Shown: in pieces, positions 1-64,000 of the stretch
Position numbering within the stretch: the stretch's first letter is position 1
Layout: the number at the start of each line of letters is the position of its first letter
Assembly (NCBI GenBank): GCA_964537935.1
Contig: CAZICT010000001.1
Coordinates: 134,870 to 198,869 of the forward strand
DNA length: 64,000 nucleotides
DNA from: an uncultured Candidatus Saccharibacteria bacterium
GTDB lineage: Bacteria > Patescibacteriota > Saccharimonadia > Saccharimonadales > CAZICT01
Reading direction: 5' to 3'
Notes under the pieces: generated by a model
Database searches by the model: none
Seen by the model: the letters and a program-made list of their open reading frames with translations, nothing else
What the model was told of the DNA's origin: nothing
Made by a program: the position numbers and the translations under genes

Positions 1-149
1 CAGAAAAATTGAGCAAAAAATTGAGCGACAAAGATTTGACTGAAATCGCCGAAACGAAAGCTCGAGACATGAATGCCGACGACATTGATGCCATAAAGAA
101 AATGGTTGCCGGTACCGCACGCAGTATGGGTGTTGAGGTAGAAAGCTAG
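1..149 (+). CDS. rplK: 50S ribosomal protein L11, C-terminal fragment (5' end lies left of the window)
   Basis: The frame starting at nt 3 reads ...[37 protein letters not shown], then TAG at 147-149. This is the conserved L11 C-terminus. It sits directly upstream of rplA, as in the canonical L11-L1 operon. Confidence 0.85.
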
Positions 150-217
150 TAACCATTCTGGAAGTCTATTAAATTGTGGAAGGCTAAAAAGCCGCTACTA
201 CCACGAAAGGAGATAAA

Positions 218-1240
218 ATGGCCAAGAATAAATCTAAAGACGAGGTAAAAGCTGATATCGTCGACCAAGAACTAACTGACGTAACCGTCGAGAAGGTAAA
301 AAAGGCTGATCCGAAAGCCAAGAAAGTAATAGAGGAAGGGGCCGACAATGGGAATACTAAAGAAAGCGATCAAGCTGCGATTGAAACAGCTGAAGAACAA
401 GCCGAAGAAGTAAAGACCGCCAAGGCGGGTAAGCGCAGCGCTAAGGCGATCAAAGAGGCTGATGAAAAGCGCGCCAAGGAAGAGCGTAAAGCACTTGACG
501 CCTCAACTGATGAAAAGCCTAAACAGCTGCAGAAACCACCGCGTTCAAAGCTAGAGCGTCGCGGCAAAAATTTCCGTAAAGCCGCTGAGTCTATCGACAA
601 AGACAAGGTTTACTCACTTGCCGAAGCGGTTGAACTCGCCGTAAAGACCAATCCGGTCAAATTTGATGCGACTGTCGAACTGCACGCACGTTTAGGTGTA
701 GACCCTCGTCAAGCTGACCAAAACGTCCGTGATACCGTTGTATTGCCTGCTGGAACCGGTAAATCTGTACGCGTAGCTGTGTTCGCCGACGCAGATGATG
801 CGGCTATTGCTAAAAAAGCCGGCGCCGACATAGCAGCTGGTGATGAATTTCTGCAACAACTAGATAAGGGGACTTTGGATTTCGACGTTTTAATCGCCAC
901 ACCGGCCATGATGCCAAAGCTTGGTAAATACGCGCGAGTTTTAGGCCCTAAGGGTCTGATGCCAAACCCCAAAAGCGGTACTGTGACGACCGATGTTCAA
1001 AAGGCGGTTAGCGAAGCTAAGGCCGGTAAGGTTGAGTATCGGGTTGATAGTACCGGGATAGTTCATGTGGGATTTGGTAAAGTAAGTTTTGGTAAAGAAA
1101 AACTTCTAGATAACGCAAAAACACTGACTGCCAGTATCAAAAGTAATAAGCCCGCAAGCATCAAGGGCAGTTACGTTAAGTCACTTTTTGTAACAACGAC
1201 CATGGGCCCGTCTATCAAAGTCGACATAGCAGAAGTGTAG
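218..1240 (+). CDS. rplA: 50S ribosomal protein L1 with a ~112-aa K/E/A-rich N-terminal extension
   Basis: 340-aa ORF. Residues ~113-340 carry L1 hallmarks (KFDATVELHARLGVDPRQADQNVRDTVVLPAGTGK; LGPKGLMPNPKSGTVT). An AAAGGAG RBS lies 5 nt before the ATG at 218. Confidence 0.95.
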   Translation: MAKNKSKDEVKADIVDQELTDVTVEKVKKADPKAKKVIEEGADNGNTKESDQAAIETAEEQAEEVKTAKAGKRSAKAIKEADEKRAKEERKALDASTDEKPKQLQKPPRSKLERRGKNFRKAAESIDKDKVYSLAEAVELAVKTNPVKFDATVELHARLGVDPRQADQNVRDTVVLPAGTGKSVRVAVFADADDAAIAKKAGADIAAGDEFLQQLDKGTLDFDVLIATPAMMPKLGKYARVLGPKGLMPNPKSGTVTTDVQKAVSEAKAGKVEYRVDSTGIVHVGFGKVSFGKEKLLDNAKTLTASIKSNKPASIKGSYVKSLFVTTTMGPSIKVDIAEV

Positions 1241-1256
1241 CTGTAAAAAACTATCC

Positions 1257-1290
1257 AAAAAAACCGTCAGATTAATATCCGGCGGTTTTT
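1257..1290. terminator. Bidirectional intrinsic terminator between rplA and the convergent ORF
   Basis: AAAAACCGTC (1259-1268) pairs with GGCGGTTTTT (1281-1290), including one G-U pair. An A-run lies on the left and a T-run on the right, so it can act on both strands. Confidence 0.6.
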
Positions 1291-1293
1291 GAT

Positions 1294-1650
1294 TCAGGCA
1301 AAATCAAGCCCGCTATTAACAAGGTTTATGTACGCAATTCTATCAGGGGGAGTACTGGTGATGATTTCCAGTAGGGCGCCTTTATTTTGACTGAGCGTTT
1401 CGATAAACTCACCGATTTGTTCGGTGTTTTTGGGCATGACCTTTGCTTGAGGTAAATTATCAGCCTCTAATCCTAAACCGTCCTGCAGGCTTTCGCTGCT
1501 TCCGTCAGAATAAACGACTTCTATCGTTCCGCTCCTTAGCCAGACCGATCCTAACTTTACAACTTCAGCAAATCGTTGATGTGTCGGGTCAACAACTACC
1601 CCTACGTAACCTTCAACGCACGATTGAGGTTCTTGTGTTTTGTTATTCAT
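1294..1650 (-). CDS. Hypothetical protein (118 aa)
   Basis: The ORF fills the gap between the terminator and the next gene. I recognise no motif. Confidence 0.5.
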   Translation of the reverse strand: MNNKTQEPQSCVEGYVGVVVDPTHQRFAEVVKLGSVWLRSGTIEVVYSDGSSESLQDGLGLEADNLPQAKVMPKNTEQIGEFIETLSQNKGALLEIITSTPPDRIAYINLVNSGLDFA

Positions 1651-1744
1651 CTAACTACTGTATATCATGCTGGGCCGTCAAATAAAATACCGCCCCTTAA
1701 GTTTTATCAGGGGCGGTATGCACGCTTCTACTGCGGGTTGGTTC

Positions 1745-2521
1745 TTAAAAGAATTTGCGGCGGATTGCGTCGACCGCAAAACCAATTATGCTGGTTACAC
1801 CGAATACGGCTGCGGGACTTGCACCAGTATTTGGCAATACAGTAGGAGTGTTATTTTTACCGGTAGTTACTTCGTCAGCAGTTGTGCTTTCAGCAACTTC
1901 ACTTCTTCGCTCTTCTTGATTATTTTGAGCAACAACTTCTTCTTCAGCGTTTTGGTCAACGTCTTCGTTTTCACCAGTATCGGTATTCTCGTCATGGCTG
2001 CTACTTACGTCTTGGTTGGTTTGATGTGAATTTGAGTTGGTAGTAGGGCGTGTGGCAGGCTGTTCGTTAGATTCCTGCTCATCGTCTTCAGTGACTGATG
2101 GTCGGGTGTATGGAGCAGGAGTATTTATGTTTACCGCAAAATCATTACACTTACTGAAGCGATCGCTATTTTTCTCCTGTACCCAGGCTTTTACTACGTA
2201 TTTACCTGGCTGGGCAAAGCGAATTCGACGGCTGGATACATCTTTTTTCGTTGTAGTACCTGGAATTAATACATCATTAGAGCTGTAGACTGCAAAGGTA
2301 TATTCGAGTCGATCACGACTTACGCCGTTTCGGTCATAAGCCAAAGTAAAATCCCATGTTAGCTCACCTACCTTAGCGCTATTTGGACCGCCACTAAGTT
2401 TTTTACAGACCGCCATTTCTGGTATTGGGCGGGTAAATTGAGCAGCAGCACTAGGAGCATGTACCCCTGTGGCTATCACAGTGGCTACTAGAGCTCCGAT
2501 GACAACTTTAGTGAATTTCAT
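1745..2521 (-). CDS. LPXTG-anchored cell-surface protein
   Basis: The ORF track gives 1745-2578. I start at the internal ATG (2519-2521) because a GAGGTAGAG RBS precedes it and it opens a signal peptide (MKFTKVVIGALVATVIATGVHAPSAAAQ). The C-terminus is a sortase sorting signal: LPNTG, a hydrophobic stretch, then RRKFF. Confidence 0.75.
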   Translation of the reverse strand: MKFTKVVIGALVATVIATGVHAPSAAAQFTRPIPEMAVCKKLSGGPNSAKVGELTWDFTLAYDRNGVSRDRLEYTFAVYSSNDVLIPGTTTKKDVSSRRIRFAQPGKYVVKAWVQEKNSDRFSKCNDFAVNINTPAPYTRPSVTEDDEQESNEQPATRPTTNSNSHQTNQDVSSSHDENTDTGENEDVDQNAEEEVVAQNNQEERRSEVAESTTADEVTTGKNNTPTVLPNTGASPAAVFGVTSIIGFAVDAIRRKFF

Positions 2522-2644
2522 AAGTTTCTCTACCTCAGTTAAAAGCAACATATTAGCATAAGTTTTTAATAATGTCAATAACTTTATATAATTACAATCA
2601 ACCTGCTTACGTTTTATTCCTGGGCAATGTATACTTAAGACTAT

Positions 2645-3400
2645 ATGATTCTACTTGGTATGACCGGGCCTATTAGCCACGGTAAAAGTACATTTGCTAA
2701 TGCCATGCACGAGCTGGAACCGCTTATGATCCACTTGGAGTCCAGTATCGTAATCGCCAGGGTGGCCAACGCATTGCATGCGGTTATGCAGCAGGTTCCT
2801 GACCCTTATGACATTGACCAGCTAAACAAGTGGCTTAAAGAGTTGCCGCCAATTCTAATGGATACGGTTCATGCAACCTGTACCTATGACCAGATTAAGC
2901 TTGATCCTGTACAGATAGAACAGCATCCTGTGGAATATCAAAAGCTAATTATGCACGTCGAGAACTTGCAGCGAAATCCACAGTTGGCACGCCAGGCAAT
3001 TACGCTTGATAACAAAGAGACATATCGTCCGATTCTGCAGTGGCTAGGGGGATATTTGGTACAGAAAGTTGATCCCGGTGTCTGGTATAACGAGATATCA
3101 AGGATGGTGCACGACGCAAAAACCACCGGTGCAAAGCTTTGTATCGTAGGAGGTTTGAGATATCCAACGGATGCGGCAATTCTACGGCATTCAGGCGGTA
3201 TTATTCTCAAAATTTACCGCCCAGGCCATTTGCAGGCCGATATGCTTGACCCGACAGAGCGTGAGCGCGACAACATCCAGGTAGACACCACGATCATGAG
3301 TAACGGTACTGTAGAAGACGTCAAGCGCTGTGCCGCACAAATTCTTGAGGATCTTCGGAATAATGACCTAAAAGTACTGTATCAGACGGTAAATGCTTAA
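2645..3400 (+). CDS. P-loop nucleotide/nucleoside kinase-like protein, substrate unknown
   Basis: N-terminal Walker A (GMTGPISHGKST). The size and layout resemble small dNMP-kinase or dephospho-CoA-kinase type P-loop kinases. I see no further diagnostic motif. Confidence 0.6.
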   Translation: MILLGMTGPISHGKSTFANAMHELEPLMIHLESSIVIARVANALHAVMQQVPDPYDIDQLNKWLKELPPILMDTVHATCTYDQIKLDPVQIEQHPVEYQKLIMHVENLQRNPQLARQAITLDNKETYRPILQWLGGYLVQKVDPGVWYNEISRMVHDAKTTGAKLCIVGGLRYPTDAAILRHSGGIILKIYRPGHLQADMLDPTERERDNIQVDTTIMSNGTVEDVKRCAAQILEDLRNNDLKVLYQTVNA

Positions 3401-3429
3401 TTTTGTGTTATATTTTTCTTTAAGGAAGA

Positions 3430-4257
3430 ATGATTATGCAAAGTATAGAGGTACAGCAAGCTAGCGCCATCAGAGAGTTGGTGTACGACACTCATTCCTT
3501 TGACGAAATTGCCGAACGTTATGGCAATCATTACGATAGTATTATTTACGACCCTCTCACCGACACAGAAGCGTCAGAGCGACTACTAAGCAACGTTAAA
3601 CAGTGGAAAGAAGCAAACGCAACCGTTGTGTTTACTTCAGGAGTATACGATTTAATCCATCTTGACCATAAAGGCTACCTGCTGCACGCCAAACTTGCTG
3701 GCGCACAGTATCACTATGAAAAATATTATCAAAGACATAATGAAGAGTGGCAAAAGCTTAGTATAGCTGATCGGCGTAAGCTCTCTGACGAATTCCTATT
3801 TAGCAACCAATTGCGGCTTATCGTTAGTGTTGACGGCGATAATAGTGTTGCCAAACGGAAGAGTAATGACATTCAAAAGGGAAAATCAAGTAGACCGATC
3901 ACAGGCTGGCTTACCCGTGCGCGCTCGATAGCTGATGTAACTATCCCTATCAGCTCTAGGGGTGATTGGATTCGCATGCCAGTTGTCGATGCTATAACAA
4001 TGCATGGCCCTGAAGACTTTCCAATAGAAAGCTCACACGCATCGTTAATCAATCTCGCAAGTGAACTGCAACCAGACGTATGGACGATATTCGAAGAATC
4101 TGAAGATATTACCAGTGCTGCACCATATGTGGCGTCTCTAGGAAATGTAGCTTTGCGCTGCATTGCGATGGGTGATGGCTCACGATATTTCACTGATCCA
4201 ATTTTGGGAAAGTTTAGTACAACAGCTTTCGTAAAACGCTTTAAGGGAGAAATATGA
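3430..4257 (+). CDS. Nucleotidyltransferase (cytidylyltransferase / RfaE-domain-II-like family)
   Basis: A variant HxGH signature (TSGVYDLIHLDHKGYL), an RfaE-II-like block (LRLIVSVDGDNSVAKRK...SRPI) and a C-terminal FSTTAFVKRF (ISxT-like). With the AAGGAAG RBS, the ATG at 3436 is better spaced than the one at 3430. Confidence 0.65.
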   Translation: MIMQSIEVQQASAIRELVYDTHSFDEIAERYGNHYDSIIYDPLTDTEASERLLSNVKQWKEANATVVFTSGVYDLIHLDHKGYLLHAKLAGAQYHYEKYYQRHNEEWQKLSIADRRKLSDEFLFSNQLRLIVSVDGDNSVAKRKSNDIQKGKSSRPITGWLTRARSIADVTIPISSRGDWIRMPVVDAITMHGPEDFPIESSHASLINLASELQPDVWTIFEESEDITSAAPYVASLGNVALRCIAMGDGSRYFTDPILGKFSTTAFVKRFKGEI

Positions 4258-4697
4258 CTGCGCAGCGTTCACGCAAAGAAGAAAAGATATACAAACACTA
4301 TCAAAAAAAACGCGAACAGAATGGCGAGAAAAACAGCTGCGCCTTTTGTGTACTACAGCCAGATAGCAGTCAAATAGTTAAGCAAACAGTTCACTTTAGA
4401 GTTGTCAAAAATATTTTCCCTTATTCGCTTTGGGATGGCCAACCAGTAGAAGATCACCTGATGATCGTTCCTTTACGTCACACTAATAAATTAGGCAATC
4501 TTCCAGCAGCTGCAACTAAAGAGTTCGTTAAACTTCTGAATGAATATGAAGACAAACGCTATAACATCTATGCGCGAGCGCCGGCTTCGATTATTAAGTC
4601 CGTAACTCACCAACATACACACTTGATAAAGCCACAAGGCAAGAGCCGACGATTTGTGTTGTTTAGCCGTAAGCCATATATACGCGTTAGCTTTTGA
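4254..4697 (+). CDS. HIT (histidine triad) family protein
   Basis: Histidine triad HQHTHLI near the C-terminus and an N-terminal CAFC. It overlaps the upstream gene by 4 nt (ATGA), which suggests translational coupling. Confidence 0.7.
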   Translation: MTAQRSRKEEKIYKHYQKKREQNGEKNSCAFCVLQPDSSQIVKQTVHFRVVKNIFPYSLWDGQPVEDHLMIVPLRHTNKLGNLPAAATKEFVKLLNEYEDKRYNIYARAPASIIKSVTHQHTHLIKPQGKSRRFVLFSRKPYIRVSF

Positions 4698-4747
4698 TTA
4701 TTAGCCTTGCCCTTAGCTTATTTATTCTTACTAATATGATTTCAAGG

Positions 4748-5392
4748 CTAACGAAGAATCAAATCCTCTTCGGCGTATTCAGCTACTGAGGATAATATGT
4801 CAGATGTGTCTGGCATAGATACATAAGGTGCACGCACAAAGTGTTCTCGGCAACGAGCCTGATATTCATAGGTACCGTCTTCAGGCACAAGGCTCGGCAG
4901 CTCACCTAAAACCAGTTGTCCTTTGTGGAGAATTTGACTAAACTGCGCATTGTACTGTTTACAGCAGTCACACACTGCTTTTTTATCAATTACTTCATCG
5001 GGTTTTAGCTCAAACAACCGCTTCATGATGGGCATCATGAGACCCCGATAATCTAAATCCAGTCCAGCAACCACAACTTCTTTATTGCAAGCAAGCCAAC
5101 CAGCAACTATCGTAGCGTTCTCGGGTTTAAACATGTTTATTTCATCTACACCAATAGCATCAAAGTCTTCAGTGATTTCAGCAAGGCTCGCTACTTTAAT
5201 TGCCGGGACCCTTACTCCATTTCTCGATATAATTCCATCATCACGAACGTTCTCGTCAGACTGCGCATAAACAACTTCCATATTGGAATGTTCAAGTGGA
5301 GAAACACGAGCGATAAGCTCCATAGACTTGCCGCTCTTCATTGGTCCGGTTATTACTGTCAAAGGCATCGCTAGAAATATACCAACATTCAA
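4748..5392 (-). CDS. tdk: Thymidine kinase
   Basis: Walker A GPMKSGKSMELI and C-terminal zinc-ligand Cys pairs (CDCC ... ARCREH), as in type II TK. The true start may be the internal Met at 5368 (MPLTVITGPMKSGKS). Confidence 0.9.
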   Translation of the reverse strand: MNVGIFLAMPLTVITGPMKSGKSMELIARVSPLEHSNMEVVYAQSDENVRDDGIISRNGVRVPAIKVASLAEITEDFDAIGVDEINMFKPENATIVAGWLACNKEVVVAGLDLDYRGLMMPIMKRLFELKPDEVIDKKAVCDCCKQYNAQFSQILHKGQLVLGELPSLVPEDGTYEYQARCREHFVRAPYVSMPDTSDILSSVAEYAEEDLILR

Positions 5393-5480
5393 CCAAAAAT
5401 ACAGTTGTAATTTATGCGTTTATGCTTGCTCATACTTTTGACTATAAGTACACTATAATTCAAAAGTGAGAGGGAGCGAA

Positions 5481-6176
5481 GTGGATAGCGCGGGTGTATA
5501 TAGTAATAGCCAGATCAGAGCTGCAATTAAAGACGGCCACATAGTATTTCATCCATATGTTGACAAACATATCGCAGGTAGCAGTATTGATGTTACGCTT
5601 GGCTATTGGTTCTACAGAACCGAACGCAAAAGTAATGGGGGATTTTATAATCCTTTTGACGAGGCAGATGTAGGTCGTTATTTCGATGGACCGTACCATG
5701 CAGATATACACGAGCTTTGGGCAGAAAAATACGGCCGCAAATTATTTGATGGCATACCTGCCGATCATCCGATAATCGTGCTTAGGCCAGGCGAAAGAAT
5801 ATTAGCCCATACACATGAATTTATCGGAATCAAAGCACCTGGCACAAGCACTATGCAGGCTAGGAGCACTTGGGGGAGAAACGGTGTTGCTGTCTGTCTT
5901 GATGCTGGTTGGGGTGACCCGGGATACATCAATCGCTGGACTATGGAAATCTATAATATGAACCAACATGAAAGTGTGGTTTTGCCAGTTGGTGAGCGAA
6001 TTGCACAAGTTGTGTTTTATCACACTGGCCCTGTTGAAGGTGAATATTCTCAAATTAGTGGCAAATATCAATCCGCCGACGATGATAGCCTTGTTTCATT
6101 GATACGCAATTGGCGCCCGGAACAAATGCTGCCACGAGCTTATAAAGATAAACGTCAAAAGCCAAAGGAGATATAG
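5481..6176 (+). CDS. dcd: dCTP deaminase (dUTPase superfamily)
   Basis: Dcd-like N-terminus (SNSQIRAAIKDGHIVFHPYVDKHIAGSSIDVTLG). The ORF track starts at GTG 5466. I prefer GTG 5481, which lies 4 nt after GAGAGGGAG. Confidence 0.85.
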   Translation: MDSAGVYSNSQIRAAIKDGHIVFHPYVDKHIAGSSIDVTLGYWFYRTERKSNGGFYNPFDEADVGRYFDGPYHADIHELWAEKYGRKLFDGIPADHPIIVLRPGERILAHTHEFIGIKAPGTSTMQARSTWGRNGVAVCLDAGWGDPGYINRWTMEIYNMNQHESVVLPVGERIAQVVFYHTGPVEGEYSQISGKYQSADDDSLVSLIRNWRPEQMLPRAYKDKRQKPKEI

Positions 6177-6181
6177 CAACC

Positions 6182-6784
6182 ATGAGGGGTAAGTACATAA
6201 TAATTGAAGGCGGGGAGTATACCGGCAAGTCAACCCAGGCAGCACTTTTGGCAGAATCGATTGGAGCAGTACAAGTCCGTGAGCCAGGCGGTACAGAAAT
6301 AGGGGAAAGGGTACGTGACCTTTTACTTGATAAAGATCTGAATAAAACCCCTTTAACGCAATCCTTATTATTTGCAGCTCAGCGATCTGAACTTGCAGAC
6401 ACAATCATAAGGCCCTCACTTAAAAAAGGACGCGACGTGGTATCGGACAGAAGTTGGATATCAACAGCTGCTTATCAGAGCGTCGATGGTGTTCCTATTT
6501 CTACGATTGAATCAATAAATTCCATTGCGTTAAATGAATTGATACGCCCTGATTTGTGCATCATTCTTGACGGAGATCCAAATGTGCTTATTGATCGAGC
6601 CATTAAGGCCGGGAAAACTGCTGATTTTTATGAGAGCAAAGAGCTTTTGTTTCATGAGAATCTCCGCGAAAATTATCAAAAAGTTGGACAGCTCGTAGGG
6701 GCAGTTACGCTTAGTGCTGTTGGAGATATTGAAGATATCAGTTCAGAGATTAGAAGAACAGTTACAGAAAAGCTTGGAATATAA
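6182..6784 (+). CDS. tmk: Thymidylate kinase
   Basis: Intact P-loop IIIEGGEYTGKSTQ, REPGGT, LLFAAQRSE and DRSWISTAAYQ motifs. A GGAG RBS is present. Confidence 0.9.
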   Translation: MRGKYIIIEGGEYTGKSTQAALLAESIGAVQVREPGGTEIGERVRDLLLDKDLNKTPLTQSLLFAAQRSELADTIIRPSLKKGRDVVSDRSWISTAAYQSVDGVPISTIESINSIALNELIRPDLCIILDGDPNVLIDRAIKAGKTADFYESKELLFHENLRENYQKVGQLVGAVTLSAVGDIEDISSEIRRTVTEKLGI

Positions 6785-6843
6785 ATATTATGTCTTGGCG
6801 CATATGTCAACACTTAAGAAATTAGCATAAAAAGGCTTAGAAA

Positions 6844-9168
6844 ATGGATAAAGGTCTATTTATTGCAATCGAGGGCATAGAGGGTCAGACTAAAGATGCT
6901 CAGTATAGAATTCTTAAAAAAAGACTCACTGAAAATGAATATGACCTTGTTGAATTTAGGTTCCCTCAATACAGTGAAGAATCGAGCTTCTTTACTCGTG
7001 AATATTTGAGCGGCAAATATGGAAACATTGACGATGTAAGTCCGTATGTCGGTTCGCTTTTTGCGGCTCTTGACAGATATCACGCTTCTTTTGAAATCAA
7101 AAAGGCTTTATCAGAGAACAAAATAGTGTTGTGCAGCAATTACACAGGTTGCAGCATGGCGCTTCAAGGAGTGAAATTCCAGAATCCTGAAGAACGTCGC
7201 GGTTATTTTATCTGGCTCGATAACCTTGAGTTTCAAGTTATGCAGCTCCCAAGACCGGATATTAATTTCGTATTGATGGAATCTGCGACTGAACATGGCA
7301 GTCAGCTTCCTATTAACTCCAAGAAAGATAAAGAGCTTAGCCCTCCACTTAGAGCTAACAGGCCGGAAGTGAAAAACATACTCAATGTATATAGCGATTT
7401 GTGTACCCTATTTCCTAAAGACTTCATTCGAATTGACAGCATACGATCTAATAGAGTGCTGTCAGATAGTGATATAAGTGATCTAATTTGGAAAACCCTG
7501 GAATCATCATTGCCGCTTAATAGTAAAAGAAAGGGAAAAGGTAACGTAATGGAAGTGTCAGGCCAAGTCGGAGTAGAAAATCCATATATAATCCGCACAG
7601 AAGAAGGGCTGAAGAGAACTCCTGAGGGAGAGAACTTTTTAGAAGAAGCTGTTACTAATACCAGTGGAAATGTATACGCATTTACGGACAGACTTGGTTC
7701 GCTTACCATTGCTGCAGCAATGGCCAGGCTTTCCAGGAATCCCCATGATATGCGTGATGTGATTCTTGACGAATTCGCTCCCCACGAAGGCAAAGATGAA
7801 GATTTATTAAGACGCGTTATTACAGCCTATGGTGATGATTCTGTGCAGCAACTGGTTGGACAACATTTAGTCGTCGAGGGAGCTAGCAATTTACTAACCA
7901 AGCAGCTTGAATGGGGAAGATTAGCCGCCTATTTAGAGCAGTCAACTCGTTATATATATTTTGACCAAAAAGATAAAGACGGACATTTCAAATACTTCAC
8001 TCCGGAGCAATTAGATAAAAAGACAACCCTGACATACGAAAAGGCTATGGATACTATCTTTGACGCCTATTCAGAGATGGTCCACCAATTAACTGACTAC
8101 TTAAAAAAGACATCTTCTACTCCAGAGGATGAACGTGACGGCGCTTGGAAAGCAGCTATACGTGCCCAGGCATGTGACGCTATAAGGCCAGTTCTTCCCG
8201 TTGCGACCAAGTCAACCGTTGGTATATTTGCCAGTGGGCAGGCACTTGAGGCAATGATTATGCGTCTGCGCTCAAGTGAAAGCCAAGAAGCCCGAGAAAC
8301 AGGATCAAAACTTTTGGAAGAGGCCAGAAAGGTTATACCTACATTCCTCGAACGCGCCGACAAACCGGACAGAGGCGGTGCTACAACTGCTTACCTCTCA
8401 GAAACCCGATCGCAGGTCCAAAGTCTTGCAGAGCGCTTTTTACCAGAAACTCACTCTAGCAACACAGAGGCTGTTAACCTTGTGAATGCAACCCCGAGGA
8501 ACGAACTGGAACTGGTGCCTCATATGCTTTACGAGTCCAGCACGCTCTCACTTGAAGAAATAAAGAAGGCAGTCGACACATTATCTTTAGCTGATAAAAC
8601 TGAAATATTTAACGCCTATATGGGGGAACGGCTTAACAGGCGTCATCGACCGGGTCGGGCTATAGAGCTTGCACACTATTCCTGGGATTTAGTGTGTGAT
8701 TATGGAATTTTTAGAGATCTACAGAGGCACAGAATGGTTGATGAGCTCGAGTGGCAAGCATTAACCCCTAGGTACGGATATGAAATACCGAGATTAGTAG
8801 AAGAGGCGGGATTAAGCGACTTATTTGAGCAATGTTTTGATATATCAGCCAAGCTCTATTCATCGCTACAAGCTGCCGGTTATGAGTACGAAGCACAGTA
8901 TGCGACGCTCCTAGGACATAAAATGCGCTGGAAGGTCACTTACAATGCGAGGGAAGCGTTTCATTTGCATGAGCTGCGTACCAGCCCGCAAGGACACCCT
9001 GGGTATCGAAAGCTTGTTAACCAAATGCACGAAAAATTAGCAGAAGTCCACCCGCTTATGGCGGAGGCTATGAAGTTTGTTAACCGGGGCGAAGATCCTG
9101 AACTGGCTAGGCTTGCTGCCGAAAGATATACCCAATTCAAGCTCAATCAGTTCACAGAAAAATCTTAG
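6844..9168 (+). CDS. thyX: Fusion protein: thymidylate-kinase-like domain with a degenerate P-loop, plus a tandem FAD-dependent thymidylate synthase (ThyX)
   Basis: Residues 1-~230 follow the Tmk layout (LFIAIEGIEGQTKDAQ, FAALDRYHA, RPDINFVL). Residues ~250-774 form two ThyX-like halves. The second keeps the RHR signature (DLQRHRM ... LHELRTSPQGHPGYR). The first is degenerate (ARLSRNPHD). Confidence 0.8.
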   Translation: MDKGLFIAIEGIEGQTKDAQYRILKKRLTENEYDLVEFRFPQYSEESSFFTREYLSGKYGNIDDVSPYVGSLFAALDRYHASFEIKKALSENKIVLCSNYTGCSMALQGVKFQNPEERRGYFIWLDNLEFQVMQLPRPDINFVLMESATEHGSQLPINSKKDKELSPPLRANRPEVKNILNVYSDLCTLFPKDFIRIDSIRSNRVLSDSDISDLIWKTLESSLPLNSKRKGKGNVMEVSGQVGVENPYIIRTEEGLKRTPEGENFLEEAVTNTSGNVYAFTDRLGSLTIAAAMARLSRNPHDMRDVILDEFAPHEGKDEDLLRRVITAYGDDSVQQLVGQHLVVEGASNLLTKQLEWGRLAAYLEQSTRYIYFDQKDKDGHFKYFTPEQLDKKTTLTYEKAMDTIFDAYSEMVHQLTDYLKKTSSTPEDERDGAWKAAIRAQACDAIRPVLPVATKSTVGIFASGQALEAMIMRLRSSESQEARETGSKLLEEARKVIPTFLERADKPDRGGATTAYLSETRSQVQSLAERFLPETHSSNTEAVNLVNATPRNELELVPHMLYESSTLSLEEIKKAVDTLSLADKTEIFNAYMGERLNRRHRPGRAIELAHYSWDLVCDYGIFRDLQRHRMVDELEWQALTPRYGYEIPRLVEEAGLSDLFEQCFDISAKLYSSLQAAGYEYEAQYATLLGHKMRWKVTYNAREAFHLHELRTSPQGHPGYRKLVNQMHEKLAEVHPLMAEAMKFVNRGEDPELARLAAERYTQFKLNQFTEKS

Positions 9169-9171
9169 CGA

Positions 9172-9816
9172 CTATTCCAGGTCTTCATCTATATTGTGCA
9201 ATGCGGTACCGCCAAGCGCATCAAGGTATTGGGGAGGTGTGTTCTTAACGCTTAGGTTTACTTCGTCGTCGGTGAGCTCAAAAACAACTACCGGTTCTAT
9301 CGAAACGGCATATTTAGCACCGATGTCTCCGTTTTCTTCGTCATTATTTAAATGATCAGCCACTATAACCGCGGCATTAGCCAGGCCAGGAAGCTCCAAA
9401 TTATGAATATGCTTAACAACAGCTACCTTATCGCTTGGAGTGGCTTCAGCTATTTGTCGCGTGCGTTCGGAAATGTATCCAAGATCGTCTAGAGCCTCTT
9501 GAGGCGTTGAAAACAAGCCAAGCTTTGAAGCGAGGAGACAGTAAATACCGCGGTGATTATTATCTTCGAGCATGAAGTGTCGTTGAGCGCTCGGAAATTC
9601 CTTGCCAAAGCTTTTGCCATGCTTTTGCCAAATCGAAATAAAATCTTCGAAGATTTCCTCTGCCTGTCTGGCTATGTAATCTTCGGGTGAAGCATCAAAC
9701 TCTTCGCGTCGCCGGTTTGCTTTATGTAGCTGAAGTTGAATATCCGGCGGGATCGAATCGTTGCTATTCAAAGATAAAAATGTGGGGTCAATTTCCATAC
9801 TCACAAACGCTTTCAT
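9172..9816 (-). CDS. Hypothetical protein (214 aa, acidic)
   Basis: Long ORF convergent with thyX. No motif recognised. Confidence 0.6.
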   Translation of the reverse strand: MKAFVSMEIDPTFLSLNSNDSIPPDIQLQLHKANRRREEFDASPEDYIARQAEEIFEDFISIWQKHGKSFGKEFPSAQRHFMLEDNNHRGIYCLLASKLGLFSTPQEALDDLGYISERTRQIAEATPSDKVAVVKHIHNLELPGLANAAVIVADHLNNDEENGDIGAKYAVSIEPVVVFELTDDEVNLSVKNTPPQYLDALGGTALHNIDEDLE

Positions 9817-9900
9817 TATTAATTATTTTTATAGATCTGTCAAGATGCTTACAGTTAAGGTATGTGTGTGAAGTGACAACCGAAAGGAGTAGGGTATGAT

Positions 9901-10086
9901 ATGCGAGCGTTAGCTCAAGCAGTATCCGGCGCATGCCAGGGCAAAGTGGAGTTGGCTTGCTCATGTTACGAGCAAAAATGCCAAGTGGCGATTAGTTGCC
10001 GGCAATCTTTTGGATGGGTCACATCCTTAAGATATCCACAGATGCCCTGGCTCATGTATTTTCATGCACTTCTGGCTGAACCTTAG
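9901..10086 (+). CDS. Possible small Cys-rich protein (61 aa)
   Basis: A strong SD (GAAAGGAG) lies ~12 nt upstream of the ATG. The product has six Cys in 61 aa. There is no homology evidence, and its stop overlaps the stop of the convergent 79-aa ORF. Confidence 0.25.
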   Translation: MRALAQAVSGACQGKVELACSCYEQKCQVAISCRQSFGWVTSLRYPQMPWLMYFHALLAEP

Positions 10087-10322
10087 GCACTCAGTGCCGT
10101 TGGGGCCAGCCGACTGGCGAGACGATGGCTACGAACAGCTTCATTGCGCCGCTGTCGTTGCGTCTCGTTGTTGACCTGGCGCACACGCTTCCAGAGAGCG
10201 TCTCTGTCGCTCTTGTCGAGCATGCTGTCACCTTCACGGAGAAGTTCGACCGCCACATCGACGTGCCTGTCATCAAGTGCGCCGTGGATGTCGTCGACCA
10301 GTTCTTGAGGCGTCAAATACAT
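10083..10322 (-). CDS. Hypothetical 79-aa protein encoded in a ~60% GC patch
   Basis: The ORF coincides with a sharp compositional anomaly: 62-63% GC by hand count for 10081-10200. The RBS is weak. Confidence 0.35.
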   Translation of the reverse strand: MYLTPQELVDDIHGALDDRHVDVAVELLREGDSMLDKSDRDALWKRVRQVNNETQRQRRNEAVRSHRLASRLAPTALSA

Positions 10323-10676
10323 TTTCCTGACCCTTTCGGTTGTCGTATCCAGATTATTCTGGATGAGGTGCGTCCCTGCTTCTTGCAGAGAATAGTGGAA
10401 GCGATGCTTCCATGGATAGGCTTATCAGGTTCGCTTAAGCGTATTCACGGAGTCATAGCTATTAAAAAACCGGACTCTTCCTTGTGGATGAGTCCGGTTG
10501 ATTGTTGTTTGCTATTTTTCGATTTAATGTATCAAGCCGTCTCAGCCACAGTGGCGCCACAAATAATCACGAGTACGAGGTCGAGATATCGTTTTGCGAC
10601 TGAGTTTGCTAAACGGTTCATACAGAGAAAACGCTACTACAAATAGTTGTAGTTTGTCAAACCGTATGCTAATACA

Positions 10677-10705
10677 TTGACAAATTAACAGGGATAACGT
10701 ATTGT
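10677..10705 (+). promoter_or_regulatory. Candidate sigma-70-type promoter for the rplJL operon
   Basis: TTGACA (10677-10682), a 17-nt spacer, then TATTGT (10700-10705). Confidence 0.35.
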
Positions 10706-10943
10706 GGAAAAGTTACCAAAGACAGCGACGAGCTTACAGAGCTTTGAAAAACCAAACGTCGCCTAGGTGCAAGCATAAATGCCGAAAATATCGGTTTATT
10801 GATTTGCAATCAAAGTCTTTGGCTCACACCAAAGACTTTTTTGATGGTAACAAATGGCGCTTTTTGGTCGATAGCGACATTAAAATACATAATTTTAGGC
10901 CACTTACGGATATAAGTTGTACCTAAAAAGAAAATGAGTAGAT
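10706..10943 (+). promoter_or_regulatory. L10-leader-type 5' UTR with terminator/attenuator hairpin
   Basis: A ~240-nt untranslated leader precedes rplJ. It contains a perfect hairpin, AAAGTCTTTGG (10812-10822) with CCAAAGACTTT (10829-10839), followed by a T-run. This is the architecture of L10/L12 autoregulatory leaders in Gram-positive lineages. Confidence 0.5.
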
Positions 10944-11468
10944 ATGGCACTTACAAAAGATAAGAAGCACGAAGTCGTCAATGAAGTAGCAGAGCTTTTG
11001 GCTAGCTCAAAGATGACGGTAGTGGCTGCATATCAAGGCACGCCTGTAAAAGCAATGCAGACGCTCCGCCGCCAGGCCCGCGATAACGGCACAAAAGTGC
11101 GGGTTATTAAAAACCGGCTTGTTATAAAGGCCCTTGAGCAAGATAAGACCTTTAAGGATGCAACTAAAGAACCGCTTCAAGGCATGCTGCTGTATGCATT
11201 TAATAGCGAGGACGAAGTAGCTCCGGCCCAAGTGTTGGCCGATTTTGCAAAAAATCAACCGACTATTACGTTTATTGGCGCTTATTCTGCCGAAGGCAAG
11301 TTCCTAAGCAGTGAAGAAGTAACTTCATTAGCAACCCTACCAAGCAAGAGCGACCTCATCGCTCAAGTGCTGGCAACCCTTACGTCGCCAGTCAATGACG
11401 TTATGGGAGGTCTTTCTGGTAATCTACACGGGCTTCTCGATGGCGTCGAAGCAAAAGCAGCCTCATAA
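10944..11468 (+). CDS. rplJ: 50S ribosomal protein L10
   Basis: 174 aa with a typical L10 N-terminus (KDKKHEVVNEVAELLASSKMTVVAAYQG). It lies directly upstream of rplL. Confidence 0.95.
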   Translation: MALTKDKKHEVVNEVAELLASSKMTVVAAYQGTPVKAMQTLRRQARDNGTKVRVIKNRLVIKALEQDKTFKDATKEPLQGMLLYAFNSEDEVAPAQVLADFAKNQPTITFIGAYSAEGKFLSSEEVTSLATLPSKSDLIAQVLATLTSPVNDVMGGLSGNLHGLLDGVEAKAAS

Positions 11469-11493
11469 CTATAAGTAAATTCAGGAGAAAATA

Positions 11494-11877
11494 ATGGCAG
11501 ATTTAAAGAAACTTGCTGAACAGCTCACCGGCTTGACTGTTTTGGAAGTAAACGAACTTAAGACAATCCTAAAAGATGAATACGGTATTGAACCGGCCGC
11601 CGCAGCCGTAGCTGTTGCCGGCCCAGCCGCTGGCGGAGACGCCGGTGCGGCAGCCGCCGACGAAAAGAGCGAATATGACGTTGTACTAAAAGACGCAGGC
11701 GCTCAAAAGGTTGCAGTCATTAAGGCTGTTAAAGATCTTACAGGACTTGGACTTGGTGAAGCAAAAGCTATCGTAGATGGCGCTCCAAAGACTGTCCTTG
11801 AAAAGGCAGCTAAGGAAGATGCTGAAAACGCCAAGAAGACGCTAGAAGAAGCTGGCGCAACTGTCGAGCTTTCATAA
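11494..11877 (+). CDS. rplL: 50S ribosomal protein L7/L12
   Basis: N-terminal dimerisation helix, an Ala/Pro/Gly hinge ([21 protein letters not shown]), and a C-terminal domain ([28 protein letters not shown]). Confidence 0.95.
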
Positions 11878-11895
11878 GCTTCACACAGTTTATAT

Positions 11896-11930
11896 AAAGA
11901 ACCGCTTGTGTTTATTGAGCGGTTCTTTTA
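11896..11930 (+). terminator. Intrinsic terminator after rplL
   Basis: AAAGAACCGCT (11896-11906) pairs with AGCGGTTCTTT (11918-11928), followed by T residues. Confidence 0.7.
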
Positions 11931-11940
11931 TATTTACGGT

Positions 11941-12282
11941 ATGAAAAAGAGGGATTTGGTGGCACTCGTTATATCGGCTGCGTTAGTGCTGGCGATTTTT
12001 CTAGTCCTTCCGGTAGCCAGCCAGCAGAGTATTGTTCTAAATGATTGCCCTGAGCTTCTTACTAGCGGCCCGTGTGCGCCACAGTCTATACCTACGTCAT
12101 TAAAGCCGCTGCTGGTAGTGTTAGTTGACAGCGAGGAGCTGCTTGCTCCGAATGCAGACACCGCAATACTGCGTAATCTAGTAGTGGCCTTTGCGCTAGG
12201 AACGGGATTTTATCTTGTTAATAGTAAACGTCCTAAACTAAAGAAAAAGACCACCTCTGATAAAAAAGCTTCGCTATCATAA
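11941..12282 (+). CDS. Small membrane-anchored hypothetical protein
   Basis: The ORF track starts at 11908, inside the rplL terminator. I use the ATG at 11941 (MKKRDLVALVISAALVLAIFLVLPVASQ), which opens a signal-anchor-like segment. Confidence 0.5.
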   Translation: MKKRDLVALVISAALVLAIFLVLPVASQQSIVLNDCPELLTSGPCAPQSIPTSLKPLLVVLVDSEELLAPNADTAILRNLVVAFALGTGFYLVNSKRPKLKKKTTSDKKASLS

Positions 12283-12385
12283 GTTATCCACAGAATAGTT
12301 TTTATTTTGACTAAACCGTATTTATCATGCTACGGTTAACTAAAGTGTGTGATAACAAACACTTGCCTAAGAGAGACAATAAGAC

Positions 12386-12895
12386 ATGGCGGAAGTACCA
12401 GATAAACAAATAAAGAGACTGAAGTCTTTGATTCAGGAGGCAGAAACCAGCTTAGCGGCCGCAAAAGAGCTGTTGGTTAGCCTGGTAGGCGAAGAACCTG
12501 TGGTTGCCGCTTCCTCTAAAGACGAACCGCTCGGTAAAGTTATTGAAGGTGTCTTTGACGGACAGAATATGGTTGGATCTGACGGTAAGACCTATCCGGT
12601 TCCAGCCAACTATGCCAGCAAATCCAAGCTCGTCCAGGGCGACATCCTCAAACTCACCATAGCCGACGACGGCGCTTTCATGTACAAGCAAATTGGCCCT
12701 ATACCAAGAAAACAAGTTGTCGGAACTCTTATTCAAGAAAATGGACACTATTATGTTGATGTTAACGGACGCAAGCTGCGTGTATTGCTTGCCAGCGTTA
12801 CATACTTCAAAGCAAAACCAGGCGATCAAGTAAGCGTCAACATCCCTGAAGACGACGCTAACGCCGAATGGGCAGCCCTAGAAGCCGCATTATAG
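12386..12895 (+). CDS. Hypothetical protein (169 aa)
   Basis: Clean ORF with an N-terminal coiled-coil-like segment. No motif recognised. Confidence 0.6.
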   Translation: MAEVPDKQIKRLKSLIQEAETSLAAAKELLVSLVGEEPVVAASSKDEPLGKVIEGVFDGQNMVGSDGKTYPVPANYASKSKLVQGDILKLTIADDGAFMYKQIGPIPRKQVVGTLIQENGHYYVDVNGRKLRVLLASVTYFKAKPGDQVSVNIPEDDANAEWAALEAAL

Positions 12896-12972
12896 ATACC
12901 TGCTTTAAAGATAAGCATAAAAGGGAAATTACAACACCTATATGTGATGTGTATCGCGTATAATAGGGCCAA

Positions 12973-14436
12973 ATGGGAAAAGCACTCTACCGTAAATACC
13001 GGTCTAAGCGTTTGTCTGAGATTGTCGGACAAGAACACATAACTACTACGCTCGATAACGCACTGAAAAAAGGTGTGATTAGTCACGCCTATTTATTTAC
13101 CGGTCCAAGAGGTGTGGGCAAGACCAGCATCGCCCGTATTCTGGCGCATGAAGTAAACAGCTTTGATTATCAGGACAACATGACCCATCTGGACATAATT
13201 GAGATTGATGCTGCCAGCAACCGTCGAATTGATGAGATACGTGAGCTTCGTGAGAAAGTGCATTCCACGCCTACTACAGGTAAGTACAAAGTATATATCA
13301 TTGATGAAGTTCATATGTTAACTAAAGAAGCATTTAACGCTTTGCTTAAGACCCTTGAAGAGCCACCGGCCCACGCTATATTCATACTTGCGACAACAGA
13401 AGCGCACAAACTGCCCGAAACTATAGTCAGTCGCACTCAACGGTATACTTTTAAGCCTGTTGACAGAGACACGGCAAGGCAACATTTACGCTTTATCGCC
13501 AATCAGGAAGGGCTCAAAATAGATGACGAAGCCCTAACACTCATCGCAGAACACGGAAACGGGTCTTTTCGCGACAGCATAAGTTTATTGGATCAGCTAA
13601 GTAGTAGTGACCACAAAGTAAGCCGTCAAGATGTAGAAACCATGCTCGGAATTGCTCCAGAAGAAGCAATAGAAACTCTCTTGAAGGCTGTGGCGGAAGG
13701 CAACTTACCAACGCTGCTAGCCACCTTAAATAAACTATATGAAGCAGGCAGCAGAGCAGCACAGATTGCCAAGCAATTATCGATGAGTCTGCGAAAAGAG
13801 ATGATTTCTGACCACCAAACACTTAGCCCAACCAAAGCCAGCGCGCTCATACGCGAATTAATCAACGTACCGCCCTCACACGAGCCGGAAACTTTACTTG
13901 AGCTTATATTGATTGAGGCGGCCTCATCAGGGCCTTCCAGTACGTCATCAGATGACACTAAGCCAGACCAAGAAAAACCCAAGACCACCAAGAAGCAGAA
14001 AATCTCTAAAGTTGCAGTTGAGCCGGCTGCTGCAACAGCCGACACGGTCGCATCTGTAAAAAAAGTCCATAAAAAATCAGCTGTTAAATTTTCGTCTGAG
14101 ACCTGGCAAGAGGTACTTCAAGAAATCAAAAAGCACCATAATACACTCTACAGTGTCGCTAAAACCGCTCAACCTCGGTTTGAGGGTGAAGTGTTAACGC
14201 TCACTTTCGCTTTTGCATTCCATCAGCGCAGGTTAAACGACGCTAAGAATAAAGATATAATAGCCAGTTTTATTGAGAAGGTAACGGGACGGCGCATGGC
14301 AATTGTTTGCGAACTTGGTGACACCGGCGCATTGCCGACCTTAAGTGAGCAAAAAGAGACCTTAAAGCATCAAACACCACCCGAATCGCTCGAAACCATT
14401 AGCAATATTTTTGGCGGCGCAGAGATGCTAGAGTAA
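12973..14436 (+). CDS. dnaX: DNA polymerase III subunit gamma/tau
   Basis: Clamp-loader AAA+ motifs: HAYLFTGPRGVGKTS, IIDEVHML, SRTQRY. Confidence 0.95.
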   Translation: MGKALYRKYRSKRLSEIVGQEHITTTLDNALKKGVISHAYLFTGPRGVGKTSIARILAHEVNSFDYQDNMTHLDIIEIDAASNRRIDEIRELREKVHSTPTTGKYKVYIIDEVHMLTKEAFNALLKTLEEPPAHAIFILATTEAHKLPETIVSRTQRYTFKPVDRDTARQHLRFIANQEGLKIDDEALTLIAEHGNGSFRDSISLLDQLSSSDHKVSRQDVETMLGIAPEEAIETLLKAVAEGNLPTLLATLNKLYEAGSRAAQIAKQLSMSLRKEMISDHQTLSPTKASALIRELINVPPSHEPETLLELILIEAASSGPSSTSSDDTKPDQEKPKTTKKQKISKVAVEPAAATADTVASVKKVHKKSAVKFSSETWQEVLQEIKKHHNTLYSVAKTAQPRFEGEVLTLTFAFAFHQRRLNDAKNKDIIASFIEKVTGRRMAIVCELGDTGALPTLSEQKETLKHQTPPESLETISNIFGGAEMLE

Positions 14437-14440
14437 CGTT

Positions 14441-15799
14441 ATGCAGTCCGATACCGCCCGCACACCCCCTCAAAACACCGAAGCCGAAGCCAGTCTGCTT
14501 GGTGCACTATTAATTGACACTGATGCAATTGTTAAGATAGCCGATATCGTAACTGTCATTGATTTCTATGAAGAACGTCATCAGCGTATATACGAAGCAA
14601 TTATACAATTATACGAAAAGCGCCAACCGATAGATGTATTGACGCTTTCCGACCAACTTAAAGGAACCGGTTTTCTTGACATGGTGGGCGGACCTTCATA
14701 CCTAACCGAGTTGACCAATTTTGTCCCCACCGCGGCTCATGTCGAACAATATGCTCAAATCGTAGCCCAAAAAGCATTACGACGCCGCCTGATAAAAGCT
14801 TCACAAGATATCGTAGGTTTAGGATACGACGAATCCAAAGGGCTGCAGGAGCTGATTGAAGACGCTGAAACCCGTCTCTTTGAAGTTAGCCAAAAGCACA
14901 TCAAACAAGATATAACCAGTTTGGAAGAAATCTTGGCTTCGAGCTTTGACCGGTTAGATGAGCTTCACAAAGACAAAGGCAAAATAAGAGGCATCCCAAC
15001 CGGCTTTAAAGATCTTGATAATATCCTGGCCGGCTTACAACGCTCAGATCTTTTTATTATTGCTGCCCGGCCATCTATGGGTAAAACCGCCTTGCAATTA
15101 AACCTTGCTCATAACGTAGCCGTGAAAGCCGGCGAGCCAGTTTTGATCTTCAGCCTTGAAATGAGTAAAGAGCAGTTGGTTGACAGGATGTTATCGATGG
15201 AATCCGGCGTTGACGCCTGGGCGCTTCGGACCGGTAATCTAACCGACGCTGATTTTGAGAAGATTGGCCACGCCATGGGGGCGCTGAGCGAAGCTCAAAT
15301 TTACATTGACGACACACCGGGAATTACTGTAAGCGATCTTCGCACCAAAGCCCGTCGTGAAGCTCATCAGAGGCCTCTCGGTTTAATTATCGTTGACTAT
15401 CTGCAGCTGATGAGCGGTGGCGCTAGATTTGGCGGTGACAGCAACCGTGTGCAAGAAGTTTCAGAAATTTCTCGGGGCTTAAAGGGTGTAGCCCGAGAAT
15501 TGAATGTTCCGGTAATTGCACTTTCACAGTTAAGCCGCTCTGTCGAAAACCGCAGCCCGCAAATACCACAGCTAGCCGACTTGCGTGAATCGGGTTCTAT
15601 CGAACAAGATGCCGACGTCGTTGCGTTTATCTACCGCGAGGATTACTACAATCCTGATACTGACCGTAAAAATATAACCGATATTTTTATTAAAAAACAC
15701 CGTAACGGACCTACCGGTGGAGTCGAGCTGTACTTCGATAAAGAAAAGCAACGCTTTCGAAGTCTGGACTCACGACGCGCCGAGCCGTTTGATTCTTAA
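14441..15799 (+). CDS. dnaB: Replicative DNA helicase
   Basis: N-terminal PPQNTEAEASLLGALL, Walker A ARPSMGKTA, and SLEMS and LSQLSR motifs. Confidence 0.95.
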   Translation: MQSDTARTPPQNTEAEASLLGALLIDTDAIVKIADIVTVIDFYEERHQRIYEAIIQLYEKRQPIDVLTLSDQLKGTGFLDMVGGPSYLTELTNFVPTAAHVEQYAQIVAQKALRRRLIKASQDIVGLGYDESKGLQELIEDAETRLFEVSQKHIKQDITSLEEILASSFDRLDELHKDKGKIRGIPTGFKDLDNILAGLQRSDLFIIAARPSMGKTALQLNLAHNVAVKAGEPVLIFSLEMSKEQLVDRMLSMESGVDAWALRTGNLTDADFEKIGHAMGALSEAQIYIDDTPGITVSDLRTKARREAHQRPLGLIIVDYLQLMSGGARFGGDSNRVQEVSEISRGLKGVARELNVPVIALSQLSRSVENRSPQIPQLADLRESGSIEQDADVVAFIYREDYYNPDTDRKNITDIFIKKHRNGPTGGVELYFDKEKQRFRSLDSRRAEPFDS

Positions 15800-15839
15800 A
15801 AGCATAAACGCCTAAAAACTGTTATACTTTTTAGTAATA

Positions 15840-17060
15840 ATGGGAAACAAGATAAGGCTTGCGCTCATCTATGGATGGCGACCTATGCTGCTTATGATTG
15901 GCATGGGCTTATTGCTTATTGGGGTGATGGGCTTCAGGCTTACCACCTTATTACCGGGTCTTAGTGACGCCGAGCTGGCCATACAGACACAACTTGCAAA
16001 TGACTCACTAACGGTTAAATCTTTGTTTGATAATCCGCTTTTCTTGCCATACAACGCCGTGTTGTTGATTATGCAAAAAATTAATGCTGACGGCATACTG
16101 GCGCTTCGAAGCCTAAGCGTAGCGATTGGGCTTGCTTCGGTGGCAGGTTTTTACTATGTCGCCCGCCAATGGTTTACCGAGCGCATGGCATTATTCGGAA
16201 CACTGCTTTTTTCTACTTCCAGCTGGTTTTTGCATACCGCGCGTTTTGGAACACCCGAAGTTATTTACAGTAGTTCGATAATTGTGCTCGCTATTGGGAT
16301 CTGGCTGCAGCACAGCAAGCGCCGAATACCATTGTTGAGCTTACTGGCCTTAAGTTTGATATATATTTATATTCCTGGCTTTTTGTGGTTTATAATCTTG
16401 GCCGGCTTTTGGCAGTATAAGCGGATCTTAAAAGAACTTCGGCGGGTACCGACTTGGTTTAAGTTCGTTTTTCCGTTAGCTGTAACGACAGTTCTTTCAC
16501 CGTTAATCTGGGGGATAATTAAGAATCCATCGCTGATTAAACAGTTGATTGGCTTGCCGGAACAGCTTCCGAGCTTATCTGAGTTTGGCAGTAACTTGCT
16601 AGCCGTGCCCTTAGAGTTGGTTTTTAAAGGTCCAAACGATCCGGCGCGTTGGCTCGGGGAGATACCACTGCTTAGTCTTTTTGGCACAGTTATGTTAGTA
16701 ATGGGGCTTTATTGGTCTTTCTATAAACGCACGCTTGACAGAGTTAAGATGTTGGCAATCATTCTTGTGATCGGCAGCTTCTTAATAGCCAGTAATGGGC
16801 CAGTAAGTTCAGCGTTACTTATACCTTATATTTACCTTATTATCACTTTCGGCATAACTCTTATGTTGCAGCAGTGGTTTACTGTTTTTCCAAAGAATAT
16901 TATAGCTCGTACAACAGGGGTCGTATTGTTAGGCGCCGTGATAATATTAACGGTATTTTATAATTTCAACCACTATTTCATAGCCTGGCCACAGGCGCCA
17001 GAAACCAGAAAAGCGTTTTCAAACCCACCAGTTACATCTGTTACAATAGAAGGCGAGTAA
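15840..17060 (+). CDS. Polytopic membrane protein, possibly a GT-C (ArnT/PMT-like) glycosyltransferase
   Basis: 406 aa with about ten hydrophobic spans. The assignment rests on general resemblance only. Confidence 0.5.
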   Translation: MGNKIRLALIYGWRPMLLMIGMGLLLIGVMGFRLTTLLPGLSDAELAIQTQLANDSLTVKSLFDNPLFLPYNAVLLIMQKINADGILALRSLSVAIGLASVAGFYYVARQWFTERMALFGTLLFSTSSWFLHTARFGTPEVIYSSSIIVLAIGIWLQHSKRRIPLLSLLALSLIYIYIPGFLWFIILAGFWQYKRILKELRRVPTWFKFVFPLAVTTVLSPLIWGIIKNPSLIKQLIGLPEQLPSLSEFGSNLLAVPLELVFKGPNDPARWLGEIPLLSLFGTVMLVMGLYWSFYKRTLDRVKMLAIILVIGSFLIASNGPVSSALLIPYIYLIITFGITLMLQQWFTVFPKNIIARTTGVVLLGAVIILTVFYNFNHYFIAWPQAPETRKAFSNPPVTSVTIEGE

Positions 17061-17075
17061 AGCAAGGAGTTAGGT

Positions 17076-17369
17076 ATGAGCCGATTTGATCAGGCAAAAA
17101 TGTTAATGAAGGTTAAAAAGCTACAGAAAGAACTGCAGAAAATGATTATTACCGTCGAAAAAGGCGACGGTGCTGTACAAGTAGAAATTACCGGCGAACA
17201 AAAGATTAAAAAAATACATATCGACCCGGAATCAATCGATCTTGACGATATCGGCCAGCTTGAGAAATGGCTTGAAGAAGCTGTGAAAGACGCAATTCAA
17301 CAAAGCCAAAAAATTGCTGCTGAAAAAATGCAGCCGATGATGGGTGCGCTTGGTAACTTAGGTCTTTAG
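17076..17369 (+). CDS. ybaB: Nucleoid-associated protein YbaB/EbfC
   Basis: 97 aa with the typical pattern MLMKVKKLQKELQKM...GDGAVQVEITGEQKIKKIHIDPE. It sits in the conserved dnaX-ybaB-recR neighbourhood. Confidence 0.9.
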   Translation: MSRFDQAKMLMKVKKLQKELQKMIITVEKGDGAVQVEITGEQKIKKIHIDPESIDLDDIGQLEKWLEEAVKDAIQQSQKIAAEKMQPMMGALGNLGL

Positions 17370-17434
17370 ATTTACCCGTCCTATCGGCTAGCTTCCGCTA
17401 TGGAGGCTAGACAATAGAGTCTTGGTGTTTAGTT

Positions 17435-18040
17435 ATGCAAATATTACCGCCAGCATTACAGAAACTAATTGATGACCTAGGAGCACTGCCTGGGGTCGGT
17501 CCGCGCACGGCTGAAAGATACGCCTACTTTTTGCTTAAATCCGACCCAATAATTGCCCAGCGACTTGCTTCAAGCGTCAGCAGCCTGCATGAAAGTGTTG
17601 CTTATTGCAAAAAGACATTCGCGCTTGTCGAGAAAGGCAAGGAACTGTCTGATTTGTACACTGACGCTTCGCGTGATAAAAAACTCGTTGCCGTAGTGGC
17701 TGAGCCGTTTGATATAGTCGCCCTGGAGAAAACCGGCCAGTATAAGGGTACTTATCATGTACTGGGTGGCTTGGTCTCACCAATTGACGGAATAACCCCT
17801 GACCAATTACACATAAAGGAATTGTTGGAGAGAGTCAAAGAAGACAAAGTGCAAGAAATTATTTTAGCCACCAACGCCAGCGTAGAAGGAGAATCGACCG
17901 CACTCTACATACAGCAACAACTGGAGGGCACCAAAGTTTCAATCTCCCGCTTAGCTCGCGGTTTACCAGTCGGAGTCGATCTGGAGTACGCTGACCAGAT
18001 AACCCTCGGCAGAGCGCTCGAAGGACGGACACGACTATGA
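17435..18040 (+). CDS. recR: Recombination protein RecR (Cys4 zinc-finger ligands largely replaced)
   Basis: N-terminal HhH (LPGVGPRTAERYAYFLL) and Toprim region (VVAEPFDIVALEKTGQYKGTYHVLGG). Only one Cys remains where the C4 finger normally sits. Confidence 0.93.
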   Translation: MQILPPALQKLIDDLGALPGVGPRTAERYAYFLLKSDPIIAQRLASSVSSLHESVAYCKKTFALVEKGKELSDLYTDASRDKKLVAVVAEPFDIVALEKTGQYKGTYHVLGGLVSPIDGITPDQLHIKELLERVKEDKVQEIILATNASVEGESTALYIQQQLEGTKVSISRLARGLPVGVDLEYADQITLGRALEGRTRL

Positions 18041-18537
18041 AAATCAGCTACTGTGTTGAATGCGGAGAGAAGCTTACCAAGCTTGATGAGACACGTTATT
18101 TATGTAAATTGAACGGACACCATTATTTTAATAACCCAAGAGCGTGTGTTGGCATGGTTTTATACCAAAACGGCCAATTTCTTGCTGCTGAAAGAGGCGG
18201 CGAACCCTATAAAGGGAGATTTGATCTGCCAGGTGGGTTCGTAGAATTCGGTGAGGATCCTGATGTGGCAATAGCTAGGGAAGTCAAAGAAGAAACCAAC
18301 CTTACTATAAGCAATGCCAAGCTCTTCTACGTCAAAACCCATCCATACGAGCACGACACTTCACTTTGTGATCTGATATATTTTTGTGATGAGTGGGAAG
18401 GCACGATCAAAGCTCAGGATGATGTGGCTAGCTTGAAGTGGCAACCGCTTTCATTTATTGAATCCGAAGACTTTGCCTGGCCATACCCAGGATTAGTCGA
18501 CAACATCATGCGGGAGGCAAACGCTAATGGACAGTAA
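18037..18537 (+). CDS. NUDIX hydrolase with N-terminal zinc ribbon
   Basis: Nudix box GGFVEFGEDPDVAIAREVKEETNL and an N-terminal CVECGEKL ribbon. It overlaps recR by 4 nt. Confidence 0.85.
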   Translation: MKISYCVECGEKLTKLDETRYLCKLNGHHYFNNPRACVGMVLYQNGQFLAAERGGEPYKGRFDLPGGFVEFGEDPDVAIAREVKEETNLTISNAKLFYVKTHPYEHDTSLCDLIYFCDEWEGTIKAQDDVASLKWQPLSFIESEDFAWPYPGLVDNIMREANANGQ

Positions 18538-19543
18538 AACTCTCACTAAGTTTAGAAATATAATCGACGAAGCAACCGATGTTGTAATCATGCAGGCCGA
18601 TAACCCGGATGGTGATAGCCTGGCTAGTGCGCTGGCTCTCGAATCGATATTGGGCGCGATAGGCAAGGAGCCACACCTGTATTGCGGTGTGGATATTCCT
18701 ACTTACCTTCGACATTTGCCTGGTTGGGATCGGGTAACAAGCGATTTACCACGCAAAATAGACGCCACGATTATTGTCGATACTAGTGCTATTTCGCTTT
18801 TTGAGAATTTATCCAAGAGCCCTGACTATGCCCGTATTAAAAATGCTCCAGGCATAGTTATTGATCATCATGCCGCCGAACTTTCGGTTCCGTTTGCAAC
18901 CGTAAATATCAATAATCCTTCCGCGGTCGCGACCGGAGAAGTCATTTATGAAATAGCCCGTGCTCTTAACTGGCCGCTTAATTCCGTGACCCGCGACATG
19001 ATAGCCGTTTCAATTATGTCCGATAGCCTCGGTCTCGTAAGTCAGGGCACTACGGCAAGGAGCATTCATATTATTGCTGAATTGGTTGAAGCCGGCGTGG
19101 ACCTTGCAGCGCTTGATAACGCCCGAAAAGAGTTGTCACGTAAAACTCCTGAACTACTACAATACAAAGGACAGCTTTTACAGAGACTTGAGTACTATGG
19201 CGATAATCGTATTTGCACAGTCACTATTCCGTGGGAAGAGATTGTTAAATACAGTCCACTATATAATCCTTCAATGCTTGTCATTGACGAAATGCGCTAC
19301 AGCGAAGGCACTAATATTGCCATTGCATTCAAGGCTTATGCTGACGGCAAAGTTACTGCCAAGATTCGCAGCAACTATGGCATAACTATCGCTAATACCT
19401 TGGCTGAGCACTTTGGCGGCGGCGGTCATCCTTATGCTAGTGGATTTAAAGATACCAGCGGTAAACCATTAGAAGACATTAAAGCCGAATGCATAGCTAA
19501 GGCCATAGAATTACTTGATACACTACAGGTACAGAAATTATGA
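18527..19543 (+). CDS. DHH/DHHA1 phosphoesterase (NrnA-like nanoRNase / pAp phosphatase)
   Basis: DHH motif (VIDHHA), an Asp-rich N-terminal motif (ADNPDGDSLAS) and DHHA1 GGGGHPYASG. Confidence 0.85.
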   Translation: MDSKTLTKFRNIIDEATDVVIMQADNPDGDSLASALALESILGAIGKEPHLYCGVDIPTYLRHLPGWDRVTSDLPRKIDATIIVDTSAISLFENLSKSPDYARIKNAPGIVIDHHAAELSVPFATVNINNPSAVATGEVIYEIARALNWPLNSVTRDMIAVSIMSDSLGLVSQGTTARSIHIIAELVEAGVDLAALDNARKELSRKTPELLQYKGQLLQRLEYYGDNRICTVTIPWEEIVKYSPLYNPSMLVIDEMRYSEGTNIAIAFKAYADGKVTAKIRSNYGITIANTLAEHFGGGGHPYASGFKDTSGKPLEDIKAECIAKAIELLDTLQVQKL

Positions 19544-20937
19544 AATTCTACAATACACTTACAAGAAAACTTGAACCGTTTAAGCCGCGCAACGATAAGC
19601 GCGTCAGCCTGTATACCTGTGGGTTAACCGTCTACAGTCATCCACATATTGGCAACTGGACGGCTTATATTTATTGGGATGTTTTAGTGCGTAGCTTGCG
19701 ACAAGCTGGTTACCAGGTTACGCGTGTTCAAAACATCACTGATGTCGGACACCTTAGCAGTGATGAAGACAGTGGCGAAGATAAAATGGAAAAGGGCGCC
19801 AAGCGTGAAGGATTGACTGCGTGGGATATCGCTGAAAAATACATTGCAGTTGCCGATCACGAAGCATATGAACTACTTGGATTATTAAGGCCCGATTATA
19901 TGCCTAGAGCTACCGACTATATCCAGCAGCAGATCGATTTTGTAAAAATGCTTGAAGATAAAGGTCTTACGTATAAGATAGAAGGCGATGGCATTTATTT
20001 CGATACTTCCAAACTGGACGATTACGGTAAGCTCGCCCGTCTTGACATAGACGGCTTAAAGAGAGGCGCTAGAGTTCAGGATAGCGGCAAAAAGAATGTT
20101 ACTGATTTTGCTGTTTGGAAATTCAGCCCTAAAAACCAGAAACGCGATATGGAATGGGAAAGTCCGTGGGGTATAGGTTTTCCTGGCTGGCACCTTGAGT
20201 GTTCTGTTATGGCCAGGGAATTACTGGGAGATCAAATTGATATACACACCGGAGGCATTGATCATATCCCAATCCACCATACAAACGAAATCGCCCAGAC
20301 CGAAGCAGTAACCGGTAAGCCGTTTGCTGGTTATTGGTTGCACAACAACCACATTAAGATTGAAGGTGGAAAAATGGCAAAATCCACCGGTAATATCTTT
20401 ACGCTTCAAGATTTACAGGATAAAGGCTACAGTATCGAAGCTTTCAAATTAATGGTATTGTCGAGCCACTACCGCACTGAAGGCAACTTTACGTGGGAAA
20501 TTCTTGATGCTGCCCAAAATCGACTGAAGAGTCTGCAGGCTATGGCGGTACATAGATTTCAAGCCGAGAGCGTTAATGGCCTAAATAAAGATAACTTTAA
20601 AGCGTATCAGAAGGAAGTTACTGAAGCTTTGGCTAACGACCTGAATACTCCTCAGGCTTTAGCAACAATTGCTGAACTTGAAAACCAAATTGATACATCG
20701 GGAGTTAAAGATATACCGGCGTTTACGGATTTTTTGCAACTGTTAGACGAACTATTCGGGTTTAATCTGCTTAAAATAGACGACATTAGCCAGGATCAAA
20801 AGAATATAATTAATGAACGCGAAACGGCAAGAAAAAACAAAGACTGGGCGCAATCAGATAAACTTCGAGCGGAGCTTACCGACCAGGGAATAGGTCTACG
20901 TGACACTGCTTACGGCCAGGTCTGGTATTGGCTTTAG
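19540..20937 (+). CDS. cysS: Cysteine--tRNA ligase
   Basis: Class I signatures HIGN (HPHIGNW) and KMSKS (KMAKSTGN). Confidence 0.95.
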   Translation: MKFYNTLTRKLEPFKPRNDKRVSLYTCGLTVYSHPHIGNWTAYIYWDVLVRSLRQAGYQVTRVQNITDVGHLSSDEDSGEDKMEKGAKREGLTAWDIAEKYIAVADHEAYELLGLLRPDYMPRATDYIQQQIDFVKMLEDKGLTYKIEGDGIYFDTSKLDDYGKLARLDIDGLKRGARVQDSGKKNVTDFAVWKFSPKNQKRDMEWESPWGIGFPGWHLECSVMARELLGDQIDIHTGGIDHIPIHHTNEIAQTEAVTGKPFAGYWLHNNHIKIEGGKMAKSTGNIFTLQDLQDKGYSIEAFKLMVLSSHYRTEGNFTWEILDAAQNRLKSLQAMAVHRFQAESVNGLNKDNFKAYQKEVTEALANDLNTPQALATIAELENQIDTSGVKDIPAFTDFLQLLDELFGFNLLKIDDISQDQKNIINERETARKNKDWAQSDKLRAELTDQGIGLRDTAYGQVWYWL

Positions 20938-22004
20938 CTTTCTTTTTTGCGCTGTTCTAAATAATCGAGAAATAGTATCTTTAAGCATCCGGCCAGCGGA
21001 ATGGCAATAAGGGCACCTAAGAATCCTCCGAAGCCGATACCGAGTAAAGCCGCTACGAAAACCAGCAACGGACTCAGTTCATTGTATTTTGATTGAATAT
21101 ACGGTTGTAGTGATACATTCTCAATCTGTTGGTAAACGATAAAGAATATGGCCATAACAATCGCTAACGGTAAAGATACCAGCAGGCTGGAAAATACTAC
21201 TATAACCCCGCCAATGGTATTGCCGATCATAGGTATAAGTCCTGTAAATATGAGTATACCGGCCAAGGCGACAGCATTAATTGATACATCAAGCAGCGTA
21301 CTGGCAACCAGTAAGGTTACGAACGCAAATCCGGCAGCAATAAGTGACAATAAAACTTGACCGTTCACGTAACCGGTGACCACTCTATACATTTTTTCTG
21401 CAAGTTTTACCTGATGATCACGATGACGCTTAGGCAAGAGTCGTAGATAGCGTTGCTTCCATATAGGGCCCTCGACAAGCATCATGAAGGTAAGCACTAA
21501 AACAGTAATGATTGAAATAAGCGCGCTGCCAACACGGCCGGCGGTTGCGATAACAGGTTGCCTGAAGTCTGAGGTGCGTTCTCTTAAGTTTGATGTGAAG
21601 CCCTGAATTTGTTGCTGGAGATCATAGCGATCTACAAACCGCCCTATCGGCGAATCGCTACTGGAAAGAGTATCGATAGTTTGCGGCAGATTGCCAATAA
21701 AGTCGACAGTCTGACGCACTAATGGCGGCACCACATAAGAAATTAGCATGGCTAGTAAAACCACGACGATAAAATAAGATACTGCCGTTGCAGTGACACG
21801 GCTTTTTAGACGAAGCTTTCTTGATATCCAGCCAACTGCCGGGTTAAGCGCTACGCTCAAAAATGCTGCAATAAAAATAAGCTGCAATACATAGGCGATG
21901 TTTTTAAGAAACTGAAATGCCAAAATCGTAACCACGATCATTGCAATAACGCGTACGACCGTCTGATTGGATACAGTTACTTCAAGTTTGGTATTTTTAT
22001 CCAT
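20934..22004 (-). CDS. AI-2E family transporter (PerM-like permease)
   Basis: 356 aa and polytopic. The C-terminal half has the Gly-rich pattern typical of the family (IPMIGNTIGGVIVV ... GFGGFLGALIAIPLAG). Confidence 0.8.
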   Translation of the reverse strand: MDKNTKLEVTVSNQTVVRVIAMIVVTILAFQFLKNIAYVLQLIFIAAFLSVALNPAVGWISRKLRLKSRVTATAVSYFIVVVLLAMLISYVVPPLVRQTVDFIGNLPQTIDTLSSSDSPIGRFVDRYDLQQQIQGFTSNLRERTSDFRQPVIATAGRVGSALISIITVLVLTFMMLVEGPIWKQRYLRLLPKRHRDHQVKLAEKMYRVVTGYVNGQVLLSLIAAGFAFVTLLVASTLLDVSINAVALAGILIFTGLIPMIGNTIGGVIVVFSSLLVSLPLAIVMAIFFIVYQQIENVSLQPYIQSKYNELSPLLVFVAALLGIGFGGFLGALIAIPLAGCLKILFLDYLEQRKKES

Positions 22005-23164
22005 TAGTTCTTATTATCCAAATTATCACGTCGTTTTGCAATCACTTGAGTGTATATATTCAGTAATTGATTGCCGACCACCGTAACATCAAACCGCTTT
22101 ACGTAGGTCTTTTGCCACTCTTTAATGGACTCTCGCTTGGTAGCGTCATGGAGATAGGTTTCAATTTTAGCGGCGAATGTCCTTGTATCCCGCGGATCTA
22201 TAAGCAGTTCTGGACGGGGAGACATTACGGATCGGTATCCTGGGTTGTCACCAGCTAAAACAACTGACGCACCAGCTGCCATAGCTTCAATCAAAACAAT
22301 CCCGAAGCTCTCGCCGCTTAAGCTCGGAAATACGGCAACATCGGCTTTCGCTAAGTACTTTATTTTTTCCGCCTCAGTAACGAAGCCTGTAAATTTTACT
22401 ATCGATGAAAGGCCTTTTATTTCGGTATACCTTTCAAGCGCCTGGCGTTCTGGCCCTTTACCGCAAATATATACTTTGGTGTTTTTCAGTCTTGAATCAT
22501 TTTTAAGGTGAATGAGTGCTTCAAGCAAAAGTTGGCAACCTTTGCGTTTTTCTAATCTGCCTAAAAAAACTATGTTTTTGTGCCTGCTTGGCTTTGTGGA
22601 TTTTGCACTAGCAAACCGCTCGGTGTCTACAACGTTTGGCAGAACTTCAGAGTCCAACCCGAAGACTTCAAGGGCAAAGTTAGCTGCCGGCTTTGACACG
22701 CTTACGACCTTATCGAAGCGCCTTAAACTCTTGCTTATAATGGTTTTTAAAGTTTTTGAGGCGTACCTTTCGAACGTCGAGAAAGGAAGTATATGAAATG
22801 TCCCAATAACGGCCGTATATTGAGGAGCAGCCGTAATAACTCTTTGAGCCAGAAACGGGCTGTAGGGCATCTGTACATGCAGTACATCAAATTCAACCGA
22901 ATTAAACAGTTGTCGTATATTGGACCTCGAGGCAGGCAAAGGTGTCCCGACGGTATTGTGATTAAACTTAACCTTAACATTTTTGCCAACCACATGTATA
23001 TTTTTCAAATCGGTTCGCTTGGTGTTACTTACAATGTAATGAACGTCATGTCCTTGGCTGCGCAGCCACTCGCCAAGCCCCAGTACATACTGCTGTACGC
23101 CATCGGGCTTATCAAGAGAATCATCAAGTACAAAGCCGATCGTTAATTTTTTCTTTTTTTGCAT
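22004..23164 (-). CDS. Glycosyltransferase family 4 (GT-B)
   Basis: GRLEKRKG and the E-x7-E region (ESFGIVLIEAMAAGASVV). Confidence 0.85.
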   Translation of the reverse strand: MQKKKKLTIGFVLDDSLDKPDGVQQYVLGLGEWLRSQGHDVHYIVSNTKRTDLKNIHVVGKNVKVKFNHNTVGTPLPASRSNIRQLFNSVEFDVLHVQMPYSPFLAQRVITAAPQYTAVIGTFHILPFSTFERYASKTLKTIISKSLRRFDKVVSVSKPAANFALEVFGLDSEVLPNVVDTERFASAKSTKPSRHKNIVFLGRLEKRKGCQLLLEALIHLKNDSRLKNTKVYICGKGPERQALERYTEIKGLSSIVKFTGFVTEAEKIKYLAKADVAVFPSLSGESFGIVLIEAMAAGASVVLAGDNPGYRSVMSPRPELLIDPRDTRTFAAKIETYLHDATKRESIKEWQKTYVKRFDVTVVGNQLLNIYTQVIAKRRDNLDNKN

Positions 23165-24273
23165 AACGATGTATACAGCGCCTCGTATTGATCGACGATT
23201 ATTTTGTAATCAAACTGCTTTATATATTTTTTTGACCATTTTATCCAAGCATCTCTAATGCTGGCGTCAAATAAAAGAATTTCCAGGCGTCGGCCAAACT
23301 CTTCACTGTACCGCGGATTCACTAATGACACCTTGCCGGTATCTCGCAGGACCGAACTGTAACCGGGGTTATCACCAGCTACTATCGGCGTACCGAAAGC
23401 CATAGCCTCAAGAAGCACAATTCCGAAACTTTCACCATATAACGCCGGGGAGCAAAAAACATCAGCCGTCTGCAGTAATTCAAGCTTTTTATCTTCAGCG
23501 ATGAAGCCTAAGAATTTAACATTCTTTAATCCTAACTGCACGGTAAGCTGCTCCAGTTTTTGACGGTCCGGACCGTCACCGGCGATAAGCAGCTGCACAT
23601 CAGGATTGGCGGCCTGCACAAACTGCAACGCCTGCAGCAGGTACTTAACTCCTTTGCGTTTTTCTAGACGGCCAACATACAAAATGGTTGGCGGTTGTTT
23701 GCTTGGCCTGGTTATTGAGCTATCGCGTTTAAATTTTCCAAGATCAATTCCATTGGGTATAAGCGTTATCGGTTCATCGGTTAACTCACGTACATATTGA
23801 GCGGCCGCTTCACTGACAGCCGTTAACGAATCAAGATATTTCAGCACCGACTTAGTGTAAGGAGTAATAACCCTTTCTATGGTTTTGCTCATCATGGTGT
23901 CCGGTAATTTGGCATGAAAGGTGGCCACGTTAATACTGGTGCTACGAGCCAATAATTGACGGCTCATAATCGGCACCCACGGCTCATGAAAATGCAAAAT
24001 ATCGAATTGATATTCCTCCTGAAGAGAGTGTAATGCATCAGTATTGGCAGTAAAAGAAATCTGAGCAGTTGTATGGAAAGGCGACTTAACGTCAGTTGCT
24101 CCGCCAATAAAAATCATTTTTTCAGGTGACTCATCAGGTGCTTTGCGAGGCATGGGGGTCACGATGTAAGTATCGTGCCCTCGTGCCAACAACTCTGCCT
24201 GTACGGCACGTACACATTCCTGCACTCCGCCACCACGAAACATATTATAGGGACAAACCAAGCCTATTTTCAT
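23143..24273 (-). CDS. Glycosyltransferase family 4 (GT-B)
   Basis: GRLEKRKG and ESFGIVLLEAMAFGTPIV. This is a paralogue of the downstream gene and overlaps it by 22 nt. Confidence 0.85.
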   Translation of the reverse strand: MKIGLVCPYNMFRGGGVQECVRAVQAELLARGHDTYIVTPMPRKAPDESPEKMIFIGGATDVKSPFHTTAQISFTANTDALHSLQEEYQFDILHFHEPWVPIMSRQLLARSTSINVATFHAKLPDTMMSKTIERVITPYTKSVLKYLDSLTAVSEAAAQYVRELTDEPITLIPNGIDLGKFKRDSSITRPSKQPPTILYVGRLEKRKGVKYLLQALQFVQAANPDVQLLIAGDGPDRQKLEQLTVQLGLKNVKFLGFIAEDKKLELLQTADVFCSPALYGESFGIVLLEAMAFGTPIVAGDNPGYSSVLRDTGKVSLVNPRYSEEFGRRLEILLFDASIRDAWIKWSKKYIKQFDYKIIVDQYEALYTSLCKKRKN

Positions 24274-24321
24274 ACTTAACTCAAGTATACCACTACGTAA
24301 TCATCGGACCCGACGGAAGCA

Positions 24322-25260
24322 TTATGCTTTTTGCAGTACCTTGCGAAGTTTAGGCGGAATAAACGGCGCTACTTCTTCGGGAGTGGCGACTACCGTTGGC
24401 ATGTGTGCATCCAGATTGGTTTTAATGAGATGAAAATCATCATAAATCACTCTTAAATGCTGTTCGACACGATAATTATCAAAGTACTGATCTTTATCAA
24501 CGGCTACATGGTATAAAGGGACTTCAACTTGCTTGGAGCAAAGATCAACTGTGAGCATCGTTACCGTAGTGCGCATATACGTACGGAGGTCGTTGCACTT
24601 CCATAGAATGACTTCAAAAGCAATTCGTTTTTTGCGCTCAGCTTTGTCGGCGTCCTTCATTTTGGCATGCCTATTGGCGACTAGCATATAGGTGGCTTTG
24701 ATTAACGGCGCTCGGAGAAGAAATGTCTTAGCGAACCATGCAGGAAACTTGAGAGAGAAGAATCGAGAGCCATACAACATTATGTTGTATGATGATTTTT
24801 TAAACTTAAAATCATTTTTGTGAGCAAAGCCGACAACGCTGGTAACTACATCAACCTTTTTAGCAAGCTCAGGACAGCGCTGTAGCATACGGGTAGCTAC
24901 CAAAAATCCGTATGACATAGCGACAATAGTTAGTCGCTTGCGGTTATAACGAAGCTTCACAAAAGCCGCCATATAGTCTGCCATTGCATCAAGTGTTGGT
25001 GTTTGACCGATTTTATAAAACGGATCCATACCGCCAAATCCAGGTAGATCAGGCAGCGTAACAGTGCCATAAGCACTAAGTTCTTCAGCTAAAGCCTGCA
25101 TTCGCTCCAAGCTTGAATGATGACCATAAATAAGAAGTATGTTTCTGCTAGTTTTATTGGCAGACTCCACCGTTAAAAAACGCCCATTGAGGCCGTTCAT
25201 GGTGAGCGGTTTTATGATGCTAGTCGGTTTTGCTTCTTTTGTCTTTTTCGATTTTGCCAT
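24322..25260 (-). CDS. Alpha/beta-hydrolase-fold protein
   Basis: LLIYGHHSS and a nucleophile-elbow-like AMSYGF. The family call is tentative. Confidence 0.55.
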   Translation of the reverse strand: MAKSKKTKEAKPTSIIKPLTMNGLNGRFLTVESANKTSRNILLIYGHHSSLERMQALAEELSAYGTVTLPDLPGFGGMDPFYKIGQTPTLDAMADYMAAFVKLRYNRKRLTIVAMSYGFLVATRMLQRCPELAKKVDVVTSVVGFAHKNDFKFKKSSYNIMLYGSRFFSLKFPAWFAKTFLLRAPLIKATYMLVANRHAKMKDADKAERKKRIAFEVILWKCNDLRTYMRTTVTMLTVDLCSKQVEVPLYHVAVDKDQYFDNYRVEQHLRVIYDDFHLIKTNLDAHMPTVVATPEEVAPFIPPKLRKVLQKA

Positions 25261-25305
25261 TATGTGTGATCGATTAAGTAAATATTTAATACAGAGTGTA
25301 GCTAT

Positions 25306-26193
25306 CTACTGTTCTCGGACAGCATCACCCACCCATACATACTCCCAGGGTTCTGGTTCTGGGCCTTGCATTTCTGTACCTTCAGGATAACTCGGAATCC
25401 ATCCAAACTCCATAGCATTCTTATAATTATCTTCGCTAATCCAATCATGACAGATACTAAGTACGAATGCAGTACTGCCGTCTTCGCACCATAAATCAAT
25501 CGTATAACCAGTATGGTGACGGGAGTAGCCCGGAACAGCTGTAACCTCCAATACGGCATCGATCGCCGCTTCGCCTTCACCGGCAATAAGCTCGTTAAGA
25601 CTGACACGCTGATACAATCTTTCTACGAATAATTCCCGTTGGTGGTTTGGCGAACGGTAGGCAGAAACCAGACTTACAGGATATCCCGCCCGCCGCGCTG
25701 CTTCACGCATCTTTCTCCAGGAATCGGCAGCCAGGGGCTGTAATAAGTCATCCGAACCAAGACGCGGCTCATTACCGATGCGAACTATCGCAGCCTCGGG
25801 GACACTTTGCAATACATAGCCTCGTGCCTCAGCTCGCTCCCGTATACGCTTATCCACCTCATCATTTCCGGTGATTATCGGCGGGGAAACTAATATTTGG
25901 GTATTTGGGTAAACGACTGATTTATATAATTGTTTAAACTCCTCGCCGCTAAGGTCTTTTAGTGGCTTTTCAATTACAGAAAAAGGATCGTCTTCTGGCG
26001 GAGTATACCGCGGTTGGTTAGTTGTTCCGCCTTCAGAAATCGGCAACACTTGAATAACAACGTAGACGCCAATACTTATAAGTGCTCCAATAAAAATCAA
26101 CCCGATAATAAAGCCGGAAATCGGGCGGAACCTTTTGGTTTTTTTATGCCTTTTTTCCGCAGCTTTAAATTGGTGCGGCTCAATCACTCTCAT
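25306..26193 (-). CDS. Membrane-anchored D-alanyl-D-alanine carboxypeptidase (VanY / peptidase M15B)
   Basis: N-terminal TM anchor, then SAYRSPNHQRELF and PGYSRHHTGYTIDL metal-ligand motifs. Confidence 0.8.
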   Translation of the reverse strand: MRVIEPHQFKAAEKRHKKTKRFRPISGFIIGLIFIGALISIGVYVVIQVLPISEGGTTNQPRYTPPEDDPFSVIEKPLKDLSGEEFKQLYKSVVYPNTQILVSPPIITGNDEVDKRIRERAEARGYVLQSVPEAAIVRIGNEPRLGSDDLLQPLAADSWRKMREAARRAGYPVSLVSAYRSPNHQRELFVERLYQRVSLNELIAGEGEAAIDAVLEVTAVPGYSRHHTGYTIDLWCEDGSTAFVLSICHDWISEDNYKNAMEFGWIPSYPEGTEMQGPEPEPWEYVWVGDAVREQ

Positions 26194-26272
26194 ACTTGAT
26201 ATTTAGTATAGCGGGACGGGGTTATGAACGCTAATGTTTATTAATTCGCTTCAGGCAAGCGCTTTTTTATAA

Positions 26273-26313
26273 GCCACGAAAAAACTCCACACGACGTGGA
26301 GTTGTCTCGTGGC
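26273..26313 (-). terminator. Intrinsic terminator downstream of the MORN-repeat gene
   Basis: Nested hairpin: GCCACGA with TCGTGGC outside, AACTCCAC with GTGGAGTT inside. On the minus strand the inner stem is followed by TTTT. Confidence 0.55.
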
Positions 26314-26447
26314 TGAGCGTATGGATCTAGTACCAGACTTACTTGACAGGGTAGGAGCAATAATAAGGTTGAAGCATTTCAAGCCTCTATAATTAATGTC
26401 ACTGGCTGTATCAGACTAAGAAAAGTGTGGGTTTGCCGTTCGGGTTA

Positions 26448-26711
26448 TCAAATGGGTTTATCTAGCTTGCTTTTGTTGGTTACTTTGTAAACATTGCCCT
26501 GCTGGTCATACGTCGTCCATTCGCCTACAGGCTCGCCCATATCAAAATGTCCCGAACGCTTCAAGGTGCCGTCCGGACGATACCATTCCCAATATCCATT
26601 GGGTTTACCGTCAGCGACCTTGCCTTTTGACCAGCGCGTTTCACCGTTAGCGTGATACTTTATCAGGTATCCGTCTATGATTTCTGATTTTTTGGGTTCT
26701 TGTTTCGCCAT
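26448..26711 (-). CDS. MORN/YwqK-type repeat protein (87 aa)
   Basis: Repeated G-x-W-x-x-Y-x-x-x-G units (NGYWEWYRPDGTLKRSGHFDMGEPVGEWTTYDQQG). Confidence 0.7.
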   Translation of the reverse strand: MAKQEPKKSEIIDGYLIKYHANGETRWSKGKVADGKPNGYWEWYRPDGTLKRSGHFDMGEPVGEWTTYDQQGNVYKVTNKSKLDKPI

Positions 26712-27054
26712 AACCCTATATTATCAAAAAGAGCCGTAAAACGGCTCTTTTGTTTGTTCCAACAATTCGATTCAGCTTTTTCTCCTTGCATGGATATTGC
26801 TTCAGCGATAGCAGAATGAGGGACATGGGTCTCAAATTCTACTGTCGCATTTGGCTGGCCACGCAGCCCAAAATTGGAACACTATTTGACTCAGCTCGCT
26901 GATGATGCCTGAAAACTAGTAGAGCTTGAGGCGAACATGGGATGAGAATATAGCTTTTCGGATGAGGTCTATCGCGCCTTCACTTTGTACCCTACTTTTT
27001 GGCCCCCTGTATGCTTTAGGCATATTTTAAGGTTAATACGCTATAGTAATAACA

Positions 27055-27732
27055 ATGAAGGTTCTTATTATTGAAGACGAGCATAAAATTGCCAATAACA
27101 TAAAAGAGGGCTTGGCCCGCGAAGCTTATGTGGTCGATATCTGCTACGAAGGCGAACAAGGTTTAAGTACTGCACAAAGTGGCAGCTACGACATAATTAT
27201 CCTCGACCGTATGCTTCCAGGCGGTATTGACGGCATTGAAATATGCAGGACGCTCCGAGCCGAAGAGAATCATACCCCCATTCTTATGTTGACGGCCAAG
27301 GCTCAAACAAGCGACCGGATAGAAGGGCTTAACGGCGGTGCGGATGATTATCTCTCCAAACCCTTTTCGTTTGGAGAATTGCAGGCACGGCTACGTGCGC
27401 TCCTGCGACGACCCCGCGATGGGCTCAATGAAGTGCTTAGTGCGCAAGACCTTACCCTTAATACCACAACCAAAGAGGTTAAGCGAGCGGGAGTGCCTAT
27501 CCACCTTTCTGCCAAAGAGTACGCCATTCTAGAGTACATGCTCAGGAATAAGAATCGGGTTTTGAGCAAAAATCTTATTATGAATAATGTTTGGGACTTT
27601 GATGCTGATATCCTACCAAGCACCGTAGAGGTTTTTATCGTGTATTTGCGGGCCAAACTGGAAAAGCCCTTCCCTGGACCAAGATTAATTGAAACAATCA
27701 GGGGTTTTGGGTATAGGATCAACGATTTATGA
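27055..27732 (+). CDS. OmpR-family response regulator
   Basis: Receiver domain (KVLIIEDE ... IILDRMLPG ... LTAK) plus a winged-helix output (LSAKEYAILEYMLRN ... IETIRGFGYRI). Confidence 0.95.
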   Translation: MKVLIIEDEHKIANNIKEGLAREAYVVDICYEGEQGLSTAQSGSYDIIILDRMLPGGIDGIEICRTLRAEENHTPILMLTAKAQTSDRIEGLNGGADDYLSKPFSFGELQARLRALLRRPRDGLNEVLSAQDLTLNTTTKEVKRAGVPIHLSAKEYAILEYMLRNKNRVLSKNLIMNNVWDFDADILPSTVEVFIVYLRAKLEKPFPGPRLIETIRGFGYRINDL

Positions 27733-28829
27733 TGCGTTTAAGGCCCCACTTTCAACGGCCGACTCCAGCCACGATGCGGCTCAGCCTTTCATATCTAGCG
27801 ATTATCATGGTGCTAAGTCTCGGGTTCAGCCTGGTTTTCTATGGAGTCTCGATGCGTATGGGCTTGAACGTGCAGGTGCTTTCTACTATCTCTGACCCTA
27901 AGGGTGTCCCGGAGTTTACGTCAGGCCAGCCAGCGCATGGCGTCGTAACACAACCGGCTCCTGGCAATTCCACGAAAATAACGGATACCACTAATGTGGC
28001 TGAAGTTGATGAACAGCTCAAAAAACGACTTCTGGCTGTCCAGGAGTCATTAAAGAAGCTTCTTGTAGCTTTTAATGCTGGAATTCTTTGTGTCGGTAGT
28101 GTTTTCAGTTACGTGCTAGCCCGGCGTACACTACGGCCAATTGAGGCGTCCATGAATGCCCAGGCTCAATTTGCCTCAGACGCCTCGCATGAGTTTCGGA
28201 CGCCGCTGGCAGTCATGCAAACCGAACTTGAAGTGGCACTGAACCAGCCGGACCTTCGGATATCGCGAGCAAAAACGGCGCTTAAGAGCTGTTACCAGGA
28301 AGTAATCCGGCTCAAGCTGCTGTCCGATGGACTTTTGCGTTTGGCATTGACCGAACAGCGTCCAGACGTCTCAAATCCGGTTGCATTGGATGAAGTAGCT
28401 AACGAAGCGATCAATCAGCTATTAAAATCAGCGCAGGCAAAGCGTATAACAATTACTGATGACGTGCCCCGCCTGTATGTCCTGGGTGATAAGCAAGGAC
28501 TCGTGCAGATGCTGGTAATTTTGCTGGATAACGCTATTAAATATAGTCCCGATGGCACAACGGTGCGGATCATTGGTGATACGCGCGGGAAGAATGCACT
28601 GCTGCACATACAAGACCAGGGGTATGGCATAGCCAAAAAAGACATCCGGCATATTTTTGAACGGTTCTATAGGGCTGATACTTCACGTACGCGTCAGGGT
28701 ATATCGGGATACGGATTAGGCCTTTCTATTGCGTATCAAATTGCCCGGCAGCACGATGGCGCAATCAGTGTCGCAAGTGTAATAGGTGAAGGTTCGACTT
28801 TTACACTGCAACTGCCTGTTAAAAAATGA
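27729..28829 (+). CDS. Sensor histidine kinase
   Basis: Two N-terminal TM spans, H-box SHEFRTPL, and N/G boxes (LLDNAIKYS, GYGLGLSIA). It overlaps the regulator gene by 4 nt. Confidence 0.9.
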   Translation: MMRLRPHFQRPTPATMRLSLSYLAIIMVLSLGFSLVFYGVSMRMGLNVQVLSTISDPKGVPEFTSGQPAHGVVTQPAPGNSTKITDTTNVAEVDEQLKKRLLAVQESLKKLLVAFNAGILCVGSVFSYVLARRTLRPIEASMNAQAQFASDASHEFRTPLAVMQTELEVALNQPDLRISRAKTALKSCYQEVIRLKLLSDGLLRLALTEQRPDVSNPVALDEVANEAINQLLKSAQAKRITITDDVPRLYVLGDKQGLVQMLVILLDNAIKYSPDGTTVRIIGDTRGKNALLHIQDQGYGIAKKDIRHIFERFYRADTSRTRQGISGYGLGLSIAYQIARQHDGAISVASVIGEGSTFTLQLPVKK

Positions 28830-28889
28830 CGATCCTTTAGGCCTTCTTTAGGCTTAACAGTTTATCCTTGCTAGGTAACTTAAACAAGG

Positions 28890-30281
28890 ATGAATTGCAT
28901 GAATGTAGTCACACGGGGCATCCGCAATGCGTTTCGTAATGCTACCCGTACCATATCAATAGTATTGATTCTGGGTCTTACCATAGGCCTGAGTCTGGTT
29001 ATGCTAATAGCCAATCAGGCTGTAGACAGTAAGATCAAGCAAACGATGGGCTCTATTGGCAATACCGTCAATATCCGCCCGGTAGGTTTTAGTGGCAGCA
29101 ACTCGGTCAATAACGCTTTAACGACCGAGCAATTGGCCAAAGTGCAAAAGCTCGCACATATTAAGAGCCTATCACAATTGCTGGGCAGCAACGCCCAAAC
29201 CGAGGGAACATCAAGTTCACCTCAGGGTGGCGCGCAAGCAAGTGGCCCGGCAGCGAATAACACTGCCAAGACTAGTCTGGTTTCGCCCTTTAAGCTTAAT
29301 TGCGATAAAGGCAAATGTAGCGGTGGTGGCATCGGGCTTAATACTACCGGTGAAGCACCAAAATTGCCTGATAACTTCAGCCTGCCAATTAATTTCATGG
29401 GCACCAACCAGCCAACGAATCCATCTAATTTTGAGGCAAGTGCCTTCAAAATCGTAAACGGCAAGGCGATTGATGGTTCTAAGGACATCAACGACGCTAT
29501 GATTAGTGCAGAAATGGCCAAAAAGAACAGGTTAGGTGTCGGCTCGACGTTTACCGCCTTTGACCAGACACTACGTGTCGCCGCTATTTTTGAAAGTAAT
29601 ACGCAAACCGCTAACAGCAGTGTCGTCCTGTCCCTGCCGGCACTTCAACGTCTTACGGAACAACCCGGCGTGATTACGAATGCTATTGCCACTGTCGATT
29701 CACTTGACAATCTTGAGAGCGCGACCTCGGCAATCAAGGATTCGCTGGGTTCGGCTGCTGATGTAACCAGTTCTCTCGACCAGGCTAAGCAAGCAATTGA
29801 ACCGCTCAAAAGCGTTCGTAATATTTCGCTATACAGCCTGCTTGGCGCGGTGGTGGCAGGCGGGGTTATTATTCTACTCACCATGATAATGATTGTCCGC
29901 GAGCGCAAGCGCGAAATCGGCATCCTGAAAGCCATTGGCTTTGGCAATACGCGCATCATCTTCCAGTTTATGTGCGAAGCTCTAACGCTCACGACACTCG
30001 GAGCAATCATTGGCTTAGGAATCGGTATTGCTGCTGGCAACCCGGTTACGTCAATGCTCGTGAGCAATGGCAGCGCAGGTGGGCAGGGTGCTCCGGCAGG
30101 CTTCGCGCAAAGTATTAGTGGCCCAGCCGCTGATGCCTTGGAGAGCATTAAGGCCACTGTGGGCTGGGAAATTATTCTGTACGGCTTTGGAGCTGCCCTG
30201 CTGATTGCCCTGATTGGTAGTTCCCTAGCGGCCAGCCTCATCGCTAAAGTTCGGCCATCCGAAGTATTAAGGAGTGAATAA
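28890..30281 (+). CDS. FtsX/MacB-type ABC transporter permease
   Basis: N-terminal TM, a large extracytoplasmic domain and a C-terminal FtsX fold (REIGILKAIGF). The alternative ATG at 28899 has better RBS spacing. Confidence 0.85.
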   Translation: MNCMNVVTRGIRNAFRNATRTISIVLILGLTIGLSLVMLIANQAVDSKIKQTMGSIGNTVNIRPVGFSGSNSVNNALTTEQLAKVQKLAHIKSLSQLLGSNAQTEGTSSSPQGGAQASGPAANNTAKTSLVSPFKLNCDKGKCSGGGIGLNTTGEAPKLPDNFSLPINFMGTNQPTNPSNFEASAFKIVNGKAIDGSKDINDAMISAEMAKKNRLGVGSTFTAFDQTLRVAAIFESNTQTANSSVVLSLPALQRLTEQPGVITNAIATVDSLDNLESATSAIKDSLGSAADVTSSLDQAKQAIEPLKSVRNISLYSLLGAVVAGGVIILLTMIMIVRERKREIGILKAIGFGNTRIIFQFMCEALTLTTLGAIIGLGIGIAAGNPVTSMLVSNGSAGGQGAPAGFAQSISGPAADALESIKATVGWEIILYGFGAALLIALIGSSLAASLIAKVRPSEVLRSE

Positions 30282-30954
30282 GATGTTACGGGTAACTAAT
30301 CTCAAGAAAATATTTTCATCAGGTGACACTAAGGTTGTCGCGACGAACGACATTTCTCTAACTATTGAAGAAGGCCAATTTATTTCGATTGTTGGGCAAA
30401 GCGGCAGTGGCAAGTCCACTTTACTAAGTATGCTTGGCGCGCTAGAAAAACCAACTGAGGGCAAAATTGAAATTGACGGCCAGGACATCACCAAGCTTAG
30501 GAGCCATGCGCTGACACGCCATCGGAGTAAAAAAATCGGGTTTATTTTTCAAGGATTTAACCTGATACCAAACCTTACTGCGCTCGAAAACGTCATGCTG
30601 CCCATGGAGCCAACTGACCGGCCTAAAAAAATGCGCATGCAGCAGGCAAGAGAATTACTCGATCAGGTTGGGATCACAGGTGCAAAACAACGGCGAAAGC
30701 CCGGCAAACTTAGCGGCGGTGAGCAGCAGCGGGTAGCGATTGCCCGTGCACTGGCAAATCGGCCCAAGCTGATTTTAGCCGACGAACCAACGGGTAACCT
30801 TGATTCGAAAACTAGCAAAATGATCTTTGAGCTATTGCGGGGTCTTTCGCAATCCCAAGGAGTAACTATTATCATCGTAACGCACGACCTAGCCCTAGCA
30901 AGGCAAACCGAAAGGGTTTTCCGGCTCCAGGACGGTAAATTAACGGAGCAATAA
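30274..30954 (+). CDS. ABC transporter ATP-binding protein (MacB/LolD type)
   Basis: Walker A GQSGSGKST, signature LSGGEQQR, Walker B ILADEPTGNLD. Confidence 0.95.
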   Translation: MNKMLRVTNLKKIFSSGDTKVVATNDISLTIEEGQFISIVGQSGSGKSTLLSMLGALEKPTEGKIEIDGQDITKLRSHALTRHRSKKIGFIFQGFNLIPNLTALENVMLPMEPTDRPKKMRMQQARELLDQVGITGAKQRRKPGKLSGGEQQRVAIARALANRPKLILADEPTGNLDSKTSKMIFELLRGLSQSQGVTIIIVTHDLALARQTERVFRLQDGKLTEQ

Positions 30955-30955
30955 T

Positions 30956-31558
30956 ATGAAAGAAGAATATATATCAGGCGAAGAGCATCAGGCCAGAATT
31001 CAACAGGAAAAGCTGCGACAGGGAGTAAAGAAAAAGCCCAACCAGGCCAAAAAATGGGTACTTATTGCGATTGTAGGACTGATGCTGGTAGGGGTAGGTT
31101 TTGCGGCTTCCCTGGCTTTTACGTCTAATGCGCCAAGCAGTGGCACAGATGATGACGCGACCCCGCCAATCACCAACGGCAATGGCGCGCCACCTCCAGG
31201 TGGAAGTACCGGAGAGGGTCCGACTACCTGTATGGGGAGCTCCTGTGGGGGCAGTCAGCCCAGTACTCAGTCAGGCTTTTCGGGCGTTATTACACCAGGG
31301 AAGGTTACGGCGGTAACGACTACAAGCATCACCCTTACTCCCCAAGATGGTGGCTCAGAAATAACCTTTAGGATCGTTGCTGAAACCCAAACACTCACCG
31401 TTGATCCTGCAAAAGGCTCAAACAGTGGAGTTTATACTGCATACAAGCAGGGCGACGTGAAGCTTGGCGATTCTATTGCGATCATCGCCGATAGCGCCGA
31501 CAGTACGCAGGCAAAGACAGTCCTAACAAACTACCAGATACAGACCCAACAGGATTAA
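30956..31558 (+). CDS. Membrane-anchored extracytoplasmic protein, last gene of the two-component/ABC cluster
   Basis: One TM span (WVLIAIVGLMLVGVGFAASLAF), a Gly/Pro/Ser linker and a beta-rich C-terminal domain. Function unknown. Confidence 0.55.
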   Translation: MKEEYISGEEHQARIQQEKLRQGVKKKPNQAKKWVLIAIVGLMLVGVGFAASLAFTSNAPSSGTDDDATPPITNGNGAPPPGGSTGEGPTTCMGSSCGGSQPSTQSGFSGVITPGKVTAVTTTSITLTPQDGGSEITFRIVAETQTLTVDPAKGSNSGVYTAYKQGDVKLGDSIAIIADSADSTQAKTVLTNYQIQTQQD

Positions 31559-31585
31559 CGTCTTTTCGAAACCCCTAATAAAGTA

Positions 31586-31613
31586 AAAGCACCTACTGAA
31601 GCAGGTGCTTTTA
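31586..31613 (+). terminator. Intrinsic terminator after the ABC cluster
   Basis: AAAGCACCT (31586-31594) pairs with AGGTGCTTT (31603-31611), followed by T residues. Confidence 0.65.
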
Positions 31614-31629
31614 CTATGGCTGAGCATGC

Positions 31630-31696
31630 GGGTCTAATACAAAAATACGTATTCCTGTAATCAGAATATGCGTTGGACTTCCGTTCGAATCTCTTT
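31630..31696. repeat. Copy A of a 67-nt direct repeat (tRNA-Gln 3'-flank-like sequence)
   Basis: GGGTCTAATACAAAAATACGTATTCCTGTAATCAGAATATGCGTTGGACTTCCGTTCGAATCTCTT aligns by eye at roughly 80% identity with 32204-32270. Confidence 0.7.
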
Positions 31697-31884
31697 AACT
31701 AGGAGCTCTACCCAGAATCGAAATTATCGACATACTCGGAAGTTTACAGTGTTCTCATGAAACTACGAATTAATGACGAGACCTCTTCAAATTTGTTTCT
31801 AAGGCCATGTGTCCGCCCTCTAGAATGTGGGTCCGAACTGCTGACATGTCTCAATTATAGCCCGACACCATGTCGAACCCAGGT

Positions 31885-32154
31885 TTATTTTATGAGTTTA
31901 CCTGCAATAAATTTGCTAACACCCACTAAGACAACAGCTCCGACAAAGGCGAAAATGAAATCCACAATCACACCCTCTCCGATGGCCTTGAAGCCCAGAA
32001 AGCCTAACAGATACTTTCCAATCACTGCACCGACCACACCTATCGCGATATAAGCGACCACACCGTGCTGCTTATCATTTTTAAACAATTTTGTCGCAGC
32101 CCAGCCGGCAAGACCACCGATCACGAGTAGCAAGATAAAACTAAGTATTTCCAT
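31885..32154 (-). CDS. GlsB/YeaQ/YmgE-family small membrane protein
   Basis: 89 aa with the typical pattern ILLLVIGGLAGWAATKL ... IGVVGAVIG ... VGAVVLV. Confidence 0.85.
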   Translation of the reverse strand: MEILSFILLLVIGGLAGWAATKLFKNDKQHGVVAYIAIGVVGAVIGKYLLGFLGFKAIGEGVIVDFIFAFVGAVVLVGVSKFIAGKLIK

Positions 32155-32203
32155 GGCTTTATTGTAGCAGTGGACGTTATTTTTATAAACAAATGAAGCT
32201 TTT

Positions 32204-32270
32204 GGGTCTGATACGAAAAATGCGTATTTCTGTAATCAGAATACGTATTTGACTTTCGTGCGAATATCTT
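32204..32270. repeat. Copy B of the 67-nt direct repeat, abutting the 3' end of tRNA-Gln
   Basis: GGGTCTGATACGAAAAATGCGTATTTCTGTAATCAGAATACGTATTTGACTTTCGTGCGAATATCTT. It ends 1 nt before the CCA end of the tRNA. Confidence 0.7.
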
Positions 32271-32271
32271 G

Positions 32272-32346
32272 TGGCTGGGGTGGAGGGATTCGAACCCCCG
32301 AATGCATGGACCAAAACCATGTGCCTTACCACTTGGCCACACCCCA
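32272..32346 (-). tRNA. tRNA-Gln (anticodon UUG), CCA encoded
   Basis: The reverse complement folds as a cloverleaf: TGGGGTG / GCC-AAGTGGTAA-GGC / CATGG-TTTTGGT-CCATG / CATTC / GGGGG-TTCGAAT-CCCTC / CACCCCA-G-CCA. Confidence 0.9.
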
Positions 32347-32481
32347 TCAACTGATTTAGATTATAGCGTATTTAGGTTCTAGTCGCCGGGATTCAACCTA
32401 CCTTCGGCAGGCCCAAAACTTCGCGATTGAAAGCAAGCTTTCATCGGAAGATTTCCTTGCGAACAGCCACTGGCTGTTCTC

Positions 32482-32533
32482 ACCCCGAATGCCAGGACCA
32501 AAACCTGGTGCCTTACCACTTGGCCACGCCCTA
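32482..32533 (-). pseudogene. Truncated tRNA-Gln(UUG) copy: 5' 52 nt only, homology ends at the T-stem
   Basis: TAGGGCGTGGCCAAGTGGTAAGGCACCAGGTTTTGGTCCTGGCATTCGGGGT matches the intact gene through the variable loop. The anticodon stem carries compensatory changes. No T-loop or 3' acceptor strand follows. Confidence 0.6.
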
Positions 32534-32649
32534 ATAACTGTCAGGTGTTAAAACAGATAGATTGTACCGTATAAGTGCTTAACAAGCAACGCATGCACTT
32601 TATGGTTTATTTTTGGATTTTACGTCCAAAAGCGTACAATCTTAGCAAT

Positions 32650-33366
32650 ATGCCAGCTGCTATTGTTGCTAAAAACCTAAACGTCACAAAAGACAGATCT
32701 GATATCTTAAATAATTTATCCTTTAAGGTCAGTACAGGTTCAATTACCGGTTTAATCGGTCCAAGCGGCTCTGGCAAAACCACACTCATGCGTAGCATTG
32801 TAGGTGTCCAAAAAATTACAAGCGGGTCACTTGAAGTGCTCGATACAGCAGCTGGTAACGCCCGGTTACGCAACCGTATCGGTTATGTTTCTCAAAGCCC
32901 TTCGGTTTATTCGGACCTCACAGTAGCCCAAAATTTTGAATATTTCTCAGCGCTTACTAAGGCAAATGATAGCCAGGTTGATAATATTATTTCTCAGATT
33001 AAATTAACAAAACAGCGAAACCAAGTGGTCGATAGTTTGTCTGGTGGGCAAAAGGCCCGAGTGTCCTTGGCGGTAGCGTTATTGGGAGACCCGGATTTAC
33101 TTGTACTAGACGAACCGACAGTTGGACTGGATCCACTACTGCGCCAAGAGTTATGGCAGTTCTTGACTGGTTTAGCTGATGCAGGAAAGACACTCTTAAT
33201 CTCCAGCCATGTAATGACTGAAGCTGAACATTGTGATAATTTGCTTCTTTTACACGAAGGCCATTTGCTTTGGAATGACACTCGGCAACGCTTACTGAAA
33301 TCTACAGATACGGATTCTACTGAAGCCGCGTTCATAAAAAGCATAAAACAGAATGTAGCATCATGA
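32650..33366 (+). CDS. ABC transporter ATP-binding protein (ABC-2 type exporter)
   Basis: Walker A GPSGSGKTT, signature LSGGQKARV, Walker B LLVLDEPTVGLD. I start at ATG 32650, not the ORF-track 32575, because the upstream 25 codons lie in the promoter region. Confidence 0.9.
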   Translation: MPAAIVAKNLNVTKDRSDILNNLSFKVSTGSITGLIGPSGSGKTTLMRSIVGVQKITSGSLEVLDTAAGNARLRNRIGYVSQSPSVYSDLTVAQNFEYFSALTKANDSQVDNIISQIKLTKQRNQVVDSLSGGQKARVSLAVALLGDPDLLVLDEPTVGLDPLLRQELWQFLTGLADAGKTLLISSHVMTEAEHCDNLLLLHEGHLLWNDTRQRLLKSTDTDSTEAAFIKSIKQNVAS

Positions 33367-34106
33367 CGTATCATTTGATTGCTATCCAGGCCACCGCCAA
33401 GCGGATTTTGCGCCAGCTATCACACGATCACCGCACTATCGCTTTGATATTTATTGTTCCTTGTTTGCTTATGGCATTACTACGTTGGATATACAGTGAC
33501 AATCTGGGTATATTTAACCAGATTACGCCGGCACTGCTTGGAATTTTTCCCTTTACGATTATGTTTATAATAACCTCCGTTACAACTTTACGTGAAAGGA
33601 CAAGCGGTACCCTTGAGCGATTGATGGCAATGCCGATTTCTAAACTTGATTTAATTTTAGGCTATATGATCGCTTTTGGACTGCTTGCTGTTGGACAGGC
33701 AATTCTTGTGAGTTCACTGGTTATCTACGGCTTTGATTTGAGCATTGCTGGTCCAGAATGGTTCTTAATATTTTCAGCACTCTTAACAGCCCTTCTTGGC
33801 ACAGCGTTCGGCTTGTTCTTAAGCGCCTTTGCTCGCACAGAATTCCAGGCCGTTCAGTTTATGCCGGCCTTTGTGCTGCCTCAACTGTTGATTGGCGGCT
33901 TATTGATGCCTATATCGCAGATGCCCGGCATCTTGGAAATAATTGCCCGATTACTACCGCTGACATATGCCATAGAAGCGCTCAGTCTTAACGTTACTAA
34001 TGCCGTAATAACCAGCAATGCCTGGCTTGATGTATACGTGATGCTGGGCTTTATTTTTGCCGCTATCACACTGGGCGCCATTAGCTTGCGCCGACAAACT
34101 GACTAG
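33363..34106 (+). CDS. ABC-2 type transporter permease
   Basis: 247 aa with six hydrophobic spans. It overlaps the ATPase gene by 4 nt. Confidence 0.85.
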   Translation: MTYHLIAIQATAKRILRQLSHDHRTIALIFIVPCLLMALLRWIYSDNLGIFNQITPALLGIFPFTIMFIITSVTTLRERTSGTLERLMAMPISKLDLILGYMIAFGLLAVGQAILVSSLVIYGFDLSIAGPEWFLIFSALLTALLGTAFGLFLSAFARTEFQAVQFMPAFVLPQLLIGGLLMPISQMPGILEIIARLLPLTYAIEALSLNVTNAVITSNAWLDVYVMLGFIFAAITLGAISLRRQTD

Positions 34107-34144
34107 CCGCTTAGCATGACAGGTTCAACCTAAACCAAAAACAA

Positions 34145-34561
34145 TCAAAGTAGAATTGTTATAAATTCCTGAAAAGCAGGGCTGTTTAACTCATATGGCA
34201 GTGAAGTTTCTGTCTTTAGCAAAAGGGGTGGCGAGTAATGAACTATAGTACGCTCTCCAGGCTGACTAGTGCCCAGTGGCACAAGTGAGCGATACTGCTT
34301 TAGGAGATCTTCAGTCAACATCAACTCGTTTTCGCTATCAATTACATTGCGGTATACCTTTGGCATTAAGTCTTCAGTGGTATTGCTAATGATCTTAATG
34401 ATTTGGTTTTTATCATTTACAATTATCGATTGGCGCGGCAAAACCCTGGATTGGATAGTTATCTCGTCACTGACCGAAATGGTTTTGGCGGCAACCGGAG
34501 TACCGCTGCCAAGTGTAGCAGCAACCAAAATACCCGCGACCAAAGCTCCCAAATACTTCAT
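34145..34561 (-). CDS. Secreted hypothetical protein (138 aa)
   Basis: Signal peptide MKYLGALVAGILVAATLGSGTPVAA. No motif recognised. Confidence 0.6.
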   Translation of the reverse strand: MKYLGALVAGILVAATLGSGTPVAAKTISVSDEITIQSRVLPRQSIIVNDKNQIIKIISNTTEDLMPKVYRNVIDSENELMLTEDLLKQYRSLVPLGTSQPGERTIVHYSPPLLLKTETSLPYELNSPAFQEFITILL

Positions 34562-34825
34562 GTATACTTAATTTTAACGCTTATGCACTGGAAATAACAG
34601 CACTTTGGTTGATTTGATAGGTGACCTGGTGCTTTGTGCTAAGCAAAACCTATATTCATAATGAGCGACAGCTGCTTTAAATCTGAAAACTACAAACAGG
34701 CGTAAAACGGATAAATATTGATGCTGATCTTTGCCTAGCCAGATTCGAGCTCATCCGCTATTAATTCTTGGTGATTGTACTTACTTATAGTCTCGGTATA
34801 GAATGAGATCAGTGAGAGATTATTA

Positions 34826-35761
34826 ATGAAAACACGCGCTTCAGCCTTGCTTGCCAGATATAATGCCAAGATAGATCCGGTTCTCGACAAGCTTATATCG
34901 TTTGTCGAAAGCAATATAACTTTTACCGAATCTCAGACCGCTAAGGCACAATCAATACTAGATAAAATCGCTGATGAATTTCAGCACCAGGAAGATCTAG
35001 GGCTTGCGCTACATAAGTTATACTTGGCACAATCTGCAATATACGTCTTAGGAAACCAGAAAGCCAAAGCGCAAGAGTTTCTAAATGAATCCAAACGTTA
35101 TTCAGTTAATGCTGATACTAAAGTTATTGAGTCGGCTCTGGCAGCTACGCACCCCGAGCTCGGCAAGACACCAACGAATACATTTAATTCTGATATCTCT
35201 ACGATATTACTCCAGGTAAAGCATGATGGAGTAAAAGACATATGGATCGGTCTGTTGCTTATTGCAATATCGTTGGCGATTACAATCGTTTCCTACAACA
35301 TGGCTGACTCGGGCGGGAGTTTTTCAATCTTCTGGGGTCTTGCGATTTGGGGTTTAGTTCTTTTAATGCGGGGCATATATCATTATGTAAATCCGGTTTC
35401 AGGATTAGAGCCTTCAGTTAAGTCGGCTAATCGGCAGCTTCCTAGTCGTCGATTTGGAGCATGGGTGTCCGTTGTTGCCGGAGTGTTTTTAGTAGTGATT
35501 GTAAGTTTTTCACTTATTGGAATGTTCTCACCGGACCTGGCTAGCCAAATCGAAAACGGCGATGGTACAACCCCTGAAAGCTATATTGCAAACTTCACTG
35601 ATGCCTGTGTCGATGAAGGGGTTAGTCGTTCGCGCTGCACGTGTGCTGCCAAATACCTGACCGACCATAATTCAATGCAACGACTCATAGAAATCGAAAA
35701 CGAAGTAGACGGCAGCACCACGCCGCCCGAACTTACCGAAGCGGTCAATAATTGTAATTGA
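34826..35761 (+). CDS. Hypothetical membrane protein (311 aa)
   Basis: Soluble N-terminal half, three or four hydrophobic spans, and a C-terminal Cys-containing domain (CVDEGVSRSRCTCAAKY...NNCN). Confidence 0.6.
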   Translation: MKTRASALLARYNAKIDPVLDKLISFVESNITFTESQTAKAQSILDKIADEFQHQEDLGLALHKLYLAQSAIYVLGNQKAKAQEFLNESKRYSVNADTKVIESALAATHPELGKTPTNTFNSDISTILLQVKHDGVKDIWIGLLLIAISLAITIVSYNMADSGGSFSIFWGLAIWGLVLLMRGIYHYVNPVSGLEPSVKSANRQLPSRRFGAWVSVVAGVFLVVIVSFSLIGMFSPDLASQIENGDGTTPESYIANFTDACVDEGVSRSRCTCAAKYLTDHNSMQRLIEIENEVDGSTTPPELTEAVNNCN

Positions 35762-35842
35762 GCAGCTTGGTTAGATGAGTCAGTTTAAAATAAAAGACCA
35801 GGCATGTGCTACCTGATCTTTATGGCCTGATAAAGAAAACTC

Positions 35843-35980
35843 TTACATTATATCGTCATCGCTCCTGGACCGCTCCCTAACGATTGAAATTAGCTCATCG
35901 CGGCTGATATTAGGGTCGATATCCGAACCCGCCATCTCCATCAGTTCGTCTCGACTCATATTCTCAAATTCGTCTGCCAT
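35843..35980 (-). CDS. Possible 45-aa acidic protein (below the ORF-track cutoff)
   Basis: My own translation: MADEFENMSRDELMEMAGSDIDPNISRDELISIVRERSRSDDDIM. An AAGGAGGGGG RBS lies directly upstream. It contains a repeated SRDEL(M/I) motif. Confidence 0.4.
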   Translation of the reverse strand: MADEFENMSRDELMEMAGSDIDPNISRDELISIVRERSRSDDDIM

Positions 35981-36053
35981 GCCCCCTCCTTTTTTAATTG
36001 GTAGCCGAAGCATAACAGGGAAATTTAGCCAAAGTCTGTGAGATAAATCTCTG

Positions 36054-36950
36054 TTATTGATCTTTAGCCATGTTTATAAACTCTTCAACCAGCTGCTCCA
36101 TATTAAGTCCTTGGGCTTGGGCTGATTTTGGCAAAAGACTCTGATCAGTAAGACCGGGAATGGTATTCAGCTCCAATACATACAATTTTGACTCATTAAT
36201 AATTATGTCAGTCCTTGATAGGTGCCTAACACCCAGATACTTATGTAGCTTTTCGCATAACGCCCGAGCTTTTTCTTGTAGTTCATGGCTTACGTTAGCG
36301 GGCGGACAAAGCTCCTGGGTTGTTCCGTTATATTTATTTTCATAATCAAACTCCTCGTCTTTTGGCGGAATAATCTCTATAACCGGCAGGGCATTATCGC
36401 CAAGTACTGGAACTGTTATTTCCGTGCCTTTTATCAATTCCTCAAGCAGCATAGCCGAGTGGCGGCTAAAGACGTCTTCTATGTCCAGCTTATAATTTTC
36501 GGGGTCACGAACTATTACGGTATCAATGCTTGATCCACCGCCAACCGGCTTTAGTACATAAGGACCTTTTAAGAGAGGGGATTGATTTATTGTTTCTTTT
36601 GTTACTAACTCCCACTTAGGTGTCAAAACGCCAAGTTCAGAAATTATTTTTTTAAATGCTACTTTGTCAAAGCATAGCCTGGAAACTCTGGAGCCAGCAC
36701 CCAGAAAGGGAAGCTTTAAGCTTTCTAGTTCTGCTTGAACGGCGCCATCCTCACCGTCTTTGCCGTGCAAAATCGGCAGCACGACATCCACTTTTTCTTT
36801 ATACCTAACGATGGCTTGAAAACCATTTTTCGTGTCGTACTCGAAAACTTCATGTCCAAGTGATTTAAGCGCCCGAACGACAGATTCGGCTGAGCGAAGC
36901 GATATCGGTCTTTCGGGTGAATTTCCCCCTTTAAGAACTAGGACTTTCAT
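36054..36950 (-). CDS. ddl: D-alanine--D-alanine ligase
   Basis: ATP-grasp Ddl pattern (VLPILHGKDGEDGAVQAELESLKLPFLG ... YVLKPVGGGSSIDT ... ELNTIPGLT). Confidence 0.95.
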   Translation of the reverse strand: MKVLVLKGGNSPERPISLRSAESVVRALKSLGHEVFEYDTKNGFQAIVRYKEKVDVVLPILHGKDGEDGAVQAELESLKLPFLGAGSRVSRLCFDKVAFKKIISELGVLTPKWELVTKETINQSPLLKGPYVLKPVGGGSSIDTVIVRDPENYKLDIEDVFSRHSAMLLEELIKGTEITVPVLGDNALPVIEIIPPKDEEFDYENKYNGTTQELCPPANVSHELQEKARALCEKLHKYLGVRHLSRTDIIINESKLYVLELNTIPGLTDQSLLPKSAQAQGLNMEQLVEEFINMAKDQ

Positions 36951-37099
36951 AATTATGCCTCTTTCCGGGCTTTATTTTAATCCTTTTGCAGCCTTCTTTA
37001 ACCATAGTTTTAAGACGCCCCTCAATTAATCATAACTAAACACTGTAATTTTATTAAAGCTTACTTAATTAATTGGTTAGTACGTTACTGGGACAAGGC

Positions 37100-37567
37100 T
37101 TATCGCATCAGGTATTCAAGGGGTGTATCAGCTTGGGCTTGTTCAAGTTCTTCATCGCCTACCGCACCGTAAGCCATGTCGAGCAGCTTTAGTATCACGC
37201 GGAAGTCTGCATAAGAGCTTTCTGTATATTTACCCTGAAGTTCAGTAAAAATTTCGCTCTCACGTTCATCAGTTATTGCCAGTCCTTTATCTATAAGTCC
37301 TTCAGCGTTGTTTGACTTGGATAAAGTTTCGTACCATTTAGTTTTACCTCTAATAATCTCGCCTATAATCCCACTGCGAAAGGCGCCTGGAAAATTTCCT
37401 AACCTTATCCAAGGTATCACGTCTTCTTTGCCGGCAAACCCATCAACGCCTTCCAACAGTTCCTTAACTTCTTCGTGCTCAACTTCAAGAAAACCACTCT
37501 TCAGCAATTCTTGACTGCTAAGGTCGGAAATATTTCGTTTTTCCTTATTTGTATCAACAAACTCCAT
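37100..37567 (-). CDS. Hypothetical protein (155 aa)
   Basis: Clean ORF. No motif recognised. Confidence 0.55.
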   Translation of the reverse strand: MEFVDTNKEKRNISDLSSQELLKSGFLEVEHEEVKELLEGVDGFAGKEDVIPWIRLGNFPGAFRSGIIGEIIRGKTKWYETLSKSNNAEGLIDKGLAITDERESEIFTELQGKYTESSYADFRVILKLLDMAYGAVGDEELEQAQADTPLEYLMR

Positions 37568-37669
37568 ATATTATATAATACCATAATAATTTATAATATT
37601 CAATGGTCAGACTCCTCTTGCCGTGACTTTAGATGGTTTTTACCATACAATTTTATCAAGGAGTTATCT

Positions 37670-38044
37670 ATGGCCAAGGTCCTGATAGTAGAAGATGAGC
37701 CAATGCTGCGAATGACATACAAAATCATTCTAAGTACCGATGGACATGAAATTATTGAAGCAGTTGATGGTAAGGTGGGCCTGGAAAAGCTCAAAGAAAG
37801 TAAGCCGGATGTGGTCCTGCTTGATATAAATATGCCTAATATTGACGGTATTGAATTTTTGCGTAGAGCGCATATCGCTAAAAAATATCCAAACACAACA
37901 GTAATAGTATTTAGTAATCTTGAACAAACAAATCAGTTAAATGAAGCTTATGCCTTAGGTGCAGACAGATACGTGCTGAAGGCTTCGGTGTCGCCCAAAG
38001 AGCTGACTAAATTGGTTCGGGAAGTTTTAGAGTCTAAGCGGTAG
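37670..38044 (+). CDS. Single-domain (CheY-like) response regulator
   Basis: Receiver motifs KVLIVEDE, VVLLDINMPNIDG, SNLEQ, YVLKA. I start at ATG 37670 (AAGGAG RBS) rather than the ORF-track 37475. Confidence 0.85.
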   Translation: MAKVLIVEDEPMLRMTYKIILSTDGHEIIEAVDGKVGLEKLKESKPDVVLLDINMPNIDGIEFLRRAHIAKKYPNTTVIVFSNLEQTNQLNEAYALGADRYVLKASVSPKELTKLVREVLESKR

Positions 38045-38128
38045 CCTATTGTAATTAATATTACTGTCGTAAACAGCCTTAATGCCTATGCTTAAGATAC
38101 CTAGCATAAAGGTAGAAGGGGTAAGCAA

Positions 38129-38275
38129 ATGAAAAGGCTTAAGAAAATTACAAACAGAACACTTGACGTAACAGAAATACAGCAAGTAGACGAAGAACTT
38201 AACAGCCGAATCGACAGTTTTCTAGCTCGCAAGAATGGAGAGATAAAGAAGAAGCACCTCCGAGAAGCCTATTAG
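38129..38275 (+). CDS. Possible 48-aa basic protein (below the ORF-track cutoff)
   Basis: My own translation: MKRLKKITNRTLDVTEIQQVDEELNSRIDSFLARKNGEIKKKHLREAY. An AGAAGGGG RBS is present and a clean terminator follows. Confidence 0.3.
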   Translation: MKRLKKITNRTLDVTEIQQVDEELNSRIDSFLARKNGEIKKKHLREAY

Positions 38276-38301
38276 CCAGCGTCAGATATGACAGCTCATT
38301 T

Positions 38302-38328
38302 AAGACCGCCGTTCAAACGGCGGTCTTT
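38302..38328 (+). terminator. Intrinsic terminator
   Basis: AAGACCGCCGT (38302-38312) pairs with ACGGCGGTCTT (38317-38327), followed by T residues. Confidence 0.6.
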
Positions 38329-38381
38329 GATTCGTACCTTATAATTGCCCCAGCAACCCAACCGCCGTACAATAGAGGTTA

Positions 38382-41300
38382 ATGGGTGAGTTTGGAAAAA
38401 TTTATGGGATATTAAATGCTGAACAAAAAGAGGCGGTCGATACTATTGACGGACCGTTGCTGGTGATTGCCGGCCCCGGAACAGGCAAGACTCAATTATT
38501 AAGCGCACGGGTAGCCAAAATTCTACAATCAACAGATACATTGCCCAATAATATTTTATGCCTTACATTCACTGAGAACGGCGCGCTCAACATGCGCGAA
38601 CGGCTTACTCGGTTTATTGGCCAGGATGCCCACGCCGTTACTATCAGTACATATCATGCGTTTGGCAGCGATTTAGTGCGCAAGTTTCCGCAGTATTTTA
38701 CCGAAACTAGACTGCAAGAACCGGTTGATGAATTAGGCAAGCACCAGATTATTAGCAGTCTAATAGACCAGTTGCCTTATAACAATCCACTTAAACAAAC
38801 CCGCCACCACATCGGAGATGTAGTTACCACCCTAAGCGAAGTCAAACGAGCTCTCTTAACCGGCGATGATATTCGTAATTCGGCCGAAGAAAATCTGGCA
38901 ACCATAAACGCCCTTAACGGCGAGCTTAGAGAATTATCATTACCCGCCACCATGCCGCGCAAATTTGACGCTGCTATTTCGATTTTTCAAAAAATATACA
39001 ACGTTTTAAGCGATAGCATACCTTCAAAGCCGGTATTGTACCGGTTCGGATCATTAGCGGAGGTTGCATACAACGAGTTAAACGACAGTCTTCAAGCAGC
39101 CCAAGAATTAGGTAAAACAACCCCTTTAACTAATTGGAAGAATAAATGGCTGGCCAAAGATGCCGACAATCAGTATGTCTTTGACGGCAAGCTGCAAAAC
39201 CAGCGCTTACGGTCATTGGCAGATGTCTATGATGCTTATGAAGCCGCTCTGGCCGAGAGAGGACTTTACGACTTTGACGACATGATTATTCGCAGTCTTC
39301 AGGCATTAGAGAAATACCCCGAGTTCAAGTTCACACTTCAGGAACAGTACCTTTATATTTTGCTGGATGAATTTCAAGATACCAATGCTGCGCAGCTACG
39401 TATGGTAGAACTTTTGAGTGACAACCCTGTGCACGAAGGCCGGCCAAACGTTATGGCTGTCGGAGACGATGATCAGGCAATCTATGCTTTTCAGGGAGCT
39501 CAGTATTCAAACATGCTGGATTTCTATCACATGTACCGTGACGTAAAGGTGTGCAACCTGGTACAGAACTATCGATCACACACCGATATACTATTGACCG
39601 CCCAAAGTATAGCCGAGCAAATATCGGAACGTCTGCATGAACGTTTTGACGGCACAAGCAAAACGCTGGTTGCCGCAAATACCAAGCTAAAACAATCGTA
39701 TATTGAACGGGTTGAACTGGCCAGTGATATCGCCCAGTACGACTGGATTGCCGAATCGATAGCCAAGCAAATCAAAAGCGGTACACCGGCAAATGAAATT
39801 GCAGTCCTTGCCCCAAAGCACAGATACATAGAACCCCTGGTGGCTTACCTTAATGCCCGTGATATACCAGTACGTTATGAAAAGCGTGAAAATATTCTGG
39901 AAGCGCCAGTTATCAAGCAACTGCTCACTATGGCCGAACTCGTAATAGCGCTTAGGGACGATAATGTAGCAGTGGCAAATTCCTTGTGGCCCGAAGTTCT
40001 TAGTTATGAATTCTGGAAAATTCCCATCAGCCAAATATGGAAAGTTTCCTGGGCAATGCAAAAACAGGAAAGTCCTTTGAGTTGGGCCGAATTACTTTTG
40101 GAAAACACTTATACACAATCAGCAGCACTGCTCATGCTTTCTCTGGCCCCTATGATAGATACGTTTTCGTGCGAAACAATGATGGACTATCTTATCGGCA
40201 CAGAGAGTCTGGCGACTACTGAAGACAGGGAAGCCGTGTTGGTATCACCGCTTAAAGCCTACTACACCAATCCAAAGACTCAAGCTACACAGCCCGATAT
40301 ATTTTATCTAACGTTATCGCATCTAAAGGTACTACGGACACGGCTTAGAAAGCATCAAGCGGCCCAAACCGAAACCTTGTCACTTCGAGATTTGTTAAAT
40401 CTGGTTCGAGCCTATAACGATGCTGGAATGCAGATGCTTAATACCAGCCCTTACAGTCAGAGCGCTGAAGCCGTACAGCTAATGACGGTGTTTAAAGCCA
40501 AAGGCTTGGAATACGAACATGTATATCTGCCATGCTGCCACGACGACGTATGGGGCAGTACATCACGCGGCAATAGCAATAAACTCACTCTGCCCGCCAA
40601 CCTTGCGCCAATTCGCCACGCCGGAGCGACAGATGATGAGCGTCTGCGCATTCTATACGTCGCTCTCACCCGGGCAAAAACCGGACTTCATTTGACAAGC
40701 TTCACTGCCGGTTACGACGGCAAACCGACAAGCCGTTTGAGCTATTTTGACGAACAAGAGCTTGAAGATGGTTGGCGTTGCGGAATTCTTCCGCCTTCGC
40801 TGCAATCAATAATAACCGACACCTCTAACAAGCCAGCTCAAGAACAATTTGAATATGATTGGCGCGTTCGTCATTCGGCAAGTTCCACTTCTTTAAAGAA
40901 CCTGCTAAGGGAAAGGCTGGCATCATACCGTCTAAGTCCGACCCATATTAATGCGTTTATCGATACGATTTATGCCGGGCCTGAAGCTTTCTACTTCAAT
41001 ACGATTTTACGTTTTCCGAAAGCGCCTTCGCTTGATGGGCAATACGGGAATGCAATACACGAAACGCTTGAATGGTGCCAACATAAACTGAATGACACGG
41101 GCAGCTTTCCTGACATCGAGCGAGTGCTGGCCTACTTTACGTCGCGTATTGTGCATAAGCGATTTATGCCCGAACAAGAAAAGCTAGAACTCGACCGAGG
41201 CCATCAAGCGCTTAGAATCTATCTGTCACAGCGTCGTGATAATTTCAAGCAGGGAAGTATCGTCGAACATAATTTTGCGGGTGAAGGAGTAGTGCTCGGT

Positions 41301-41711
41301 GATGTTTTGTTGGGCGGTAAAATCGACCGGCTGGATATAGATAAGAAAAATAAAATAATTACCGTCGTCGATTATAAGACTGGTAAAAGTTATGAGAAGT
41401 GGAAAAAAGACGTTAAGTTACACAAATACAAGCAACAACTCTACTGTTATAAAATTCTTATTGAGCGTTCCAAAACGTTTCGGGGTTACACTGCTAATTC
41501 GGGACGCCTGGAATTTGTCGAGCCTGATATACACGGTAAGGTCCATGCTATCGACCTGTTGTTTGACGAATCAGAGCTTAAGCGTACTGAACAGTTAATC
41601 AAAGCTATTTGGAAACGCATCCAAGCGCTTGATTTTCCGGACATAAGCAGCTATCCGGCAACCCTAAAGGGCATAGAGGATTTCGAAAAATACTTAATTA
41701 ACTCAGCTTAG
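38382..41711 (+). CDS. UvrD/PcrA-family helicase fused to a C-terminal PD-(D/E)XK nuclease (AddA/AddB-like)
   Basis: Helicase motifs AGPGTGKTQ, DEFQDTN, VGDDDQAIYAFQGA, QNYRS, and VALTRAK. The C-terminal nuclease motif is GKIDRLDI...VVDYKTGK. Confidence 0.9.
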   Translation: MGEFGKIYGILNAEQKEAVDTIDGPLLVIAGPGTGKTQLLSARVAKILQSTDTLPNNILCLTFTENGALNMRERLTRFIGQDAHAVTISTYHAFGSDLVRKFPQYFTETRLQEPVDELGKHQIISSLIDQLPYNNPLKQTRHHIGDVVTTLSEVKRALLTGDDIRNSAEENLATINALNGELRELSLPATMPRKFDAAISIFQKIYNVLSDSIPSKPVLYRFGSLAEVAYNELNDSLQAAQELGKTTPLTNWKNKWLAKDADNQYVFDGKLQNQRLRSLADVYDAYEAALAERGLYDFDDMIIRSLQALEKYPEFKFTLQEQYLYILLDEFQDTNAAQLRMVELLSDNPVHEGRPNVMAVGDDDQAIYAFQGAQYSNMLDFYHMYRDVKVCNLVQNYRSHTDILLTAQSIAEQISERLHERFDGTSKTLVAANTKLKQSYIERVELASDIAQYDWIAESIAKQIKSGTPANEIAVLAPKHRYIEPLVAYLNARDIPVRYEKRENILEAPVIKQLLTMAELVIALRDDNVAVANSLWPEVLSYEFWKIPISQIWKVSWAMQKQESPLSWAELLLENTYTQSAALLMLSLAPMIDTFSCETMMDYLIGTESLATTEDREAVLVSPLKAYYTNPKTQATQPDIFYLTLSHLKVLRTRLRKHQAAQTETLSLRDLLNLVRAYNDAGMQMLNTSPYSQSAEAVQLMTVFKAKGLEYEHVYLPCCHDDVWGSTSRGNSNKLTLPANLAPIRHAGATDDERLRILYVALTRAKTGLHLTSFTAGYDGKPTSRLSYFDEQELEDGWRCGILPPSLQSIITDTSNKPAQEQFEYDWRVRHSASSTSLKNLLRERLASYRLSPTHINAFIDTIYAGPEAFYFNTILRFPKAPSLDGQYGNAIHETLEWCQHKLNDTGSFPDIERVLAYFTSRIVHKRFMPEQEKLELDRGHQALRIYLSQRRDNFKQGSIVEHNFAGEGVVLGDVLLGGKIDRLDIDKKNKIITVVDYKTGKSYEKWKKDVKLHKYKQQLYCYKILIERSKTFRGYTANSGRLEFVEPDIHGKVHAIDLLFDESELKRTEQLIKAIWKRIQALDFPDISSYPATLKGIEDFEKYLINSA

Positions 41712-42649
41712 GCTACTACTAACTGCGGTTTTTTACTGATCATATAAACAGGCAAGTCTCCCTTGGTAAGCACTGCAGCGGTACCAAGTGTATAAACCAA
41801 TTCGCTTAGAAAAGCCTTATTTTGGATTTCTTCAGATTCATCAGGATGCAATTTCTCAGCGATTTCTTTGAGCCGCCATACGTCCACGGCAAAAACCTGA
41901 ATCTTGCCTTCGCTTATCTCTCTGATCTTCTCCTGGTCAACGGTATAGCCCTCGACCGTATTGAGAAGGATAAACATCTCTTTATGGTCGTCGTCTAATT
42001 CTTTTATGACCTTGCCACTTTCTATGATTTCATCCATTACTTTTTTGCCGGAATATTCTTGTCCCTCGATTTCACTCGCATACGAAACAAAGTTTCCGAC
42101 TACTTCATCCATACCATCAATATCTACTCCAAGTGCAGCTATGGATTCTTGAATTTTATCAGCATAGATACTAACCGCAGACACAACCGCCGTAGCCTTA
42201 TCGATAGCGCCGCAGCCGCAATTATCACCGTGCGCATGCGTATCAGTGTGTCCACCAAAATCAACTAGATTTCGTTTGAGAGTGGATAATCCACGCTTAA
42301 AAACATCTTGCAGTGAGCTGCCGTTTGCTTTACCTTGACCGATAATATCGGCTGCGGCCATAACTGGCCCGCCGCCGAAAACTTTTGCCCTAAAGAGTGA
42401 TTTGGCTTTTTCGATTCCATTTTGGAAAATCCTGTACACCGGCCGCCCGTCACCGCAACCATCATCACATAATCTATTACCGTCCTTATCGACACTTACT
42501 TCTACTAGAACTTCGTTGGATGTTACCACTTTTTCTACTTTACCAACGATCTCATGTCCTACGATTTCCTTACGATCCTCATAAGAGATAGTTCCGTCGC
42601 CATAACCTAGACCATCTGTTAGTTTTGCAGCTTCTACTTCAAACTCCAT
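41708..42649 (-). CDS. Hypothetical protein with Cys/His metal-site-like motifs
   Basis: I start at MEFEVEAAKL (ATG 42647-42649, AAAGGAAAG RBS), not the ORF-track 42874. Motifs are CDDGCGDGR and GGHTDTHAHGDNCGCGAID. Confidence 0.6.
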   Translation of the reverse strand: MEFEVEAAKLTDGLGYGDGTISYEDRKEIVGHEIVGKVEKVVTSNEVLVEVSVDKDGNRLCDDGCGDGRPVYRIFQNGIEKAKSLFRAKVFGGGPVMAAADIIGQGKANGSSLQDVFKRGLSTLKRNLVDFGGHTDTHAHGDNCGCGAIDKATAVVSAVSIYADKIQESIAALGVDIDGMDEVVGNFVSYASEIEGQEYSGKKVMDEIIESGKVIKELDDDHKEMFILLNTVEGYTVDQEKIREISEGKIQVFAVDVWRLKEIAEKLHPDESEEIQNKAFLSELVYTLGTAAVLTKGDLPVYMISKKPQLVVA

Positions 42650-42799
42650 GGCTTCTTTCCTTTCAAAATACATCGGAATTTCTGACACTATTAAAAATCC
42701 TTCTTTTATTTTAAAAATTTGACTGGAAATCATATTACTCCTGTAAGAGCGTCGATGCAATACCAAAGTATACTGTATACTGAAACAAGGGAGAGTAGT

Positions 42800-43204
42800 A
42801 TGGGCGATGACCTTCAATATGAGAGATGGACAAAGGAGATTCCTCATATTGCGGACGAAGAAATAATTGGTCACATCACGTCCTTAGCTATGATGGATAT
42901 GCTCAAAGACTCTCAATTGCCACAACAAATCTTACAGCAAGCAAAAATTGTTCATAAGTCAGCTATTGACTCCGGTGAATATACTAGAAACGTAAAAGGT
43001 TATTTCTGTCTTAGCTCGAAACAATTAGAATCGATACTAAATCGGACTGCAATACTAGCCGGTATGCAAGCAGTTTATTCTGTAGGAAAACAACTAAGTA
43101 ATATTCGAGAAACAAAAAAGAAGTTAGGTATGTCATATTTACCGATTACACAAGAGCCTAACGACGATGACGGCGGCGCAGGCCGGCAACCTGAAGCCGG
43201 GTAG
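42800..43204 (+). CDS. Hypothetical protein (134 aa)
   Basis: A GGGAGAG RBS precedes ATG 42800. The 3' end overlaps the atpC 3' end by 47 nt in convergent orientation. No motif recognised. Confidence 0.45.
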   Translation: MGDDLQYERWTKEIPHIADEEIIGHITSLAMMDMLKDSQLPQQILQQAKIVHKSAIDSGEYTRNVKGYFCLSSKQLESILNRTAILAGMQAVYSVGKQLSNIRETKKKLGMSYLPITQEPNDDDGGAGRQPEAG

Positions 43205-43582
43205 CATGACGATCAATCAGTGATTGAGCTTTTTCAAGACTGACTTGATCTTTGGCTTCAGCTTTCATTTTCTTAGCAAGCTCGAAAGCTTTTTGAGCCT
43301 CGGCTTCACTTATTTCATCAGCATGATCGGCTTCATCCACCAACACCCGAAGGACGTTGTCGCGCACCTCAAGCACACCACCGGCAGTAGCATAGATTTC
43401 CATGTCATCATCCCGGTCATTCGGTTTACGACGCACGCTGATAACTCCACGCTTAATAACGCTCACCAGTGGCATATGTCCCGGCAGAACGCCAATGGTG
43501 CCGTCAAGCGTCGGTAAAATCACTTCGTAAACTTCTTCACCGAATTTTTCGCCGTCGAGTGTGACCAGCTCAAACCGAATCA

Positions 43583-43583
<1 letters not shown>
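43158..43583 (-). CDS. atpC: F1 ATP synthase subunit epsilon
   Basis: Typical N-terminal beta-sandwich (FELVTLDGEKF...VILPTLDGTIGVLPGHMPLV). It is the last gene of the operon. Confidence 0.9.
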
Positions 43584-45332
<1,749 letters not shown>

Positions 45333-45336
<4 letters not shown>

Positions 45337-46208
45337 TGCTTTATCGCCTCCGCGCCACCGGTTATTTCTGCTAATTCCTGGGTAATTGCAGCTTGGCGGG
45401 CAGTGTTAAATGCCAGCGTCAAGTCATCAATCAGCTCACTTGCATTATCCGTGGCGTTTTTCATGGCCATCATGCGCATAGAATGCTCTGAGGCAATACT
45501 CTCCAGCATAGCTTGCCAGATCTGCACTTCAATCAACCTTAGCGCAACGTTATCAAGCACCGCCCGTACGGACGGCTCAAAGGTTACATCATTAAGGCTG
45601 GTGGTATTGTCTTCTTCTGTTTGCTCAAAAGTAGCCGGTAATAGCGCCAGCTGGCTAGCTTCCTGACGAAGGTTGGAGACAAATTCTGTATAAATCAAAT
45701 TCACAGCATCAACTTTTTTATCAATAAAAAGCTCTGTCACGGTATTTAGAAGCGGCCGAACATCATTCGCGGTCGGATGATCGCCAAAACCAGGGTAAAC
45801 CGCTATCAGTTCAACATCCTGCAAGCGCCTTACAAAGTTCGATCCTTGTTTGCCGATAGCCACAATCTGACTCTTTATACCGGCTTTTTCATCGGCAGCT
45901 ATAGCCTTCGCTAAAAGACGAATGACGTTTGAGTTATACGCACCAGCCAGGCCGCGATTGCTGGTTATAACTACATGGAGTCGATTTTTTACAGGTCGAC
46001 GGGCAAATAAGGGGTGTTCTTCAACTTCTGTAACTTTGCTAAGTCGAGTTAACAGCGAAAAAGCCGCCACCCGATATGCCCGGCTCGACACGGCAAACTC
46101 CTGGGCCTTACGCATTTTGCTGGCAGCAACCAGCTCCATCGCCTTGGTGATCTGGCGAGTATTTTTAACGGAGCCAATGCGCCTTTTTAGCGTAATCGTA
46201 TTAGACAT
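45333..46208 (-). CDS. atpG: F1 ATP synthase subunit gamma
   Basis: N-terminus LKRRIGSVKNTRQITKAMELVAASKMRKAQ and C-terminus ITQELAEITGGAEA. Confidence 0.95.
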
Positions 46209-46213
46209 TGCTG

Positions 46214-47770
46214 CTACTTCTCATTTAGCCTTTCTTCTTCAGTCGAGTGATAACTTTCTGTAATGTTACGGGCTACTTCAACTATCTTCTTCTTGACGTC
46301 TTCATCCGGTTCGGCGCCGGTGTTGATTTTTTCCATTGCTTCGGCGTAATCATGTTTAAGTTCACGCAACAAATTAGCTTCTACGGTCTTGACCCGGTCA
46401 AGCGGTACCTTATCAAAACAACCCTCTTCAGCCGCTAAAAGTATGGCGTACATCTGCCATATGGCATAAGGGCTATATTGATGCTGCTTCAGCAGTTCCG
46501 TAAGCCGCTGACCGCGCTCAATCCGGTGCCTCGTTTCAGCATCAAGATCGGTTGAAAACTGACTGAATGCCGCCAATTCACGGAACTGAGCCAGGTCGAT
46601 TCTAAGCCCCTTGGCTACGCTTTTGACGGCTTTAGTTTGAGCTGAACCGCCGACACGCGAGACAGATAACCCAACCGAGATAGCCGGGCGGATACCTTGA
46701 TAGAACAGGTTGGTTTCCATGAAAATCTGACCGTCAGTAATGGAAATTACGTTAGTCGGAATGTAAGCACTGATGTCTCCGGCCTGCGTTTCAATGATCG
46801 GCAGGGCAGTCAAGCTACCAGCACCAAGTTCGTCGCTTAATTTTGCGGATCGCTCAAGCAGACGGGAATGCAAATAGAAAACATCTCCCGGATAGGCCTC
46901 ACGTCCAGGCGGGCGGCGCAAAAGCAGGCTCATCTGACGATAAGCTGCGGCGTGTTTGGTGAGATCATCGTAAATTATCAGCGCATGCTGTTTGTTGTCG
47001 CGGAAATATTCGCCCATCGCTGTCGCGGCGTACGGAGCCAGATACTGCAAGCTTGCCGGATCGGAAGCTGAAGTAGCAACGACTATCGTTTGCTCCATCA
47101 CACCCTCGCGTTTAAGGCGCTCTACTAGACGGGCAACTTTACTAAGTTTTTGCCCGATAGCAACATAAATATTAATAACACCCGTATTTTGCCGATGCTG
47201 GTTGATCATCGTATCAACGGCAACTGCAGTTTTACCGGTCTGGCGGTCACCGATAATCAGCTCTCGCTGGCCACGACCGATAGGCACCATAGTATCGATT
47301 GCCGTAATACCGGTCATGAGCGGTTCGTGCACGCTTTTTCTATCGAGTACAGCCGGGGCAGACCTTTCCACGCGGCTTGTGAGCATTGTTTTTACGGCTC
47401 CCTTACCGTCAAGTGGCTGACCAAGCGGATTAACGACCCGGCCAATAAGTTCAGGACCCACAGAAACCTCCAGGACCCGCCCGGTAAGTTTAGCCGAGGA
47501 TCCGGCTTTAATTTGGGTGTCGTCGCCCAAAATAACAGCGCCGATTTCATCCTGGCCAAGACTTAGCGCAAAGGCGGTAACGGCAGTCCCATCAACGCTG
47601 GTTATTTCTATCATTTCCGAATAACCGCATTCGGTTAATCCGTAAATCCAGGCCACGCCGTCACCGACTCGGGTTACGATACCGGTGTTTTCTATCTCCG
47701 GGCGTTGTTTCAACTCGGCAATAGCCGCCCGAATTTCATCTGATAATTCTCTAATCGATACTTCACTCAT
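46214..47770 (-). CDS. atpA: F1 ATP synthase subunit alpha
   Basis: Walker [10 protein letters not shown] and strong overall conservation. Confidence 0.97.
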
Positions 47771-47775
47771 AAGAG

Positions 47776-48180
47776 CTATTCCTTTCCTGCCATAGTCAAC
47801 CGTTTGAATGTACTAAGCTTGCGCTGAAGGCTTAAGTCAAGCTGTTGATGGGCTAGTACTATCTTGATACCACCAACAATATGCTCATCAATCCTGGTAT
47901 TTACTATATACGTTTTAGCGTTCGGATATTCCTGTTTGAGCAATTGTTTGACGTCGTTAATAAACTCCTGACCGACATCATGAGCAGTCACAATCGTAGC
48001 TTCAACTATACCGTTGTCCAATCGATACTGCATGATGTCGCGCATTAGCGGTTCAAGTTCATCGGTTCGGTTTTCGCTCAGCAAATACGCCGCGACTTCT
48101 TTGGCGAGCAGGCTTGAATCACGCAGGTGTAAGGTGCGTTTTGCTAATGCCTGAGCAAGTTCATGGCGCGGAAGCTTCAC
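47776..48180 (-). CDS. atpH: F1 ATP synthase subunit delta (short form, 134 aa)
   Basis: Its position between atpF and atpA, plus an OSCP-like C-terminus ([22 protein letters not shown]). Confidence 0.75.
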
Positions 48181-48711
48181 TTATTTATTACGACCCTTCA
48201 TAGCTTTTTTTATAATCTCTGAGTCTTTTTTGGAATCGACCTTCTCTCCAACGACTGCTTCAGTAGCCTCAGACACAAGTCCGGCTAATTCATTTTCAAG
48301 ACTGCGTCGTGCACGCTCTTGTTCTTCCTTGATCCGGGCTTCGGCATCGGTGTGCATAGCATCGATCTTGCGTTGCGCGGATTTTTCGGCGTTACGCACT
48401 ACCTCACGAGCCTCTTTGTGAGCATTAGCGATTATACGGTCAGCCTCATGCCGAGCGTCACGCTTAATAGTCGCCGCTTCTTTAGCGACTTTATCGCGTT
48501 CGCGTTCCAGTTTCAGCCCCAGCTTTACGCCGTCATCTATTGTCTTGCGTCGTTTTTCGAGCAGGGCAACAATCGGTTTGACGGCATAACGCTTCAGGAT
48601 GGCGAACACCAAAATGAAGGTGATGAGCTGGACTATCAGGGAAGTGAGATTAAATCCCAAAATACCTGAGCTTTCAGCGCCTTCCGTCGCTGCAAATAAC
48701 ATATACGTCAT
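48181..48711 (-). CDS. atpF: Fo ATP synthase subunit b
   Basis: One N-terminal TM span followed by a long charged helix, in the expected operon position. Confidence 0.85.
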   Translation of the reverse strand: MTYMLFAATEGAESSGILGFNLTSLIVQLITFILVFAILKRYAVKPIVALLEKRRKTIDDGVKLGLKLERERDKVAKEAATIKRDARHEADRIIANAHKEAREVVRNAEKSAQRKIDAMHTDAEARIKEEQERARRSLENELAGLVSEATEAVVGEKVDSKKDSEIIKKAMKGRNK

Positions 48712-48727
48712 TCGTTACCTCTTAAAA

Positions 48728-48955
48728 TTAAATAATGAATAGTGATGCAAAGACCAGTAGCGCCATCAACTCAACGATAGCGATAATAACCAGAATCTGT
48801 CCAAGGTATTTGCTGGCTTCCGGGTTGCGTCCGACGGCATTCATGAAGGCGCTTCCGATAAGTCCCACGCCGATTGCCGGCCCAAGCATACCGAAGGCCA
48901 TCATGATACCTTTAGCGAGCACTTCCATATCAACTGCTTGCGCTAAGTACAACAT
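48728..48955 (-). CDS. atpE: Fo ATP synthase subunit c
   Basis: 75-aa two-helix hairpin with a GxGxGxG-type helix 1 (AIGVGLIGSA), an RNPE loop, and the carboxylate in helix 2 (IAIVELMAL). Confidence 0.9.
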   Translation of the reverse strand: MLYLAQAVDMEVLAKGIMMAFGMLGPAIGVGLIGSAFMNAVGRNPEASKYLGQILVIIAIVELMALLVFASLFII

Positions 48956-48993
48956 AGTTATTACTTCTCCTTTATATAATTATTAAAAACCAT

Positions 48994-49842
48994 TTATCCG
49001 CGCGATTCCTTGATTTTTGTAATATCAGGGACGGATTCTTGGGATTCTTCAGCCTCATGTTCGGCTCCGTGCTTCACGGCTACTGCCAGATACATGACAC
49101 TCAACATCACGAAGATGTACGCTTGCAAGGCACCAACCAACAACTCAAGAATTACGAACGGTAGAGCAACGATTGGTGCGGCGCCACTCCCTAGATATGT
49201 AAACACAGCTATAATAACTTCTCCGATGGTAACATTCAAAAACAATCGGAGCGCCAGACTGGCAACTCTGGTTAGTTCACTGAACATTTCAAAAATACCC
49301 AAGAACAGCGTCACCGGATTCTTCATACTGCCGTTAAAGTAATGCTTTAGATGATTGAAAAATCCGGACTCTTTAATTGCAAAGTACTGAACAAAGAACA
49401 TGATGACAATCGCCGCCGCCAGCGTACCGTTGATATCAGCCGTAAAAGGCCGGAATACAGGGTTATGATTATAGGTCAGCGTTTCACCAACTCCGGGAAT
49501 AAGCCCGAGCCAGTTGGACAACAGTATGTAGATAAAAATTGTCGCGAAATAGGGTGAATATTTCAGGGCTTTCTTGCGGCTGCCAAGACTTGATTGAATG
49601 AGATTGGTAATAAAATCAGTAAAGATTTCTAGGTACTGAATCAAACCTCCGCGCGGCCGTAAAGTTGCCCGGCGGGCAAGTGTGACTAGCAGAATAATAA
49701 TCAAAGCTGAGCTGAGCCATCCGTAAAACATGGAATTGGTGACAGAAATATCGCCAATTTGAAACAGCTCACCCGGAGTTATATGTACTGCCGGACCTGA
49801 TTCGGCGTTTTCGGCCGCAAATCGAGTTAAAAACTTTAACAC
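48994..49842 (-). CDS. atpB: Fo ATP synthase subunit a
   Basis: Polytopic, with the conserved Arg helix (SLALRLFLNVTIGE). Confidence 0.9.
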   Translation of the reverse strand: MLKFLTRFAAENAESGPAVHITPGELFQIGDISVTNSMFYGWLSSALIIILLVTLARRATLRPRGGLIQYLEIFTDFITNLIQSSLGSRKKALKYSPYFATIFIYILLSNWLGLIPGVGETLTYNHNPVFRPFTADINGTLAAAIVIMFFVQYFAIKESGFFNHLKHYFNGSMKNPVTLFLGIFEMFSELTRVASLALRLFLNVTIGEVIIAVFTYLGSGAAPIVALPFVILELLVGALQAYIFVMLSVMYLAVAVKHGAEHEAEESQESVPDITKIKESRG

Positions 49843-49843
49843 T

Positions 49844-50149
49844 CTATGACTTCTCCTTATTTTCTTCTTCGGCTTGCAGTTGGTTAACTTCCTTGACGGA
49901 GCTCCATACCACTGCGCATCCGCCAGCTACTGCCAGAACTATGCCTGCAAGTGTGTATGATGGCGATGTATCAAAATGCTGGTCAATCTTAATTCCACCA
50001 ACTAAGGGGATAAGGACGGTTAAGGCTAAACGCCAGCTCAGGTTGATAGTGGCACCGATGAACATCCGCTTGGCATTAATAACGTTGAGATAATCATCAA
50101 CGCTCTTATCATCTTTTTGCGCCTTCTTCTTGGTGCCAACTTTCCCCAT
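49844..50149 (-). CDS. Small membrane protein at the head of the atp operon (AtpZ/AtpI-like)
   Basis: Two hydrophobic spans, immediately upstream of atpB. The likely start is MGKVGTKKK. The ORF track extends to 50179. Confidence 0.5.
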   Translation of the reverse strand: MGKVGTKKKAQKDDKSVDDYLNVINAKRMFIGATINLSWRLALTVLIPLVGGIKIDQHFDTSPSYTLAGIVLAVAGGCAVVWSSVKEVNQLQAEEENKEKS

Positions 50150-50203
50150 AACAGGCCAAAGTATAACAGTGGTACGCAAAGGGACGCAAATTGAAATTAT
50201 ACA

Positions 50204-50809
50204 CTAGATGCCGATAGCGTGCTTTAGCCGCTCGACAAAACCAGGATTTTTTCCGCCGCTGCAGCTACTGGGATCAGGTTTTTGGTTGTATTCACCGGCA
50301 GTGTGCTCGATAGAATCATAGCGTTCATCAAGAGTCTGCTGATCAGCTTCACCGTAATCAATCAATAGTTTGTCTTCACTCCCGATTACCTGGTTAGCAA
50401 TCGAGTTTACCGGCTCGCCGTTAAGTATAAACTTAAGCTGCTTATCATCTTCGCCGTCGATAAATACGCCCTCGTCAGTCTCCAGTACCGTATCGGTCAG
50501 ACCATACCCCAGGTTTGCCAGGAAATGCCCCCATGTAACCGCGCCATCATGAACGTGGACGACGTTGCTTATTTGGTCATGCATATGTACTCGGGTCAGT
50601 GGATTGTTCAATTCATCGTCAGTGCAGCTCTGCACCTCTTCGTAAAACGTAAAACTATCAAACGGATCCCGTTCGCCATTAACGTAAAGAGCAAAATTAG
50701 CATGATGATGCACGTCGTTTGGCGAATATAAAATGAAGCGCAGTGCAATCAGCCAGATTATACCTGCTGCAAATCCGGCGGCCGCGGCAATTATGAGTCT
50801 TTTGTTCAT
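50204..50809 (-). CDS. Membrane-anchored His-rich hypothetical protein
   Basis: N-terminal anchor (LIIAAAAGFAAGIIWLIAL), then His clusters (VHHHANF; RVHMHDQISNVVHVHDGAVTWGH). Confidence 0.6.
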   Translation of the reverse strand: MNKRLIIAAAAGFAAGIIWLIALRFILYSPNDVHHHANFALYVNGERDPFDSFTFYEEVQSCTDDELNNPLTRVHMHDQISNVVHVHDGAVTWGHFLANLGYGLTDTVLETDEGVFIDGEDDKQLKFILNGEPVNSIANQVIGSEDKLLIDYGEADQQTLDERYDSIEHTAGEYNQKPDPSSCSGGKNPGFVERLKHAIGI

Positions 50810-50843
50810 GCATAGTAGTATAGCAAGCGGTATACTGTTAAGT

Positions 50844-51011
50844 ATGGAATTATTCGCGCATGCAGGTGAAGTTCATGAATCCAGCTCAGAATCGATTGGG
50901 CACTTACTTGGCTCAGTAATTCCGTTTGTGTTGGCGACGCTGATTATCATCGGCTTGTTGGCACTGATTATCAAAAAACTTAGCAAATCATCAGATAAGG
51001 AGGTGAAATGA
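50844..51011 (+). CDS. Possible small membrane protein (55 aa)
   Basis: MELFAHAGEVHESS... followed by one TM span. Its end overlaps the glutaredoxin-like gene start by 4 nt. The RBS is weak. Confidence 0.3.
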   Translation: MELFAHAGEVHESSSESIGHLLGSVIPFVLATLIIIGLLALIIKKLSKSSDKEVK

Positions 51012-51238
51012 TAACCGTTTATTCAGCAGATTGGTGCGGCTTTTGTCGCATGGCAAAAAATTATTTCCAATCCAAAAATATCGATTTCGAAGAAAAAAAC
51101 GTCGAACAAAACCCTGAATACGCTCAAGAAGCCGTGGAAAAATCCGGTCAAATGGGCATTCCGGTAATTGACATCGACGGCACGATTATAGTCGGATTTG
51201 ACCGTCCAGCAATTGACGCCGCTCTGGAAAAGCGCTAA
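51008..51238 (+). CDS. Glutaredoxin-like protein (CGFC active site)
   Basis: 76 aa with the pattern ITVYSADWCGFCRMAKNYF ... GIPVIDIDG, typical of NrdH/YruB-type glutaredoxins. Confidence 0.85.
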   Translation: MITVYSADWCGFCRMAKNYFQSKNIDFEEKNVEQNPEYAQEAVEKSGQMGIPVIDIDGTIIVGFDRPAIDAALEKR

Positions 51239-51807
51239 TGGCGTTTGAGGATTTTAAGACCAAAGAATCGGTCGTTGTTGTTTATACCGGCGAAGGTAAA
51301 GGTAAGACCAGCGCCGGAATAGGCCTGCTTGTACGCGCACTCGGCAGCCGCTGGAATGTGGCATTTGTCCAGTTCATCAAATACTGGGGCGTCGGCGAGC
51401 ATGTGTTTATCCGTGATATCATGCCGCTTTATAAGGACCAGCTTTATTTCTTTAAAGGGGGCAAAGGCTTTTATAAAGCCGGCGAGCTCAGTGCCGATCA
51501 TATTACGGAAGAACAACACCAGGCTGCCGCACAAGAAACTTATGAAGTCGCACTTCAGTGCACGACGTCGGGCAAATATGATCTGGTTATTTGTGATGAA
51601 ATCAATAACGCCGTCCATGACGGTTTGATAAGCAAGGACAAACTAACCGACTTAATAAAAAAACGCCACCAAAAAACCAGCCTTTGTTTGACAGGCCGTA
51701 ACTTCCCGAAAGAACTCCTGAGCTATACCGATATAGCAACCAACATGACTAAATTGAAGCACCATTTCGATGATAAATTCCTGGCCAACCCGGGTATTGA
51801 CTACTGA
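51238..51807 (+). CDS. ATP:cob(I)alamin adenosyltransferase (CobO/CobA/BtuR family)
   Basis: VYTGEGKGKTSAGIGLLVRALG ... VAFVQFIK ... LVICDEINNAV ... LTGRN pattern. Confidence 0.8.
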   Translation: MAFEDFKTKESVVVVYTGEGKGKTSAGIGLLVRALGSRWNVAFVQFIKYWGVGEHVFIRDIMPLYKDQLYFFKGGKGFYKAGELSADHITEEQHQAAAQETYEVALQCTTSGKYDLVICDEINNAVHDGLISKDKLTDLIKKRHQKTSLCLTGRNFPKELLSYTDIATNMTKLKHHFDDKFLANPGIDY

Positions 51808-51871
51808 CTAAAAGCTAACTATTGACTAAATCAGCACGCTTATGGTATAATTATTAATAATATACTCGCTT

Positions 51872-52123
51872 ATGAGTTCTGAAGCACTAAAACCAACTGA
51901 ACAAACTCGCCCCATCCTATTTACCGCGCCGCAAGTCATCCTTGAAGGTGCCAGATGGCTATATCTCAGAATAAAAACTTCCCACCAGAACACTCTTAAT
52001 AATTTTGACACACGAGCCAATGATGCGCTTGCCAAGCTACGAACAATTCGTGACGAACAGCTGGATTTTCAAAATAATTCTCACGAGCTGCAAGAACCAA
52101 TCGAAAGCCAACAAGACATATAA
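51872..52123 (+). CDS. Hypothetical protein (83 aa)
   Basis: ORF only. It ends right at the CIRCE element. Confidence 0.4.
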   Translation: MSSEALKPTEQTRPILFTAPQVILEGARWLYLRIKTSHQNTLNNFDTRANDALAKLRTIRDEQLDFQNNSHELQEPIESQQDI

Positions 52124-52150
52124 TTAGCACTCTTGACATGAGAGTGCTAA
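52124..52150 (+). promoter_or_regulatory. CIRCE operator (HrcA binding site)
   Basis: TTAGCACTC-N9-GAGTGCTAA, a perfect match to the CIRCE consensus inverted repeat. Confidence 0.85.
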
Positions 52151-52161
52151 TTTAATACAAT
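52133..52161 (+). promoter_or_regulatory. Sigma-70-type promoter of hsp20, overlapping CIRCE
   Basis: TTGACA (52133-52138), a 17-nt spacer, then TACAAT (52156-52161). The -35 box lies inside the CIRCE spacer. Confidence 0.6.
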
Positions 52162-52211
52162 ATAACTGAGGTGGAATAACCTCGGGAGTTATAAAATGAA
52201 AGGAGGTTTAT

Positions 52212-52673
52212 ATGAACGATTTAACACGTTGGAATGACCCGTTTCATGGCTTGAGCAGGCTTCACAGCCATCTCGACGACATCTTCAAAGACTTTATGGA
52301 AGATAGTCGCGTGCTAAGTATGCCGAATGCACCCAGAATTGACATTTACTCGGAGGATGACGAACGGCTTGTCACAGAAGTACAGATACCGGGATTTGAT
52401 AAAGATGAAGTGAATGTTAACGTTCACGATGGCATACTGGAAATATCAGGCGAAAAGCAAGAGCGTAAAGAAGATAAAGACAAAAAGCGCAATTACATGG
52501 TGCGCGAATCGTCAGTAAGCTTCTATCGCCGGGTAGCACTGCCTAAGTATGCGGATACCGATAAAATCGAAGCTGACTTCGACAATGGGGTCCTGAAGGT
52601 AGTGATACCGTTTAAAGATCTGCCAAAGCCTAAGAAAGTACAAATCGGGTCAGGCAAAACAGGGAAGAAATAA
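52212..52673 (+). CDS. Small heat-shock protein (Hsp20 / alpha-crystallin family)
   Basis: Alpha-crystallin domain (PRIDIYSEDDERLVTEVQIPGFDKDEVNVNVHDGILEISGEK ... FYRRVALP ... ADFDNGVLKVVIP). An AAAGGAGG RBS is present. Confidence 0.95.
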   Translation: MNDLTRWNDPFHGLSRLHSHLDDIFKDFMEDSRVLSMPNAPRIDIYSEDDERLVTEVQIPGFDKDEVNVNVHDGILEISGEKQERKEDKDKKRNYMVRESSVSFYRRVALPKYADTDKIEADFDNGVLKVVIPFKDLPKPKKVQIGSGKTGKK

Positions 52674-52689
52674 CATCCCGTCATTTTAT

Positions 52690-52716
52690 AAACCGGCCAA
52701 AGCAGGCCGGTTTTTG
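52690..52716 (+). terminator. Intrinsic terminator after hsp20
   Basis: AAACCGGCC (52690-52698) pairs with GGCCGGTTT (52705-52713), followed by TTTG. Confidence 0.75.
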
Positions 52717-52808
52717 CTTTAACTCCTGGCAGCACTCAAGTGATAGCGGGGTGCGGCAACCCATCCGGTGCGTTTGCACCCCGCTATACACAATTCTCTT
52801 CGTAGGTA

Positions 52809-53120
52809 TTACTTTATTCGTTTGGTCATCTGCACGTATTGTCCGATGATACCCGCAAACTCAAAGCCGCTTTTCTCATAAAATGGCCTGGCACTCTTAA
52901 GAGAGTTAACACTGAGCCAGGTTTTGTTACGTTCATAAACCGCATCCAGCTGAATAAGCTCAAGTAGCGCCTTGCCGATACCGCTGCCCCGATAATCCGG
53001 ACTTACGTAGAGCCTCCAATCATTTCAGCTTCCGTATCTGGTATGTCACGTATCGAGGCGAACCCGACTGGGCGCCCGTCTGCCGAAATGTTCCAGGCGT
53101 TGCAATTGTGGCTTTTGACG
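52809..53120 (-). pseudogene. GNAT-family acetyltransferase, frameshifted remnant
   Basis: One minus-strand frame reads ...WRLYVSPDYRGSGIGKALLELIQLDAVYERNKTWLSVNSLKSARPFYEKSGFEFAGIIGQYVQMTKRIK*. A different frame upstream reads ...NAWNISADGRPVGFASIRDIPDTEAEMIGGST*. No frame has an intact start. Confidence 0.6.
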
Positions 53121-53526
53121 GTGCTGCCAGAGACTAAAATTTGGTATCCGCGTTTTGGCCCAAAAGGGGAGCGAATAAAGAAGACTCGCGTAATGGTAAA
53201 AAACGGTCCTTTTACCGTAAGGCTGGAATTTCGCGCCTATTCCAGGGCCTCTGAACAACAACTTGAAAAAGTCTTCAGGGAAGGGCTAAGCGCTGCAATA
53301 GATAAAGCTATTTAGGGCAAGGCTATGGTATTTACGGTGCATCCTAAAGGTGCATCATACACGCGGGATGGCAAGCAGAGAGTAGTTTAGCGCTTCAGCA
53401 AGCTGGCCCCTAGGGGTTTCCGCCTCGAACTATTGTCTACTTGTCATCTCCGTTTCCACGAATTACAACAGTCGTGCTGACGAGCTCTAGCAAGAGCGAA
53501 AAACGGAACTATCGTACACTGGATGT

Positions 53527-54105
53527 ATGCGAAAGCTAAACAAACGACAGCAAAAGCTGCTTATTAGCTCGGTGGCAGGATTAGTAATTTTTTTGCTGGG
53601 CGGGCTGACCGCAAACGATACAAACTTTCAACAGACCCTCATAAATAATTCTCCGGGCAGCTACCGCGTGGTTCGAGTTAATGACGGCGATACCCTAACC
53701 ATAGATATGGACGGCACCGAAGAGCGCGTGCGCATGATTGGTGTAGACACACCGGAAACGCAAGACCCGCGCAAACCCGTCCAGTGCTTTGGGCGGGCAG
53801 CCACGGCGTTTACTAAACAGCTTGTCGGCAAAAGTGAGCAGGTGCGTCTAGTTGCAGATGAACTGAGTAGCAACCGCGACCGCTATAACCGCTTGCTGCG
53901 CTATGTCTATTTAGCAGATGACCGCCTATTACAAGAAGAAATTATCAAACAAGGCTATGGCTTCGCGTATACCAACTTTCCATTTACCAAAAGCGAAGAA
54001 TTTAAAAAATTAGAAAGAGAAGCACGCGAAAACAACCGTGGCCTCTGGAATTCCTGCGACCCCGAGATAACCGAAGAAGGTTTTAAATCCACAAACCCAG
54101 AATAA
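53527..54105 (+). CDS. Secreted thermonuclease (staphylococcal-nuclease fold)
   Basis: N-terminal anchor, then VVRVNDGDTLTIDMDGTEERVRMIGVDTPET ... RYNRLLRYVY ... GLW. Confidence 0.9.
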   Translation: MRKLNKRQQKLLISSVAGLVIFLLGGLTANDTNFQQTLINNSPGSYRVVRVNDGDTLTIDMDGTEERVRMIGVDTPETQDPRKPVQCFGRAATAFTKQLVGKSEQVRLVADELSSNRDRYNRLLRYVYLADDRLLQEEIIKQGYGFAYTNFPFTKSEEFKKLEREARENNRGLWNSCDPEITEEGFKSTNPE

Positions 54106-54891
54106 TCACTTTTTGGTTCTTCTTTCAGGCAATAGGAAAAACGATCCAATCCATAAAAATATCGCGCCGAGCCAGCCGAAAATCCATGTCCAGCGCCCAT
54201 GCGTCCGGACCGTTCTTGGCCACATCATAAGGTTGCCGTAAAGTGCTTTTCGATTTTTAAAAATGCGCTTCATTTCCAGTTCTACACGCAAATTTTCTTT
54301 GTAGGTTATTTGATAACCATGCCGGTGCAAATGAATAGCCAGGTCCAAATCTTCATGAATATCATTTCGTAAGCAAACCTTATCCCTAACAGCTTTCCAT
54401 GCTGTGTTTGGTAGTGCCATATTCGAGCCCCACAAAATATAGTGCCCCAGCAAAAATCGATTAACCCGAAAAACTATTTGCCCCTGAACCCAACCATTTA
54501 TCGGCTCCGGGGGGAAACTGACGTTATAAAACACCCCGTTGCCGGTCAATGCATGATTCTTATGGTCGGTTTTGCTATAGAAATCTTTTACATACCTAAC
54601 CCAGTTAGCGGGTAATATGGTATCCGCATCAATCCTGCCGATTATATCTGATGTAGCAGCATTAAATCCGGCGTTCCTGGCGAATATTATGCCTTGGTTT
54701 TCCTCACGCAAAATACGTACAAATTTAAATTGCCTGGCAAGTGTAGCTGTTTTATCGGAAGAATTGTTATCAACTACGATAACCTCGTCAGGCATGACCG
54801 ACTGCCTGGCTATAGCTTCAAGACAAGCCTGGATATGGCCTTCTTCGTTATAAGCTGGTATAACTATTGATAACGTTAATGCTTTTTGCAT
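54106..54891 (-). CDS. Glycosyltransferase family 2
   Basis: SIVIPAYNEE, VVDNNSSDKT and GRIDADT motifs. I start at MQKALTL (54891). The ORF track extends to 54939. Confidence 0.85.
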   Translation of the reverse strand: MQKALTLSIVIPAYNEEGHIQACLEAIARQSVMPDEVIVVDNNSSDKTATLARQFKFVRILREENQGIIFARNAGFNAATSDIIGRIDADTILPANWVRYVKDFYSKTDHKNHALTGNGVFYNVSFPPEPINGWVQGQIVFRVNRFLLGHYILWGSNMALPNTAWKAVRDKVCLRNDIHEDLDLAIHLHRHGYQITYKENLRVELEMKRIFKNRKALYGNLMMWPRTVRTHGRWTWIFGWLGAIFLWIGSFFLLPERRTKK

Positions 54892-54918
54892 AATCATAAT
54901 ACAGATAGATAGTAACAG

Positions 54919-56067
54919 ATGCCTCGAACAAGCAAGCAAGCTTCACTGAAAAAACCAGCACGTAAAAAACCGAAGAAAAACGATTCGTCATGGAAATCGA
55001 GAATAATCGGTTTATGGACAAATGGCGGTTGGCTACGCCGGAGCATAATAGTATTTTCTGCACTTTTGGTGCTGTGGGTTGGCGTTCTGTACGGAATTGC
55101 TCAGTGGTACATATTAAGTAATGCCAACAAGCCTATGAAGTACGGAGCAACCTTTATTCCTTCTTATGCTCGATATTTTGATCTTGATCCTAAAGAAACA
55201 CTAAACGCGATAATACACGATCTTGGAATAAAGCAGCTTAGGTTAGTTAGCTATTGGTCAGTCGGTGAACCAAATCGAGGCGAATATGACTTCAGCGAAC
55301 TGGACTGGCAGATGGAGATGGCGGAAAATACCGGATCAAAAGTCAGCCTTGCGATTGGTTTGCGGCAGCCGCGTTGGCCTGAGTGTCACATGCCTTCCTG
55401 GGCAGAAAAACTTCCGATGAGTGAATGGTCAGTGGAACTCAAAAAATACATGAAAGCCGTAATCGAGCGCTACAAAGACAGCCCGGCGCTTGAAAGTTAT
55501 CAGCTTGAAAATGAATTTTTCATGACAGTATTTGGAATCTGCCCGGACCACAGCCGAGAGCGTCTTATTGACGAGTACGAGTTTGTTAAGCAATTAGATT
55601 CATCGCGACCGATTATTATTAGCCGCAGCAACAACGCCATTGGAATACCTATAAACGATCCCCAGCCAGACATATCGGCTGTATCTGTCTATAAGCGTGT
55701 ATGGGATAAAACTATTACTAAACGCTACTTCGAATATCCATTCCCGTCATGGTTTTATGCGATGCTTGCCGGAGCAGGGAAGATAGTGAACGGCAACGAT
55801 ATGATAATTCATGAACTACAGGCCGAAGCCTGGCTGCCGGAAGGATTTCAGATGAATGATGTAAACGATATTCCAGAGCAGGAAAAATCCCTGAACGCCA
55901 AACGACTACGCGACCGCATTGAGTACGGCAGGGCTACGGGCATGAAAGAAATGTATCTTTGGGGGGTAGAATGGTGGTACTGGCAGAAAGAAAAAGCCGA
56001 TAAACCCGATCTTTGGAACGTCGCCAAAGAAGAATTGTCACGTATAGCCGCCTCATCCGATCAGTAA
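54919..56067 (+). CDS. Membrane-anchored TIM-barrel glycoside-hydrolase-like protein
   Basis: Basic N-terminus plus one TM span. Clan-A-like catalytic motifs are QLENEF (acid/base NE) and IHELQAEAW (candidate nucleophile). The family is not resolved. Confidence 0.55.
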   Translation: MPRTSKQASLKKPARKKPKKNDSSWKSRIIGLWTNGGWLRRSIIVFSALLVLWVGVLYGIAQWYILSNANKPMKYGATFIPSYARYFDLDPKETLNAIIHDLGIKQLRLVSYWSVGEPNRGEYDFSELDWQMEMAENTGSKVSLAIGLRQPRWPECHMPSWAEKLPMSEWSVELKKYMKAVIERYKDSPALESYQLENEFFMTVFGICPDHSRERLIDEYEFVKQLDSSRPIIISRSNNAIGIPINDPQPDISAVSVYKRVWDKTITKRYFEYPFPSWFYAMLAGAGKIVNGNDMIIHELQAEAWLPEGFQMNDVNDIPEQEKSLNAKRLRDRIEYGRATGMKEMYLWGVEWWYWQKEKADKPDLWNVAKEELSRIAASSDQ

Positions 56068-56110
56068 CTGATTACACGCCAGTGAATGTCTTTAGGTTAC
56101 AATAGGCAGT

Positions 56111-56572
56111 ATGGCCAAGAAGAAAAAGCAAGCTCCCGGGGTTATCTCTAACCGGCGGGCAAGATATGATTATGAACTCGACGATACGCTGATTGTCGGT
56201 GTTGTGCTTAATGGTGCCGAAACAAAATCACTGCGGCGCGGTCATGGTCATTTGCGCGGCGCTTACGTTACCGTCAAGGACGGCGAGCTATGGCTCACCA
56301 ACTCTACTATAGTCGGCGATAATTCTATAAGCATCGATGAATCTGACCAGACACGTCCACGTAAACTACTTGCTAAGCGCAAACAAATCCAGGAACTTGA
56401 GGCCGCTAAACAACAAGGAAAGACTATCGTACCGCTAGAGTTTTTAACCAAAGGCAGGTTTATAAAGCTGCGCCTAGCTGCCGGTCGCGGCAAAAAACAC
56501 TACGACAAACGGCAAGCTCTGAAGGAGCGTGACGCTGCACGTGATGCCAGTCGCGTGCATAGACAGCGGTAG
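56111..56572 (+). CDS. smpB: SsrA-binding protein
   Basis: ISNRRARYDYELDDTLIVGVVLNGAETKSLR ... LLAKRKQI ... KHYDKRQALKERD, typical of SmpB. Confidence 0.95.
   Translation: MAKKKKQAPGVISNRRARYDYELDDTLIVGVVLNGAETKSLRRGHGHLRGAYVTVKDGELWLTNSTIVGDNSISIDESDQTRPRKLLAKRKQIQELEAAKQQGKTIVPLEFLTKGRFIKLRLAAGRGKKHYDKRQALKERDAARDASRVHRQR
56510..56556 (+). repeat. Direct repeat copy 1 (inside the smpB 3' end)
   Basis: CGGCAAGCTCTGAAGGAGCGTGACGCTGCACGTGATGCCAGTCGCGT recurs exactly 180 nt downstream with 3 substitutions. Confidence 0.85.
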
Positions 56573-56689
56573 CGGTTTGTTGTCGTAGTGTAACTACGAT
56601 ATTCGAGCGATCAGCAAGAATATATGCCGAGCCCAAAAGTAAATCATTCGTTTTTAAAGCTAAATTTTCTTGGCGCGAAGCTATACAAG

Positions 56690-56736
56690 CGGCAAGCTCT
56701 GAAGGAGCGTGACGCCGCCCGTGACGCCAGTCGCGT
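56690..56736 (+). repeat. Direct repeat copy 2 (displaced smpB 3'-end-like sequence)
   Basis: CGGCAAGCTCTGAAGGAGCGTGACGCCGCCCGTGACGCCAGTCGCGT. It sits in a 43-codon ORF (ATG ~56622) ending ...KLYKRQALKERDAARDASRVLRPR*. Confidence 0.85.
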
Positions 56737-56755
56737 ACTAAGACCAAGATAAAAT

Positions 56756-57892
56756 TTATTCCTCTTCGCTAACGGTTAGGTCTAAGCCTTCTTGTTTGTG
56801 GTCGCGTTCTGCAAAATGTTTAATGATGTTTTCAAAAGTCGTTTCGTAGCTTTCCACCATTTTTTCGGTTGAAAAGTTGCGCTGCACGTGGCGGCGGCAG
56901 GCTTTGCGGTCAATTTGGTCAATTTTTTTGACTGCACTGGCCATTTCTTCAACTGTATCAACCACAAAACCGGTGCGGCCATCAACCACAACCTCTGGTA
57001 CCGAACCGCGATGAAACGCCAAAACTGGCGCTCCGCAGGCCATAGCTTCAACCATCGTCAACCCAAACGGCTCTTCCCACTGAATAGGAAATAGTAGCGC
57101 CTTGGCCCGTTTATAGTAATCAGCTAGCTTAGCGCGTTCAACAAAGCCGATGTGCTTGATCTGATCTCCTAAATAAGGCTTTGCCACTTCGTCAAAATAC
57201 TCTTGAGCTGCCGGGTACAACATACCGACGATTAATAGCTTGTTGTTGGTTTCTAAAGCTACCTGTACTGCTTCTCTTAAACCTTTTTCTGGTACGATTC
57301 GTCCGGAAAACAGCAGGTAGTCATCGTGTTCTTCAGAGAAGGGAAACATGTCCAAATTGATGCCATTGTAGACCGTCCCGGCGTATGGCAGGTTCGGCCT
57401 GGGTTTACGTTGGCTGTCTGATATAGAAATGAAGTACTGGTTGTGATGTAGGTACATGCCAAAGATGTCGCACTTCCACGGCGTCAACGGGTCATGCAAA
57501 GTAAAAGCTACCGGTACGTCCGGATATATTTGAGTAAACGGCAAGGCTATTTCCGGATGGTGAAAATGGAGCAGGTCGTAGCGGCCTTCGTGGGCAGCTT
57601 TAAACATTTCACGCGCCAGGAACATATCCCACATCGCCGGCACGTTGTTCATTTGTGATTCGACGTTATAAAGAAAGTCCACCCATTCGTCTTGATTTTC
57701 AACGAGAGTCCTCAGACCCATGGTTTGAACCGCAGTGTGCAAATGAGTGCCTTCCGGACCGTAAAACTCAACGGCGTGTCCGCGGTCAGCCAGGCCTTCG
57801 CTAATATCAACTGCAAGATCAATCGGTGCGTACACCATATCAGAAGGACGAGGTACCGGCAGGTAGCCTCGAACCATTGTAGCTATTCTCAT
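56756..57892 (-). CDS. Glycosyltransferase family 4 (GT-B)
   Basis: FSGRIVPEKG and the E-x7-E region EPFGLTMVEAMACGAPVL. I start at MRIATMV (57892). The ORF track extends to 57934. Confidence 0.85.
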   Translation of the reverse strand: MRIATMVRGYLPVPRPSDMVYAPIDLAVDISEGLADRGHAVEFYGPEGTHLHTAVQTMGLRTLVENQDEWVDFLYNVESQMNNVPAMWDMFLAREMFKAAHEGRYDLLHFHHPEIALPFTQIYPDVPVAFTLHDPLTPWKCDIFGMYLHHNQYFISISDSQRKPRPNLPYAGTVYNGINLDMFPFSEEHDDYLLFSGRIVPEKGLREAVQVALETNNKLLIVGMLYPAAQEYFDEVAKPYLGDQIKHIGFVERAKLADYYKRAKALLFPIQWEEPFGLTMVEAMACGAPVLAFHRGSVPEVVVDGRTGFVVDTVEEMASAVKKIDQIDRKACRRHVQRNFSTEKMVESYETTFENIIKHFAERDHKQEGLDLTVSEEE

Positions 57893-58010
57893 ATCCCAGT
57901 AGTTCTCTCGTTTTGTTAGCAATACCATTGTCACATTAAATCTTTTGATTGTAAAGCTTTAAGGGGTAAGAAGTTGCTGTTTATTGACTTTTAGTATATA
58001 ATTATTAATA

Positions 58011-58559
58011 ATGAGACGTTTTCTGGGGGTCATGCTCTTGGTTGTTTACGCATGGCTTGGCGCATCTATAATTAATGCTTTTTCGTCAACGCCATCAGGC
58101 GCTACTGGCGTTACGCTGTCTGCCCAAACGCCGCATCAATTTGCTTCAGTCAAAGCTACTAAACTTTTGGAGGAAATCAATGCGGTGCGCGCTGGGCAAA
58201 ATTTGCCTGAATTAGCGGCCGATAGTGAGCTTGAAGCCATAGCCAGGCTGCGGGCTGACGATATGGTTGAGCAAAAATATTATGCACATCAAAGCAGTTC
58301 GGGTAAGTTTTACTTCGATTTATTAGAAGACCATGGACTGCGCCAGGGGTACAGCTGTGAAAACCTCGACCTATCAGATAAAGAAAATGTACGCTTTTAT
58401 TTGAATGATTGGCTCACCAGCCGGGAAGGTCATCGTCAGTGCATGCTGAATAGCCGGGTAAGCAAGGTGGGTATATTTGTTACAGATTTCCCGAACCTCG
58501 GCTCAATGCCGGCTAATACCCAAAAGCAGTACCTGGTCGTAGCCATATTTCAGGAGTAA
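58011..58559 (+). CDS. Secreted CAP/SCP-domain protein
   Basis: Signal peptide, then the pattern LEEINAVRAGQNLPEL ... RLRADDMVEQKYYAHQS ... SCENL ... SREGHRQCML. Confidence 0.8.
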   Translation: MRRFLGVMLLVVYAWLGASIINAFSSTPSGATGVTLSAQTPHQFASVKATKLLEEINAVRAGQNLPELAADSELEAIARLRADDMVEQKYYAHQSSSGKFYFDLLEDHGLRQGYSCENLDLSDKENVRFYLNDWLTSREGHRQCMLNSRVSKVGIFVTDFPNLGSMPANTQKQYLVVAIFQE

Positions 58560-58634
58560 TTAGGCTTGTCGTACGCCTAAGGCTTCGATATAATTGCACA
58601 GTCACAATCAGGTGTGATAAGCATTAATTAATAA

Positions 58635-58709
58635 TCCCGGGTAGCTCAATGGTGGAGCAAGAAGCTGTTAACTTCGAGGTTGCCGGTTCGAGTCCGGCCC
58701 CGGGAGCCA
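58635..58709 (+). tRNA. tRNA-Asn (anticodon GUU), CCA encoded
   Basis: Cloverleaf: TCCCGGG / GCTC-AATGGTG-GAGC / AGAAG-CTGTTAA-CTTCG / AGGTT / GCCGG-TTCGAGT-CCGGC / CCCGGGA-G-CCA. Confidence 0.92.
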
Positions 58710-58711
58710 AA
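58694..58711 (+). repeat. att-type direct repeat, copy 1 (3' end of tRNA-Asn)
   Basis: CCGGCCCCGGGAGCCAAA. Confidence 0.8.
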
Positions 58712-58839
58712 AGAAAGCGAGTCAGGTTTTAATCTGGCTCGTTTTCTTTTCGTTCCGAGAATCGGAACACTCGAACCGGAGGTTCGGTCATCAGTCACAG
58801 CCCCCAGCGAAGCGGGCGACTGGATTGATGTGCGTTTGC

Positions 58840-58857
58840 CCGGCCCCGGGAGCCAAA
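58840..58857 (+). repeat. att-type direct repeat, copy 2
   Basis: An identical 18-mer, CCGGCCCCGGGAGCCAAA, 146 bp downstream of copy 1. No tRNA body precedes it. Confidence 0.8.
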
Positions 58858-59064
58858 CCAAGCAGTGAAAAACCCTGACCGGGTTCCGTGACCAAAAGTC
58901 ACGTTCACTCCTTAGTCAGCCAAGAAAGCAAAGTGCCGATTACAAGGCACGACAGGTTAGAACCGCCAGAAACGGCGGTTCTTTCCTTTCCACCCTGTTA
59001 ATTGGTTCCTGAGTTGACCGGTTTGCCCTATGGGGATTGTGCAGCCGAAACCCAGACCGGGTTC

Positions 59065-60072
59065 CTAGACCGACATCACCTTTTGAAGATTCAGTAGGGG
59101 CTGGGTTTCCGCTGTCGCCAACAGCTGATTTGCCAGTATACGTTTGCGTGCCTTTTCCACTATGGCCTGTCGCTTCAGCCCTTTTTGGCTGGCTAAAATC
59201 ACGCGCTCTGGAGCTATGGATATCCTGAGCTTTCTACCGTTCAGGATGACCCTACACTCTGTGCTCCCCAGAATAGCTTCCGCTGTCTTTACGGCCTCGT
59301 TGGCCGAAAAGACATCTCGCTGTAGCTGGGTGTTTATCACGACCGTATTTATGCCGGGATTATTCCTGAGGTACTCAACAAGCTTTACCCGCTGGTGATC
59401 ATTGACCGCGTAGACATGCGGGATTACCGGCACGCCCAGCCTACTTAGCTCATGTACGTACAAGAGTGACTTATTTAGGTTAATCAGCTGCCCCATGGGG
59501 CACTCGTGCAGGAATAGTGAAAAGTTCATGCCGGTAACAGCATAGAATTTACCCTTAGCTATCTCTTGGAAAAGTGCTATTTCATGCCTATCAAACCATA
59601 GTTTTTCAATGGCAACATCTATGTAGCTGCTGAATAACACAACCTTCTTGCCCTGGAAAACAGGCCTATCTAATGCAGATAGAGATATGCGAACACCGTC
59701 ACGCATGTAGTAGTGGCCCCAGCGCAACTTGGGCTTAGTGCTCAGTATATCCTTGAGGTTTATGCCAACTATTTCTGGGAACCGCTCCGGTTCCCAGTCA
59801 AAACATTCCGGCGGGATCACGACTAAGTCATCCGGTAATGTCGGCGACCCGGTTGCTATGGTTTTATTGGCAAATTCCAGCCCACCAGCGTCTGCTATAT
59901 ACTCCTGCAGGTCGGCACTATGGCAGTCCACGATGCCTCGGTTGTCGCCGGGGCATCGATCACGCACGAGTGCTTTTTCATCTGCACCTATGAGGCCCGG
60001 GACACATGAATCCGAGTCACAGTACATGCTCGCGAACAGCGAGGACTGATTACTAGCGCCTAATCTCCGCAT
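59065..60072 (-). CDS. Hypothetical 335-aa protein: N-terminal Cys cluster plus a DUF4417-like body
   Basis: The N-terminus has CDSDSC...C...C. The central and C-terminal region (VVLFSSYIDVAIEKLWFDRHE ... AVTGMNFSLFLHECPMGQLINLNKSLLYVHELSRLGVPVIPHVY) resembles the DUF4417 pattern as I remember it. This has not been checked against any database. Confidence 0.6.
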   Translation of the reverse strand: MRRLGASNQSSLFASMYCDSDSCVPGLIGADEKALVRDRCPGDNRGIVDCHSADLQEYIADAGGLEFANKTIATGSPTLPDDLVVIPPECFDWEPERFPEIVGINLKDILSTKPKLRWGHYYMRDGVRISLSALDRPVFQGKKVVLFSSYIDVAIEKLWFDRHEIALFQEIAKGKFYAVTGMNFSLFLHECPMGQLINLNKSLLYVHELSRLGVPVIPHVYAVNDHQRVKLVEYLRNNPGINTVVINTQLQRDVFSANEAVKTAEAILGSTECRVILNGRKLRISIAPERVILASQKGLKRQAIVEKARKRILANQLLATAETQPLLNLQKVMSV

Positions 60073-60403
60073 AGCGCACGCCCTTCTTGTCCATAACCTC
60101 GGCCTCTTTGTATGTGTAGCCTAGGCCACCACACTCTTGCACCATCTTGTGCTGTGCTGCGGTAAGCTGTCCAGCAATCGTACCTACGGCGGTTTTTAAC
60201 AGTCTTTCGTCTAGGGTCAGTTTTGTACCGACCGGTATAGTTTGGTCACTTAGTTTAGCGTCAAAAGCCAGCGGGCAGATGTTATTTATGTCCACTGACT
60301 GCGGGCTGGAACCGGCACCGCCAGTTCCCATGCCTACGCTACTTGATTTTGGCCTATTAATGACAGGCCGGTCATTCGCCTTACGGCTTCCGGATGATCC
60401 CAT
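60053..60403 (-). CDS. Hypothetical 116-aa protein, first gene of the two-gene operon
   Basis: The N-terminal ~45 aa are Gly/Ser/Pro/Arg-rich. The C-terminal ~70 aa look globular. It overlaps the downstream gene by 20 nt. Confidence 0.55.
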   Translation of the reverse strand: MGSSGSRKANDRPVINRPKSSSVGMGTGGAGSSPQSVDINNICPLAFDAKLSDQTIPVGTKLTLDERLLKTAVGTIAGQLTAAQHKMVQECGGLGYTYKEAEVMDKKGVRYAEIRR

Positions 60404-60710
60404 AGTGGGTACCCTCTATCCTTTCGTGGCCATGGTAACTTGACCGTTATCGTTATGGTTTGGTAGGATAGAGGCATACGAGGGTTCGCTTCTTGTATGC
60501 CTGAGACGCCAGTTACCGCTGGCGTTTTTGCTATCTTACCACCCCTGTTTATTTGTACCGGCGATTTACGGATTTTTGTCTCTCGTAACACTCGGATAAA
60601 TTTATCGTAACACTGTATGCGGACGATTACAACCATTTATCCGTAAAATTATTACCGAATTGTTGTAAATTATTGAAGGGTGTGCTACAATTAGAGTAAT
60701 CAAAGAAAGG

Positions 60711-61451
60711 ATGCAGATGGGTGTTGGGAAGAATCTTACCAACCTGCGCAAGGCTTCTGGCCTGAGTCAGGATGATGTTGCTCGTGCCCTAGGGATTACG
60801 AGGCCAGCATACAAACAACTTGAAACTGACGGGCGTGAGCCATCGATTGCTGAGATAAATGCACTGAGCGAGCTGTTCGGTGTGCGTGTCGAGGACTTGA
60901 CCAGTACATCCATATTACACAAAACCATCATAACCATGACAAACTGGGATGGCATAGAACAGAGCGTCGATAAGATTAAGTACAAAAACCTTATGCTTTA
61001 TCTTGCCAGTAGAGTTGGCGCGTGGCCAAATGTAGGTGAAACGGTATTCTATAAGCTGATTTATTTTATTGAAACCTTATCTTACTCCAAGAATAAGAAG
61101 ACTATTACTGGCGAGCGATTCCGTAAACTACAATACGGTCCCGTACCAGCATCTTTCCAAACGCTCACGCAAGAAATGATTAACAGTGGGGAGTTGGACA
61201 AAGTTCAGGGCCGGTACTTTACCTACATGCAGACAAAATACTTGCCACGAGTGGAAGCAACCGGATTAACTCCAGAGGAGCGAACCATTATAGATACGAT
61301 CATCAACAAGCTGGGCAGCGAATCTGCTACTTACCTGTCTAACTTGTCACACGAAGACAAGCCTTGGCTTGACGCAGAAGACAATGACTACGTTGATTTG
61401 TCGCTAATTAGTGATACCGACCCTGAAGCCGCTCAGAAAATGGGACGTTGA
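60711..61451 (+). CDS. HTH-XRE regulator fused to a DUF4065 (Panacea/SocA-type antitoxin) domain
   Basis: N-terminal HTH (LRKASGLSQDDVARALGITRPAYKQLETDGREPSIAEINALSELFGV), then KYKNLMLYLASRVG...FYKLIYFIETLSY...TGERFRKLQYGPVP, typical of DUF4065. Confidence 0.8.
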   Translation: MQMGVGKNLTNLRKASGLSQDDVARALGITRPAYKQLETDGREPSIAEINALSELFGVRVEDLTSTSILHKTIITMTNWDGIEQSVDKIKYKNLMLYLASRVGAWPNVGETVFYKLIYFIETLSYSKNKKTITGERFRKLQYGPVPASFQTLTQEMINSGELDKVQGRYFTYMQTKYLPRVEATGLTPEERTIIDTIINKLGSESATYLSNLSHEDKPWLDAEDNDYVDLSLISDTDPEAAQKMGR

Positions 61452-61457
61452 TAGCAC

Positions 61458-62162
61458 CTACTTTCTCTTGCTAATGCGCGCTATCTCTAGCGCACCATTT
61501 CGTAGCTGGAGTTTGGTTTTTATGCCAGTCGCAAATACCGTTCGCTCGGCTTCAGTACCTCGAACAAGTATGTACCTTGAGTACTCCACGAACGGTATGT
61601 CTAGCGGTTGCTCTAGGCTGTAGTGCTCCAGCAGGGTCTTAGTTACTTGGTAATGCCGCTCTACCTTTGACCGCAATTTATCGCTAATATTTATGTCATC
61701 ATGGTTCTTTTCAATAAACTCTTGCAGTAGCACGCATAAGTCTTTTTCGTTGATATATTTTTCCGTGCAGTCTCGATCTACTCGGCGTGTGCAATTGTAG
61801 TAGACGTGACGGTTGAACTCGCCATTCTTCAGCTTTTTGAACTTTTCCTGTGCAGTAAACTCGGCACCGCATTGACCACACTTTATTAGTCCACGGAATG
61901 CAAACTGCTTCGTTCCCCATAAGCCTTTATTGATGCCGCGTGTCTGCTGGATTTCATCAAACAGCTCTTTGGATATCAGTGGCTTGTGCGCTCCTTTGTA
62001 CCATTTCGCATCTGGACCCTCCGGGTATTGAAATTCTCCGTAGTAGAACGGGTTCGTTAGCATCGCCAGTAGACTGCTGATTGGTACGGGCTTACCGCTT
62101 TGTCGGTACGGTGAATGCAGCCTATCCAGCAGCAGGGACGGCGTTTGCCCTCGACAAGTTCC
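61458..62162 (-). pseudogene. Large serine recombinase, 5'-truncated (catalytic resolvase domain missing)
   Basis: Recombinase-domain and zinc-ribbon motifs are present (LTNPFYYGEF ... CGQCGAEF ... YYNCTRR). The frame stays open upstream of the annotated Met (…GKPVPISSLLAMLTNPF) to a stop at 62163-62165. No S-R catalytic N-domain is present. Confidence 0.75.
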
Positions 62163-62356
62163 TTACATGTTCTTTTGATGCGGCGCTTGCGTGTTTCTAT
62201 TTGCTTGGCGTTTTCTACCCAACAGATGAATTCATTACGGGCGAGCGGCGTTATATCTTCCCAGGCCTCCAGGGCTTTAGCATCGGAGGTAAGTGCCTCG
62301 CGCAAATCAGCCGGCAATTTATGGACTACGCCTTCAGAAATTACTTTTGTTGCCAT
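62057..62356 (-). CDS. YdeI/OmpD-associated-family (DUF1801-related) small protein with an aberrant C-terminal tail
   Basis: LPADLREALTSDAKALEAWEDITPLARNEFICWVENAKQIETRKRRIKRTCKELVEGKR matches the family pattern. The last ~25 codons read through the recombinase remnant in another frame. Confidence 0.6.
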   Translation of the reverse strand: MATKVISEGVVHKLPADLREALTSDAKALEAWEDITPLARNEFICWVENAKQIETRKRRIKRTCKELVEGKRRPCCWIGCIHRTDKAVSPYQSAVYWRC

Positions 62357-62452
62357 TAGGTTTTATACTACCGAGATTGCATTTTACTATCAAGGAGCAA
62401 GAGCCACGTCTATTCGCTAAAAGATAGCCGGCAACACTCCTGAAAAGGTATA

Positions 62453-63631
62453 ATGAAGCATATGAAAGCAGTGTCAAAAGCGGCAAATAGAACAAAAGGT
62501 GTATTATCGCCGCCGATTAAATGGCCTGGCGGCAAAACCCAGGAATATCCGTTTATAAAGCATCTGATACCTGATTTCGACCGTTATATTGAGCCGTTCT
62601 TTGGGGGTGGTGCAATTTATTTCATCCTACAGCCAAAAAAAGCCGTAATAAACGATTTTTCCGGTGATTTAATGGACTTTTACCGTTTTTTAAAGGGTGA
62701 TTACGTAACCGATGAGCTGGCAGAGCAGCTTTATGACTATGTTTATAACTGGGAAAAGATTCCAAAATTCATTGCGCTTTTCAATAAAGAACTTTCTGAC
62801 ATTTACGACGATGTTCGGAGCGGCCAACTCGCAAATTCAGAACTTAACCAACGGGTCGAAAGGTTGATTCGCAGCCAAGAAAACAACTTTAACGGGCTGT
62901 TTTCAGCAAGTTTTTGCATTGATCGCTCTAACCTTGAAAAGCAAATAGTCAATAACATCGTCTCCAAGCTTTCGCGTACCGCAGCCATAGAAAAAAAGCA
63001 CGGAACCTTGAGCCGCGCTGACCTGGAAAAGAATTTCGAAACCGCATTCCGGAGCGGCTTTTATATGCATTTTCGTGACTTGATGAATAGAAAAATCGGC
63101 AAAGGCGAGATATCGGCCGCTAAATATACCGCCAATTATTATTTTGTCCGTGAGTTTTGTTACGGTGCTATGTTCAGATACAACGCGGCCGGTCATTTCA
63201 ATATTCCATACGGCGGCATCGCCTATAATCGCAAGGATTTCCGTAAAAAAGTGGACCATATTTTATCGCCCGAATTTCGTTCGATATTTAACGGCACCTC
63301 GATTGAGAACGGAGATTTTTCTGAAATACTTAATAAATACGAAGTTGGCGAGGATGACTTTATTTTTCTTGATCCGCCTTATGATAGCGACTTCAGCAGT
63401 TACGACAACAATGGCTTCGGCATGGAAGATCACCGGCGACTTGCCGAGTTTATTCATAATACAAAAGCAAAATGTATGCTGCTGATTAAGGAAACACCGT
63501 TCATTCAATTCCTCTACAAAGACGCACCCGGCATTAGCATAGAAAGTTTCGATAAACGATACTTATATAACGTCAAAGGCCGCAATAACCAGGACGCAAA
63601 CCATCTTATAATATACAACTATAGCTTATGA
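62453..63631 (+). CDS. Dam-family (D12 class) N6-adenine DNA methyltransferase, enlarged (392 aa)
   Basis: IKWPGGKTQ, the EPFFGGGA SAM-binding motif, and the catalytic DPPY (FLDPPYDSDF). Confidence 0.9.
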   Translation: MKHMKAVSKAANRTKGVLSPPIKWPGGKTQEYPFIKHLIPDFDRYIEPFFGGGAIYFILQPKKAVINDFSGDLMDFYRFLKGDYVTDELAEQLYDYVYNWEKIPKFIALFNKELSDIYDDVRSGQLANSELNQRVERLIRSQENNFNGLFSASFCIDRSNLEKQIVNNIVSKLSRTAAIEKKHGTLSRADLEKNFETAFRSGFYMHFRDLMNRKIGKGEISAAKYTANYYFVREFCYGAMFRYNAAGHFNIPYGGIAYNRKDFRKKVDHILSPEFRSIFNGTSIENGDFSEILNKYEVGEDDFIFLDPPYDSDFSSYDNNGFGMEDHRRLAEFIHNTKAKCMLLIKETPFIQFLYKDAPGISIESFDKRYLYNVKGRNNQDANHLIIYNYSL

Positions 63632-64000
63632 CATACACAGAAAGCGATTTGATAGTACCGGTCTTATCACTCCTCGCGGAAGCGGGTGAGCAAGGCATGA
63701 CAACGACTGAAATTAAAGATACGCTATTAAATCAATTGGAACTTTCCGAGGAAGATTTACGAATCTTAAGCGGCCGTAGTGATTCGCATTTCAGTCAGCA
63801 GGTGCGCAATTTAGTTTCGCACGATACATTAACCAGGAAAAATTTGGCACGTTACGAACCGGGTCGTCCCAGTGGACGATTCTGGATTACAAAAAAGGGC
63901 AGGGAATATCTGTCGGAACATTCCGGCGATTTCGAATTCCTGGTAAGCAGCGGATTCACTGAGGCACAACGCAAGGCGGTTATTGAAACCGATTTTAAAG
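63628..64000 (+). CDS. Partial CDS: winged-helix (Mrr-N-like) N-terminal domain protein, probable restriction partner (3' end beyond the window)
   Basis: The ATG overlaps the methylase stop (ATGA, 63628-63631). The N-terminus LIVPVLSLLAEAGEQGMTTTEIKDTLL...QVRNLVSHDTLTRKNLARYEP...WITKKGREYL resembles the Mrr-type N-terminal winged helix. Confidence 0.55.
   Translation, partial: MTYTESDLIVPVLSLLAEAGEQGMTTTEIKDTLLNQLELSEEDLRILSGRSDSHFSQQVRNLVSHDTLTRKNLARYEPGRPSGRFWITKKGREYLSEHSGDFEFLVSSGFTEAQRKAVIETDFK

Follow-up and report, generated by a model that had tools for sequence, protein, structure and literature searches.

Saccharibacteria are reduced epibionts that rely heavily on nucleotide economy, and in the genome of an uncultured member of this group a single gene raises the question of why a thymidylate kinase (Tmk) domain whose catalytic residues seem to be gone should be retained in one polypeptide with a duplicated ThyX thymidylate synthase, next to an intact tmk gene. 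We addressed this question in a stretch of 64,000 nucleotides of that genome, hereafter the window, by comparing the gene, its product and its neighbourhood with those of related bacteria.

The fusion gene and its modules

The gene had been described in a first-pass annotation as a single open reading frame of 774 codons, and this description is sound, as the frame is real and uninterrupted (Table 1), and an independent assembly (L001) and the listed homologues agree. That a tmk-like gene and thyX were falsely merged through a sequencing or assembly frameshift is, in fact, next to impossible. All that speaks for two genes is an internal ATG at position 7549 of the linker, preceded by a purine-rich stretch, whereas L001 carries an uninterrupted fusion ORF of identical length and the fusion is continuous in the 120 listed full-length homologues, in 30 GTDB genome loci and in the type-B series; on these grounds the two-gene arrangement was ruled out.

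Table 1. Location of the fusion gene, its parts and the neighbouring genes of nucleotide metabolism (positions are those of the window).
Feature	Position	Strand	Remark
Thymidine kinase	4748..5392	-	Pfam TK E 1e-22
dcd (dCTP deaminase-like)	5466..6176	+	First gene of the dTTP cluster; Pfam DCD E 4.7e-33
Stand-alone canonical tmk, 200 aa	6182..6784	+	TIGR00041 125 bits vs cut-off 83
Fusion ORF, 774 aa	6844..9168	+	Degenerate Tmk domain, linker, ThyX repeat 1, ThyX repeat 2
Degenerate Tmk (putative pseudokinase) domain, aa 1-230	6844..7533	+	Mtb-like (PRK07933-like) subtype; PF02223 E 8.7e-12
Broken P-loop GIEGQTKDA, aa 11-19	6874..6900	+	Family consensus GTDGSGK[GST]T
S98-N99-Y100 in place of catalytic [DN]-R-[YF]	7135..7143	+	Mtb TMPK D94-R95-Y96 by alignment
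LID region relic, aa 146-176	7279..7371	+	4-residue deletion; pLDDT about 35 at residues 150-172
Low-confidence Lys/Gly-rich linker, aa 228-243	7525..7572	+	pLDDT <50; variable among relatives
ThyX repeat 1, aa ~245-510	7576..8373	+	Best Pfam Thy1 stretch 286-500
ThyX repeat 2, aa ~540-774	8461..9168	+	hhalign to TM0449; Foldseek T. maritima ThyX

The N-terminal part had been called Tmk-like, and both sequence and structure prediction bear this out. Pfam Thymidylate_kin matches residues 9-113 of the fusion protein (E 8.7e-12), the AlphaFold (AF2) model of the domain has a core pLDDT of about 80-92, and all the top Foldseek matches of this model are solved Tmk structures, with target-normalised TM-scores of 0.68-0.83; membership in an unrelated family is contradicted by the Pfam and Foldseek matches alike, and the Tmk / P-loop NMP-kinase fold appears to be kept in the modelled domain. 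By sequence, the closest solved relative is the TMPK of M. tuberculosis (Mtb), with an E of 2.5e-6 for the window protein and of 7e-24 for the family profile of the fusion N-domain. The NCBIfam scores of the domain fall under the cut-offs of both Tmk models (68.7 bits against 193 for PRK07933, 46 against 83.25 for TIGR00041), but this test is weak when taken alone, because an intact relative (L003) misses both as well, with 123 and 77 bits, respectively.

The rest of the protein was proposed to be a duplicated ThyX, which agrees with the two stretches matched by Pfam Thy1 (PF02511; E 7.7e-39, 133.9 bits against a gathering cut-off of 24.8) and with the ThyX fold recovered by Foldseek, in which the modelled 530 C-terminal residues match T. 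maritima ThyX at a probability of 1.00 and a target TM of 0.62-0.70 over about 222 columns, which corresponds to one repeat. The tandem form has diverged from ThyX of the single-domain kind: the protein scores 65.9 bits with TIGR02170, under the cut-off of 87.9, a pairwise search of each repeat against the PDB gave no ThyX match at E<=10, and a search of the PDB with the family profile returned Tmk chains only and no ThyX. Because sequence searches and a global hhalign of repeat 1 were unproductive, the mapping of residues onto T. maritima ThyX (TM0449, PDB 1O26) rests on short or weak alignments, namely a 25-column local hhalign to TM0449 residues 68-92 for repeat 1 and a low-probability hhalign of 169 columns (E 0.046) for repeat 2. 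According to this mapping, repeat 1 has W357-G358-R359 at the RHR position and keeps E365, S367, R369 and Y370 of the dUMP loop, and repeat 2 keeps R628-H629-R630, N701, R703 and R712; the ThyX signature RHRxxS...S-x-R-Y is found over the two repeats together, in an alignment to TM0449 that is statistically weak. The RHR that the first-pass annotation had noted in the second half agrees with this mapping. ARLSRNPHD, taken there for a degenerate RHR of the first half, is instead the counterpart of AARVS, a motif near the N-terminus of ThyX, and the true RHR equivalent is the Trp-Gly-Arg of repeat 1. The signature columns of both repeats are invariant across the fusion family, and the ThyX part is, to judge from its sequence, under strong constraint.

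The window protein therefore resembles TM0449 in its ThyX fold and in having RHR, the S..R-Y of the dUMP loop and the Asn/Arg residues over both repeats, but differs in carrying two repeats per chain, between which the signature residues are split, the first having WGR and the second RHR. Because of the two repeats per chain, a dimer of the tandem form would mimic the canonical homotetramer, and we infer that the tandem ThyX is a working thymidylate synthase. ThyX domains in tandem in one polypeptide also exist in Chloroflexi, where Valas and Bourne (2009; PMC3224940) called the domain-duplicated ThyX uncharacterised; that paper, however, mentions no fused kinase, and the likeness is one of description only.

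Catalytic losses in the fused kinase domain

The P-loop of the fused domain carries three changes, D13E, G16T and T19A, each in a column conserved at >=95%, with Lys17 kept, and IEGIEGQTKDAQ is carried, among the matches listed, by only the window protein and one strain-level variant. The Walker A pattern GxxxxGK with its conserved Thr/Ser is absent from the domain (G16T, T19A). The earlier reading of this stretch as GIEGQTKD, with the Gly before Lys gone, stands; the loss of the Ser/Thr after the Lys, to which it had also pointed, is by itself not diagnostic, because the residue after the Lys is variable in the Mtb-like Tmk subfamily. The conserved Thr of this subfamily, in fact, lies one position beyond the post-Lys residue, and is Ala in the window protein.

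Further losses affect the catalytic Arg and the LID. The Arg of DR[YHF] (Mtb Arg95) is replaced by Asn (R99N) within CSNYTG, and the counterparts of Mtb Asn100 and Tyr103 are lost close by, through N104S and H107L. It is this stretch that aligns to the catalytic motif, and not FAALDRYHA, where the first-pass annotation had placed it and which aligns instead to the helix of Mtb TMPK with the thymine-binding Phe70/Arg74. In the LID, the deleted residues are D-[IL]-H-E in the family and match Mtb TMPK Asp163-Glu166 by alignment and family-profile mapping. We take Arg95, Asn100, Tyr103, Asp163 and Glu166 of Mtb TMPK to be residues of its TMP/Mg site. Compared with that enzyme (PDB 1G3U, PRK07933), the window domain is without the equivalents of Gly12, Thr15, Arg95, Asn100, Tyr103 and Asp163-Glu166, but it keeps FPxY (F40-P41-Q42-Y43, FPQY) as well as F73 and D77-R78, where F73 and R78 are the equivalents of the thymine-stacking Phe70 and base-binding Arg74.

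Columns conserved at >=95% are broken in 17 of 80 cases in residues 1-230, versus 5 of 246 in residues 231-774 (Fisher p 9e-8), and the catalytic columns lost in the fused domain are conserved at >=90-95% among the 119 listed relatives. The identity of the kinase domain to relatives is 48.5%, versus the 72% (sd 8%) expected from other pairs with equal ThyX divergence, and in a Tmk tree the fused domain of the window protein sits on a long branch. With the catalytic residues of its fold family lost, the fused domain is, at the sequence level, a pseudokinase, and the kinase module that had been suspected of being inactive is almost certainly so, given the losses in P-loop, Arg and LID. It may retain some nucleotide binding or residual activity, which is conceivable because Lys17 and the Phe73/Arg78 helix are kept. 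Furthermore, the two strains differ in codons 1-174 by 5 synonymous and 3 non-synonymous changes (pN/pS 0.15, p 0.011, n=8), a ratio that rests on 8 clustered differences, for which a recombination tract is possible; purifying selection may still be acting on the dead domain.

The fusion family and the inserted tmk

A survey of how widespread the fusion is returned 4,154 homologues at E<=0.001, nearly all of them saccharibacterial. The best 120 of these are fusions of 765-798 aa, from Saccharibacteria/Saccharimonadales wherever a source is named. Once the near-identical P0001 is set aside, the 119 listed relatives share 61-67% identity with the window protein at 99-100% coverage and have the same module order, and the P-loop IEGTDGSGK[GST]TQ is intact in 119 of 119. 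With the type-A HMMs, the window protein scores 274 bits (fusTmk) and 1023 bits (fusThyX). Such proteins are labelled 'thymidylate kinase/thymidylate synthase ThyX' by JGI, and 'FAD-dependent thymidylate synthase' or 'dTMP kinase' by NCBI. The Tmk-ThyX-ThyX fusions of other Saccharibacteria (TM7) are like that of the window in their three modules, length (about 770-790 aa), full-length identity and neighbourhood (DNMK, dcd, fusion, then L10-L7/L12 and dnaX); the gene order of the window, downstream of dcd and upstream of L10-L7/L12, is that of the relatives save for the inserted tmk. They are unlike it in that their kinase is intact and dcd abuts the fusion gene, whereas in the window the catalytic residues of the kinase are gone and tmk lies between. 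The first-pass annotation had taken the fusion of a dead kinase with ThyX as the feature of interest; the fusion itself, however, is on this comparison the ancestral architecture in Saccharibacteria, widespread there and with its kinase intact. The window gene is a lineage-specific variant of a known, experimentally uncharacterised fusion, and our literature search found no paper on Tmk-ThyX fusions or on Saccharibacteria ThyX, the one pertinent text being the 2009 remark of Valas and Bourne on duplicated ThyX.

The gene upstream of the fusion was rightly called a canonical tmk with an intact P-loop, since in addition to its TIGR00041 score it has EGGEYTGKST (GxxxxGKS), REPGGT and SDRSW (DR). 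It shares 20% identity with the fused Tmk domain, of which it is evidently not a duplicate. In 26 related loci the distance from the end of dcd to the start of the fusion gene is -7 to +50 bp, and tmk is absent from that position in relatives; by synteny, the insertion of the stand-alone tmk between these two genes is specific to the window lineage. Among the loci compared, an intact inserted tmk together with a dead fused domain occurs only in the window and in L001, and the dead kinase state is, on these sequences, confined to the window lineage and coincides with the insertion. The thymidine kinase gene lies in a stretch of additional DNA that separates DNMK from dcd and is missing from this place in L003 and L005. 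The closest relatives of the stand-alone Tmk are 52-55% identical and non-syntenic wherever gene context is available, one lying beside DHFR/FolD/FolC and the others beside unrelated genes, and no donor could be named among them. At 42%, the GC content of the inserted tmk is unremarkable, and base composition was rejected as evidence for a foreign source or for a relaxation of selection, the kinase part of the fusion gene being 6.5 points AT-richer than the ThyX part and the intact relatives giving -5 to -8. A promoter/terminator scan of positions 5300-9900 yielded counts at shuffle level and nothing between tmk and the fusion gene, and across the window the Rfam and tRNA scans gave nothing but two tRNAs, both without relevance here. 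Our view of gene content for tmk, thyA and folA covers 64 kb of the genome.

There are counter-examples, and redundancy cannot therefore be the whole explanation. A dead fused kinase is found in 2 of 3 loci with an adjacent tmk versus 0 of 27 without (raw table, p 0.007). Redundancy is not sufficient for loss of the fused kinase, however, because L020 and L031 keep theirs intact although another Tmk-like gene, whose product passes TIGR00041, lies 2.5 kb and 0.8 kb upstream, respectively; in L035 it is the inserted Tmk copy that is degenerate, and the fused kinase is intact. Nor is an adjacent tmk necessary for loss of the Arg, because L042 and L043 have no tmk nearby. They belong to the clade of the Arg-less 'SNY' variant of L023, which comprises 7 clusters and whose N-domain is 70% identical within the clade versus 74% for ThyX. 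The rule that an adjacent tmk always accompanies a dead fused kinase was rejected on account of this conserved clade and of L020 and L031. L023 itself is a partly parallel case, with an intact tmk between dcd and a type-B fusion, the D-R of the fused kinase replaced, and broken invariant columns numbering 40 of 118 in the kinase versus 11 of 243 in ThyX.

All three catalytic elements have been lost in 9 of 110 type-A cluster representatives, 6 of which retain 'F[YF]ALDRY'. In the degenerate representatives P0258 and P0333 the ThyX part has decayed too, and some tandem ThyX proteins, of 526-560 aa, lack the N-domain altogether. An NJ tree of the ThyX parts, built to see whether type-A and type-B kinase modules had been exchanged in one event or in several, was star-like and without resolution, and no conclusion is drawn from it.

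Fate of the fused kinase and its significance

We consider it likely that dTMP phosphorylation passed to the product of the inserted tmk and that the fused kinase became a pseudokinase, with ThyX kept. At the outset, an Mtb-like dTMP kinase, still intact, would have formed one translation product with the tandem ThyX, directly after dcd. A canonical tmk of unrelated subtype would have been inserted between dcd and the fusion gene, its product now presumably supplying dTMP kinase activity, and the fused kinase would then have lost the P-loop Gly/Thr, the catalytic Arg, residues of base/sugar recognition and the acidic LID residues, a decay apparently due to the working stand-alone tmk just upstream; insertion would thus presumably have preceded decay. 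In the resulting pathway dcd would make dUTP or dUMP, ThyX would convert dUMP to dTMP, and the stand-alone Tmk would convert dTMP to dTDP. Because a nonsense or frameshift mutation would cost the translation of ThyX, the dead module would persist as a folded N-terminal appendage, either kept for a non-catalytic role (ThyX pseudo-tetramer assembly or stability, residual nucleotide binding) or as a slowly eroding relic.

Alternatively, the N-domain could be a functionless relic in neutral decay, in frame only since the ThyX downstream is essential, which is possible though unlikely. The strongly accelerated substitutions are restricted to the Tmk domain, the LID deletion is in frame and its remnant disordered in the model, a redundant intact tmk adjoins, and the existence elsewhere of tandem ThyX devoid of the N-domain indicates that total loss is viable. 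However, 63 of the 80 highly conserved columns are intact and the breaks cluster in catalytic motifs and not in the hydrophobic core, the core is folded with confidence in the model, and the strain changes, small as their number is, depart from neutrality. In addition, at ~27% ThyX divergence from the nearest relatives, neutrality along the whole branch would erase far over 51% identity, so that neutral decay would have to be recent. We also think it rather doubtful that the dead module was recruited and is actively maintained as a non-catalytic nucleotide sensor, or as a domain that serves ThyX in allostery or assembly, for example by binding dTMP, dTDP or ATP for feedback control or by dimerising two tandem-ThyX chains. 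Such a role would fit the fold kept in the model, the retention of FPQY, Phe73, Asp77-Arg78 and Lys17, the low pN/pS between strains, the recurrence of Arg-less or P-loop-less fused N-domains (among them the type-A representatives with triple loss, most of which retain 'F[YF]ALDRY'), and the conservation of the N-domain of the type-B 'SNY' clade almost like that of ThyX. On the other hand, the equivalents of Mtb Arg95, Asn100, Tyr103, Asp163 and Glu166 are gone and the TMP site is half dismantled, the window lineage consists of only two near-identical sequences, ThyX would have no intrinsic need for a Tmk module because tandem forms lacking it exist, and P0258 and P0333 have a decayed ThyX also. 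The dUMP/dTMP-binding, channelling or regulatory role that had been suggested for the dead domain is only weakly favoured on this evidence, and channelling is less plausible because the kinase active site is gone.

It is improbable, in our estimate, that dead Tmk modules on tandem ThyX represent a recurrent, selected state reached independently in several Patescibacteria lineages, which would include the window type-A lineage, the conserved type-B 'SNY' and 'DH' clades, and 50%-identity cluster representatives with a degenerate kinase and a recognisable ThyX. The module would then act as a nucleotide-sensing or assembly subunit, controlling or stabilising a pseudo-heterotetrameric ThyX whose active-site residues are divided between repeats. 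It seems very improbable that the N-domain has remained an active (d)NMP kinase whose site is unconventional or whose substrate has changed, which would make the two Tmk-like proteins functionally distinct. Although Lys17 is kept, Mtb-type TMPKs already depart from the classic Walker A (GKRT), and the Arg-less 'SNY' and 'DH' type-B clades without an adjacent tmk hint that the motif Arg might be dispensable, the domain has lost, all together, the pre-Lys Gly and the conserved Thr, the catalytic Arg as well as the Asp163/Glu166 acidic pair, in columns so highly conserved among the listed relatives, and the NCBIfam scores are far under both Tmk cut-offs.

If the inserted tmk did replace the fused kinase, the window protein would resemble pseudoenzymes kept after replacement by a paralogue or xenologue, in that it has kept the fold but not the catalytic residues and that the neighbouring gene encodes an intact member of the enzyme family. 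It would differ from these in that the dead module, whatever non-catalytic role it may have, is tethered to an essential enzyme, so that ordinary pseudogenisation is blocked. The locus would hence illustrate cleanly how one domain of an essential fusion gene can be pseudogenised when the nonsense/frameshift route is closed, and it would be a natural experiment in which evolution has knocked out the kinase module, preserved the synthase and placed a replacement kinase adjacent to it. The window protein and orthologues such as P0002 and P0009 offer a contrast for the role of the Tmk module in ThyX assembly, regulation and dTMP channelling. Practical consequences are modest, and the chief value of the finding is for enzyme evolution and for annotation, where labels such as 'thymidylate kinase/ThyX' may conceal inactive kinase domains. 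In the Saccharibacteria, the dTTP pathway runs via an unusual and apparently uncharacterised three-module protein.

The fusion and its relatives

Pfam assigns residues 9-113 of the 774-aa protein to Thymidylate_kin (E 8.7e-12) and two further stretches to Thy1 (E 7.7e-39), and the protein's top NCBIfam kinase match is PRK07933, a mycobacterial-type model. In an AlphaFold2 model built from 62 sequences, the N-domain is confident (pLDDT ~80-92), residues 150-172 and the linker (228-243) are disordered, and two alpha/beta repeats come after the linker; by Foldseek, the N-domain resembles solved thymidylate kinases (target TM 0.68-0.83), and for residues 245-774, modelled separately, the match is to T. 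maritima ThyX and spans a single repeat (TM 0.62-0.70). All these sources agree with the anatomy proposed in the first-pass annotation, a Tmk-like N-domain followed by a duplicated ThyX, which was correct.

Among 5.8 billion proteins searched, 4,154 match the fusion at E<=0.001, and the best 120 of these are all 765-798 aa long with an architecture identical to that of the query, belong to Saccharibacteria/Saccharimonadales wherever a source name is given, and in several cases carry the JGI label 'thymidylate kinase/thymidylate synthase ThyX'. This shared architecture, and L001, an independent assembly in which the ORF is identical, exclude two separate genes joined by a frameshift. The fusion itself is ordinary, but the broken kinase is not: among these best 120, the P-loop reads IEGTDGSGK[GST]TQ in 119/119 relatives (61-67% identical) other than P0001, a strain-level variant from a different assembly, and IEGIEGQTKDAQ is found at this position only in the query and P0001.

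Features of the locus and of related loci (window coordinates unless a locus handle, denoting DNA of a relative, is given)
Feature	Position	Strand	Remark
DNMK-like kinase	2645-3400	+	same cluster as dcd, tmk and fusion
Unassigned ORF, 275 aa	3430-4257	+	between DNMK-like kinase and HIT-like ORF
HIT-like ORF	4254-4697	+	
Thymidine kinase	4748-5392	minus	
dcd	5466-6176	+	
tmk, 200 aa, 603 bp	6182-6784	+	
Fusion ORF, 774 aa	6844-9168	+	
ORF, 214 aa	9172-9816	minus	directly downstream of, and convergent with, the fusion
L10, L7/L12, dnaX			farther along from the fusion ORF
SNY-clade fusions	L023:1830-4112; L042:5001-7280; L043:10001-12361		
Inserted Tmk-like gene, 197 aa	L035:2601-3194		GAPETGKQD, TRSW
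Third Tmk-like group	L020:759-1436; L025:121-747; L031:1778-2428		0.8-2.5 kb upstream of some fusions
Distant fusion homologues	L038:4353-6611 (P0258); L039:1274-3130 (P0333)		kinase motifs and ThyX degenerate

The window has ~2 kb of additional DNA between DNMK and dcd (3430-5392), holding the 275-aa ORF, the HIT-like ORF and then the thymidine kinase, where in the related loci L003 (8427-10004) and L005 (8391-9951) dcd comes straight after DNMK. In the 275-aa ORF, VYDLIHLDHKGY resembles, judged by eye, a nucleotidyltransferase motif, and L038 likewise has a CTP_transf_like and HIT pair. No Pfam family was found for the 214-aa ORF; L001, L002, L003, L004 and L005 all have a minus-strand ORF at this spot, 115-208 aa long and likewise with no Pfam match.

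Within the ThyX part, the family-invariant columns are intact in the window except for five (R299N, D301H, T306V, W580L, D634E). Alignment to TM0449, the T. maritima ThyX, whose sequence was checked against PDB 1KQ4 before use, shows that ARLSRNPHD, taken earlier for a degenerate RHR signature, is instead the N-terminal AARVS motif. In the same alignment, which is statistically weak, repeat 1 reads W357-G358-R359 where RHR is expected and keeps Q354, E365, S367, R369 and Y370, and repeat 2 keeps R628-H629-R630, as had been noted for the second half, with N701, R703 and R712. The signature residues therefore seem to be divided between the two repeats (window 7900-7953 and 8725-8733), and since the columns are invariant family-wide, this partition would belong to the family at large and not to the locus in particular; in a dimer of tandem ThyX, the complete sites might number fewer than four. 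For the ThyX part, sequence search detected no solved structure, and none is known for the tandem form; the only literature remark that we found, in a passage of PMC3224940, is that the duplicated ThyX 'has not been characterized'. The Lys/Gly-rich linker (window 7525-7572) also contains an internal ATG at 7549, with AAAGGGAAAAGG just before it and 10 codons ahead of the point (ENPY) where tandem ThyX without an N-domain starts, which could be a candidate start of a kinase-less ThyX.

Damage to the kinase module

Compared with the 119 relatives, 17/80 columns conserved at >=95% are altered in the kinase part (residues 1-230) versus 5/246 in residues 231-774 (Fisher p 9e-8). The module is 48.5% identical to those of its relatives, where family pairs at equal ThyX divergence have a mean kinase identity of 72% (sd 8%, minimum 52%). 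The broken kinase is a real observation, well beyond chance.

The family profile aligns with M. tuberculosis thymidylate kinase (Mtb TMPK) at E 7e-24; the alignment is computed, and the roles attached to the mapped residues are those of the TMPK structural literature. E13, T16, A19, S104 and L107 replace Mtb Asp9, Gly12, Thr15, Asn100 and Tyr103, the catalytic Arg is lost where S98-N99-Y100 replaces Asp94-Arg95-Tyr96, and a four-residue deletion removes Asp163-Asn164-Tyr165-Glu166 (D-[IL]-H-E in the family). K17 (Lys13), F73 and R78 (Phe70, Arg74) are kept, and F40-P41-Q42-Y43 (Phe36-Pro37-Arg38-Tyr39) largely so. FAALDRYHA, previously listed as a Tmk landmark, falls on the base-binding helix and not on the catalytic DR[YHF] motif. 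As far as sequence comparison can tell, the kinase module has been damaged specifically, and at predicted catalytic positions; the column counts and the Mtb map thus support the earlier proposal of an inactive kinase.

The upstream tmk and other kinase losses

In 26 related loci (contigs with the homologues P0009 and P0113, plus GTDB genomes), the end of dcd lies -7 to +50 bp from the fusion start, and in the window and L001 a tmk sits in between as an insertion. Its product scores 125 bits against a TIGR00041 equivalog cut-off of 83 with motifs intact, as expected from its first description as a canonical tmk directly upstream. With only 20% identity to the fused module, it is not a recent copy of that module. 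Close relatives are few: four reach 52-55% identity, followed at ~40% by a wide range of dTMP kinases, a few of them named Actinomycetota, and the closest have an unrelated gene context wherever context could be seen. Functional replacement by the inserted tmk is the most likely explanation: in the simplest history a foreign or paralogous tmk would have been gained at this site, after which constraint would have been lost on the fused kinase, an order of steps that we infer.

In the GTDB loci, essentially the same Saccharibacteria tandem ThyX bears one of two kinase modules, namely type A, which is Mtb-like and includes the query (compared: L002-L022, P0002-P0120), and type B, canonical and TIGR00041-like (LEGPEGVGKTTQ...VDRNYL), with >7,000 matches (L023, L025-L035, L037, P0393-P0512). 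Because the two modules are ~15-25% identical and the ThyX parts of both sets are 54-70% identical to that of the window, either module replacement or independent fusion is implied. A Tmk-family gene lies between dcd and the fusion at three loci, and at each one of the two neighbouring copies is degenerate. In the window it is the fused kinase; in L023 the fused D-R is replaced, with 40/118 invariant kinase columns broken versus 11/243 in ThyX; L035 is the mirror image of the window, as its inserted gene is degenerate (TIGR00041 34 bits) and the adjoining type-B fusion intact. A third Tmk-like group (FDGPDGVGKTTQ, HGGTPIGEALR, VDRSPLS) passes the TIGR00041 cut-off in 2/3 cases, and in L020 and L031, which have such a passing gene upstream, the fused kinase is nonetheless intact.

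The L023 variant, NGIEGSGKDTQ...ISNYN[FY]L with ISNYN[FY]L replacing VDRNYL, represents a type-B clade of seven clusters (P0393-P0399, the SNY clade), with within-clade identity of 70% in the N-domain versus 74% in ThyX. Two of its three inspected contexts, L042 and L043, had no tmk in the 9-22 kb examined. The window independently shares two of these features, S-N-Y where the motif aligns and K-D within its P-loop. In another type-B clade (P0403, P0412, P0413, P0418, P0420, P0425, P0427, P0459, P0465), D-H replaces the catalytic D-R (VDHSYL) and the P-loop is intact. Among 110 representatives with a type-A N-domain (50% clustering), 78 retain the three catalytic elements and nine have lost every one. 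In two of the nine, P0258 and P0333, DHFR is adjacent and Thy1 is weak in one protein and undetected in the second, which suggests whole-protein decay in ThyA/DHFR users, unlike the window; L038 also has a dCMP deaminase. Loss of catalytic residues in ThyX-fused kinases is thus recurrent, and the altered kinase is sometimes long conserved thereafter. An adjacent tmk is neither necessary nor sufficient for such loss, given L042 and L043 in the SNY clade, and L020 and L031.

Retention or decay of the module

Under functional replacement by the inserted tmk, the dead module could have a putative non-catalytic role or be a recent relic. In the window, 63/80 conserved kinase columns are still intact, and the broken ones are concentrated in the P-loop, substrate helix and LID, with the core spared. 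Of the changes between the window and L001 in codons 1-174, 5 are synonymous and 3 non-synonymous (pN/pS 0.15, binomial p 0.011, from only eight, clustered differences). The surviving columns, the folded core and the pN/pS point to a module that may not be simply rotting. All 14 strain differences fall in L001:1-1662 versus window 5703-7364, which spans the end of dcd, tmk and these codons, with 0 in the other 3.9 kb, suggesting either a tract of recombination or an assembly that mixes strains. The intact reading frame is no evidence of kinase-module function, since any stop would abolish ThyX too. With eight clustered differences and a frame tied to ThyX, both the non-catalytic role and the recent relic stand as sub-hypotheses, and the regulatory or channelling role first suggested for the N-domain is only weakly favoured.

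The feature is, in all, a predicted pseudokinase variant, specific to this lineage, of a fusion that is widespread and annotated but experimentally unstudied. The locus would offer a natural dissection of this fusion, and an example of constrained domain-level pseudogenisation.

Follow-up and report, generated by a model that had tools for sequence, protein, structure and literature searches.

An orphaned 3′ end of tRNA-Asn marks a recombination joint beside a conserved serine-recombinase backbone in a Saccharibacteria genome

In the window, by which we mean the whole stretch of 64,000 nucleotides analysed here, the 3′ end of the tRNA-Asn gene is present twice on the plus strand, as an exact 18-mer (CCGGCCCCGGGAGCCAAA) at 58694-58711 and again at 58840-58857. 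Comparison with related genomes leads to the robust conclusion that the second copy is the orphaned stub of a tRNA-Asn that once capped the downstream backbone of conserved genes, and that was displaced by DNA bringing a complete tRNA-Asn. As to the mechanism, we favour a recombinational patch, also describable as a 3′-displacement scar, to which we assign a probability of about 50%. The orphan tRNA end is a real and non-random feature and a recombination scar of an ordinary kind, and the scar itself has no evident function.

The complete tRNA-Asn(GTT) gene, with an encoded CCA, was located by ARAGORN at 58635..58709 on the plus strand and scored 63.6 bits in Rfam; a promoter-like TTGTCG-17-TATAAT element lies upstream of it at 58566-58594. 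Copy 1 of the direct repeat (58694..58711, plus strand) comprises the 3′ strand of the T-stem, the 3′ strand of the acceptor stem, the discriminator G, the CCA and two A residues, and its left edge coincides with the boundary between T-loop and T-stem. An earlier note, made from the letters of this DNA, had reported the exact recurrence of the 18-nucleotide end, which we confirmed at both sets of coordinates. It had divided the repeat into 15 nucleotides of tRNA and three A residues, a division that has to be corrected, as the gene boundaries given by ARAGORN leave the last 16 nucleotides of the tRNA, CCA included, followed by two A. Copy 2 (58840..58857, plus strand) is, as that note had also stated, preceded by no tRNA body: neither ARAGORN nor Rfam in E-value mode detected one, and the 5′ half of tRNA-Asn occurs a single time in the window. 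A search of the window that allowed up to three mismatches returned no further copy of the 18-mer. The count expected from shuffled sequences was 0.04, and two copies were found in none of 100 shuffles. The repeat does not continue significantly into the trailer or the flank (p = 0.56), and no repeat of the 3′ end of tRNA-Gln was found.

The flanking genes place the genome in the Saccharimonadales (Patescibacteria/CPR), and relatives of the locus were found by means of homologues of the 335-aa ORF that adjoins copy 2. The loci recovered in this way, in which the 335-aa protein shares 89% (L163), 77% (L162), 72% (L164-L167) and 63% (L170/L171) amino acid identity with that of the window, carry a complete tRNA-Asn directly joined to AACCAAGCAGTGAAAAA...GACCGGGTTCC. 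In the window this sequence stands after copy 2 and not after copy 1. The window is homologous to L163 at the nucleotide level from 62099 leftwards, and this homology ends exactly at 58840; the extra DNA of the window amounts to 146 bp, which are missing in five lineages of the Saccharimonadales. Since the tRNA-Asn of the relatives abuts the same DNA that flanks copy 2, copy 2 is the original tRNA end, and the stub is still contiguous with its ancestral neighbour. The comparison with empty tRNA-Asn sites proposed in the earlier note was thus borne out in five lineages: there is an insertion polymorphism at this site and no ancient fixed duplication.

The two copies of the repeat are separated by a spacer of 128 bp (58712..58839, plus strand), which is non-coding, contains four stem-loops and is missing in all relatives. 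The two perfect short hairpins noticed previously proved to be real, namely GTTCCGA-GAA-TCGGAAC at 58752-58768 and CGAACC-GGA-GGTTCG at 58772-58786, and a terminator-like long stem lies at 58710-58727/58732-58749; the fourth hairpin occupies 58787-58832. Folding of the region 58710-58860 gave a free energy of -68.7 kcal/mol (z = -5.5 compared to shuffles). The spacer had no homologue elsewhere in the window or in the loci retrieved, and pieces of it gave only chance matches of 17-23 nt in IMG/VR. Rfam detected no known RNA family in the spacer or in the leader of the downstream backbone.

The terminator loop is also the centre of an imperfect palindrome of 97 nt (58683..58779), whose left arm consists of the 3′ 29 nt of the tRNA plus an 18-nt trailer and which spans 58693/58694, where the 18-mer has its left edge. 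The global score of this palindrome was 21, compared to -10 ± 4 in shuffles. By manual count, 58730-58779 mirrors 58683-58729 in 36 of the 47 aligned bases (~77%), and the minus strand at 58748..58779 holds an inverted copy of the 3′ end of tRNA-Asn, diverged in sequence. This copy includes an exact 11-mer at 58769-58779 that is the reverse complement of 58683-58693, a part of the T-arm that lies outside the 18-mer. No inverted copies of the tRNA end were found in the relatives. At the divergence shown by the palindrome, a perfect 18-mer would be found with a probability of ~0.01 according to our own calculation. Given an inverted copy at ~77% and a perfect 18-mer, the palindrome is older than the repeat; the complete tRNA-Asn and the spacer appear to belong together as an old unit, whereas the joint at 58839/58840 appears to be younger.

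An arrangement of this kind, with direct, inverted, (weakly) direct and again direct copies within 175 bp and a palindrome of 97 nt, is what a local error of replication or repair could produce, if fold-back and serial template switching had generated first an inverted and then a direct copy without any foreign DNA. We consider this origin highly improbable, given that a local template is lacking for about 45 nt of the spacer (58813-58839 and the 18-nt trailer), and that the inverted copy is far more diverged than the 18-mer, which would call for several events of different ages. It would also leave unexplained a second stub, that of smpB, and the block of two genes that lies between the stubs.

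This second orphaned gene end is located 2.1 kb upstream of the tRNA stub. A direct repeat of 60 nt consists of the 3′ end of the intact smpB gene (56505..56564, plus strand) and an orphan smpB 3′ end (56685..56744, plus strand). The two copies are 88% identical, and their differences are mostly synonymous. A repeat of this length and identity, with changes of the synonymous type, is typical of two orthologous alleles and not of an att core. No tmRNA gene was detected in the window by ARAGORN. The orphan stub abuts the 3′ end of a GT4 glycosyltransferase gene (56756-57934, minus strand), 3 nt from the GT4 stop codon, and GT4 probably represents the ancestral downstream DNA with which the stub has remained contiguous. 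The gene of a CAP-domain protein (58011-58559, plus strand) likewise lies between the two stubs. At smpB as at tRNA-Asn, a complete gene is followed by an orphan 3′ fragment on the same strand, which is the pattern of 3′ displacement.

In L164 and L167 the gene order is smpB, tRNA-Asn and backbone, and GT4 and CAP are absent there (L164). The DNA missing in L164 comprises the smpB stub, GT4, CAP, the tRNA and the 128-bp spacer, and it is exactly bracketed by the two stubs. A second type of the locus exists in L001, which has the order smpB, CAP, GT4 and tRNA-Asn with an immediate terminator, and its tRNA promoter (GCTTCGATATAATT) is that of the window; CAP and GT4 stand there in the order opposite to that of the window. 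The best homologue of the CAP protein among 5.8 billion proteins showed 47% identity, and the best match of GT4 reached 69%, compared to 89% among the backbone relatives. When GT4 was used as a synteny anchor in genome and metagenome collections, the best matches were 69% and 59% identical and synteny was mostly lost. Relative to strain L169, the window has 30 SNPs in 54134-56272 and 3 in 56273-58661. The density thus falls at about 56272, within smpB, from 14 to 1.3 per kb, a step that indicates the putative boundary of a recent recombination tract over the locus.

According to the favoured reading, an older copy of tRNA-Asn would once have stood directly against the serine-recombinase backbone, as it still does in the relatives. 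An incoming segment would then have been joined to position 60 of the older tRNA, bringing a complete tRNA-Asn together with the palindromic terminator and about 128 bp of downstream DNA that belonged to it; the older tRNA would have lost its 5′ part and kept its 3′ stub. We infer that the insert most likely came from the same locus in a related member of the Saccharimonadales, as a fragment of ~2.2 kb carrying the smpB 3′ end, GT4, CAP, tRNA-Asn and the terminator, and that a single event may account for both the tRNA stub and the smpB stub; the palindrome, too, would be explained in this way. Entry would have been by natural transformation, and splicing probably by non-homologous or homology-facilitated illegitimate joining. 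Natural competence has been shown for Saccharibacteria (PMC10633639), and orphan 3′ ends resulting from displacement or homology-facilitated illegitimate recombination are a known pattern (PMC5361080).

[quoted passage not shown] The window shows the displacement pattern twice, in smpB and in tRNA-Asn, and belongs to a naturally competent host group. In contrast to those loci, the genes concerned are a housekeeping tRNA and smpB, the stub holds 16 nt of the tRNA gene, and no selective logic is evident. Several observations weigh against the recombinational patch. The edge of the 18-mer lies in the register of an att core, a coincidence of roughly 1 in 70 if illegitimate joining were random; fragments are rarely joined illegitimately at both ends; and no donor genome with the 128-bp sequence was found. 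Moreover, the 112 bp that follow smpB are only marginally similar to the smpB-tRNA intergenic region of L164 (p = 0.03-0.12), and the reversed order of CAP and GT4 in L001 does not match the proposed insert. A resemblance of the same 112 bp to the tRNA promoter was also considered and was not retained, being marginal only.

The register of the 18-mer leads to the explanation closest to that of the earlier note, namely that the repeat is an eroded att scar. Here, an element encoding a P4-like tyrosine integrase and bearing an attP core of 18 bp (expected attP, ...GCGTTTGC + 18-mer + AGAAAGCG...) would have restored tRNA-Asn on integration and subsequently lost its interior, leaving 128 bp in the manner of a CIME, and the smpB stub would be an unrelated second scar. 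The repeat is exact, equals the 3′ end of the tRNA and leaves the tRNA gene intact, as an att scar does; empty sites exist in relatives; and the spacer provides a terminator right behind the tRNA. The strongest support comes from the 17-bp att core of the enterobacterial asn-tDNA islands. The Yersinia HPI, ICEKp1 and GIE492, which have P4-like tyrosine integrases, use the same register, the 16 terminal nt of tRNA-Asn and 1-2 further bases, and both their 17-bp CCAGTCAGAGGAGCCAA and the 18-mer of the window begin directly after GGTTCGAGT, the tRNA being kept intact. Besides this 17-bp core, integrase-less modules flanked by repeats and tandem accretion have been documented for the enterobacterial asn-tDNA islands (PMC2801613, PMC4891358), both of which would suit an integrase-derived scar at this tRNA.

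Compared to those islands, however, the window has no integrase, no cargo, only 128 bp between the repeats and no second island-end repeat, and its host belongs to the CPR. No Pfam match to a tyrosine recombinase was obtained among 30 scanned ORFs of the window, nor was any present in the Pfam table of genes called in L161, a contig that extends 6 kb past the window end. Between the repeats we found no cargo and no mobile DNA, but 128 non-coding bp with hairpins. The third copy of the 18-mer that the earlier note had suggested looking for beyond position 64000 did not turn up in the window, in the 6 kb beyond it (L161) or in the 10-kb flanks of the relatives, and searches of IMG/VR with the 18-mer and with a 23-mer from L161 returned no parent element. 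In addition, 11 T-arm bases of the palindrome lie outside the 18-mer, so that the element would need to have carried a longer, inverted segment of the tRNA, and a scar of the same shape in smpB would have to be assumed as an independent event. An eroded att scar is, in our judgement, the main alternative to the recombinational patch, though a less likely one. What stands of the att-type integration scar proposed earlier is a displaced tRNA 3′ end at a recombination joint; the integrase, the cargo and the third copy are absent. The palindrome and the smpB stub fit the recombinational patch at least as well as a putative site-specific integration.

On the other side of the joint, the backbone begins with a conserved non-coding leader of ~205 bp (58858..59064, plus strand). 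The left end of this backbone was found joined to DNA other than a tRNA in three cases. In L181 (2261-2330) and L183 (1456-1520), at 73-74% identity, the leader is joined to non-tRNA DNA, with the breakpoint immediately to the left of GAGCCA or GGGAGCCA. The left arms of these two loci are mutually homologous over ~46 nt (p about 0.006); an interpretation of the arms as decayed tRNA was unsupported. The third case is L161, a Logan contig of the same strain, which shares 99.98% identity with the window along 5151 bp from 58850 onward. At 11224-11246 of L161, GTTCGCAACGTGTCCGCTACTGC, a run of 23 unrelated bases, replaces the window sequence left of GAGCCAAAC; the break is again just left of GAGCCA, and there is a C-to-T change at 58859. 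This junction variant is not the product of precise excision, and it suggests that the junction is heterogeneous in the population. Homology of the 23-mer to the left arms of L181 and L183 or to the window spacer was not significant. Taken together, the breaks in L181, L183 and L161 place the backbone end at the last 6-8 nt of tRNA-Asn, and on this basis the left end of the backbone is a predicted recombination site. The 18-mer reaches 10 nt deeper into the tRNA than the backbone end, and copy 2 therefore derives from a tRNA-plus-backbone junction and not from a bare backbone end.

These junctions bear directly on a further explanation, tandem accretion through the serine recombinase itself, in which a second island of the same family would have entered at the tRNA-Asn end and been deleted except for its termini, in an SCCmec-like manner. 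Serine recombinases of the SCCmec type leave repeats of 15-18 bp of the 3′ end of the gene, the backbone is located at tRNA-Asn in five lineages despite differing upstream genes, and L181, L183 and the L161 allele join its end to non-tRNA DNA. We nevertheless regard this course of events as very unlikely. The boundary seen in the family is 6-8 nt away from the end of the tRNA, as against 16 nt here; what stands before copy 2 is tRNA-type bases (CCGGCCCCGG) and no element arm; the recombinase of the window is devoid of its catalytic domain; and no core repeat was found at the far island end in any locus. Nor was any right-end site for a serine-recombinase island identified in the loci examined. 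That the large serine recombinase played a part in duplicating the 18 bp is unsupported.

The likeness of the backbone to SCCmec at rlmH/orfX concerns its organization. Both combine a large serine recombinase with variable methylase, restriction and defence cargo, both lie, in many genomes, against the 3′ end of a conserved gene, and recombinase-less, degraded versions exist. Unlike SCCmec, the backbone has a tRNA as its target, no flanking repeats were found, and the recombinase is three genes away from the junction. It is conceivable, though we hold it to be unlikely, that we are dealing with an undescribed Saccharimonadales family of serine-recombinase defence islands whose att site is the last 6-8 nt of tRNA-Asn, and that the 146 bp, with their inverted and direct copies of the tRNA end, are the fossil of repeated or hairpin-type recombination there and not the product of a tyrosine integrase.

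The leader contains two direct repeats of ~34 nt, at 58861-58893 and 59038-59071, which are 178 bp apart, have the form GCAG..GAAA.. and share the core GACCGGGTTCCKWGACC; the second overlaps the stop codon of the 335-aa gene. An intrinsic terminator is also present in the leader (58959-58982). The ~34-nt motif is kept in L161-L164, L181 and L183, down to 63% protein identity, and was found nowhere else in the loci, and it could be a candidate binding site for the recombinase or a regulator.

Next to the leader lies the conserved 335-aa gene (59065..60072, minus strand), whose product is a distant relative of DUF4417. Its AlphaFold2 model (pLDDT 90) is a TIM barrel with a weak likeness to tRNA-guanine transglycosylase (TM 0.43). 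The idea that this neighbour is a hidden integrase was rejected on account of its TIM-barrel, DUF4417-like fold, and no viral relatives of the protein were found. The 335-aa gene is always accompanied by a conserved 116-aa gene without family match (60053..60403, minus strand) and by a divergent HTH-Panacea gene, which in the window encodes a backbone protein with HTH (XRE) and SocA/Panacea domains (60711..61451, plus strand). This set of three may constitute a DNA- or RNA-modifying module or one of toxin-antitoxin-like type. In a 52% relative, L172 (13794-15743), the trio of HTH, 120-aa and 344-aa genes was observed away from tRNA-Asn; the same locus has an ORF for a serine recombinase of 551 aa that overlaps a tRNA-Gly(CCC) on the opposite strand, next to tRNA-Thr and tRNA-Asp.

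The large serine recombinase of the window is present as a C-terminal fragment of 201 aa (61458..62063, minus strand), which matches residues 226-418 of the intact 421-aa protein of L163. Since the catalytic resolvase domain is missing, the protein is catalytically dead; the gene is intact in relatives. A gene of the OmdA/YdeI family sits where the catalytic domain should be, and homology to L163 stops at ~62099 (61458-62356, minus strand). The cargo that follows the backbone varies from relative to relative, and includes D12 and N6_N4 methylases, HaeIII-type restriction-modification genes, an SNF2/PLD protein with an Eco57I-type methylase, and ParB-methylase fusions. The window has a D12 Dam-like methylase in this place, with an HNH gene past the window end, and this cargo is unlike that of every relative. 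A cargo-free backbone was observed in L182 (593-686), where the start codon of the recombinase lies 93 bp from a Formyl_trans_N gene; this minimal version can help to delimit the unit on its right side.

We also analysed the GC content, as the earlier note had placed the start of a GC-rich island immediately after copy 2. The spacer and leader have a GC content of 0.53 and the first two genes 0.51, compared to 0.45 in the rest of the window, and values of 0.43-0.46 are regained from 60.4 kb on. GC is thus raised there, but only mildly. The proposed island edge holds in the sense that a mobile-looking backbone begins at this point; that backbone, however, is the ancestral neighbour of tRNA-Asn and no arrival borne by the duplication.

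Among the Logan contigs of the same strain and in L169, no independent assembly spans 58665-58849. L168, the companion Logan contig of L161, matches the window with 100% identity over 6540 bp. The same-strain Logan contigs end inside the 5′ half of the tRNA, L168 and L169 both stopping there, and L161, almost identical to the window from 58850 on, has 23 other bases to the left, as would be seen if the joint had arisen in assembly or belonged to a minority variant of a mixed population. No k-mer capable of mediating a false join is shared, however, between copy 2 and the sequence to its left, so that reads must hold the junction, and breaks of contigs at the tRNA are expected where co-occurring strains share tRNA k-mers. 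We find an artefact or minority variant hardly credible.

Collectively, these results show how a textbook-looking att repeat can mislead, as here it probably marks the splice of two versions of one locus, and the 'island' beside the repeat is the old neighbour of the tRNA. They document a recombination hotspot at tRNA-Asn in the naturally competent, ultra-small Saccharibacteria (CPR), and they draw attention to a conserved serine-recombinase backbone with restriction and methylase cargo that varies.

Follow-up and report, generated by a model that had tools for sequence, protein, structure and literature searches.

A toxin-less HTH–Panacea gene opposite a divergent 116/335-aa operon and a structured small RNA in Saccharibacteria

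Introduction

Panacea/DUF4065 domains are known from the PanA antitoxins of PanAT systems (Kurata et al. 2022, PMC8832971). Such a system is defined by a conserved two- to three-gene architecture with the partner at ≤100 nt, present in at least two species, and 343 PanA proteins of the published set carry an N-terminal HTH fusion (PMC8832971). For Saccharibacteria, the PanAT dataset lists HTH–PanA together with toxin group T14 (PMC8832971). The mechanism of Panacea in multidomain proteins is debated: a sensory role in multidomain antitoxins has been proposed, but not demonstrated, and HTH–Panacea alone fails to neutralise in one system (Ernits et al. 2023, PMC10440598).

Regulators of another kind are the switches composed of an XRE repressor and an M78 metallopeptidase, namely CapH/CapP, ImmR/ImmA and DdrO/IrrE (bioRxiv 10.1101/2022.04.27.489752; PMC13228613). 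CapH/CapP-type regulators are encoded on the opposite strand, upstream of the associated defence operon (bioRxiv 10.1101/2022.04.27.489752). Here we compare with both kinds of system an HTH-XRE–Panacea gene from a 64,000-nt stretch of Saccharibacteria DNA, referred to as the window.

Results

The regulator carries both predicted domains and resembles PanA in its protein architecture. The initial annotation had proposed an HTH-XRE fused to DUF4065, and an HMM search recovered both: residues 11–63 match Pfam HTH_3 (E 7.7e-13) and residues 114–219 match SocA_Panacea (PF13274; E 2.7e-19, 70.6 bits versus a cut-off of 25.7). The Panacea domain retains the family motifs PNVGET, YKLxYF, QYGPVP and SHxDxPW. 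The HTH also matches the PADLOC models capH (E 1.1e-8), HTH_VI and RmrA, all at ~1e-8. The SocA equivalog model scores well below its threshold (NF047745, 25.1 bits versus 190), no SocB-like gene was found in the neighbourhood, and by Pfam the module of the window lacks an M78 domain. Translation probably starts at ATG 60717, giving 244 aa, because the Shine–Dalgarno sequence AAAGG (60706–60710) is contiguous with ATG 60711 and public gene calls contain precisely the 244-aa form (P0283).

Like PanA, the protein combines a Panacea domain and the family motifs with an N-terminal HTH fusion, but neither it nor its close homologues have a partner within 100 nt. The ORF map agrees with the earlier view that a co-directional neighbour is absent, and all genes within 100 nt are convergent, consisting of a recombinase remnant. 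Unlike in PanAT systems, what is conserved beside it is a divergent operon of two genes at a distance of 307 nt, which has a predicted promoter and a putative antisense RNA of its own; the extent of the 307-bp region common to both, noted previously, was confirmed (Table 1).

Table 1. Features of the regulator locus and its surroundings (window coordinates)
Feature	Position	Strand	Basis or remark
tRNA-Asn(GTT), islet insertion point	58635–58709	+	3′ end repeated downstream
Terminator-like hairpin 3′ of the 335-aa gene	58933–58950	−	pattern match only
335-aa enzyme-like protein gene	59065–60072	−	divergent DUF4417-superfamily member (predicted)
116-aa protein gene	60053–60403	−	new small family
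Shared control region, 307 bp	60404–60710		three predicted promoters, small-RNA gene, operator-like repeats
Predicted small-RNA promoter	60440–60469	+	TTGACC-18-TAGGAT, TG extension
Conserved structured small RNA	60465–60540	+	fold and covariation
Possible outer helix of small RNA	60465–60471 with 60531–60537	+	predicted pairing
Small-RNA hairpin 1	60473–60501	+	predicted fold
Small-RNA hairpin 2	60506–60525	+	then TTTTT 60526–60530, terminator-like
Candidate operator at operon promoter	60583–60614		two TCGTAACACT around palindrome GATAAATTTATC
Predicted 116/335-aa operon promoter	60604–60632	−	consensus prediction only
Candidate autoregulatory operator	60641–60668		overlapping inverted repeats CCGTAAAATTATTACCG and TTACCGAATTGTTGTAA, TTAC-N9-GTAA type
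Predicted HTH–Panacea promoter	60663–60691	+	TTGTAA-17-TACAAT, TG extension
HTH-XRE + Panacea (DUF4065) regulator gene	60711–61451	+	246 aa from ATG 60711
HTH part of regulator	~60741–60899	+	Pfam HTH_3
Panacea part of regulator	~61050–61367	+	Pfam SocA_Panacea PF13274
Large serine recombinase remnant	61458–62063	−	Recombinase and Zn_ribbon_recom domains only
Dam-family DNA methyltransferase, islet cargo	62453–63631	+	domain match

The divergent operon encodes two proteins whose ORFs share 20 nt. The 116-aa protein displays an N-terminal MGSx..RKxNDxxRINxP motif and, beyond a Gly-rich linker, a C-terminal domain (~70 aa) that contains two conserved Cys. The search yielded 34 distinct homologues. 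A 116-aa gene is present in all 335-aa loci with sufficient flank, and every time it immediately precedes the 335-aa gene and overlaps it. Neither the 116-aa nor the 335-aa protein has a significant match in Pfam, NCBIfam, PADLOC or PHROGs, and profile searches of PDB sequences with the two families matched none. The AF2 model of the 116-aa protein was unusable (pLDDT 49.7, pTM 0.33). By these searches the protein constitutes a previously undescribed family.

For the 335-aa protein, AF2 predicts a TIM-barrel-like fold with a Cys cluster at the N-terminus (pLDDT 89.5, pTM 0.86). The nearest folds are of the TGT/DpdA type, but the likeness is weak (TM ~0.4, E ~1e-3), the top Foldseek matches being tRNA-guanine transglycosylases and phage queuine tRNA-ribosyltransferase-like proteins (E 1.1e-3, TM 0.43). 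The window protein itself gives no direct PF14386 (DUF4417) match in Pfam at E ≤ 0.01; its family resembles DUF4417 by profile, which reaches P0216 and P0217, two proteins passing PF14386 (40.4 and 34 bits versus 28.9), and by tblastn, in which the 335-aa protein matches Streptomyces plasmid genes annotated DUF4417 (E 5e-8). Taken together, modelling and profile links place it in the DUF4417 superfamily as a divergent member, whose predicted TIM barrel weakly resembles the TGT/DpdA fold. Its invariant residues include D107, D151, E155, N182/S184, E189/C190, K200, Y220 and N246/Q248. It is the probable payload of the cassette, and this payload is probably nucleic-acid-modifying or base-excising. 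We know of no function assigned to DUF4417. In known members a ParB-like domain is either fused to the protein or encoded ahead of it, whereas the window partner is the 116-aa protein; on Streptomyces linear plasmids, DUF4417 genes adjoin ParB-like and replication-relaxation genes. A phage origin of the payload was rejected, as relatives were found neither in 2.9 million IMG/VR viral contigs nor among 50,697 phage records.

A conserved small RNA is encoded in the control region, in antisense orientation to the leader predicted for the 116-aa gene. Its plus strand folds at −33.3 kcal/mol (z −5.1), compared with −23 (z −1.4) for the minus strand. In the alignment, 94.9% of cells are paired and nine pairs have changed on both sides, which none of 500 shuffles reached. 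The covariance model matches only beside the 116-aa gene (67–95 bits), with no match among 78 outgroup loci, and Rfam returned no match at E ≤ 1. The minus strand was disfavoured as a functional RNA, given its weaker fold and the conversion of near-invariant G–U pairs into C–A mismatches. Hairpin 2 is termed terminator-like because a 7-bp GC-rich stem read from the sequence is followed by TTTTT; the pattern scanner left it unflagged. A transcript of ~55–70 nt is predicted, with its start near 60474–60477 and its end near 60530. Judged by covariation, the element is a structured RNA, unmatched in Rfam and previously unreported.

Three promoters are predicted in this region, an arrangement common to nine lineages. 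The small-RNA promoter (TTGACC-17/18-TAG(G/A)AT) is kept in all nine lineages scanned, with TAAGAT in L088. The operon promoter combines a −35 TTGTAA (reverse complement of 60627–60632) with a −10 TACGAT (reverse complement of 60604–60609) and a TG extension; it scores 8/12 plus TG in the window. Like the other two it is a consensus match, and little is known of the promoters of this phylum. Transcription from its predicted start at ~60597 would yield a leader of ~190 nt crossing the small-RNA gene, and a matching predicted minus-strand promoter lies 60–90 nt past the RNA terminator in 9/9 lineages. Two copies of TCGTAACACT (60583–60592 and 60605–60614) and the palindrome GATAAATTTATC (60595–60606) overlap the −10 and +1 predicted for the operon; in L003 (GGATATTTTTATCC) and L124 (GGTATAAACCTATTATACC) this −10 is likewise overlapped by inverted repeats. 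The repeats of the second candidate operator sit at the −35 of the regulator's own predicted promoter, and TTAC/GTAA inverted repeats are also found in L003, L096, L086 and L001.

We then compared the neighbourhoods of regulator homologues. The close clade was sampled mainly by exact-protein look-ups and a metagenome scan, and genome-collection matches, mostly distant, formed the outgroup; sampling is uneven, some loci derive from related populations, and identity comparisons are taken from tblastn and database tables. All close homologues examined (56–98% identity) are divergent from a 116/335-aa pair and have no co-directional partner; the pair is their travelling companion each time. This recurrence in each homologue indicates that the layout is no chance juxtaposition. 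The initial annotation had considered that a toxin was lost with the recombinase rearrangement, leaving an orphan. Relatives L001–L005 refute this option, because their recombinases are intact (401–461 aa) and yet the toxin-less arrangement is identical. Across the clade, conservation is 61–89% in Panacea versus 58–82% in the HTH; the regulator does not look like a decaying relic, since Panacea is kept as well as the HTH, and the comparison indicates that the Panacea domain of this toxin-less clade is under purifying selection.

HTH–Panacea proteins of 32–39% identity, from many phyla, differ from the close clade: among the matches listed, most have an overlapping co-directional toxin and thereby the partner arrangement of PanAT systems, with an overlapping downstream toxin gene in 54 of 78 out-clade loci, chiefly RelE-like. 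A co-directional toxin beside homologues, which the initial annotation had named, jointly with non-toxic divergent genes, as counting against its claim, is a property of distant homologues and not of close ones. The window clade is best read from these comparisons as a derived toxin-less lineage with a strongly conserved Panacea domain. Toxin loss may still be true at a deeper evolutionary depth, because the 32–39%-identical proteins mostly have such a partner. The 116-aa protein was also considered as a relocated copy of the downstream toxin and rejected: BLAST gave no match, and hhalign of the 34-member 116-aa family against a 51-member RelE-like family gave a probability of 0.2%.

Viewed from the payload, the 116/335-aa pair is the constant unit and the gene opposite varies. 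In a census of 38 distinct 335-aa loci, a divergent HTH–Panacea occupies this slot in 18, representing three lineages with a mutual identity of only ~27%; a divergent XRE + Peptidase_M78 pair occupies it in 6/38 and a co-directional HTH–M78 fusion in 3/38 (L110, L112, L118). M78 peptidase genes are present in sister loci L099, L103, L104, L108, L109 and L117. In L126 the slot is taken by a 75-aa protein that belongs to no known family, beside a 335-aa protein 77% identical to that of the window. Altogether an XRE-type regulator is found at the slot in 27 of the 38 loci; 3–5 payload loci have none of these regulators, which counts against a regulatory reading. In the L100/L127 lineage, HTH–Panacea has its own co-directional 135–141-aa gene, and the slot could therefore be a mere landing site for TA or regulator cassettes.

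The locus shares with CapH/CapP and ImmR/ImmA an XRE HTH gene divergent from an operon across a common promoter region, and sister loci of the payload carry the exact XRE + M78 pair or an HTH–M78 fusion; an association with defence-type neighbourhoods is common to them as well. Unlike these systems, the window has no M78 peptidase and instead carries Panacea fused to the HTH, so derepression there cannot proceed by M78 cleavage of the repressor. The alternation of slot genes favours CapH/CapP- or ImmR/ImmA-style transcriptional control over an obligate protein-level antitoxin, and in contrast to PanAT systems the partner is kept when non-Panacea regulators replace the Panacea protein. The other option of the initial annotation, with the divergent operon as the partner, is supported as a conserved functional linkage (18/38 loci, three lineages), whereas an obligate protein-level antitoxin is disfavoured by the non-Panacea slot genes elsewhere.

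Loci with different regulator types share 83–90% identity over the small-RNA gene and 36–56% just past ~60550. Because homology breaks just past the small RNA, the operon promoter and operators appear to travel with the regulator, as a cognate repressor–operator cassette should show. Identities to the window are discordant between regulator and payload: 82% versus 63/54% in L001, 61% versus 72/71% in L003 (recombinase 86%) and 83% versus 49% in L124. These phylogenies therefore indicate cassette exchange, not tight co-evolution. HTH–Panacea is most likely not an orphan, but one of several interchangeable Saccharibacteria regulators facing the 116/335-aa operon and the small RNA.

The truncated convergent recombinase described earlier was found as a 201-aa ORF, 6 nt from the regulator with no terminator between. 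It aligns to residues 190–398 of an intact 401-aa relative, and the Resolvase catalytic domain, whose active-site serine characterises large serine recombinases, is therefore missing; recombinase homology continues to 62102, and no remnant of residues 1–189 was found within the window. An 18-nt segment of the tRNA-Asn 3′ end (58694–58711) is repeated at 58840–58857, and the module adjoins the same tRNA in L003/L004 and L126. The methyltransferase gene is followed by an HNH nuclease gene just past the window end. As far as gene content reveals, the cassette sits in small tRNA-linked islets with restriction-modification genes, some with a large serine recombinase.

Discussion

Our preferred reading, held with roughly even confidence, is that HTH–Panacea serves as a dedicated repressor/sensor switch of the 116/335-aa operon and not as a classical antitoxin. 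In this conserved cassette, the genes for the 335-aa DUF4417-like enzyme and the 116-aa protein point leftward, and the antisense small RNA and HTH–Panacea rightward. The XRE HTH would bind as a dimer to the inverted repeats of the control region, with site 1 at the −10/+1 of the operon promoter and site 2 at the −35 of its own promoter; occupancy of both would repress the operon and the regulator gene. Panacea would be the signal-receiving, protein-binding part, filling the place taken by the CapP/ImmA-type M78 peptidase in sister loci. Upon a trigger it would lift repression; alternatively, it might bind the payload proteins as feedback. The small RNA, predicted to be constitutively promoted, would act by antisense on the long operon leader and so restrain the operon a second time. 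Negative control at two levels implies that leaked payload would be harmful, and toxicity is inferred on this basis. As in hok/sok-like type I TA systems, a short, strongly promoted, terminator-ended RNA would lie opposite a long 5′ leader, according to the predicted promoters; unlike in these systems, the leading gene does not encode a small hydrophobic peptide and a putative protein repressor is present too.

The rival closest to this repressor/sensor switch, with which it overlaps and is compatible, is a divergent three-gene TA system in which Panacea would bind and neutralise the 116-aa protein, the 335-aa protein or both, leaving the HTH to autoregulation alone. Panacea is documented as the partner of dozens of unrelated toxins, which it neutralises by binding them directly (PMC8832971, PMC10440598), three independent HTH–Panacea lineages came to adjoin the same payload, the M78/ImmA-type proteins that occupy the slot in other loci likewise count as antitoxin hubs (RosmerTA), and double negative control by repressor and antisense RNA suggests a toxic payload. 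We nevertheless consider a protein-level antitoxin unlikely: the payload is kept with Panacea-free regulators, including the 75-aa protein beside a 77%-identical payload, the trees of regulator and payload disagree, and divergent transcription breaks the stoichiometric coupling that type II systems need. Moreover, the L100/L127 Panacea protein already has a co-directional partner, the 307-nt distance breaks the ≤100-nt spacing rule of the PanAT definition, and no DUF4417 partner was found in the accessible part of the PanAT paper's datasets. The same discordant trees fit a hotspot in which self-contained XRE-type cassettes land by coincidence between recombinase and payload and HTH–Panacea regulates only itself, as do the several unrelated slot cassettes, among them a complete bicistronic HTH–Panacea with a small gene (L100, L127). 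This coincidence appears highly unlikely, given an XRE-type regulator at this position in 27/38 distinct payload loci, the fixed orientation of the divergent regulator types, and a Panacea domain conserved without a partner of its own; the payload's predicted promoter also lies within the swapped segment, so that any landing cassette would bring the promoter.

The recombinases raise a different possibility, that of an ImmR- or CI-like life-cycle repressor of an integrative islet, whose operon would serve excision, directionality, replication or transfer and be derepressed on induction. A large serine recombinase is adjacent in 14/51 loci in four different arrangements, and L107–L109 carry a co-directional 116–335–recombinase string with 19–77-nt gaps behind a divergent XRE + M78 pair, the form that ImmR/ImmA switches classically take in ICEs and prophages. 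tRNA-Asn adjoins the module in three genomes, recombinase identity in L003 (86%) goes with that of the payload (72/71%) rather than that of the regulator (61%), and the DUF4417 genes of Streptomyces linear plasmids have ParB-like and replication-relaxation genes as neighbours. Yet ~70% of payload loci have an intact payload and no recombinase within 2–9 kb, the recombinase-free payloads of L127 and L124 are flanked by housekeeping genes, and in the window all three genes and the RNA have stayed intact beside a dead recombinase. No known directionality factor, moreover, resembles a conserved TIM-barrel enzyme, and the viral contigs and phage records contained no match; a life-cycle role is decidedly improbable on this evidence. 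Finally, an orphan antitoxin that lost its toxin and is now functionless or a generic transcription factor would agree with the missing co-directional partner in the window and with the canonical antitoxins among the nearest out-clade relatives (overlapping downstream toxin in 54/78 loci, among the matches listed). This explanation is scarcely credible, as the toxin-less layout is held across 56–98% identity and with intact recombinases, Panacea conservation equals HTH conservation, and synteny with the payload is fixed.

A conserved HTH–Panacea clade without an operonic toxin constitutes a natural test of the sensory idea, sharpened because the clade swaps with CapH/CapP-type XRE + peptidase switches before one payload. 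More tentatively, and with a good deal of doubt, the 116/335-aa pair and the antisense RNA might form an effector module, toxic or anti-phage and so far undescribed, around a nucleic-acid enzyme of DUF4417/TGT-like type, with Panacea as the switch's sensor and not its neutraliser, swappable with CapP/ImmA-type peptidases. On this reading, it would represent the first Panacea domain in a divergent repressor–operator circuit and offer a functional handle on DUF4417. The payload ties this uncharacterised superfamily, which is frequent in phages and plasmids and often accompanied by ParB-like domains, to a two-gene unit, presumably tightly repressed, in the restriction-modification islets of ultrasmall epibiotic bacteria. 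Should the payload prove to be a defence or addiction enzyme directed at nucleic-acid bases, it would represent a new effector type; should it serve the serine recombinase, a new accessory-factor class. The inverted repeats of the control region are of two kinds, GATAAA/TTTATC-like and TTAC-N9-GTAA, which weighs against the repressor/sensor switch: HTH–Panacea may bind just one of them, and a second DNA-binding factor may act beside it.

Domain architecture and surroundings of the regulator

The regulator ORF is real, and Pfam assigns both halves of the HTH–DUF4065 fusion proposed in the initial annotation: residues 11–63 form an XRE-type helix-turn-helix (HTH_3, E 7.7e-13) and residues 114–219 a Panacea/DUF4065 domain (PF13274, E 2.7e-19, 70.6 bits; cut-off 25.7). 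Translation likely starts at the second ATG (60717), giving 244 aa: the sole Shine–Dalgarno-like AAAGG (60706–60710) abuts the first ATG, and a protein of precisely this length is present in public gene calls. Other elements of that annotation were also recovered: no co-directional gene lies beside the regulator in the window, 307 bp separate it from the divergent 116-aa gene, the TCGTAACACT and GATAAATTTATC repeats are present, and the 3' end of a convergent truncated recombinase lies 6 nt past its stop. The 116-aa and 335-aa genes overlap by 20 nt. Aligned to an intact relative of 401 aa, the recombinase remnant covers residues 190–398; the catalytic Resolvase domain has left no trace in the window.

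Features of the regulator locus (window coordinates unless stated; promoters are predictions)
Feature	Position	Strand	Remark
335-aa gene	59065–60072	−	Divergent from regulator
116-aa gene	60053–60403	−	Divergent from regulator
Small-RNA promoter-like site	60440–60469	+	Strong; TTGACC-17/18-TAG(G/A)AT
Structured small RNA	60465–60540	+	Own promoter-like site
Hairpin 1	60473–60501	+	
Hairpin 2	60506–60525	+	Followed by TTTTT (terminator-like)
Operon promoter	−35, reverse complement of 60627–60632; −10, reverse complement of 60604–60609	−	
Regulator promoter	60663–60691		Third promoter
HTH-Panacea regulator ORF	60711–61451	+	Pfam domains
Recombinase remnant ORF	61458–62063	−	Convergent; only Recombinase and zinc-ribbon domains
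OmdA/YdeI-family ORF, 99 aa	62057–62356	−	Overlaps 5' end of recombinase remnant by 7 nt
Dam-family methyltransferase	62453–63631	+	
249-aa HNH protein	L132 4802–5551		On the contig's continuation (L132), just outside window

The regulator and recombinase stops lie 6–16 nt apart in the window (61452–61457) and its relatives, with no terminator-like hairpin found between them in either; read-through from the regulator promoter would enter the recombinase gene antisense, making transcriptional interference possible. The OmdA/YdeI ORF stands in place of the missing catalytic domain, recombinase homology stopping at 62102, and marks the deletion or replacement junction.

A toxin-less clade

Hit lists for the 246-aa and 335-aa proteins contain many contigs of matching length, and inspection of the loci accounts for this. 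In every locus encoding a close regulator homologue (56–98% identity; L001–L007, L086–L098 and L124, all Saccharibacteria/Patescibacteria by source names), the travelling genes are a divergent 116-aa-like/335-aa-like pair. Loss of a toxin in the course of the recombinase rearrangement is therefore rejected: five loci with an intact recombinase of 401–461 aa (L001–L005) retain the same layout and likewise have no co-directional gene beside the regulator. Loci were sampled unevenly and in part non-independently, and genes in the retrieved loci were called as simple ORFs.

An alignment-based outgroup scan with one genome per species returned at least 78 distant HTH-Panacea genes from many phyla (32–39% identity). 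Among the matches listed, a co-directional gene of ~110–135 aa from a single family with a weak RelE match follows in 51 of 78, mostly overlapping the regulator gene by 4–23 nt; further partners are MazF/PemK in two and a PIN domain in one. These loci are textbook operons of the Panacea toxin–antitoxin system (PanAT), and the published dataset of Panacea antitoxins (PanA) records such HTH-PanA/T14 pairs for Saccharibacteria (PMC8832971). With co-directional toxins prevailing in the outgroup and absent from the close clade, the toxin-less state of the window's clade is therefore derived. The Panacea domain is nevertheless in use, being conserved as much as the HTH (61–89% versus 58–82% identity to the window across the clade).

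An exchangeable regulator slot

The slot facing the pair was compared across 38 distinct 335-aa loci. It holds a divergent HTH-Panacea gene in 18, a divergent pair of XRE HTH (103–110 aa) and Peptidase_M78 (M78; 158–169 aa) in 6, and a co-directional HTH-M78 fusion (360–372 aa) in 3; none of these was found in the remaining loci with flank to judge. Three lineages, of only ~27% mutual identity, make up the 18 HTH-Panacea genes. The divergent XRE+M78 arrangement is identical to the published layout of CapH/CapP-like regulators of defence operons and of ImmR/ImmA (bioRxiv 10.1101/2022.04.27.489752), and the window HTH matches the PADLOC capH, HTH_VI and RmrA models at ~1e-8.

Regulator and payload phylogenies are discordant, as identities to the window illustrate: 82% for the L001 regulator, with 63%/54% for its 335-aa/116-aa proteins and 62% for its recombinase; 61%, 72%/71% and 86%, respectively, for L003; and 83% for the L124 regulator with 49% for the 335-aa protein, recombinase being absent. 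Between loci of different regulator types, intergenic identity is 83–90% over the small-RNA gene and drops to 36–56% just past ~60550, whereas within one regulator clade it stays at 63–83%. The exchanged cassette is thus the regulator gene plus the stretch of control region that carries the predicted promoter and operators.

One locus with neither HTH-Panacea nor an M78-type regulator, L126, encodes a 335-aa protein 77% identical to the window's. Between its intact recombinase and the pair, in place of the HTH-Panacea gene, lies a 75-aa protein (L126 7056–7283, −) with no Pfam match, which may be a further regulator type. The HTH-Panacea lineage of L100 and L127, the third, retains its own co-directional gene of 135–141 aa, overlapping the regulator 3' end (L100 6170–6595, L127 7190–7597). 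These products have no Pfam match and a pattern that is RelE/ParE-like by eye; with its regulator, each such gene would form a canonical PanAT pair occupying the regulator slot.

Control region and small RNA

The control-region plan, with a strong plus-strand promoter-like site ahead of the two hairpins, is common to nine lineages, every promoter and operator assignment being a prediction. A minus-strand promoter-like site lies 60–90 nt past the small-RNA terminator in all nine; from its position in the window, an operon leader of ~190 nt would cross the small-RNA gene antisense. The TCGTAACACT repeats and GATAAATTTATC palindrome overlap the predicted operon −10/+1; in L003 and L124, inverted repeats likewise overlap this element. 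TTAC-N9-GTAA inverted repeats overlap the −35 of the regulator promoter and recur in four other lineages.

The small-RNA region folds at −33.3 kcal/mol (z −5.1) on the plus strand versus −23 (z −1.4) on the other. Across 18 distinct aligned sequences, 94.9% of cells are paired and nine pairs changed on both sides, a covariation reached by 0 of 500 shuffles; slid controls pair at only 30–47%. Near-invariant G-U pairs fix the strand, and the compensatory changes support both the predicted structure and the plus-strand assignment. About 20 loci retain the element next to the 116-aa gene. Its covariance model matches only there (67–95 bits), including loci outside its training set (L100, L124, L126 and L127), and never in the 78 outgroup loci; Rfam holds nothing resembling it.

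An outer helix (AGGATAG/CTATCTT, 60465–60471 with 60531–60537) also shows compensatory changes. The 5' arm of this helix falls on the predicted −10 hexamer, so a transcript from that promoter should lack it. GGATA(G/A)-like boxes recur at the ribosome-binding site of the 116-aa gene (60412–60421) and the operon-promoter palindrome (60593–60606); together these sequences could be protein-binding boxes instead of an RNA helix. Three XRE+M78 loci (L103, L104 and L108) carry a different conserved element, similarly placed upstream of their 116-aa genes: GGTAAACAAAGGGTCG, a hairpin AUUACAC-N-GUGUAAU with apparent compensatory changes, and GTTTTGTTTA. It may represent a second RNA type for the 116/335-aa operon.

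Payload proteins

The 335-aa protein has no match in Pfam, NCBIfam, PADLOC or PHROG. Its family profile retrieved 458 cluster representatives among 1.84 billion proteins, with distant members exceeding the DUF4417 (PF14386) threshold, and tblastn matched DUF4417-annotated genes on 26 Streptomyces plasmids (23–25% identity, E down to 5e-8); in the two plasmid records inspected, this gene stands after ParB-like and replication-relaxation genes. The AF2 model is confident (pLDDT 89.5, pTM 0.86), and its nearest folds, weak at TM ~0.4, are tRNA-guanine transglycosylases in PDB and phage queuine tRNA-ribosyltransferase-like proteins in BFVD. In our reading, the protein is a DUF4417-superfamily enzyme with a TIM-barrel-like fold, possibly acting on nucleic-acid bases.

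Wherever the flank is long enough, the 116-aa gene immediately precedes the 335-aa gene. Its product represents a new small family (34 distinct members), marked by a conserved N-terminal MGSx..RKxNDxxRINxP motif, a linker rich in glycine and two conserved cysteines in the C-terminal domain; it yielded no usable predicted structure. Kinship with the outgroup toxins was rejected, profile comparison finding the two families unrelated.

A candidate repressor of the divergent operon

In the best-supported reading, to which we give about an even chance, the HTH-Panacea protein acts as cognate repressor on both the divergent 116/335-aa operon and its own gene. Panacea would form the signal-receiving, protein-binding half, taking the position held by the M78 peptidase in sister loci; the payload would be harmful when leaky, and the antisense RNA would act as a second brake on it. 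The repressor reading agrees with the sensory role proposed for Panacea in multidomain antitoxins (PMC10440598). It is also compatible with a genuine divergent three-gene toxin–antitoxin system, the other possibility raised in the initial annotation, where the payload proteins would be neutralised by Panacea. Such a system, which we consider unlikely, is weakened by the variants that lack Panacea and by the disagreement between the trees. An ImmR-like life-cycle switch, with the payload working for the recombinase, is quite improbable, as recombinase is absent from most payload loci. Coincidence at a hotspot is very unlikely, and a functionless orphan would surprise us greatly.

The case is more interesting than an orphan antitoxin, yet not a new category. 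The HTH-Panacea fusion has been catalogued before; the new points are that it is coupled, in a fixed divergent arrangement, to a DUF4417-like two-gene payload, that CapH/CapP-type modules are interchangeable with it, and that an unreported RNA accompanies them.

Genomic context

The module adjoins tRNA-Asn in the window, L003/L004 and L126. Past 64000, an HNH nuclease gene follows the Dam methylase and ordinary chromosomal genes then resume, so the islet is only ~6–7 kb. The methyltransferase and HNH protein are probably a type II restriction–modification (R-M) pair carried as cargo. Flanking cargo elsewhere is likewise restriction–modification or defence-type, including HaeIII R-M, a PLD-SNF2 protein with an MmeI-like enzyme, a Type ISP enzyme, type I R-M, and DUF6996/6997 with a methylase. 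Of 51 loci, 14 have a serine recombinase nearby; four arrangements occur, among them a co-directional 116–335–recombinase string.

The tRNA-Asn 3' end is duplicated exactly over 18 nt (58694–58711 and 58840–58857, 146 nt apart). In L003 the module begins at the tRNA end itself; relative to that locus, the window therefore carries 146 additional bp, flanked by two att-like copies. A 24-nt direct repeat (88%) lies between the tRNA and the 335-aa gene (58870–58893 and 59048–59071), its second copy spanning the 335-aa stop codon. A second copy (88%) of the final 60 nt of smpB lies 180 nt further downstream (56505–56564 and 56685–56744), and between smpB and tRNA-Asn lie a glycosyltransferase gene (56756–57934, −) and a 182-aa gene (58011–58559), both absent there from L003; this looks like another insertion scar. 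On a further Saccharibacteria contig (L087 1–5377), the 116/335 module adjoins two DUF87/TraG/VirB4-like ATPase genes and a Bro-N protein, neighbours that suggest a conjugative or T4SS-related element.
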